A DNA stretch of 24,000 bases from Betaproteobacteria bacterium (GTDB lineage Bacteria; Pseudomonadota; Gammaproteobacteria; Burkholderiales; Casimicrobiaceae), in the NCBI GenBank assembly GCA_004293675.1, contig READ01000015.1, positions 214,865-238,864 on the forward strand, given 5' to 3'. This document shows, one piece after another, positions 1-24,000 of the stretch. The position numbers and the translations under genes were made by a program. The notes under the pieces were generated by a model. That model did no database searches. It saw only the letters and a program-made list of their open reading frames with translations, and was not told the DNA's origin. The first letter of the stretch is position 1, and the number at the start of each line of letters is the position of its first letter.

Positions 1-136
1 ACGCCGGTAGCGGGTTCTCCACCATCCGCGCTGTCGCGATGAACACATAGTCATCGATCACAAAATCAGCACCTGTCGCTGGCCAATACACCCACGCCAG
101 AAGCGCCAACAGCAGCAGCATCGCAAAACGCATCAT
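1..136 (-). CDS. Partial CDS, N-terminus only, continuing past the window start: membrane-anchored protein of unknown function
   Basis: The reverse strand from 136 reads ATGATGCGT... = MMRFAMLLLLALLAWVYWPATGADFVIDDYVFIATARMVENPLPA and stays open to position 1. It has a hydrophobic N-terminal helix. It is too short for the ORF track, and 45 aa is not enough to assign a function. Confidence 0.35.
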   Translation of the reverse strand, partial: MMRFAMLLLLALLAWVYWPATGADFVIDDYVFIATARMVENPLPA

Positions 137-327
137 CTACTTCTAGATCCTTTTAGCCGTTTACGTCATAGCCAATAAAAATAAGGCGTTTAATCGCTTT
201 TTACTAGTTATCAGAAATACTATCAATTAGCATGAAACCTATATTTAACGTGGCATTATGCTGAAAAGTTGTTAAAAAGCCATCTTGGCAGCATCAAACT
301 GATCGCGCCACGTACACTTGTTCAGCC

Positions 328-1602
328 GTGCAGAACAACCCCAACCCGAACGCCTCGACCGATAGCGCTACCGAACCCAACGAGGCTAACACGCTTCCGG
401 CGACCATCAAACCGTCCGCCAACGCCACGCCACCCCGCGGTTTTGTCATGTGGCTCTCGGTCGCTCAGCTCATCAGCTGGGGCACCCTGTTCTACACATT
501 TTCGCTGCTGCTCGAGCATTTCGAGCGTGACCTCAACCTATCGCGAGTCGATGCATCGATCGCCTTCAGCCTTGCGCTCTTAACCGAGGGCGTCCTCGCC
601 TTTTACATCGGCCGAATGATTGACGCCGGACGCGCCCGCGCCGTGATGTGCGCCGGCTCGCTGCTCGCCGCCGTGGGCTTTGTTGCCATGGCCTTTGTGC
701 AAGCGCAGTGGCAGCTCTATGCGACTTGGTTGCTCCTCGGGGTCGCCATGGCGGGCACGCTCTATCAGCCCGCCTTTTCGATCTTGATTCGTCGCTATCC
801 CACCGACTTTCGTAGGGCGATTATCACGCTCACCTTTCTCGGTGGGCTGGCGAGCACCGTCTTTATTCCGCTGATGGCGTGGCTAATTTCAGCCTTCACT
901 TGGCGCGGCGCAGTGATTGCACTCGCGGTATTGCACGTAGCGATTTGTTTGCCGATTCATGCGTATTGGTTGCGCGGCGAACCCGTCGCCAGCGCTCACG
1001 AACAGGCCGCGAAACAGTCGCTCAGCAGCTTCACAACACGCTTCCCGTTTTGGGGGCTCGCAGTTTTCTTCGTGTTGTTTTCGGGCATCACCACCAGTAT
1101 CGGCGCGCACCTTGTCTCGATCCTTCGCGAGCGCGACCTTCCCGCCACCTGGGTGATCGTGATTCCCGCTTCGATTGGCGTGCTGCAGGTCGCCGGGCGA
1201 CTGGTGCTCTTCTTCACCGAAAAACATATCGATGTGCACAAAGCCAATCGCTGGATTCCGGTGCTATTGCCAGCAGCCCTCTTCGTGCTCGCGCTCGGCC
1301 TAAAGTCACCGTGGGTAGCGATTTTCTATGCCCTGCTCTACGGCATGGCCAACGGCATGATCACCATTGTCAAAGCCACGGCGATGGCGCAATACGTCTC
1401 GCGTGAACGCGCCGCATCACTCAACGGGTTGCTCGGATTTCCCACGGCCGTTGCGCGAGCGGCCGCACCGTCGCTACTCGCCGCGCTGTGGACAATCAGC
1501 GGAAACTACGTGCTCGGGCTGTCAGTCATGGCCGCCAGCGGCGCGCTCGCGGTGGTTGCGTTTTGGGTGGCGCAGCGGCGAGCGTTGCGACTTCACCAGT
1601 AG
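328..1602 (+). CDS. MFS-type transporter
   Basis: 424-aa ORF with about 12 hydrophobic segments. The loop motif FYIGRMIDAGRAR resembles MFS signature motif A (G-x-x-x-D-R/K-x-G-R-R/K). The start is uncertain: GTG at 328 gives a low-complexity 40-aa leader, and ATG at 448 (MWLSVAQLISWG...) is an alternative. Confidence 0.8.
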   Translation: MQNNPNPNASTDSATEPNEANTLPATIKPSANATPPRGFVMWLSVAQLISWGTLFYTFSLLLEHFERDLNLSRVDASIAFSLALLTEGVLAFYIGRMIDAGRARAVMCAGSLLAAVGFVAMAFVQAQWQLYATWLLLGVAMAGTLYQPAFSILIRRYPTDFRRAIITLTFLGGLASTVFIPLMAWLISAFTWRGAVIALAVLHVAICLPIHAYWLRGEPVASAHEQAAKQSLSSFTTRFPFWGLAVFFVLFSGITTSIGAHLVSILRERDLPATWVIVIPASIGVLQVAGRLVLFFTEKHIDVHKANRWIPVLLPAALFVLALGLKSPWVAIFYALLYGMANGMITIVKATAMAQYVSRERAASLNGLLGFPTAVARAAAPSLLAALWTISGNYVLGLSVMAASGALAVVAFWVAQRRALRLHQ

Positions 1603-1655
1603 GAGCGGCTTGCCGCGAATGATTGTCCGAGGAACCATTCGCGGCAAGCCGCTCC
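1602..1655. repeat. Perfect 20-bp-stem palindrome (repeat family C, REP-like) between convergent genes; a possible bidirectional transcript-end hairpin
   Basis: ggagcggcttgccgcgaatg (1602-1621), a 14-nt loop, then cattcgcggcaagccgctcc (1636-1655), an exact reverse complement. It starts on the last base of the MFS stop codon and ends 11 nt before the tex stop. No flanking T-run on either strand. Confidence 0.85.
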
Positions 1656-1666
1656 TACAGTTGGGT

Positions 1667-4132
1667 CTACTTCTTAAACCCCGCCAACCCCGCAAACGCA
1701 TTAGCCATCGCCCCTTGCGGCTTCGCCTGCTCTGGCGCACGCGGCGTGAAATTCCGAGGCGCTTGTCCGCCGCGCGGTTGGTTGCGATCATTGGGGTCGC
1801 GCTTCACAACCTCGGCATCCATGCGCATGGTGAGCGCGATGCGTTTGCGAATGACATCGACCTCGACCACCTTCACTTTCACGATTTGGCCGGCTTTCAC
1901 GACCTCTTTCGGGTCTTTCACGAACTTGTTGGCCAGCTGCGATACGTGCACCAATCCATCTTGATGCGCGCCGACATCGACGAACGCACCGAACGCCGCA
2001 ACGTTGGTCACCGTGCCTTCTAAGATCATGCCCTCTACCAGGTCCTTGATGTCGTTCACGCCATCATTGAACTTCGCGACCTTAAACTCTGGCCGTGGAT
2101 CGCGGCCTGGCTTTTCAAGCTCCGAGATCACGTCTTTCACCGTGATTTCACCAAAACCCTCAGCAACGAACGCAGCGCTCGAAACGGTTTTCAACGCTGC
2201 AGGGTTGCCCAGCAACTCGGGAAGTGTTTTCTTCGCACGTTCAAGAATTTTCTCCACCAGAGCGTAGCTCTCCGGATGCACCGAGCTCGCATCGAGCGGA
2301 TTTTCACCCCCACGAATGCGCAAGAAACCCGCGCATTGCTCAAACGTTTTCGGACCGATACCGGATACTTTCTTAATCGCATCACGGCTCGTAAATGCGC
2401 CCTGCGCTTCGCGGTGCGTGACGATACTTTTCGCGTTATTCGCCGACAAGCCGGCGACGCGTGTCAATAGCGGCGCGCTCGCCAAATTCACATCCACCCC
2501 GACTGAGTTAACACAGTCTTCAACAATGGCATCGAGCTTCTTAGCAAGCAACGATTGGTTCACATCATGCTGATACTGCCCCACGCCAATCGACTTCGGA
2601 TCGATCTTTACGAGCTCCGCCAGCGGGTCTTGCAAGCGCCGCGCGATGCTCACCGCGCCACGAATACTTACGTCTAAATCGGGCAATTCTTGCGATGCGT
2701 ATTCACTCGCCGAATACACCGATGCACCAGCCTCTGACACAATCACCTTGACCATATCCGTTCGTGGTGAGCCCGTCGAACCATGAACCAGCTTAATCAA
2801 ATCCGCCGCCAACTGATCAGTTTCGCGGCTCGCCGTGCCGTTGCCAATCGCAATCAATTGCACGCCATGTTTCTCAGCCAGCTTTCGCAGCGTATTGAGC
2901 GATCCATCCCAATCCTTCCGAGGTTCGTGCGGGTACACCGTTGTGAAGTCAACAACCTTGCCGGTTGCATCGACGACCGCCACCTTCACGCCGGTGCGAA
3001 TGCCAGGATCGAGCCCCATGGTGACCTTGTTGCCGGCGGGCGCAGCGAGCATCAGATCTCGCACGTTGTCGCCAAACACCTTGATCGCGACCTCTTCCGC
3101 GCTCTCACGCAGCTTCGCGAACAGATCCCGCTCAAGTGACGGCGCGAGCTTCACTTTCCACGTCCAACCCACCACGCGCTTGAGCCAATCATCTGCTGCG
3201 CGACCTTGATGTGACCATTTCACTTGAAGCGCGACCGCGCTCTCAGCGGGCGTGAACACGCTACCCGGTGTCTGCCCCCTCCCCTTCAAGGGGAGGGCTG
3301 GGGTGGGGATGGTTTTCTCATCGATCACACCGACAACCATCCCCCTCCCGACCTCCCCCTTGAAGGGGGAGGAGATGACTTCCGGCTCTGGCTGCGCCAA
3401 CTTCACCGTCAAAATCTCAGCCAGCCAACCGCGAAACACCGCGAGCGCGCGATGCGACGGCACCCGACCAATCGGCTCGGAATAATCGAAGTAATCGAGA
3501 AACTTCTCGCCCTCTTTGTCTTTGCCTTCGACCAGTTTGCTTTCAAACAGCCCGTTCGTCCATAGCCACTCGCGCAACCTGCCCACGAGCGTCGCGTCCT
3601 CGGCCCACGACTCACTCAAGATGTCACGCGCGCCATCCAAACACGCCTGCGCATCGGTAAAGATGGGCGCGGCACCCTCGGCGGGCGGTGCCGTCAAAAC
3701 ATACTTCGCGGCTTCAACGAGCGGCGTTAAGGTCGGATCAGCGTAGAGCGCATCAGCCAGGGGCTGCAAACCCGCCTCACGGGCGATTTGCGCCTTGGTG
3801 CGGCGCTTTTGTTTGTACGGCGCGTAAATATCCTCCAGCTCTTGCTTAGACACGGCACGATCAATAGCCACAGCCAAATCATCGGTCCACTTGTTTTGCT
3901 CTTTGATCGACGAAATCACCGCTTCGCGACGATCATCCAATTCGCGCAAATATTCCACCCGCTCGGCCAAGTAGCGCAATTGCACATCATCGAGATTCTG
4001 CGTCACCTCTTTACGATAACGAGCGATAAACGGCACCGTTGCGCCACCGTCCAACAAATCAACCGCTGCTTGCGCTTGCGGAACCGTAATCGCGACATCG
4101 CGCGCTAACCGAACAATCAGTGACTCAGGCAT
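1667..4132 (-). CDS. tex: Tex transcription accessory protein (S1 RNA-binding domain protein), carrying two repeat-derived in-frame insertions
   Basis: 821-aa ORF. The N-terminus has VPFIARYRKEVT. The YqgF-like segment is GLDPGIRTGVKVAVVDATGK, followed by SEAGASVYSAS, helix-hairpin-helix segments, and a C-terminal S1 domain (GMILEGTVTNVAAFGAFVDVGAHQDGLVHVSQL). As I recall, Tex proteins are about 770-790 aa, so this one is longer than usual. Confidence 0.93.
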   Translation of the reverse strand: MPESLIVRLARDVAITVPQAQAAVDLLDGGATVPFIARYRKEVTQNLDDVQLRYLAERVEYLRELDDRREAVISSIKEQNKWTDDLAVAIDRAVSKQELEDIYAPYKQKRRTKAQIAREAGLQPLADALYADPTLTPLVEAAKYVLTAPPAEGAAPIFTDAQACLDGARDILSESWAEDATLVGRLREWLWTNGLFESKLVEGKDKEGEKFLDYFDYSEPIGRVPSHRALAVFRGWLAEILTVKLAQPEPEVISSPFKGEVGRGMVVGVIDEKTIPTPALPLKGRGQTPGSVFTPAESAVALQVKWSHQGRAADDWLKRVVGWTWKVKLAPSLERDLFAKLRESAEEVAIKVFGDNVRDLMLAAPAGNKVTMGLDPGIRTGVKVAVVDATGKVVDFTTVYPHEPRKDWDGSLNTLRKLAEKHGVQLIAIGNGTASRETDQLAADLIKLVHGSTGSPRTDMVKVIVSEAGASVYSASEYASQELPDLDVSIRGAVSIARRLQDPLAELVKIDPKSIGVGQYQHDVNQSLLAKKLDAIVEDCVNSVGVDVNLASAPLLTRVAGLSANNAKSIVTHREAQGAFTSRDAIKKVSGIGPKTFEQCAGFLRIRGGENPLDASSVHPESYALVEKILERAKKTLPELLGNPAALKTVSSAAFVAEGFGEITVKDVISELEKPGRDPRPEFKVAKFNDGVNDIKDLVEGMILEGTVTNVAAFGAFVDVGAHQDGLVHVSQLANKFVKDPKEVVKAGQIVKVKVVEVDVIRKRIALTMRMDAEVVKRDPNDRNQPRGGQAPRNFTPRAPEQAKPQGAMANAFAGLAGFKK
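2757..2789. repeat. Single family-B repeat unit embedded in-frame in tex
   Basis: tccgttcgtggtgagcccgtcgaaccatgaacc matches the units of the 4642-4796 array almost base for base. It is 33 nt and encodes VHGSTGSPRTD in the Tex frame. Confidence 0.85.
3274..3373. repeat. Inverted pair of family-A G-rich hairpin units (MITE-like, about 100 bp) embedded in-frame in tex
   Basis: The left arm is gccccctccccttcaaggggagggctggggtggggatgg (3274-3312). The right arm (3338-3373) reverse-complements to ctcctcccccttcaagggggaggtcgggagggggatgg. A 25-bp spacer separates them. Each arm holds a local hairpin, CCCC(T)CCCCttcaaGGGG(A)GGG. The segment encodes ...SSPFKGEVGRGMVVGVIDEKTIPTPALPLKGRG... in Tex. Confidence 0.88.
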
Positions 4133-4213
4133 CGAAAAACTTATACCGAAAAATGGAGAGAGCGGGCGAATGTACCAGTCTTAGAATGGCTTATTCGTCT
4201 CAGAAAATGTGCT

Positions 4214-4633
4214 ATGACAATTCAACCGTTTCACCTTGCCTTTCCCACCCACGATCTAGATGCATCGCGCCGCTTCTATCTTGACCTGCTCGGATGCAAA
4301 GAAGGTCGCTCTAGCCCGCATTGGGTTGACTTCGATTTCTACGGGCATCAGATCGTCGCGCACCTTGCCCCTAACGAATGCACGATGGCAAAGACGAGCG
4401 AAGTCGACGGCGACAATGTGCCCTGCCGCCACTTCGGCGTCGTACTCACGATGAAGCAGTGGCACGAGCTCGCCGACAAACTCAAAGCCGCAAACACCGA
4501 ATTCATCATCGAACCGCACATTCGCTTTAAGGGCGAACCGGGCGAACAAGCCACCATGTTCTTCCTCGATCCCTCGGGAAACGCGGTTGAATTTAAGGCG
4601 TTTGAAAACATGGATTCGCTGTTCGCGACGTAG
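4214..4633 (+). CDS. VOC-fold protein (glyoxalase / bleomycin-resistance / extradiol-dioxygenase superfamily)
   Basis: 139-aa ORF. The N-terminus FHLAFPTHDLDASRRFYLDLLGCKEGRSSPHWVDFDFYGHQIVAHL is typical of the small predicted-dioxygenase VOC family. The substrate is unknown. Confidence 0.75.
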   Translation: MTIQPFHLAFPTHDLDASRRFYLDLLGCKEGRSSPHWVDFDFYGHQIVAHLAPNECTMAKTSEVDGDNVPCRHFGVVLTMKQWHELADKLKAANTEFIIEPHIRFKGEPGEQATMFFLDPSGNAVEFKAFENMDSLFAT

Positions 4634-4641
4634 AGCATCCA

Positions 4642-4796
4642 CCCGTTCGTAGTGAGCCTGTCGAACCATGAGCCGCGCAACAATCCGTTCTTGGTGAGCC
4701 CGTCGAACCATGAACCCCACAACGCCCCGTTCGTGGTGAGCTTGTCGAACCATGAAGCACCAAACCCGTTCGTGGTGAGCCTGTCGAACCATGAAC
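4642..4796. repeat. Tandem array of four family-B 32-nt hairpin units (periods 42, 42 and 39 bp)
   Basis: The units start at 4642, 4684, 4726 and 4765, with consensus cccgttcgtggtgagcctgtcgaaccatgaac. The spacers are 10, 10 and 7 nt and are C/A-rich (cgcgcaacaa, cccacaacgc, caccaaa). Each unit can fold as GTTCGTGG...CCATGAAC or as GTTCG...CGAAC. The array fills the gap between the VOC stop (4633) and the GGAG Shine-Dalgarno at 4801. Confidence 0.92.
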
Positions 4797-4813
4797 CGCT
4801 GGAGCAATAAACC

Positions 4814-5767
4814 GTGCTGACCTTTTCTGAAATCACCGCCGCCGCCGAACGCCTGCGTGGCGTCGCCCATCGCACACCCATCCTGACCAGCCGCGCCGTC
4901 AATGCGATGTTCGGCTGCGAAGTATTGATGAAAGCCGAAAACTTGCAACGCATGGGCGCATTCAAGTTTCGTGGCGGCTACAACGCGATAGCCGCGCTTT
5001 CTGCCGCTCAGCGCGCCGCGGGTGTCGTCGCATTCTCATCCGGGAATCACGCGCAAGCGGTGGCGCTGTCGGCACAGCTCTTGGGCTGCAAAGCGGTGAT
5101 CGTGATGCCGCAAGACGCGCCGAAGCTCAAGATCGACGCCACCAAAGGCTACGGTGCCGAAGTGGTGCTCTACGATCGATACACCCAAGATCGCGCAGCC
5201 ATCGCACAGCAAATCCAAACGGAGCGTGGTGGCACCCTGATCCCACCCTACGATTACTTACCTGTAATGGCGGGGCAAGGCACCTGCGGGCTTGAAATTG
5301 CGCTCGACGCGGGCCGTGTTGATTCCGTCATCATCTGCACCAGCGGCGGCGGCTTGCTCTCGGGGTGCGCCATCGCAATCAAGCAATTACTGCCGCAATG
5401 TGAAATTTTTGGCGCCGAACCCGAAGCGGGCAACGACATGCAGCAATCGCTGCGCATCGGCGAAATACAAACTATCGCGGTGCCCGATACGATTTGCGAT
5501 GGCCTGCAAACTCAAGCTGTGGGCTTCGAGCCATTCAAGGTGATCAAGCAACACGTCAAAGACATTTTGACGGCAAAAGACGAAACAGTCATCGCGATGA
5601 TGCGGCTCGTCTTTGAGCGTATGAAGATGGTCGTTGAACCGTCTGGCGCAGCAGCGCTGGCGGCACTTTACGAGAACCGCGAACGATTCCAAGGGCAGCG
5701 CGTAGCAATAACGTTCTCCGGTGGGAACATTGATTTCGCTCGCTTCGCCAAATTGTTGAATTCTTGA
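4814..5767 (+). CDS. PLP-dependent serine/threonine dehydratase family enzyme, short form without a regulatory domain (threo-3-hydroxyaspartate or serine dehydratase/racemase-like)
   Basis: 317-aa ORF. The PLP-lysine motif is KAENLQRMGAFKFRGG and the glycine loop is TSGGGLLSG. The N-terminus ITAAAERLRGVAHRTPILTS is typical of the family. GTG start with GGAG 9 nt upstream. Confidence 0.85.
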   Translation: MLTFSEITAAAERLRGVAHRTPILTSRAVNAMFGCEVLMKAENLQRMGAFKFRGGYNAIAALSAAQRAAGVVAFSSGNHAQAVALSAQLLGCKAVIVMPQDAPKLKIDATKGYGAEVVLYDRYTQDRAAIAQQIQTERGGTLIPPYDYLPVMAGQGTCGLEIALDAGRVDSVIICTSGGGLLSGCAIAIKQLLPQCEIFGAEPEAGNDMQQSLRIGEIQTIAVPDTICDGLQTQAVGFEPFKVIKQHVKDILTAKDETVIAMMRLVFERMKMVVEPSGAAALAALYENRERFQGQRVAITFSGGNIDFARFAKLLNS

Positions 5768-5880
5768 ATTTCCCCTGCGTAGGCGGTGGATTTCCCATAT
5801 GAACCCCGCTAACATCGTTGGAACGGCGCACGAGGTCAATCCCTAAAAAATCCTCCACTGCGCACCGAAATTCGACGCCC

Positions 5881-6960
5881 ATGCAAGCCACCTCTGTTTA
5901 CGATGAAGGTTATGACGCACTCGACTTGGCCACCAATGTCGCAGCGGAATACGTTCGCAAATTCCAGACGGGCGACCTCTCCAAACTCATTAGCCCGAAC
6001 GCCCCTGAGTCGGCGCAGGTCGCACGCACGCTAATGACGGTCGACACCGCTTGCGAGTTGCCACAAGCATGGCTTGATGCCAACAGCATCGGCGTGATAC
6101 CGCGAATCATCAAGCTTCGCTCAGGTGATGTACTAGAAACCCGCGACAACGATAGCACGCTGAAATTCATCGAAGAAATTAAAGCCGGCGGGCACGCCGA
6201 TGCGCTAAGCGCCCCGCTTTCACCGTTGGAGATGCGCGACCAACTGCAAAAGCTCATGAGCTCTGGTACCGACGCCGTCCTGCAAGTCAGCAGCGCCGCG
6301 AGCCGGAGCAAGTTTTTTGTCAATGCACTCTCAGCGACCCAGTCGCTCGTACTCATTCACAATAAAGTTCGCCGCTCGATGGGCAACAAAACGCCGCTCA
6401 CCGCGTGGGTCGTCGATTCGCTCAACGCCTTTGGTGGTGTGGGCGTGCAGTTAGCGCATGCGGTTTCGCTTCGCGAAAGCGGTGCGACCAGCGCACAGAT
6501 CGCGGTGGCGCTCAACGCCTTTCGCCGCAACGTACACACGCTGATCGTGCCGCACGATTTAAGTTTCATCGAGCGCACTGCCCGCTCGGTCGAGCGCGTA
6601 AAAGTGCCGCGCTGGAAAATCTATCTGGCTGGAATATTGGGTATCCGACCCATTTTTCACCTTAACGCCGATACCGCTCGTACAATGGGTCGCGCCAGTA
6701 ACTACGCGCTGGCAATCGACCAAGTGTTTCGAGCCACCGAAAGTCAAATTAAGCTCGGGCTAGCCTCACCATTTATCTGCGTTAGCTACGCGGGCCGGCT
6801 CGAAGACATTGAAAGCTCTGCGGAATTCGTCGCGTTACGAGCGCTGTGCCATCGAAATAGCATTGCGCTGTCGCTCTCGGTGATGAGCATGACCGGTGTT
6901 TTGATGCTCGGTCCACGTGCGCTGTCGGTGAGCTTTGCCAGTCAGCACTTAAAGACTTAG
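5881..6960 (+). CDS. Divergent DegV-family (EDD-fold, fatty-acid-binding-like) protein with an N-terminal extension
   Basis: The layout resembles DegV. MTVDTACELPQAWLDANSIGVIPRII corresponds to (I)VTDSTxDLP...VPL. APLSPLEMRD corresponds to TSQPSPxEF. Other matching segments are VVDSLNAFGGVGVQLAHAVSLRESGATSAQIA, a D-L-x-F/Y-I/L segment, and LAGILGIRPIF. The start is uncertain: TTG at 5818, ATG at 5881 or ATG at 6043. Confidence 0.55.
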   Translation: MQATSVYDEGYDALDLATNVAAEYVRKFQTGDLSKLISPNAPESAQVARTLMTVDTACELPQAWLDANSIGVIPRIIKLRSGDVLETRDNDSTLKFIEEIKAGGHADALSAPLSPLEMRDQLQKLMSSGTDAVLQVSSAASRSKFFVNALSATQSLVLIHNKVRRSMGNKTPLTAWVVDSLNAFGGVGVQLAHAVSLRESGATSAQIAVALNAFRRNVHTLIVPHDLSFIERTARSVERVKVPRWKIYLAGILGIRPIFHLNADTARTMGRASNYALAIDQVFRATESQIKLGLASPFICVSYAGRLEDIESSAEFVALRALCHRNSIALSLSVMSMTGVLMLGPRALSVSFASQHLKT

Positions 6961-7047
6961 TCACGGACAGCGGTGACGAGTTGGTCGCGACCCGTGGTTT
7001 GATTGTCTGATGCTGCGCGCCACGAAATGATCGATTAGCATCCGAGC

Positions 7048-7974
7048 ATGAAAAATCATCCTCCTATTCGCCTCATTGGCGCGCCCACTGACATCGGCGC
7101 AGGCTCGCGCGGCGCATCGATGGGCCCCGAAGCCATGCGGGTTGCTGGGCTCGCAACAGCGCTCCAAGCACACGGACTGCATGTGATTGACGACGGTAAC
7201 TTGAGCGGCCCGCCCAATCCCTGGCAAGGCCCGGTCGAGGGCTACCGTCATTTGCCCGAAGTGCTCGCGTGGAACACCGCCGTTCGCGACGCGGTGTCAA
7301 TGAGCCTGTCTGCCGGTGAGTTTCCAATGCTTTTGGGCGGCGATCATTGCTTAGCCATCGGCTCGATCACCGCGGTGGCGGCACACTGCAAAAACAAAGG
7401 CAAACGGCTGCGTATAGTTTGGCTCGATGCCCATGCTGATTTCAACACCAGCAACATCACGCCCTCGGGCAATATTCACGGCATGCCAGTGGCAACACTC
7501 TGCGGTTTCGGCGCGGCGTCGTTAGTTAACTTAGCTGATCCAGCCCCTGCGATCAAGGCCAACGAGATCGTTCAGATTGGCATTCGAAGCGTCGACATCG
7601 ACGAAAAACAATTCGTGCATCAACAAGGCATCGAAGTCTTTGACATGCGCGCCATCGATGAAATGGGCATGCGCTCGGTCATGGATCAAGCGCTCATCGG
7701 CGTCGATGAAAACACCCATTTGCATTTGTCATTCGACGTGGATTTTCTCGATCCCGATATTGCACCGGGTGTGGGCACCACCGTGCGCGGCGGACCGTCG
7801 TATCGTGAAGCGCAGCTGTGCATGGAGATGATTGCCGACAGCGGACGGCTCGCCTCGCTCGACTTGATGGAGCTCAATCCCGCGCTTGATCACCGCAACA
7901 AAACCGCTGAATTGGCCGTCGATTTGATCGAAAGTCTGTTTGGTAAATCTACATTGATGCGGGTGCGAACTTAG
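7048..7974 (+). CDS. rocF: Arginase
   Basis: 308-aa ORF with the ureohydrolase metal-binding motifs GGDHC, DAHADFNT and SFDVDFLDP, plus GGPSYREA. The length and motifs fit arginase better than agmatinase. Confidence 0.88.
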   Translation: MKNHPPIRLIGAPTDIGAGSRGASMGPEAMRVAGLATALQAHGLHVIDDGNLSGPPNPWQGPVEGYRHLPEVLAWNTAVRDAVSMSLSAGEFPMLLGGDHCLAIGSITAVAAHCKNKGKRLRIVWLDAHADFNTSNITPSGNIHGMPVATLCGFGAASLVNLADPAPAIKANEIVQIGIRSVDIDEKQFVHQQGIEVFDMRAIDEMGMRSVMDQALIGVDENTHLHLSFDVDFLDPDIAPGVGTTVRGGPSYREAQLCMEMIADSGRLASLDLMELNPALDHRNKTAELAVDLIESLFGKSTLMRVRT

Positions 7975-7983
7975 CGCGGCATT

Positions 7984-8083
7984 GCCCAATGAAATAAAGG
8001 CGATAAGCATTTTTTTGGTCTTATCGAAAACTAGCTAAAAGCTAGTAAACCCCTTATTTCGTAGGGCGTACCGTGAATATGTC
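7984..8083. repeat. Family-D AT-rich element, copy 1 (84-bp core 7984-8067 plus a conserved right flank)
   Basis: The left terminus is gcccaATGAAATAAAGGc and the right terminus is CCCCTTATTTCGTagggc, its inverted complement. From ATG (7989) to the end of the right terminus (8062) is 74 bp. The AT-rich interior holds the small hairpins CGATAAG..CTTATCG and ACTAGCTaaaAGCTAGT. The right flank gtgaatatgtc is shared with copy 2. Confidence 0.8.
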
Positions 8084-8202
8084 AGGGTGGCGATGCACTG
8101 ACGTCGCCACAGTCGAAGCGCCAGCCGCAACGCGCGCTCGTCGCCAATGAACCGATGCGTTACAGCTTGCACAATCGCCACCGAAGACTCGGCCGCGCTC
8201 AT
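8035..8202 (-). CDS. Possible small ORF (55 aa) translationally coupled to the upstream membrane-protein gene
   Basis: Its ATG overlaps the upstream stop as ATGA (8202-8199). The product is MSAAESSVAIVQAVTHRFIGDERALRLALRLWRRQCIATLTYSRYALRNKGFTSF. The first 40 codons are GC3-rich like the neighbouring genes. The last 15 or so codons and the stop lie inside the family-D element. I recognise no homology. Confidence 0.25.
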   Translation of the reverse strand: MSAAESSVAIVQAVTHRFIGDERALRLALRLWRRQCIATLTYSRYALRNKGFTSF

Positions 8203-8687
8203 TTCGAAATCTCGCTGAGCCACACCTTGCGCGTCGTCAAAAACACGGGCAGCGTCAGCGCGCCCACGATCGAAGCGTAGAGCGCCAACACATCCAACTC
8301 GGGACGCATCCGTCCGAAATTACACACCGTCGCCGTAATGGTCGCGCTGCCCAGCACCGCAACGATCATCGCGGGCCACGCCATAAATGGCCAACGCACT
8401 GACGCCACGCCGCTGGCCACGCCCATCGGAAACGCCAAGAAAACCGCCAACACCAAAATCATCACCGCGAACACCATCGCACTCAAGCCCGGCGCGCGGG
8501 CGGGCGCACCGATCACACCCGCGCGCCACAATGCGCCAAACACCAAGAGCAGCGCCAACGCAATCCAATACCAAGCGCCCAGGCGGATTCGATCAATGAA
8601 TGGCCGTGGTGACTCGCACCAACCCCATCGCGCGACAACAGATCCGGAATCACGGTCATCACCGAATGAAAACGAGCGACTACGCAT
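8199..8687 (-). CDS. Hypothetical integral membrane protein (about 4 TM helices)
   Basis: The ORF overlaps the creD stop by 8 nt. A strong GGAGAG Shine-Dalgarno lies 5 nt upstream of the ATG at 8687. The track's longer 174-aa version starts at 8723. It has four hydrophobic stretches, such as WYWIALALLLVFGAL and MVFAVMILVLAVFLAF. No family recognised. Confidence 0.6.
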   Translation of the reverse strand: MRSRSFSFGDDRDSGSVVARWGWCESPRPFIDRIRLGAWYWIALALLLVFGALWRAGVIGAPARAPGLSAMVFAVMILVLAVFLAFPMGVASGVASVRWPFMAWPAMIVAVLGSATITATVCNFGRMRPELDVLALYASIVGALTLPVFLTTRKVWLSEISK

Positions 8688-10050
8688 GATCGCTCTCCGA
8701 CGATTTGCTCGGCGCACTTTCAAGCAACGAACCCCAACGAATGTTCCGTGTCGAAATCATCACCGCCGCGAGCACCACAAAGATCAACAACGATCCGGCG
8801 AGCAAGGCATGCTGCTCCGATTGCAACACCAAATACAGCACCGCATAAAGACACGCGCAGCCCAACACCAAAGGCAGCGCCGCGCGCCAACCCCCGAGCA
8901 CACTTTTGGCGTATACCGCGATCAATGCCGTACAACCCAGCGCCGCCAGCGCATACGCCACTACAAACGACACATGCTCCGACACCGACAACAGCAACAA
9001 GAAAAACACCGCCAACGCCGCACCGATCAATAGGTACTGAACCGGATGCACCTTCACTCGGCGCAGCAACTCAAACAAACCCAAACCCACAAATGTCAGC
9101 GCAATGAAAAGCTCACCATACTTCACCGCGCGCTCGGATAATGCGCTGGGGTTTACGGGATCGACCAGGTTGACGGCCATCGCTTGCACGCAGTTATTCA
9201 CGAGCGCGAGCGATCCACATGGAAAACGCTTCTGCGCCTCGGTCGCCAACGAAGACACTCGCCACGACGCCGAAAAACCTTCATCGGTCACGCTGGTTTC
9301 CCGCGGTAAATACGATCCGATGAACGACGGATGCGGCCAAGTCGAGGCAAGCTTCATCTGAGTGTCGCCCGCCGTCGGCACGACACCAAGCGATTCGAAA
9401 CCCAGTAGGTCAACGCTCAACTTCACAGCGATCGTTTCCGGTAAGTCATGAACATTGGCCAGAGCGCTCATCGACACCGAAAAACCCGACGGCGATCCAT
9501 CCACCCCCGAACCCGACTGCAGCGGCAGCTTCACCGAATCAAACAAAACTTCCGCTGATTGAATGCCGCGCTGATCGGATAACAACACATGCAATATCGG
9601 CGCTGCGCACACCCAACGTCGACCCGTCGCCACCGCTGGGAGCTTAAACGCGCTGTCCGCGCCACTCCAGCGCGCGTCGGCAACCAGCGCAGCACGATAG
9701 GTTTGTACCGTGTAGAGCGAACGTCGCCGAGGCTCCACGTTGAGCGCGCCGCTCCACTGTGTGGTCAGGGGAAATGCGCGTTGCTGAAGCTCCGTGCCGC
9801 GGGAATAGGTGACTGCCTCCCCTTTTTTCGGCTCTGAAGGGACCTCGAGGTAGCAGGATCGCGAAATCACCGGACCCGACACCACCTGCGGTCCCGCCGA
9901 ACTCTGTTGCACACTTTGTGCTGCAAATGCGCGCTGCGCCAATCGATCACGACTTATGCCGGAAATCATGCCGAGCCCGATCACGAGCATTAGCAAAACC
10001 AACGCTAACGCCACACCCTTTTTCAACAACTCACCACGCAGCACACTCAT
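8680..10050 (-). CDS. creD: Inner-membrane protein CreD
   Basis: About 456 aa from the ATG at 10050, with GAGG 10 nt upstream. It has an N-terminal TM helix, SSAGPQVVSGPVI, WPHPSFIGSYLPRETSVTDEGFSASW, and a C-terminal cluster of TM helices, as in E. coli CreD. It lies directly downstream of creBC. Confidence 0.85.
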   Translation of the reverse strand: MSVLRGELLKKGVALALVLLMLVIGLGMISGISRDRLAQRAFAAQSVQQSSAGPQVVSGPVISRSCYLEVPSEPKKGEAVTYSRGTELQQRAFPLTTQWSGALNVEPRRRSLYTVQTYRAALVADARWSGADSAFKLPAVATGRRWVCAAPILHVLLSDQRGIQSAEVLFDSVKLPLQSGSGVDGSPSGFSVSMSALANVHDLPETIAVKLSVDLLGFESLGVVPTAGDTQMKLASTWPHPSFIGSYLPRETSVTDEGFSASWRVSSLATEAQKRFPCGSLALVNNCVQAMAVNLVDPVNPSALSERAVKYGELFIALTFVGLGLFELLRRVKVHPVQYLLIGAALAVFFLLLLSVSEHVSFVVAYALAALGCTALIAVYAKSVLGGWRAALPLVLGCACLYAVLYLVLQSEQHALLAGSLLIFVVLAAVMISTRNIRWGSLLESAPSKSSESDHA

Positions 10051-10186
10051 CACGAAACACCTCAACATCAAAATCGATGATGTCAGTGTGCAAGGCGTGT
10101 GTGAAAGCAAATTGAAGTTTGTGAAGCCAGCGTGAAGTCCATCACCACCCGTCTCCCAGATACGGGAGAAAGCACGCCCTACCCAG

Positions 10187-11611
10187 CTACGCTATGCGCA
10201 GGCGAAGCACCGCACGCGCTCCGAGCGCAGCATTCACAATAGAAAACTCACCCTGATGCAGCGCCATGACTTGCTTCACAATCGCCAATCCAAGACCACT
10301 GCTTTTAGGTGCGCCGCTCGGTCGCCGCGTAGATACAAAACGTTCACCAATTCTGGGAAGCAACATGGGATCAACGCCTGGTCCTGAATCCGACACAACA
10401 AGGTCAACGTGAGACGCGTTTGATTCAACATTCACAAGCACCCGCCCGCCTACGTTCGAAAACGCAATCGCGTTTTCCAACACATTGGATAGCGCAAGCT
10501 TCATCAACTCACGCTCCATCACAGCGCCAACGGGGCGCGACGGCAAACTCAGCTCAATGTGTACTTGCGCTCCATCGGCTCGCGGTTTCAGCGAATCGAC
10601 CACCTCACTCATGAGCGTACCCACATCGTGGTTTTTCGCATCGTCCAAACGCTGAGTTTGCTCCAAACGCGTCAACTCCAGCAATCGATCAACGCTGCGT
10701 TGCATGCGCGCGCTTTGATCGACCACATGCCCGGCAAATCGCGCTCGATCGGCGTCATTCATCGGCTCGGTCAACAATTCACCCGACGCGCGAATCGCCG
10801 CCAAAGGTGACTTCAATTCATGGGTGAGCGCCGTCACGTAGCGCTCCACATATTGCTGCCCCTCCAAGCGCGTTCGCATCGACGCCATCGCTCGCGCGAG
10901 CTTGCCCAGCTCGCCTCGAACCTCGGGCACCGGCACTCGCTTACCTGCGTCCACATCCTCAGCGTAGCGGGCCAATCGGCGAACTTCATACACCGTCCAG
11001 ATCGTGATGCCCGCACCGATCAACACCGACCACAGTAGCAACCACGCCGCGCTCTTGATGACACGCCATTCCGCTCGATCAATGAAAGGTTCAATGGTGT
11101 CCATGGGCTTGGCCACCGTGAGCACGCCAATCAATCGCCCCGCAGATTTCACAGGTGCCGCAACGTAGTAAATCGTTGGCCCATAGTCGCTTGATTTTTC
11201 TCGCGTGGCTCGCGCGCCGTATTCACCGCGAAGCGTCAACGCCACATCGCGCCACCGGCTGAAATCCTCGCCCACGGCTTTGTCCTCGGAATCAAACTGC
11301 ACAATGCCGCGCGCATCGGTCACATAGACCTGAAAATCGAGCGTCTCTTTGGCGATTCCCCAGATCGCCACATTGACCGCTCGCTGTCGATACGCTCGGA
11401 CATGATTGGCAAATCGCCCCGAGGCGATGGCTCCGCTCGCCAAATCGTCGCTCGCGACCTCGGCCAACAAATGCGCCGCGTCGACCATCACCTCTTCGGT
11501 CACTTCGCGCACACTCGGTCGAATTTCCGCAACGAAGGTATTCATCACGAAAAACATCGCAATGCCCAGCATCACGAAGCCCGCAAACATCATACGGATG
11601 CCTAGATACAT
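10187..11611 (-). CDS. creC: Sensor histidine kinase CreC
   Basis: 474 aa. The N-terminal TM region with FVAEIRPSVREVTEE is CreC-like. The H-box is LTHELKSPLAAIRASGELL, followed by an HATPase_c region (SDSGPGVD, GLGLAIVK). The synteny is creB-creC-creD. Confidence 0.88.
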   Translation of the reverse strand: MYLGIRMMFAGFVMLGIAMFFVMNTFVAEIRPSVREVTEEVMVDAAHLLAEVASDDLASGAIASGRFANHVRAYRQRAVNVAIWGIAKETLDFQVYVTDARGIVQFDSEDKAVGEDFSRWRDVALTLRGEYGARATREKSSDYGPTIYYVAAPVKSAGRLIGVLTVAKPMDTIEPFIDRAEWRVIKSAAWLLLWSVLIGAGITIWTVYEVRRLARYAEDVDAGKRVPVPEVRGELGKLARAMASMRTRLEGQQYVERYVTALTHELKSPLAAIRASGELLTEPMNDADRARFAGHVVDQSARMQRSVDRLLELTRLEQTQRLDDAKNHDVGTLMSEVVDSLKPRADGAQVHIELSLPSRPVGAVMERELMKLALSNVLENAIAFSNVGGRVLVNVESNASHVDLVVSDSGPGVDPMLLPRIGERFVSTRRPSGAPKSSGLGLAIVKQVMALHQGEFSIVNAALGARAVLRLRIA

Positions 11612-11630
11612 AAAGCAACACGCACTGCAG

Positions 11631-11672
11631 GTCCCCTCCCCTTCAAGGGGCGAGATAGGGTGGGGATGGGGT
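11631..11672. repeat. Single family-A G-rich hairpin unit in the creB-creC intercistronic gap
   Basis: gtcccctccccttcaaggggcgagatagggtggggatggggt aligns with the left arm at 3274-3312. It contains four G-tracts: GGGG-N7-GGG-N1-GGGG-N2-GGGG (11647-11671). Confidence 0.85.
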
Positions 11673-11758
11673 TCGGATCAATGCCATGTACCCAGCTCAC
11701 AACGAAGCTCACCTTCGACTGTGGCAGAGGCGTGTGTGGTGCAGAAAGAACATTCGCA

Positions 11759-12472
11759 TTACAAAACAACCGAATACCCCAGCCCGCGATGCGTCACCAC
11801 CACATCGATTGACGGATCAGCGTTTCGTAACTTCGCGCGAAGCGTTTTGATGTGCGTGTCCACGGTGCGCTCCATGCTCTCAGCATCGCGTCCCCACACC
11901 CGATCTAAAAGCGTCTCGCGCGAATAGATTCGTCCAGGACTTTGCAACAACAACTGCAAAAGATGCAATTCGCGACGCGTTAAATCAAGCCACTGATTGG
12001 CGTAGCGAAAGCGCTGTCCCGCAGCATCAAATTCGAAGCGCTGCGTCGGTTCTGCGAGCGGCGTGGCACCATTGGGCACACTCTGCGCACGGCGCAAAAT
12101 CGTCTTTACACGAAGCACCACTTCACGCGGGCTAAATGGTTTGGTCACGTAATCGTCCGCCCCCAATTCCAGCCCGACGATGCGATCGACCTCATCACTC
12201 ATCGCCGTCAACATCAAAATCGGAAGCTCGCTCGCTGAGAAATCCCCGCGTCGAATCTCACGACACAGATCAAGCCCTGAACCATCGGGCAATCCTAAAT
12301 CAAGAATGACCAACTGCGGCAGGTTCAACAGCACAGCGCGCGCCGCGGTCAATGTTGTTGCATGCTGCGCAGCAATGCCCGCCGTTGCGAGCGCGTAGAG
12401 CAAGGTCTCGGCGATAGCAATCTCGTCCTCAACGATCAATACGGACACAGCATCAGCGTTTGGTGAATTCAT
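11759..12472 (-). CDS. creB: OmpR-family response regulator CreB
   Basis: The receiver domain has VLIVEDE, DLGLPDGSG and the LTA..E..D.I.GLELGADDYVTKPFSPREV pattern. The winged-helix region has RTVDTHIKTLRAKLR and THRGLGY, close to E. coli CreB. I chose the ATG at 12472. The track ORF extends to a GTG at 12526. Confidence 0.88.
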   Translation of the reverse strand: MNSPNADAVSVLIVEDEIAIAETLLYALATAGIAAQHATTLTAARAVLLNLPQLVILDLGLPDGSGLDLCREIRRGDFSASELPILMLTAMSDEVDRIVGLELGADDYVTKPFSPREVVLRVKTILRRAQSVPNGATPLAEPTQRFEFDAAGQRFRYANQWLDLTRRELHLLQLLLQSPGRIYSRETLLDRVWGRDAESMERTVDTHIKTLRAKLRNADPSIDVVVTHRGLGYSVVL

Positions 12473-12572
12473 GACCGGATTGTGACACTGGCGCGGCGTG
12501 AGTCGATCCAAATCCCCTTTTGTCACGCGAACCGCGAATCAGCGAATCGATATGCCAACCATTTCAATCAAT

Positions 12573-12671
12573 GCCATATGAAATAAGGGATACGTTCTAT
12601 TTTTATATTTTGTTGAAAACATATTGCATTCGAACAAAACCCATGTTTCATAGGGCATTTGTGAATATAGC
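12573..12671. repeat. Family-D AT-rich element, copy 2 (84-bp core 12573-12656 plus a conserved right flank)
   Basis: The left terminus is gccatATGAAATAAGGGa and the right terminus is CCCATGTTTCATagggc. From ATG (12578) to the terminus end (12651) is 74 bp, identical to copies 1 and 3. The right flank gtgaatatagc matches copy 1. It lies in the divergent creB / radical-SAM promoter region. Confidence 0.8.
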
Positions 12672-12682
12672 TGTTATTCACA
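12660..12682. promoter_or_regulatory. Unassigned inverted repeat TGTGAATA-N7-TATTCACA
   Basis: Perfect 8-bp arms at 12660-12667 and 12675-12682. It lies just upstream of the SOS-box-like site and overlaps a possible -35 (TTGTGA, 12659-12664). A possible -10 (TATAAC) is at 12683-12688. Confidence 0.4.
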
Positions 12683-12687
12683 TATAA

Positions 12688-12703
12688 CTGTGCATAATCA
12701 CAG
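12688..12703. promoter_or_regulatory. LexA (SOS) box-like operator, CTGT-N8-ACAG
   Basis: CTGTgcataatcACAG is an exact match to the invariant gammaproteobacterial CTGT-N8-ACAG positions, with an AT-rich core. It ends 1 nt before the ATG at 12705 of the radical SAM gene. Confidence 0.55.
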
Positions 12704-12704
12704 C

Positions 12705-13811
12705 ATGTCCGGCGATATTCCCTCTCAACAGCCCAACAAAAGCGTCACCCGCGGTCGCGGCGCAACGCTCAATATGGCTGGCCGATTCGAGTCACGCGAC
12801 ACCGCCTGGTTTGACGACGGCTGGGGCGAAGATGAGCTCATTGAACGCCTCGGTAAAAAACCCAAAACCGTCATTCACATCGAAACCGCGAAATCGATCA
12901 TTTCGCGAAACAACTCACCCGATATTCGTTTCGATCAATCGGTCAATCCCTATCGCGGCTGTGAACACGGCTGCATTTATTGCTACGCGCGGGCCTCACA
13001 TTCGTACTTGAATCTCTCGCCCGGCATCGACTTCGAAACGCAGCTATTCGCAAAGACTAACGCCGCGGAATTGCTGCGAAAGGAAATCAGCAAACGTGGC
13101 TACGTGGTGAGCGCTATCAATCTGGGCGCCAACACCGACCCTTATCAACCGATCGAACGAACTCATCGCATCACCCGCGAAGTGATCGAGGTGCTCGCCG
13201 AAGCCAAGCATCCACTCACCATCGTCACCAAAAACGCGCTCATCTGTCGCGACATCGATCTGCTCGCGCCGCTGGCGGCAAAAAAATTGGTGCAGGTTTA
13301 CGTGTCGATCTCGCAGCTCGATAATGAACTCACGCGAATTCTCGAACCTCGCGCCAGCAGCCCCGCCAATCGCTTGCGTGCCGTGCGTGAACTCAGCAGC
13401 GCGGGCATTCCAACCTGTGTGCTTGTCGCGCCGATCATCCCCTTCATCAACGACGAATTTCTTGAACGGGTCCTTGAAGCCGCCAAAGACCACGGCGCCA
13501 TCGCCGCGAGCTACACCGTCATTCGTCTGCCCTACGAAATCAAAGCGCTCTTTAAAGACTGGCTCGCCACGCACTTTCCTGATCGCGCCGCGCATGTAAT
13601 GAATCGAATTCGCGATATGAAACAGGGCAAAGAAAACAACAGCGACTTTGGCGAGCGCATGCGCGGTTCGGGTATTTACGCCGACCTAATTCGTCAACGT
13701 TTCCGAAAAAACTGCGTGCGGCTCGGGCTCACATCGACCAACATTCCCGCGCTCGATCTCACGCAATTTGCACCCGCAACGCCACAAACGGGCCAGATTT
13801 CGCTTTTCTAG
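12705..13811 (+). CDS. PA0069-family radical SAM protein (SplB-like, often annotated as DNA repair photolyase)
   Basis: It has the CxxxCxxC cluster motif CEHGCIYCYAR, an N-terminal RGRGATLN..GRFE, and about 368 aa. The start is either ATG at 12705 or GTG at 12690, and neither has a clear Shine-Dalgarno. Confidence 0.82.
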   Translation: MSGDIPSQQPNKSVTRGRGATLNMAGRFESRDTAWFDDGWGEDELIERLGKKPKTVIHIETAKSIISRNNSPDIRFDQSVNPYRGCEHGCIYCYARASHSYLNLSPGIDFETQLFAKTNAAELLRKEISKRGYVVSAINLGANTDPYQPIERTHRITREVIEVLAEAKHPLTIVTKNALICRDIDLLAPLAAKKLVQVYVSISQLDNELTRILEPRASSPANRLRAVRELSSAGIPTCVLVAPIIPFINDEFLERVLEAAKDHGAIAASYTVIRLPYEIKALFKDWLATHFPDRAAHVMNRIRDMKQGKENNSDFGERMRGSGIYADLIRQRFRKNCVRLGLTSTNIPALDLTQFAPATPQTGQISLF

Positions 13812-13932
13812 CACCTGAGCGTTGCGATTCAGACTCCTCCCATGGCGCGATCAGACCTTCCACTTCTACACTCGCGGCGCGCATCAAACGATGCATGTCA
13901 CTAGATGGCACCATAACAATGAGGATTTCCGC

Positions 13933-16899
13933 ATGACCCGTCCTGGATTTATCACCAATGCCCTTCGGCTCGCGCTGTTTGGCGGCGGCTTCGTACTGGC
14001 CGCGCCCGTACTCGCCGTCATGACCACCGACAGCCAAGGCAACGTCGGCTACAGCACTGCCGCCGAATGTGACGCAGCCGTTGCAGCTGGCACCGCAAAG
14101 TTCTACGAACCCTTCACCTCGCACCCGCCGCTCAAGCGCGACGGCGAAGCCAACGTCAAACAGGGCAAACTCTCTGACGTGGGCGGCGAATACAACCGCG
14201 GCGCCTGTGATCTAGGCGTCGGTCGCTCCAACGAGCGCGATGGCGTGAGCAAAGCGCTCATTGGTAAATACGTACCCTTCAGCGCGAGCCTACCGGTCAA
14301 CATCTACACCGACGCCAAGGGCGCGATTGTTCGCACCACCATGCAAAAGTGCGACAACCTGCCACGCCCCGTCGGCATCACCGCCGTCTCTGGCACCGAG
14401 TGTTTCGCCAACGTCGCCATCGGCCCACGTTTCGAAACCAAAACAGAACAGATCGTAAAAGTACCCGCAACGAAGCGCTTTGAAGTGGTGCCCGCCACCA
14501 CCAAAACCGTGACCGAGCAAGTGCTCGTGCAACCCGAATTGAAACGCCAGGTGCCCGTGCCTGCAACGCTCAAAACCGTGACCGAACAAGTCATGGTCAC
14601 CCCAGAAACCAAGCGCTTCATTCCGATTCCGGCCACGTTCAAAACGGTCACCGAGCAAGTGTTGGTTCAGCCCGAAACCAAGCGCTTCATTCCCGTTCCA
14701 GCCACGATGAAAACGGTGACTGAACAGGTATTGGTTAGCCCCGAATTCAAGCGTCAGATCCCAGTGCCCGGCACCACAAAAACCGTGACCGAAACGGTAG
14801 TCGTGCGCCCTGAATCTGTTCGCGAAGAGCCGATTCCAGCCACGTTCAAAACGGTCACTGAGACCGTGATGACCAAAGCTGAAAGCAAGCGCATCGAAGT
14901 CATTCCCGGCACATTCAAAACCGTCACCGAACAAGTCGTTGCCACCCCTGAGCGCAAAGAGCTCAAAGTCGTGCCCGCTGTGTTCGAAGACCGTCAAGAA
15001 TCCGTGCTCGACCGCCCCGCCACCACGCGTGTTGAAACCATCGCACCCACGTTCCGCGCTGTCACCGAGCAAGTGCTCGTGACCCCGGAAACCATTCGCT
15101 ATGAGCCCATCGAAATTCCAACGCGCGTTGTCTCTGAGCAAGTATTGGCCACGCCTGCCAGCTCACGCTTAGAAACCATTGCCAGCTCGGTGAAAACCGT
15201 GACTGAGCGTGTTGTTGTTCGCGAGGCCAGCAAGCGCCTTGAAACGGTGCCCGCCGTGTTCGAAACAGTGACTGAGCGCGTTCGTGTCGCTGACAAAGCG
15301 CTCGAATGGAAAAAAGGTCGCGCATGGATCAGCCAAGCACTGACCGTTCGCCCCGCCAAAGGCTTCGCCGTAGGTAGCGACGGTCGTGTTGACGGCGCCA
15401 AAGTTGACGCTGTGAGCACCGCCCCAGTCGCAACGACCACGGGCACACCCGCTAGCGCCGCCGCTGCTGCCGCCGCCGGCATCAATCTCGCTCCGGGCGC
15501 CATCATCGGCAAGGATGACGACGTGTGGTGCTTGGTTGAGATTCCTGAGCGCTTCGAAACGATTACGCGCCAAGTATTGAAAACACCAGCGAGCGTTCGT
15601 GAAGTTGAAGTTGCCGCTGAATACGCAAACGTTGAGCGCCAGGTAGCCGATCGTGCCGCTGCAACGCGCACGGTTGAAATCCCAGCCACGTACCAAACAG
15701 TGACCCGCACCGTTATTGATGTTGAGCGCCTGAAAACACTCGGCTACAAATTCGACGACAAGGGCGACATCGTGACCACACCGAACGGTGAGCGTGTTCT
15801 GCGCGCTGCATCGATCGCGGGTTGGACCGGTAGTGTTTCGGGTGGCCGCGCGGGTGCCCCTGGCGTTACTGCAACCGGTGCTGCTGGCGCGAACGCTGCC
15901 AACACCGCCGCTGCCGTAGGTCAATCCAACGCTATTTCACAGCGCAGCGCTGGTGCCGCTTCCGGCATCGAAGGCTACGTTCGTGAAGTAAAAGTGGCTG
16001 CGGTATTTAAGAACGAAACACGCCAAGTCGTCGACAAAGCTGCGAGCGTTCGCACCATTGAAGTGCCAGCCACGTTCAAAACGGTCAAGAGCCGTGTGAT
16101 GGTGAAACCCGCCACCACCGAAGAGATCGTGATACCAGCGACCTTCAAAACGGTGACACGTCAAGTGGTGGACAAACCCGCCAGCTCGCGCGAAATCGTG
16201 ATCCCGGCTGAATTCCGCACGGTCGAGCGCCGCGTGGTTGACACCCCAGCAACGACCAAAAAAATCAGCGTACCTGCTGAGACACAACAAGTGTCGCGCC
16301 AAGTGATCGACAAACCTGCGTCGTTCCGCGAAGAAACGATTCCGGCTGTGTTCAAAACAGAAACCCGTCAAATCGTTGATAAGCCTGCATCGTTCCGCGA
16401 GGAAACCATCGCAGCGGTCTACAAGACTGAATCGCGTCAAGTGATCGACAAGCCTGCATCGTTCCGCGAGGAAACGGTTCCTGCTGTGTTCAAAACAGAA
16501 ACCCGTCAGATCGTTGATAAGCCAGCGTCATTCCGCGAAGAAACCGTGCCCGCTGTCTTTAAGACCGAAGCTCGCCAGATCGTTGATCGCGCCGCAGCGA
16601 CTCGTGAAATCGACGTGCCCGCCGTGTTCGAAACTATTTCTACGCAAGTAAAAGTAGCCGACGCAACGGTTGAGCGCCGCTCGGTGCTGTGCGAATCCAA
16701 CGCTACCGCGCAAAAGATTCGTGAGATTCAAGTTGCGCTTAAAGAAGCTGGATTTGATCCCGGTCGCGTTGATGGTGTGATTCGTCCATCGATGATGCAA
16801 GCTGTGACGCGATTCCAGCAAGCCAAAAACTTGCCAATCGATGACGGTCGCGCCATCAATATCGCCACCGTTAAAGCGCTGAAAGTGTCACCTCAGTAA
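13933..16899 (+). CDS. Secreted 988-aa repeat protein: Cys-containing N-terminal domain, about 26 copies of a 23-aa repeat in three blocks, and a C-terminal peptidoglycan-binding (PG_binding_1-like) domain
   Basis: ATG at 13933 with GAGGA 7 nt upstream. The signal peptide is MTRPGFITNALRLALFGGGFVLAAPVLA. Typical repeats are PATFKTVTEQVLVQPETKRFIPV and PAVFKTETRQIVDKPASFREETV. The C-terminus is VLCESNATAQKIREIQVALKEAGFDPGRVDGVIRPSMMQAVTRFQQAKNLPIDDGRAINIATVKAL. The track ORF starts earlier, at 13822. Confidence 0.85.
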   Translation: MTRPGFITNALRLALFGGGFVLAAPVLAVMTTDSQGNVGYSTAAECDAAVAAGTAKFYEPFTSHPPLKRDGEANVKQGKLSDVGGEYNRGACDLGVGRSNERDGVSKALIGKYVPFSASLPVNIYTDAKGAIVRTTMQKCDNLPRPVGITAVSGTECFANVAIGPRFETKTEQIVKVPATKRFEVVPATTKTVTEQVLVQPELKRQVPVPATLKTVTEQVMVTPETKRFIPIPATFKTVTEQVLVQPETKRFIPVPATMKTVTEQVLVSPEFKRQIPVPGTTKTVTETVVVRPESVREEPIPATFKTVTETVMTKAESKRIEVIPGTFKTVTEQVVATPERKELKVVPAVFEDRQESVLDRPATTRVETIAPTFRAVTEQVLVTPETIRYEPIEIPTRVVSEQVLATPASSRLETIASSVKTVTERVVVREASKRLETVPAVFETVTERVRVADKALEWKKGRAWISQALTVRPAKGFAVGSDGRVDGAKVDAVSTAPVATTTGTPASAAAAAAAGINLAPGAIIGKDDDVWCLVEIPERFETITRQVLKTPASVREVEVAAEYANVERQVADRAAATRTVEIPATYQTVTRTVIDVERLKTLGYKFDDKGDIVTTPNGERVLRAASIAGWTGSVSGGRAGAPGVTATGAAGANAANTAAAVGQSNAISQRSAGAASGIEGYVREVKVAAVFKNETRQVVDKAASVRTIEVPATFKTVKSRVMVKPATTEEIVIPATFKTVTRQVVDKPASSREIVIPAEFRTVERRVVDTPATTKKISVPAETQQVSRQVIDKPASFREETIPAVFKTETRQIVDKPASFREETIAAVYKTESRQVIDKPASFREETVPAVFKTETRQIVDKPASFREETVPAVFKTEARQIVDRAAATREIDVPAVFETISTQVKVADATVERRSVLCESNATAQKIREIQVALKEAGFDPGRVDGVIRPSMMQAVTRFQQAKNLPIDDGRAINIATVKALKVSPQ
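14425..15294 (+). repeat. Intragenic repeat block 1: 13 x 69 bp (23 aa)
   Basis: Units run from PRFETKTEQIVKV... to PAVFETVTERVRVADKALEWKKG. All are in strict 23-residue register with no indels. Confidence 0.85.
15970..16660 (+). repeat. Intragenic repeat block 3: 10 x 69 bp, including four near-identical units at 16309-16584
   Basis: Units run from AAVFKNETRQVVDKAASVRTIEV to PAVFETISTQVKVADATVERRSV. A short block 2 of 3 units lies at about 15538-15750, between Ala/Gly-rich linkers. Confidence 0.85.
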
Positions 16900-16930
16900 G
16901 CTCGCAGCGATCAACGCATCAGCTTGATGC

Positions 16931-16958
16931 GTCGTCACTAAAAGCCCGCCTCGCGCGG
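16931..16958 (+). terminator. Rho-independent terminator after the repeat-protein gene
   Basis: aaaGCCCGCctcgcGCGGGCttttttta: a GC-rich 6-bp stem (up to 9 bp with flanking A:T pairs) followed by a 7-T run, 32 nt after the stop. A second hairpin, ACGCATCagctTGATGCGT, lies just upstream. Confidence 0.85.
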
Positions 16959-17048
16959 GCTTTTTTTATGCTGGGTAGACAACAAAATGAATTTGTATAT
17001 TCCAAAATAGAAAAATAGACATCCATCGAGTGACCCAACAATGTCGTC

Positions 17049-18710
17049 ATGTACCAATACACCGACATTGACCAAAGAATCGTTGACGAACGAGTTGCGC
17101 AGTTTCGCGACCAAACCGAACGGCATCTGCGTGGCGAATTGTCAGAGGATGAATTCCGTCCACTGCGTTTGCAAAACGGTCTCTACATCCAAAAGCACGC
17201 ACCTATGCTGCGCGTGGCGATTCCGTATGGCTTGCTAAATTCCGAGCAAGTCCGAATGTTTGCGCACATCGCGCGTGAATACGATCGCGATTACGCGCAC
17301 TTCACCACGCGGCAAAACATTCAATACAACTGGCCGGAACTCGCGCGCGTGCCCGACATCCTTCGCGACTTGGCATCGGTGCAAATGCATGCCATTCAAA
17401 CCAGCGGCAACTGCATTCGAAACACCACGACCGATCAATTCGCAGGCATCGCGCCCGATGAAGTGGTCAATCCGCTCGTATGGGCTGAAATTATTCGGCA
17501 GTGGAGCACCATTCATCCTGAATTCGCGTACTTGCCACGGAAGTTCAAAATCGCCATCAGCGGCTCAACCAAAGATCGCGCCGCCACACTCGTCCATGAT
17601 ATTGGTTTGATCGCGCTCACCAATGATGCGGGTGATGTGGGCTTTCGTGTCATCGTGGGCGGTGGTCTTGGGCGCACACCGATTGTGGGCGTTGTCATCA
17701 AAGAATTTTTGCCGTGGCAACATCTCATCACCTACCTTGAAGCGATTTTGCGCGTCTACAACCGCCTTGGTCGTCGCGACAACAAATACAAGGCGCGCAT
17801 CAAAATCACGGTGAAAGAGAACACCCCCGCACAGTTTTCAGCGTGGGTGGAAGAGGAATTTAGCGCCACTAAAAACGGCCCGACGTTGCTCACCGCCGAT
17901 CATGTCGCCGCGATTGCCAATCGTTTCACACAAGCGCTACATCTCGATTTGCCCACCGACGATGCCGCCGAGGTCATGCAGGCCGCCGCCAACAACGACT
18001 ACGCGCGCTGGAGAAAGCGCAACACGCATGCGCACAACGCTCAAGGCTACGCCGCCATCACGCTTTCACTCAAACGCAAAGGCGTTCCACCCGGCGACAT
18101 CACAGCCGATGAGCTCGACGCTGTTGCCCTGCTAGCGGATCAGTATTCACAAGGCGAACTGCGCGTCACACACGAACAAAATCTCGTCTTTGCCGACGTC
18201 GAGGTACGCGCGCTACCAGCACTGTGGAGTGAGCTCAAAGCGCTGGGTTTCGCCACACCCAACATCGGCCTAATCGGCAACATGATCGCCTGCCCTGGTG
18301 GCGATTTCTGCTCACTGGCCAATGCCGCGAGTCTGCCCGTGGCTGCCGCCATCACTGAGCGCTTCGAGTCGCTTGATTATCAATTCAATATCGGTGAACT
18401 CGACCTCAACATCTCTGGTTGCATCAACGCCTGTGGCCATCATCACGTCGGTCATATCGGCATCTTGGGTGTCGATAAAAACGGTGAAGAGTGGTACCAA
18501 GTCACCTTAGGTGGCACCCAAGGCAATGACGCCAAGATCGGCAAGATCATTGGCCCGTCGTTCGCTCGCGCCGAAGTCACCGACGTGGTCGAACAACTCA
18601 TTGAAACCTATCTCACCCTACGCGAACGCGACGACGAACGTTTTGTTGATGTCGTCGCCCGAACCGGAATCGAACCCTTTAAGGAGCGTGTCTATGCCCA
18701 AGCTAATTGA
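17049..18710 (+). CDS. cysI: Assimilatory sulfite reductase hemoprotein (NirA/CysI family, siroheme-[4Fe-4S])
   Basis: 553 aa. The cluster and siroheme cysteine motifs are CPGGDFC and SGCINACGHHH. The N-terminus FRPLRLQNGLYIQKHAPMLRVAIPYG is typical of the Pseudomonas-type CysI that is followed by DUF934. Confidence 0.88.
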   Translation: MYQYTDIDQRIVDERVAQFRDQTERHLRGELSEDEFRPLRLQNGLYIQKHAPMLRVAIPYGLLNSEQVRMFAHIAREYDRDYAHFTTRQNIQYNWPELARVPDILRDLASVQMHAIQTSGNCIRNTTTDQFAGIAPDEVVNPLVWAEIIRQWSTIHPEFAYLPRKFKIAISGSTKDRAATLVHDIGLIALTNDAGDVGFRVIVGGGLGRTPIVGVVIKEFLPWQHLITYLEAILRVYNRLGRRDNKYKARIKITVKENTPAQFSAWVEEEFSATKNGPTLLTADHVAAIANRFTQALHLDLPTDDAAEVMQAAANNDYARWRKRNTHAHNAQGYAAITLSLKRKGVPPGDITADELDAVALLADQYSQGELRVTHEQNLVFADVEVRALPALWSELKALGFATPNIGLIGNMIACPGGDFCSLANAASLPVAAAITERFESLDYQFNIGELDLNISGCINACGHHHVGHIGILGVDKNGEEWYQVTLGGTQGNDAKIGKIIGPSFARAEVTDVVEQLIETYLTLRERDDERFVDVVARTGIEPFKERVYAQAN

Positions 18711-19194
18711 TCGTTACGGAGAGCGGGTAGATCATTGGACCCAATACACCGGCGACGCAGCCAATGTACCCACCGGTAGCTCGGTCATCCTGCCGCTCAC
18801 CGAATTCCGCGAATTCTCGGGCACATGGAAAGCGCACGCCAAGGCCATCGGTGTACGCCTGTCGCCCACCGATGATCCAGCGCTGCTAGTCAACGACCTA
18901 GATAAGCTGAGCCTTATCGCGATCGAATTTCCGGCGTTCACCGACGGCCGTGGCTACAGCAGCGCTCGCTTACTGCGCGAGCGCTACGGCTGGAAGGGCG
19001 AGCTCAGAGCTGTAGGCGACGTGCTGCGCGATCAAATATTCTTGCTATCGCGCTCTGGCTTCGACACCTTCGCACTGCGCGATGATCAAAACGTTCAAGG
19101 CGCACTCGCAGCGTTTAACGATTTCTCGGCGTACTACCAACAGGCTGCGGATCGATTGGTGGGAAGTGGTTCGCCGTTGGCGTTAGCGGCGTAA
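18694..19194 (+). CDS. DUF934-family protein (CysI-associated)
   Basis: ATG at 18694 with AAGGAG 7 nt upstream, overlapping the cysI end by 17 nt. The product is 166 aa (MPKLIDRYGERVDHW...FTDGRGYSSARLLRERYG...). It has the conserved position downstream of cysI. The track's 18511 start lies inside cysI and is rejected. Confidence 0.75.
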   Translation: MPKLIDRYGERVDHWTQYTGDAANVPTGSSVILPLTEFREFSGTWKAHAKAIGVRLSPTDDPALLVNDLDKLSLIAIEFPAFTDGRGYSSARLLRERYGWKGELRAVGDVLRDQIFLLSRSGFDTFALRDDQNVQGALAAFNDFSAYYQQAADRLVGSGSPLALAA

Positions 19195-19310
19195 CGAGCT
19201 AGGGAGACACTGATTAAATCCCGCGAGCAGCGCGCCTTGGATTGGGATCGAGTGCGAAATCGACAAATGCGAGGCATAGCGGGGCTATGGCGAGCATTTT
19301 CGATGCAGCC

Positions 19311-19901
19311 CTAGAGCAATAAATCTCTCTTGGCGATGCGTTGCAACGTCGCACAGAGCAGCACTTTTTCTAGCGCTTGAACGCGACTTTCAAGCGCTTC
19401 GGCTGTTTCACCAGGAAAAACATCGATCGATTGCTGCGCAATCACACGGCCGCTGTCATAGCCACCGTCTACCAAATGCACCGATACCCCCGTACTTGTA
19501 TCGCCGGCGGCAATCACCGCTTCATGCACACGCCGCCCAAACATCCCTTGACCGCCATGCTTGGGCAAGAGCGCTGGATGCGTATTTAAAACGCGCCCCG
19601 AGTACTCGTGAAGTGTCTTGGGTCCAACCATCTTCATATAGCCTGCCAGCACAACCACATCGACTCGCGCTTCGAGCAGCACATCGCGAATAGCTGTGTC
19701 AAGCGCTCCAGCTTGCGGATGTGTCACACCACTCAAATACGCAACGGGTATGCCACTCAGCCTGGCACGCTGCAATGCACCGGACTCTCGATTGTTCGAA
19801 ATCACCAGACACACGACTCCTGCGATGTGATGTTCCAGGCAAGCGTCCACAATCGCCTGTAGTGTTGTACCGCTGCCCGACGCCAATATCGCGATTCTCA
19901 T
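19311..19901 (-). CDS. purN: Phosphoribosylglycinamide formyltransferase
   Basis: 196 aa with MRIAILASGSGTTLQAI, VVVLAGYMKMV and LNTHPALLPKHGG, which are PurN catalytic-region motifs. Confidence 0.9.
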   Translation of the reverse strand: MRIAILASGSGTTLQAIVDACLEHHIAGVVCLVISNNRESGALQRARLSGIPVAYLSGVTHPQAGALDTAIRDVLLEARVDVVVLAGYMKMVGPKTLHEYSGRVLNTHPALLPKHGGQGMFGRRVHEAVIAAGDTSTGVSVHLVDGGYDSGRVIAQQSIDVFPGETAEALESRVQALEKVLLCATLQRIAKRDLLL

Positions 19902-19923
19902 CTACCAACGTTGCCCACAGATG

Positions 19924-20334
19924 TCACGAAGCATCAAACGGCGAAACACATGTCACGCCCAAAGGTTTTGTCAAACCTGGTGCATCTTCGGTATAGAGCC
20001 GCGTCACACCATGCTCGGCGCACGTAGCAATGATGAGCGCGTCCCAGTATTGCAGTTGGTGATCAGCCGCTAGTTTGCGCGCCTCCAAGTGGCCTTCCCA
20101 CGACGAGACCAGCGGCGGCATCATCGAAGACCAAGTCTCAAGGACATCATTGGCGAGCAATCGCGTTGCAATCTTCTTTCGCACCGTAGCGGTAAAAAAT
20201 TCACCGTAGACCTGTGCCGCAATAGGCGATCCATCGCGTATCGCTCGTTTCAAGAGTTTCGACGCTATCGTGTGTTTTTTGTAGTCGCTCGGATCAAAAG
20301 CGTAGATCAGTACGTTGGTATCGAGCGAGATCAT
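19924..20334 (-). CDS. vapC: PIN-domain toxin (VapC-like) of a type II toxin-antitoxin pair
   Basis: 136 aa. The acidic PIN residues lie in MISLDTNVLIY, GEF, YWDALI and YTED. It has a 4-nt ATGA overlap with the upstream antitoxin ORF. Confidence 0.85.
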   Translation of the reverse strand: MISLDTNVLIYAFDPSDYKKHTIASKLLKRAIRDGSPIAAQVYGEFFTATVRKKIATRLLANDVLETWSSMMPPLVSSWEGHLEARKLAADHQLQYWDALIIATCAEHGVTRLYTEDAPGLTKPLGVTCVSPFDAS

Positions 20335-20582
20335 TCGTCGTACGCGTCGGAACGCTCAAACTTCTTTCCATACGGCTTTAGCGCTCGAAATGACAACGCC
20401 TTTTTAATCAGCGCTTCGCGCTCCTCAGCAGTCATCACCGGTTTGGGTTCAGCCGACACCAACTTCACCGCGGTTTGCCCGCGGCGTTTAATCACGATTT
20501 CTTTCCCGCTCGCGGCGAGCGCCGAATAATGAGCGAAATTGTGTACCGCTTCACGAGAGGTGATGGTGAGTGTCGTGTCCAT
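20331..20582 (-). CDS. Phd/YefM-type antitoxin
   Basis: 83 aa. The N-terminus ITSREAVHNFAHYSALAASGKEIVIKRRGQTAVKLVS matches the Phd/YefM fold pattern. It sits immediately upstream of the PIN toxin and overlaps it. Confidence 0.8.
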   Translation of the reverse strand: MDTTLTITSREAVHNFAHYSALAASGKEIVIKRRGQTAVKLVSAEPKPVMTAEEREALIKKALSFRALKPYGKKFERSDAYDE

Positions 20583-20621
20583 CGCAAGATCCTATCAGGA
20601 CGGACACTTAATGTATCACAA

Positions 20622-20651
20622 TAGGTGTAACAAAAACCGTTACCACCTATC
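20622..20651. promoter_or_regulatory. Imperfect inverted repeat upstream of the antitoxin, a candidate TA autoregulatory operator
   Basis: ATAGGTGTAAC-aaaaacc-GTTACCACCTAT has 11/12-nt arms with one extra C. It lies 40-70 nt upstream of the antitoxin start at 20582 on the transcribed strand. Confidence 0.5.
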
Positions 20652-20725
20652 CCAAGCGGCTTTTACCGCCAACTGCTCATCCTGTCGAGCGTCGCCTGAA
20701 ACACCGCCGGTGTCAAAGCATCGCT

Positions 20726-23155
<2,430 letters not shown>

Positions 23156-23176
23156 TCACTAACTTTGTTGCTGTAG

Positions 23177-23261
23177 GCCCAATGAAACAAGGGCTACATA
23201 CGATTTATAAATTAAATTGATAATTCAATAATTACCATAAAAAGCCTTATTTCATAAGGCT
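23177..23261. repeat. Family-D AT-rich element, copy 3, occupying the dnaN-gyrB spacer
   Basis: The left terminus is gcccaATGAAACAAGGGc and the right terminus is GCCTTATTTCATaaggc. From ATG (23182) to the terminus end (23255) is 74 bp, as in copies 1 and 2. Confidence 0.8.
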
Positions 23262-23263
23262 TT
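23239..23263 (-). terminator. Rho-independent terminator after dnaN, formed by the right terminus of the family-D element
   Basis: The minus strand reads aaaGCCTTAtgaaaTAAGGCtttttat: a perfect 6-bp stem (9 bp with A:T pairs) followed by a T-run, 17 nt after the dnaN stop. Confidence 0.65.
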
Positions 23264-23279
23264 CACAGATAAAGTTCGA

Positions 23280-24000
23280 TTAAATACGCATCGGCATCAC
23301 GACGTACTTGAAGTCGGAGCGGCCGGGCACGGTAAACAGCACGCTGGCTGCAGAATCTTGTAGCGCCATCGTCACCTCAGTGGAGCTCACCGTAGCGAGC
23401 GCATCGAGCAAATAATTGATGTTGAAGCCAATTTCCATGCTGCCGCCGTCGTAGGCAATTTCGATTTCCTCTTCGGCCTCTTCTTGCTCGTTATTCGTAC
23501 AGGCAATTTTGAGTGTGCTCGGTGCAAGACCGATGCGCACTCCCCGGAAACGCTCATTCGACAAGATCGCTGCGCGCTGCAATGTCTGCAACAACAACGC
23601 CCGCTCAATCGTAATGATTTTTGTGTGTGCCGAAGGAATCACCCGGTTGTAGTCGGGGAACTTTCCGTCAATCACTTTGCTCGTCAATTCGATATTGCCA
23701 AAACTGAAGCGCACTTGATTGGAGAGGATGTCGACCTTGAGCGGCTCATCGGTATCAGCCAATAGCTTTGATAACTCCATCACCGTTTTGCGTGGCACGA
23801 TGATTTCTTGCTTTGCGAAATCGCCTTCGATGGGCATCGATGCGTAGCTCAAGCGATGGCCATCGGTCGCCACACAAATCAATTGATTTTTTTCGAGCAC
23901 AAAGAGCATGCCGTTCAAATAAAAACGGATGTCTTGTTGCGCCATCGCGAATTCGACCAAACGCAGCGTCGATTTCAATAGTTTTTGCGGCAGCGAAAAG
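23280..24000 (-). CDS. dnaN: DNA polymerase III beta sliding clamp, C-terminal two thirds; the ORF is open to the window end
   Basis: It has FAMAQQDIRFYLNGMLF, VATDGHRL and a C-terminal YVVMPMRI. The frame stays open upstream of the track's TTG at 23978 (...FSLPQKLLKSTL). Confidence 0.95.
   Translation of the reverse strand, partial: FSLPQKLLKSTLRLVEFAMAQQDIRFYLNGMLFVLEKNQLICVATDGHRLSYASMPIEGDFAKQEIIVPRKTVMELSKLLADTDEPLKVDILSNQVRFSFGNIELTSKVIDGKFPDYNRVIPSAHTKIITIERALLLQTLQRAAILSNERFRGVRIGLAPSTLKIACTNNEQEEAEEEIEIAYDGGSMEIGFNINYLLDALATVSSTEVTMALQDSAASVLFTVPGRSDFKYVVMPMRI

Follow-up and report, generated by a model that had tools for sequence, protein, structure and literature searches.

The window analysed here, the whole 24-kb stretch taken from a betaproteobacterial metagenome-assembled genome (MAG), carries the gene tex, whose product is a conserved RNA-binding protein, with two dispersed repeats lying in frame inside it. 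The features are as follows, with positions counted from the first nucleotide of the window.

1594–1663, between an MFS gene and the stop codon of tex: REP doublet with GTAG tag, made of GTAGGAGCGGCTTGCCGCGAATG and its complement.
1667–4132, minus strand: tex, an intact ORF of 821 aa with two in-frame repeat insertions inside.
2751–2789, minus strand: second in-frame dispersed repeat (family F), a GTTCATGGT-loop-ACCACGAAC hairpin that encodes VHGSTGSPRTDM in the YqgF domain, net gain 7 aa.
3270–3379: two family A units in an inverted, REPIN-like doublet with tails inward, encoding Tex residues ~252–288.
3274–3312, plus strand: family A unit, subtype 2, with hairpin 3277–3297 (CCCTCCCCTT-C-AAGGGGAGGG), linker CT and tail GGGGTGGGGATGG at 3300–3312.
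3290–3308, plus strand (the template strand of tex): canonical G-quadruplex (G4) motif GGGGAGGGCTGGGGTGGGG, found by regex scan.
3313–3336: spacer of 24 nt between the units, encoding roughly VVGVIDEKT.
3337–3373, minus strand: family A unit, subtype 1, with hairpin 3352–3372 and tail GGAGGGGGATGG.
4636–4797, plus strand: four family F units at ~42-nt spacing, intergenic, between glyoxalase and PALP genes.
11631–11672, plus strand: solitary family A unit, non-coding, in the spacer between response-regulator and histidine-kinase genes.

The 821-aa ORF contains the full Pfam domain series of Tex (Tex_N, Tex_central_region, Tex_YqgF, HHH_3, HHH_9 and S1, all above the gathering cut-offs), in agreement with a preliminary description of this DNA that had placed the segment 3274–3373 inside an intact tex gene. 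The protein matched PDB 2oce/3bzc with E ~1e-265. An AF2 model built on a diverse alignment of 112 sequences had a pLDDT of 91.7 and a pTM of 0.89, and superimposed on 3bzk, 3bzc and 2oce with TM-scores of 0.83–0.85 (0.85 for 3bzc); an alignment of 67 close homologues yielded a pLDDT of only 55.6 and was unusable. Comparison of 763 codons with the tex gene of the relative L003 gave 27 amino acid differences and 265 synonymous codon changes, which indicate that tex is under purifying selection. The comparison with L002, a genome of the same species, was mosaic.

A repeat search identified two inverted arms of 48 nt each (3270–3317 and 3332–3379), 75% complementary and 14 nt apart, with a perfect 10+10 hairpin in each (3277–3297 and 3352–3372). 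The units are 36–39 nt long and consist of a 10-bp C/G hairpin and a tail of the GGGGTGGGGATGG type; the palindromic pair of inverted ~38-bp units proposed earlier for 3274–3373 is thus borne out by the sequence and by the arm search. Read on the tex strand, the subtype 2 unit (3274–3312) gives IPTPALPLKGRG and the subtype 1 unit (3337–3373) gives SSPFKGEVGRGM; the element at 3274–3373 encodes Tex residues 254–286 (SSPFKGEVGRGMVVGVIDEKTIPTPALPLKGRG). Five of the six reading frames of the G/C-rich unit are free of stop codons. The core CCCTTSAAGGGG occurs 6 times in the window (3 sites, both strands counted) against 0.10 expected, and none of 100 shuffled sequences reached 6. Relative to shuffled sequences the doublet segment folds strongly, both as mRNA (−81.9 kcal/mol, z = −6.75) and as DNA (z = −5.5). 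The G4 motif reported on the template strand at 3290–3308 is indeed present, and the only other canonical G4 motif in the whole 24 kb lies in the third family A unit (11631–11672); in G4-aware minimum free energy calculations, however, the predicted G4 was preferred only in the isolated unit (−28.5 versus −19.6), and in the doublet the long hairpin won over the G4. None of the terminator-like sites in the window coincided with 3270–3379, and the doublet was dropped as a candidate terminator on this ground. An Rfam search of the window returned nothing at the gathering threshold.

Family F is represented by 5 copies in the window (74–100% identity). In DNA alignments the tex copy at 2751–2789 is absent from L003 and L004, which read QLGGGV, and is enlarged in L006; in the model it occupies a coil (residues 453–460) between helix 435–452 and strand 461–465. 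The solitary family A unit lies between ORFs 10187–11611 and 11759–12526, as expected from the earlier assignment of a non-coding copy to this position; it has a counterpart in the same-species L002 (at 2464–2495) and none in L003, where both genes are 5 nt apart. The arms of the REP doublet at 1594–1663 are 31 nt long and 90% complementary, and in L002 this site is taken by a family A doublet instead.

The description of the unit as a dispersed element holds well beyond the window: copies were found in relatives and in many other genomes, and in total 346 family A units were collected in 248 loci from many phyla. The first search pattern allowed a gap of 6–9 nt, shorter than the gap of 11 in the units of the window, yet it retrieved the family; a corrected pattern was used for metagenomes. 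The common plan is a 10-bp C/G hairpin, a linker of 2–4 nt and a G-rich tail of the GGGGTGGGGATGG type. In the 306 unique units, changes at positions 7 and 8 of the stem go together (TA to CG and the reverse) with ~90% Watson-Crick pairing, and 55 tail-to-tail doublets with spacers of 18–46 nt account for 32% of the 346 units. Family A thus shares with REP/REPIN elements the imperfect palindrome with compensatory stem change and the recurrence of inverted doublets; the GTAG or CGTC tag is absent at both ends of its units, whereas the doublet at 1594–1663 has GTAG. Most units lie at gene ends or between genes, and the source genome shows 3 units within its 24 kb. Nested insertions occur within hairpin loops. 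Near tex, the presence and position of copies differ among relatives; doublets 3′ of tex in L002 and L003 pair subtype 1 with subtype 2 as in the window, and subtype 1 units are also intergenic 3′ of tex in L003. Other in-frame doublets were found in czcA (L248, L256, L257) and hrpA (L051). Long ORFs over units in other genomes were mostly set aside as extragenic units at the extreme ends of stop-to-stop frames, and few were confirmed inside real proteins. A literature search by repeat sequence returned unrelated eukaryotic matches only.

In 10 loci, family A units bracket genes for nucleases of ~120 aa of the DUF559 family (PF04480; PD-(D/E)xK, Vsr-like). The association was found from both sides: sampled by unit, all six DUF559 matches in 1.69 Mb were at most 140 nt from a unit, and sampled by DUF559, flanking units were present in 4 of 4 loci. 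In eight of the ten loci the ORF lies between two inward-pointing tails (hairpin>tail, ORF, tail<hairpin; one locus without an upstream unit, one cut off downstream), and the other two have the mirror layout. Of 120 DUF559 homologues, at least 106 have a C-terminal peptide encoded by a unit; in the reading frame most often used, the hairpin loop supplies the stop codon TGA. In L259, one of the units next to a DUF559 gene matches that at 3274–3312 of the window exactly; L259 was considered as the lineage of the window and rejected, a neighbouring gene being closest to Rhodocyclaceae (85%) rather than to Casimicrobiaceae (75–76%). Several DUF559 genes are located between czcB and czcA, and there the flanking units are of another subtype (GAAGG...GGATGGGGATGG) than the two units in tex. 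The ~100 kb of sequence at hand for the lineage of the window contained no DUF559 gene. At the level of genome sequence, these data establish a physical link between family A and DUF559. The link looks new; literature searches combining DUF559 or Vsr with REP gave no relevant result. It could also arise if the units serve as terminator or ribosome-binding site of the gene, or merely accumulate nearby.

A different account of the same data is that family A is a classical REPIN, mobilised by a single-copy RAYT (an HUH Y1 transposase) elsewhere in the genome, and that DUF559 is incidental. The short imperfect palindrome, the inverted doublets and the dispersed, mostly extragenic distribution would all agree with this, and the true GTAG-tagged REP doublet at 1594–1663 in the same window makes it probable that a RAYT is present in the source genome. 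However, family A carries neither a GTAG nor a CGTC tag, and in the 1.69 Mb flanking the 346 units we detected no HUH...Y ORF and no tblastn match to an approximate RAYT query (a screen of uncertain sensitivity), whereas the same sample contained six DUF559 genes, all adjoining units. We consider mobilisation by a RAYT unlikely.

The doublet is an insertion, as comparison with both close and distant Tex sequences establishes. Five close relatives (94–95% protein identity; 786–789 aa) read QL-APGEAPPKA-GS where the segment would be, and in the alignment with P. aeruginosa Tex, query residues 246–283 fall in a gap flanked by aligned sequence; the indel thus maps to the segment, which is not an ancestral part conserved across the family. 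The loop is 11 residues long in 82 of 104 diverse Tex proteins compared with 51 in Tex of the window. With the junctions mapped on DNA, L001, L004 and L005 lack the doublet, and L003 and L006 carry it with the left junction seen in the window; the doublet is common to lineages that are only ~85% identical in DNA. About 11 ancestral codons are replaced by 39, a net gain of 28 residues. The preliminary description had attributed an excess of ~35 aa over other species to one insertion; an insertion it is, with an empty site in relatives, but the excess has two sources, 28 aa from the doublet and 7 aa from the repeat at 2751–2789. The footprint is not clean: ~15 nt of ancestral loop sequence are gone, and neither a target-site duplication nor a flanking direct repeat was found around the doublet. 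The doublet was not classed as a MITE, since the inverted arms are present but a target-site duplication and an IS parent are not; in the search for a parent the DUF559 cassette was the sole candidate.

In the model, residues 247–294 form a coil with pLDDT of 43–53 between β-strand 241–246 and helix 295–303, two well-folded elements, which identifies the site of the doublet as a tolerated loop of Tex, probably at the surface of the protein. Because it is predicted with low confidence, the loop carrying the insert is probably disordered. Repeat-derived peptides of at least 5 types occupy this loop in 38 of 119 close homologues, and in a genome of the same species the site of the doublet is taken by another repeat family. 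On a rough tree of the 119 homologues at least 25 changes of state are needed, and the loop, as read from these alignments, is an insertion hot-spot, where related lineages have gained, exchanged or lost inserts many times over. Alleles at this one site may also have spread by homologous recombination rather than by repeated insertion, a possibility with which the mosaic comparison between the tex genes of the window and L002 agrees.

What is conserved in the insert was assessed against L003. In the doublet arms none of 22 conserved codons had a synonymous change, against 265 of 736 (36%) gene-wide (P ~5e-5 by our own binomial estimate); both arm differences were non-synonymous and fell in the variable linker. 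Nucleotide identity was 97% in the arms and 81%, equal to the background rate, in the 24-nt spacer (3313–3336), which is not conserved between different doublets. Since unrelated peptides (at least 5 types) fill the loop, arm changes are non-synonymous and synonymous sites are frozen, the comparison demonstrates that the insert peptide is not under selection at the protein level and that conservation of the arms acts on their DNA. Arms are conserved throughout family A, wherever its units lie; selection on mRNA or DNA structure within tex could contribute also.

If the latter were the main cause, a hairpin or G4 would be retained in tex for a role in cis, slowing ribosomes, setting the half-life of the mRNA, or impeding transcription or replication via the G4 on the template strand. 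The very stable mRNA hairpin (−81.9 kcal/mol, z = −6.75), the lack of synonymous change in the arms and the location of the window's only two canonical G4 motifs in family A units are in line with such a role. It is nevertheless improbable, as sister lineages at 94–95% protein identity do without the doublet, a same-species genome has another repeat family at the site, the arms are conserved across family A anywhere, no terminator-like site coincides with the doublet, and the hairpin out-competes the G4 there. Exaptation of the 33–39 additional residues, with their high content of G, P, K and R, as a new binding surface of Tex fares worse. In its favour, tex is an intact gene subject to purifying selection, and the insert is shared by lineages of only ~85% DNA identity; but the segment is a low-confidence coil, relatives have unrelated peptides in the same loop and many have none, and non-synonymous arm changes with frozen synonymous sites are the reverse of protein-level constraint, which makes this reading very improbable. 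Loss elsewhere of an ancestral segment and faulty assembly of the metagenome bin can both practically be dismissed as explanations: the window does come from a MAG and repeats are easily mis-assembled, but the loop is short in 82 of 104 diverse Tex proteins, the empty sequence APGEAPPKA also occurs in outgroups (e.g. P0011), the same insertion is present in independent JGI and NCBI assemblies (L003, L006), and the ORF is in frame with confident folds on either side.

The reading that we favour, with a probability of roughly 0.8, is that 3270–3379 is a non-autonomous, REPIN-like family A doublet, inserted in frame in a tolerated loop of Tex and proposed to be an ORF-less derivative of a DUF559 cassette. 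The doublet would have entered the DNA for the loop between strand 241–246 and helix 295–303, replacing ~11 codons by 39. It would persist because its length preserves the reading frame, five of six unit frames are stop-free, and the loop accepts almost any peptide. The encoded peptide would be without function in itself; it is the arm DNA that is conserved, presumably by homogenisation against other genomic copies or by selection for the hairpin as part of the element's own biology. The layout of the doublet is that of the DUF559 cassette, which carries its ORF in the spacer, and for this reason we propose that the former may derive from the latter by absence of the ORF and that the DUF559 nuclease may spread or maintain family A units. 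It is possible, though on balance doubtful, that in family A a DUF559 nuclease takes the part played elsewhere by a RAYT, which would make it the first REP-type repeat system of this sort. Hairpin units would be nicked by the nuclease and then repaired from other copies, a homing-like process by which the units would both spread and become alike. It would explain why synonymous sites in the arms are frozen, why repeat families have been swapped at a single site, why insertions are nested within hairpin loops and why the Tex loop has been re-occupied repeatedly. Once a unit is in a permissive coding loop, the loop would become a long-lived landing pad.

In-frame insertions of palindromic elements, called rare outside Rickettsia in the preliminary description, do occur elsewhere. 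Intragenic REP singles and dimers, GTAG- and CGTC-tagged, have been catalogued in several phyla (Di Nocera, De Gregorio & Rocco 2013, PMC3733652). In that catalogue dimers or grouped repeats encode 20–30 aa, some genes are hit twice, two different REPs occupy about the same site of Xanthomonas recB genes, and proteins that handle nucleic acids are over-represented among the hosts; Tex is absent from the list. In-frame REP dimers outside Rickettsia are thus already documented, and the tex insertion is one more such case. Like family A, the published intragenic REPs are short palindromic units, mostly extragenic, often in inverted dimers and occasionally wholly inside genes. Family A differs in being untagged, in its G-rich tail of 12–13 nt, in having DUF559 and not RAYT as partner gene, and in how much more often a single loop has been occupied independently (at least 25 changes of state in 119 homologues).

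REPIN-RAYT systems were reportedly also treated by Nunvar et al. 2010. In these systems (Bertels & Rainey 2011, PMC3116915) the inverted doublet is, as in family A, the apparent replicating entity, units flank a small nuclease-type gene, and this gene is often at a conserved chromosomal position, as are several of the DUF559 genes between czcB and czcA. In contrast, the gene flanked by family A encodes a PD-(D/E)xK protein (DUF559/Vsr-like) and not an HUH tyrosine transposase, the GTAG head is missing, and the family extends over many phyla, whereas a REPIN population is usually confined to one lineage. The Rickettsia palindromic elements (RPE), as far as they are described for Ogata et al. 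2000 in PMC10969869, resemble the doublet as palindromic selfish DNA of ~100–150 bp, in frame in conserved genes and tolerated at a permissive site of the protein. Compared by description only, an RPE family has one conserved peptide, whereas the tex doublet has conserved DNA arms, and taxon and unit structure differ. The tex insert was not filed as an RPE because its host is a betaproteobacterial MAG.

I-Bth0305I (PDB 3r3p) is a Vsr-like (EDxHD) homing endonuclease. Such enzymes are grouped with VSR/DUF559 (PMC3424549, Table 1). Members of the same nuclease clade as DUF559 are proven drivers of the spread of selfish DNA by cleavage and repair-copying. The Vsr-like homing endonucleases reside in group I introns and inteins, whereas the DUF559 genes described here, with putative nuclease activity, lie between hairpin units. 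To our knowledge, Vsr-like homing endonucleases have no hairpin-repeat partner.

In-frame selfish palindromes provide a route to loop gain in conserved proteins. In the loop of Tex, one site is met in a range of natural states (empty, with a single unit or a doublet, nested, replaced and decayed), which makes it suitable for studying how such inserts arise and fade. DUF559 is a large family of unknown function, and for many REP families no mobilising enzyme is known. If the link between the two is functional, it would give DUF559 a role and REP biology a second, RAYT-independent engine; a system run by DUF559, if true, could explain REP families without a dedicated transposase, such as the CGTC REPs.

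The 821-residue tex product (ORF 1667–4132, minus strand) carries the complete series of Tex domains and matches P. aeruginosa Tex (PDB 2oce, 3bzc) with an E-value of about 1e-265, in keeping with the intact gene of the preliminary description. The alignment falls into two pieces: the window protein stops at residue 246 and restarts at 283, and the crystal sequence is unbroken at 245. An identical protein is recorded for a betaproteobacterial MAG, and the nearest named relatives are Casimicrobium-like Burkholderiales. Five homologues of 786–789 aa (P0005, P0006, P0007, P0009 and P0010; 94–95% identical to the window Tex) read QL/QI-APGEAPPKA-GS at the site, versus EVI-SSPFKGEVGRGMVVGVIDEKTIPTPALPLKGRG-QTP-GS in the window. 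DNA alignment with relatives set an empty site of 33 nt (CAACTTGCGCCCGGAGAGGCTTCGCCGAAAGCT) against a filled one of 117 nt, which makes 28 extra codons (84 nt) on balance, with ∼15 nt of the old loop gone and no target-site duplication in the alignment. The stretch between L245 and E297, 51 residues long in the window, has 11 residues in 82 of 104 diverse Tex representatives (38–58% identity; median 11), and the polarity is therefore clear: the segment was gained and not lost elsewhere. An ancestral segment conserved across taxa, named earlier as the finding that would speak against an insertion, is at odds with these 82 short loops. What was inserted here, in frame, is a doublet of a dispersed hairpin repeat (family A; units with a 10-bp hairpin, a linker and a G-rich tail), and a second repeat (family F) lies in frame within the same gene.

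Repeat features in and near tex
3270–3317 and 3332–3379: inverted arms of the family A doublet, 48 nt each, 75% complementary, 14 nt apart
3277–3297 and 3352–3372: perfect 10+10-nt hairpins, one per doublet arm
2751–2789: family F copy in tex (unit CCGTTCGTGGTGAGCCYGTCGAACCATGAAC, 9-bp stem, GTTCGTGGT/ACCATGAAC hairpin), in frame, +7 aa in a YqgF-domain loop
4636–4797: four more family F copies, an intergenic cluster 1.9 kb from 2751–2789

At the family F site (loop 2), residues 448–460 read LVHGSTGSPRTDM, versus QLGGGV in relatives; by DNA alignment the element is absent from the loci L003 (a congener) and L004 and enlarged in L006. The preliminary description had ascribed an excess of ∼35 aa to one insertion; the protein is indeed shorter in relatives, but the excess over the 786-aa relatives is made up of 28 plus 7 residues. 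The 'empty' loop 1 alleles of the clade (locus L001, 3730–3790; P0005–P0011), that is, those at the family A site, have 23 aa with a PGE motif, 12 aa more than the usual 11-aa Tex loop. This excess in P0005–P0011 is about one repeat unit in size, and the 'empty' loop may be a decayed remnant of an older insertion.

The sequence described for 3274–3373 agrees exactly with the window DNA. The core CCCTTSAAGGGG was found at three window sites, versus 0.10 matches expected from shuffles. The further copy noted at 11631–11672 was recovered and is non-coding, since it lies between a histidine-kinase ORF (10187–11611) and a response-regulator ORF (11759–12526). This solitary unit parts the two genes of a two-component operon, which in L003 are without the unit and 5 nt apart; the unit may affect how the operon is expressed. 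Folded as mRNA, the doublet yielded −81.9 kcal/mol (z = −6.75 versus shuffled sequence; z = −5.5 as single-stranded DNA), and it is one of few strong hairpins across the 24 kb. The G-quadruplex (G4) motif at 3290–3308 is canonical and on the template strand of tex, as had been proposed; the window holds only two canonical G4 motifs, each within a family A unit. In G4-aware folding with RNA parameters, the quadruplex was preferred in an isolated unit (−28.5 versus −19.6 kcal/mol) and the long hairpin was retained in the doublet (−72.8 kcal/mol for the G-rich plus strand). Elsewhere in the window, a 1025-aa ORF (13822–16899) consists for the most part of tandem repeats of 69 nt (23 aa; PATFKTVTEQV-like) with a terminal peptidoglycan-binding domain (PF01471), and a strong terminator-like hairpin follows it (16940–16964).

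Structure modelling had been suggested as a check on the insertion. AF2 gave no usable model from close homologues (pLDDT 55.6); one based on 112 diverse Tex sequences reached a pLDDT of 91.7 and a pTM of 0.89, with target-normalised TM-scores of 0.83–0.85 against 3bzc, 3bzk and 2oce. In this model, insertion 1 falls in a loop, a low-confidence coil (247–294, pLDDT 43–53) flanked by a confident strand (241–246) and helix (295–303). Insertion 2 is a coil (453–460, block pLDDT 75) between helix 435–452 and strand 461–465 of the YqgF domain. Both are predicted to be loop decorations on an otherwise intact fold.

Loops 1 and 2 were extracted from the best 120 Tex homologues (73–100% identity). Peptides derived from repeats occupy loop 1 in 38 of 119 homologues and fall into at least five types, alongside short remnants such as LPPGEVAQSAGEGKR; family F-type peptides were present at loop 2 in 16 of 119.

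Repeat-derived peptides at loop 1
Type A: FKGEVGRG...PLKGRG
Type B: PPGGEGARRAGEG...SPSPQPSPPGGGS
Type C: SPLAGEG...SPNPSPARGEG
Type D: SPLRGRGD...
Type E: VRPE...SGRT

By Fitch parsimony the minimum was 25 state changes for loop 1 and 11 for loop 2; these counts are indicative only, as the neighbour-joining tree (both loops masked) is rough and ignores recombination. Loop 1 is a hot-spot, occupied time and again across related lineages. The most telling comparison sets the window beside L002, a locus of the same species (GCA_004294085.1) with 94–97% DNA identity over 12.5 kb: L002 has a doublet of a different repeat, family B, exactly at the family A site of the window. The tex comparison of this pair is a mosaic in which identity collapses around the repeat. 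Exchange of same-site alleles through homologous recombination therefore competes with repeated insertion as an explanation.

Turnover of the same kind is seen in the spacer 3′ of tex: a GTAG REP doublet in the window stands against family A doublets in L002 and L003, so REP families swap there too.

Doublets in the intergenic region 3′ of tex
Window, 1594–1663: GTAG-type REP doublet
L002 (same species), 12450–12650: family A doublet with a 22-nt element nested in each hairpin loop
L003 (congener), 12462–12590: family A doublet, one unit plain and one nested

Several separate family A hairpins have the 22–24-nt element (CATGCCCTGAGCTTGTCGAAGG-like) nested exactly within their TTCAAG loop (L002 12465–12500 and 12590–12650; L003 12535–12590), and in L006 an element of this kind lies within arm 1 of the doublet in tex. 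Either a composite subfamily is propagating or hairpin loops are insertion targets. The region is probably near the replication origin, given gyrB at 20726–23152 in the window and gidA, gidB, parA and parB just past tex in the same-species locus (L002 17000–22448).

The window and L003, with tex DNA only 86% identical, have the doublet and its left junction in common. Synonymous changes affect 265 of 736 amino-acid-identical codons (36%) over the whole gene, versus 0 of 22 in the two arms (binomial P about 5e-5, estimated from the counts). The arms differ at two positions, both non-synonymous and both within the variable linker, and the doublet spacer has diverged normally (81% identity). Comparisons of L006 with the window and with L003 each gave one synonymous change per 21 arm codons. 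Purifying selection on tex overall is strong (27 amino-acid differences in 763 codons). The arms show the reverse of what constraint on the protein would leave: it is their nucleotide sequence that is constrained. Either homogenisation against other copies in the genome or selection for the hairpin as such would fit.

The description of the unit as a dispersed element was borne out well beyond the window. Scans of genome and metagenome collections yielded at least 346 family A units in at least 248 loci (1.7 Mb), with at least 55 tail-to-tail doublets (spacers 18–46 nt) holding 110 of the 346 listed units. Hosts among the matches listed include Nitrospirota, Gallionellaceae, Rhodocyclales, Xanthomonadales and Geobacter, plus one MAG each under the labels Phycisphaerales and Dehalococcoidales. 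The set of 306 unique units keeps the 10-bp stem, positions 7 and 8 changing together (T-A to C-G and back); the linker is variable, and the tail is GGG(T/A)GGGGATGG, usually followed by T-rich sequence. Neither the window units nor the 306 unique units carry the GTAG or CGTC tags that define two published REP superfamilies (PMC3733652). Rfam gave no match, and a full-text literature search by repeat sequence returned no bacterial paper. Five of the six frames of the unit are open, the sixth holding the TGA of the loop CCTTGAAGG (read by eye), which goes some way to explain how commonly the units extend into ORFs or cross them. The majority of units under long stop-to-stop frames are truly at gene ends; family A sequences within other genes are as follows.

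Family A units in other genes
L051 (Propionivibrio MAG), about 1600–1770: in-frame doublet in the HrpA helicase, a ∼50-aa insertion relative to E. coli HrpA (gap in the alignment), between the HA2 and OB domains
L065 (Troglogloeales MAG): single unit inside a Mur ligase
L256 (Sulfurimicrobium lacus) 3678–3760, L248 3903–4014, L257 3220–3305: doublet in the czcA (ACR_tran) ORF

The czcA doublet, another in-frame insertion in a conserved protein, occurs in three related populations, including one complete isolate genome.

A screen of uncertain sensitivity detected no HUH...Y ORF and no match to a RAYT query in the unit flanks (1.69 Mb; at least 346 units). The gene associated with the units appears to be DUF559 and not a RAYT, the transposase tied to REPs. 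An ORF of ∼120 aa with DUF559 (PF04480) lay between units 350–2600 nt apart in 3 of 8 cases. Tblastn with those ORFs detected six DUF559 genes in the 1.69 Mb, each within 140 nt of a unit, versus an estimated ∼7% of the sequence this near one. In reverse sampling, family A units were present at the ends of all four DUF559 homologues picked from a protein search. Ten loci combine the two (L022, L077, L092, L128, L141, L218, L248, L256, L257 and L259). Eight have the layout [hairpin>tail]-ORF-[tail<hairpin], L248 without the upstream unit and L092 ending before the downstream one; two, both of a distinct 118-aa DUF559 subfamily, have the mirror layout. In the former layout, 4–139 nt lie between the end of the upstream unit and the start codon, and the downstream unit touches the stop or runs across it. 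Unit-encoded C-terminal peptides (PSPPQPSP, HPHPNPPLEGEG and, once, IPTPALPLKGRG, which is a peptide of the window's Tex) occur in at least 106 of 120 DUF559 homologues, and in the commonest reading frame of the unit the hairpin-loop TGA is the DUF559 stop codon. Family A is thus physically tied to DUF559 genes. At L259 the flanking unit matches window unit A (3274–3312) exactly, on a contig that is Rhodocyclaceae-like and not of the window's lineage. The position of several of these genes, with czcB (membrane-fusion protein) on one side and czcA (RND pump) on the other, is conserved in Nitrosomonadales-type genomes (L256, AP022853.1, 1950–2405; L248, L257 and L022). Tblastn found no DUF559 gene in ∼100 kb from the window's own genus.

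The doublet may be an ORF-less derivative of a DUF559 cassette, and the DUF559 nuclease may spread or homogenise family A units. Existing units may also attract further ones, as the nested insertions and family swaps hint. RAYTs are single-copy and vertically inherited, a habit that the position of DUF559 between czcB and czcA resembles. DUF559 falls within the Vsr clade, a branch of the PD-(D/E)xK nucleases that also includes a proven homing-endonuclease family (PMC3424549); our literature search found no link between DUF559 and REP-like repeats, unit-bracketed genes included.

In-frame palindromes are classically known from the RPEs of Rickettsia (PMC10969869), outside which the preliminary description considered them rare. 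They are less rare than that: in-frame REP singles and dimers within known genes have been catalogued, with dimers or grouped repeats encoding 20–30 aa, some genes struck twice, two different REPs at about the same site in Xanthomonas recB genes, and DNA- and RNA-handling proteins over-represented among the hosts (PMC3733652). The tex insertion therefore belongs to an already known phenomenon. What goes beyond it is how densely one loop, Tex loop 1, has been independently occupied, the nucleotide-level freezing of family A arms within a coding region, and a tag-less, phylum-spanning repeat family that brackets DUF559 genes.

Follow-up and report, generated by a model that had tools for sequence, protein, structure and literature searches.

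The 24-kb stretch of DNA analysed here (24,000 nucleotides, referred to as the window) contains four copies of an 84-bp non-coding palindromic repeat, which lies in intergenic spacers, keeps a strict geometry, carries arm sequences specific to each genome and, within the DNA sampled, appears confined to a Casimicrobiaceae-like clade of the Burkholderiales. Our preferred explanation, held with about as much doubt as confidence, is that these sites constitute an undescribed family resembling REP doublets (REPIN/BIME-1), the arms of which would be recognised by a genome-specific protein and the terminator activity of which would be incidental. The fourth copy, the symmetry over the whole length, the central motif and the clade-wide distribution go beyond the sequence-only reading of this DNA, in which three look-alike sites had been noticed.

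The whole window was searched on both strands with the arm pattern GCCYWATGAAAYAAGGG, allowing up to 3 mismatches. Six matches to this 17-nt motif were obtained, each with 0–1 mismatch, and these were the six predicted termini of the three sites, whose sequences were as claimed. Dinucleotide shuffles yielded 0.16 ± 0.44 matches and none of 100 reached six, so that the control proposed in the sequence-only reading did not reproduce the pattern. The matches form three plus/minus inverted pairs with a start-to-start spacing of 67 bp in all three, giving 84-bp units (Table 1); the distance of 74 bp reported earlier is right by its own definition, from the A of ATGAAA to the last capitalised base. 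An ungapped three-way alignment of copies 1 to 3 showed a mean column identity of 75%, mostly in the termini, and the interior identity of copies 1 and 2, previously estimated at about 65%, was 50% when calculated without gaps. A degenerate fourth copy (copy 0) with the same 84-bp geometry was detected by a geometry-based scan in a divergent spacer upstream of an MFS gene, and a covariance model run with filters off returned exactly these four copies in the window.

Table 1. Elements of the 84-bp family in the window, parts of the focal copy, and AGTCGACT octamers located on element dyads in related loci.
Feature	Position	Strand	Description
Copy 0, degenerate fourth copy	171..254	.	Centre TATCAG at 209-214; 68 bits
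Copy 1	7984..8067	.	84-bp element; centre TATCGA at 8022-8027
Copy 2 (focal)	12573..12656	.	84-bp palindromic element; R1 model 86.8 bits
Copy 2 left arm	12573..12590	+	GCCATATGAAATAAGGGA; GC clamp, AT-rich loop; 1 mismatch to motif
Copy 2 central dyad motif	12611..12616	.	TGTTGA; aligns with TATCGA of copy 1 and AAGTCGAC of relatives
Copy 2 right arm	12639..12656	-	Inverted left arm; GCCCTATGAAACATGGGT on minus strand
Copy 3	23177..23260	.	Centre AATTGA at 23215-23220
AGTCGACT octamers on dyads	L006 5294; L006 17222; L090 1135; L092 7156; L095 18939		

The gene contexts of copies 1 to 3 were checked by Pfam scans, which bore out the three kinds of junction described earlier. Copy 1 begins 9 nt past the 3' end of the arginase gene and has on its other side a convergent 174-aa ORF at the creD tail; copy 2 is flanked by two divergent genes, creB (minus strand) and a radical SAM gene of the PA0069 family (plus strand), its right end being 48 nt ahead of the radical SAM ATG at 12705; and copy 3 is located between the tandem genes dnaN and gyrB, both on the minus strand. 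In this region (19924-20582 and 20726-23978) dnaN directly precedes gyrB with no recF between them, and gyrB is followed immediately downstream by a gene for a PIN-domain toxin, which overlaps with its 83-aa partner (VapBC-like). The right-flank sequence GTGAATAT, to which the similarity of copies 1 and 2 had been extended, is indeed present beside both (at offsets of 5 and 4 nt), but it is probably not part of the element, because the orthologous copies of related species lack it.

All copies in the window align without gaps, and their terminal 17–21 nt are inverted repeats. The dyad axis falls in a short motif at offsets 38–43 in each of the four copies (the centres in Table 1), and the element is thus an 84-bp imperfect palindrome composed of conserved ends, a conserved TCGA-type centre and AT-rich filler. 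In GC-richer relatives the centre reads (A/T)AAGTCGAC(T). The arm consensus is AAGCCc.ATT.aAtaAGGGcT, and the clade-wide consensus of the element is AAGCC-c.ATT.aAtaA-GGGCT ... TTTT ... TAAGTCGAC ... AAT ... GCCC-ctaTT.AATAG-GGCTT, with the palindrome often reaching further out, to CTGAAAGCC...GGCTTTCAG.

Several known sites were considered as the source of the conserved parts and rejected. By inspection of the sequences, the arms are not half-sites of ArgR (ARG box), CRP, LexA or parS. The centre was also rejected as an IHF site, the IHF consensus WATCAANNNNTTR being absent there, as TATCGAAAACTAG, TGTTGAAAACATA, AAGTCGACT and similar centres do not fit both halves by inspection. Scans of copies 1 to 3 found no sigma-70-like promoter above shuffle expectation in these three elements, and the centre as a sigma-70 or sigma-54 promoter was rejected on the grounds that these promoter scans were no better than shuffles. 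The centre TTTATCGA resembles an H-NS nucleation motif, AATTTATCGA; this likeness of the AT-rich centres fails in the GC-richer relatives.

The host is an uncultured Casimicrobiaceae-like betaproteobacterium of the Burkholderiales, belonging to a group from wastewater and soil. A homologue 99% identical to the radical SAM protein of the window is labelled 'MAG: Betaproteobacteria bacterium', and remoter matches are to Casimicrobium or Casimicrobiaceae. The clade sample comprised 238,900 bases from about 14 relatives, with all loci taken from a single syntenic neighbourhood that lies close to ori in the genus of the window. The relatives sampled included the near-identical strain GCA_004294085.1 (loci L001, L099 and L103), whose GyrB and arginase are one or two residues off those of the window; three congeneric species (L004, L005 from GCA_013298455.1, and L007), with radical SAM proteins 80–86% identical to that of the window and with GyrB 97–98% identical in L004 and L007, where its full length was available; and a sister genus and beyond (L006 and L089–L098). 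The negative control consisted of 858,511 bases of metagenome loci containing radical SAM relatives at 50–60% identity.

The near-identical strain has the same copies in the same places, including a counterpart of copy 0 in L103. The first covariance model was built from 11 rows, that is, eight distinct copies and their near-identical L001 counterparts, and gave full-length matches of 87–89 nt in the sister genus. The second model, trained on 21 copies, found nine more copies outside its training set. In total, 31 full-length copies (87–90 nt matches) were identified in the 238,900 bases, or approximately one per 8 kb within one syntenic neighbourhood, while neither model matched anything at E ≤ 1 in the more distant radical SAM loci of the negative control. 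In GCA_004294085.1, the additional 12 kb on the flanks of the window contributed only one weak, degenerate candidate (L103 132-219).

When 24 copies were compared with long ORFs, no overlap was found. The junctions among the 24 classified copies are convergent in eight cases, tandem in nine, and divergent in four plus copy 0, the rest having no assigned type. The sites are, as had been proposed, members of a dispersed, strictly intergenic family with inverted termini which occurs at any gene orientation, and not the operator of one regulator; additional copies, a lack of which was to refute the earlier claim, do exist. The strict full-element pattern ATGAAAYAWRG-N49-55-CYWTRTTTCRTNNGGC found no match in a genome-contig collection that does not contain the window's species; the arm motifs are species-specific, and therefore sequence patterns do not transfer between species. 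A motif-free inverted-repeat scan (60–110 bp outer length, 15/18 matches) was too strict here and returned mostly other repeat families.

Comparison of orthologous spacers revealed both persistence and turnover. In L004, 84-bp units with 67-bp spacing are present at the orthologous arginase spacer (5370-5453) and creB/radical SAM spacer, a third unit occupies a site that is unoccupied in the window, and the arm motif, GCCCTATTTAATYGGGC, differs from that of the window. L007 has the creB/radical SAM copy with a third arm type, CACCnnTATACAnGGCC, and no copy in the arginase spacer. The dnaN-gyrB spacer is without the element in L004 (52 bp) and L007 (97 bp). Presence and absence thus vary between congeners with GyrB 97–98% identical. 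The occupied and empty dnaN-gyrB spacers align too poorly to define an insertion or excision joint.

The copy ahead of the radical SAM gene was found in the window's species, L004, L005 (degenerate), L007, L006, L092, L094, L097 and, weakly, L089. Its right end is exactly 48 nt from the ATG in the window's species, L004 and L007, and because this position is kept in three congeneric species and the copy is also found in the sister genus, it represents long vertical persistence rather than recent hopping. Some other sites are common to species of the sister genus, for example the spacer before a convergent 646/666-aa gene (L006 and L094). In L005 (2989-3177) the creBCD operon and the 174-aa ORF are absent, so that the radical SAM gene comes directly after arginase, and the merged spacer contains a single degenerate element at 3034-3122.

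The creB/radical SAM spacer of the window contains a perfect LexA/SOS box, CTGTgcataatcACAG, at 12688-12703, which ends 1 nt before the radical SAM ATG. An identical box is present in L004, L005 and L007; in the window's species, L004 and L007 it lies between the radical SAM copy and the ATG. This radical SAM gene of the PA0069 family ('DNA repair photolyase') is probably SOS-regulated across the clade.

The arms are uniform within genomes and different between them. Arm identity was 0.78–0.86 within a genome compared with 0.44–0.61 between genomes, orthologous sites included, whereas interior identity was 0.29–0.58, with about 31% expected for such AT-rich sequence. In the 21-copy alignment, arm-to-arm pairing was 70.8% versus 60.7% in shuffles, a value reached by none of 500 shuffles, and slid controls gave 27–47%. 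However, the left and right arms formed 11.19 of 18 Watson-Crick pairs in cis and 11.45 of 18 when taken from different copies of the same genome, with 9.0 of 18 across genomes, and permutation of right arms within genomes gave p = 0.58. A hairpin of RNA or single-stranded DNA selected in cis was rejected on this basis, since the covariation vanishes once the copies within a genome have their right arms exchanged at random. In the absence of cis-specific pairing, the covariation reflects genome-specific arm types, due to a trans determinant or to homogenisation, and not cis compensation. The constraint on the family is accordingly a genome-specific arm sequence at a fixed spacing rather than base-pairing in cis, and we infer from this pattern that the arms are read as DNA by a genome-encoded factor, or are homogenised between copies.

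The family shares several properties with known repeat systems. Like the group I REPINs of Pseudomonas fluorescens SBW25, which RAYT transposases mobilise, it consists of short conserved inverted units around a less conserved spacer; in common with REPINs it is extragenic, has a predicted long hairpin and species-specific units, and persists vertically with occasional gain and loss. REPINs and RAYT-associated REPs are recognised by more than 100 copies per genome and by a cognate single-copy RAYT (a Y1 transposase, PF01797) flanked by the repeats; in the loci of our sample to which gene calling was applied, it revealed neither a RAYT nor another transposase gene. SBW25 REPINs are extragenic and have hairpin potential, with a pair of conserved 16-mers at a distance of 71 bp and lower conservation in the spacer between them (PMC3116915), and their size of about 89 bp with 71-bp spacing compares with 84 bp and 67-bp spacing here. 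The RAYT-associated REPs given in Table 1 of PMC2817692 all start with GTAG, GTGG or a close variant such as TGTAG, TGTGG or GGTAG. Unlike REPINs, the arms of the present family have no GTAG/GTGG head, GTAG occurring by chance in copy 1 only; the loops are AT-rich instead of the stems being GC-rich; and there is a conserved palindrome on the dyad and an invariant length. A classical GTAG-headed REP doublet does exist at 1594-1663 of the window, between the convergent MFS and tex genes; it consists of AGTAGGAGCGGCTTGCCGCGAATG and an inverted copy, is 90% complementary, and has a counterpart of the same type in L006 (4186-4250). The 84-bp family is therefore one of two distinct repeat systems that this genome carries.

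The E. coli BIME-1 (RIB/RIP) elements resemble the family in having a palindromic unit, a central motif similar to a protein site and an inverted unit, and in being about 100 bp long and intergenic. BIME-1 consists of two inverted REPs around an IHF site, and E. coli BIMEs bind IHF and gyrase (PMC2817692). Here, unlike in BIME-1, the centre is a TCGA/AAGTCGAC palindrome and not an IHF consensus, and the arm sequences are unrelated. ERIC/IRU and Correia elements are likewise non-coding repeats of about 100 bp with palindromes or terminal inverted repeats (TIRs), scattered intergenically, with possible effects on termination or transcript processing. Correia elements have TA duplications and 26-bp TIRs, and ERIC is 127 bp long with a conserved interior; the present family differs from both in lacking sequence similarity to them, in having an interior that is nearly free to vary and in lacking a duplication. 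Integron attC sites, which have R''/R' core sites RYYYAAC ... GTTRRRY at their ends and are located at the 3' ends of cassette arrays, were rejected, because the ends here are (CTG)AAAGCC...GGCTTT(CAG) and the neighbours are core genes in all orientations. Rfam gave no match at gathering score and none on any copy at E ≤ 1, no plasmid in PLSDB matched the family, and our literature searches found no description of this repeat family, in agreement with the earlier statement that the element was not recognised as a described one.

As to a protein partner, a mode of spread and any host function, we infer the following under the REP-like explanation. The arms would be DNA recognition sites for a genome-encoded protein, either transposase-like or an architectural binder, whose specificity may drift between species; such drift would lead to one arm type per genome and to another at orthologous copies in sister species. 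Copies would be inherited vertically over long periods, with no more than occasional gain or loss. Upon transcription the element may fold into a long hairpin, and an arm abutting a T-run, as in copy 3 after dnaN, could act as a terminator or 3'-end stabiliser, which would be a by-product and not the reason for the family. Counted against the REP-like explanation are the lack of a transposase in gene-called loci, of a GTAG/GTGG head, and of duplications or a clean empty site, as well as the single weak candidate in the extra 12 kb and the several sister-genus copies without a significant fold.

The main rival explanation, which we regard as possible but doubtful, is that the element is a host architectural or epigenetic DNA module and not a mobile or selfish repeat. 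It would serve as a nucleoprotein platform made of two arm palindromes with a spacing of about 67 bp, of T/A tracts located some 13 bp to each side of the centre and of a central AAGTCGAC, and would be bound by a nucleoid protein, a gyrase/IHF-type factor or a methylation-sensitive protein, with a role in supercoiling, transcription or a domain boundary; an m6A methyltransferase with 8-bp specificity would target the central octamer, AGTCGACT. Each of the five AGTCGACT octamers present in the 239 kb from the clade is found no more than 0.5 bp from the dyad of an element (Table 1), the elements making up 1.1% of the clade bases sampled, and in the methylome of Casimicrobium huifangae SJ-1 (2026) AGTCGACT is a 6mA motif with 329 of 332 strand sites (99%) methylated (PMC13515534, Table 3). 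This coincidence of dyad and methylated motif may be taken as a lead toward a link with methylation. The length is also invariant (83–85 bp) though the interiors are near-random, the position of the radical SAM site is kept in most sampled species of at least two genera, some copies are located in divergent promoter spacers, where a terminator is useless, the arms are genome-specific without cis compensation, and the binding of IHF and gyrase by E. coli BIMEs (PMC2817692) offers a parallel; the unchanged length and position of the radical SAM copy would also fit a host regulatory or architectural site. However, the centres in the window's species are decayed and the window has no AGTCGACT, its own copies having lost the octamer, and therefore a methylation role cannot be general. 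Presence and absence at the dnaN-gyrB and arginase spacers argue against an indispensable role for each site, no candidate protein was identified, and the centre is not an IHF consensus. A stronger version, in which the elements are clade-wide fixed chromosomal landmarks and not a selfish repeat, appears quite unlikely: the arms would be bound by a co-evolving host protein and the dyad would contain AGTCGACT as the site of an m6A methyltransferase with 8-bp specificity, forming an epigenetically marked boundary or architectural system, the centre of which would have decayed in the AT-shifted species of the window.

An RNA-level element, namely a bidirectional intrinsic terminator, a hairpin that stabilises mRNA 3' ends or perhaps a small RNA, kept to separate transcription units, was considered unlikely. 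Copies 1 to 3 do fold as whole elements into significant long hairpins (plus-strand z of -4.1 to -5.5 and minus-strand z of -5.2 to -6.3, with -4.1 and -5.2, respectively, for the MFE of copy 2), the left outer flank tends to be rich in A and the right one in T (AAGCC...GGCTT), and 17 of the 24 classified copies are located downstream of at least one gene. Directly after dnaN, copy 3 has a right arm that, read on the minus strand, is by inspection a terminator-like hairpin, AAAGCCTTATGAAATAAGGCTTTTTAT, with an A-tract, a stem and TTTTTAT. Of all the arms only this one looks convincing, in agreement with the terminator proposed for copy 3 in the sequence-only reading. A consensus terminator scan made no call within copy 3 or around copy 1, and its only match was a weak 6-bp stem in copy 2. 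Moreover, U-tracts next to the arms are usually 2–3 nt only, orientation relative to transcription is mixed, and four or five copies, the focal copy 2 included, lie between divergent genes. The fold of copy 0 has z of -2.1 (plus) and -0.7 (minus), several sister-genus copies fold no better than shuffles (z about 0), there is no cis-specific compensatory pairing and no Rfam match, and ordinary GC-rich terminators are used elsewhere in the window, for example at 16941-16968. A classical MITE, that is, a deletion derivative of an IS which was recently mobilised in trans by the transposase of that IS via 17-bp TIRs, seems very improbable. The terminal inverted repeats of 17–21 nt, the dispersal of the copies and a dnaN-gyrB spacer that is occupied in the window's species and empty in L004 and L007 would be expected of such an element. 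Nevertheless, no exact direct repeat of at least 3 nt, and hence no target-site duplication, was found at symmetric or other plausible boundaries of the four window copies, the same check in relatives yielding trivial 3-mers only; the interiors of copies within one genome are 0.48–0.58 identical, which is unexpected after recent transposition; the radical SAM site is orthologous across genera; and no IS with these ends was found in the approximately 250 kb of sampled DNA or in PLSDB plasmids. The portable MITE-like module proposed in the sequence-only reading is for these reasons, and with no transposase called, too strong a description.

The window also contains repeats of other kinds. A G-rich palindrome of about 110 bp (CCCCTCCCCTTCAAGGGGAGGG...) is located at 3270-3379 within tex, the ORF of which (1667-4132, minus strand) is nevertheless uninterrupted; this palindrome also occurs inside tex of L007 (634-735), a half copy is found in the creC-creB spacer (11633-11682), and the palindrome in tex looks like an in-frame intragenic repeat insertion. 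Four tandem 42-nt units (CCGTTCGTGGTGAGCCTGTCGAACCATGAACC) lie at 4636-4797 between the glyoxalase and PALP genes, and a 39-nt copy of this unit, 92% identical, is found inside the tex coding region (2751-2789). The region 13822-16899 encodes a 1025-aa protein with a C-terminal PG_binding_1 domain, which is composed largely of 69-bp (23-aa) tandem repeats; its length in near-identical strains is 1025, 1007 and 993 aa, which suggests a varying number of repeats.

Transcription termination, mRNA stability, supercoiling and genome plasticity are all shaped by small palindromic repeats between genes, which to our knowledge have hardly been characterised outside enterics, pseudomonads, Neisseria and a few other groups. 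The family described here, with its unusually strict geometry, arms that change in concert in each genome and positions that are kept, provides a tractable case for studying how repeats remain uniform, the candidate routes being a partner protein, gene conversion or re-insertion. Casimicrobium is a core genus of activated sludge, and the coincidence of the element centre with a methylated 8-bp palindrome is directly testable in the cultivable C. huifangae SJ-1. In genome annotation, the spacers in question should receive the label of repeat elements instead of being mined one by one for promoters or small RNAs.
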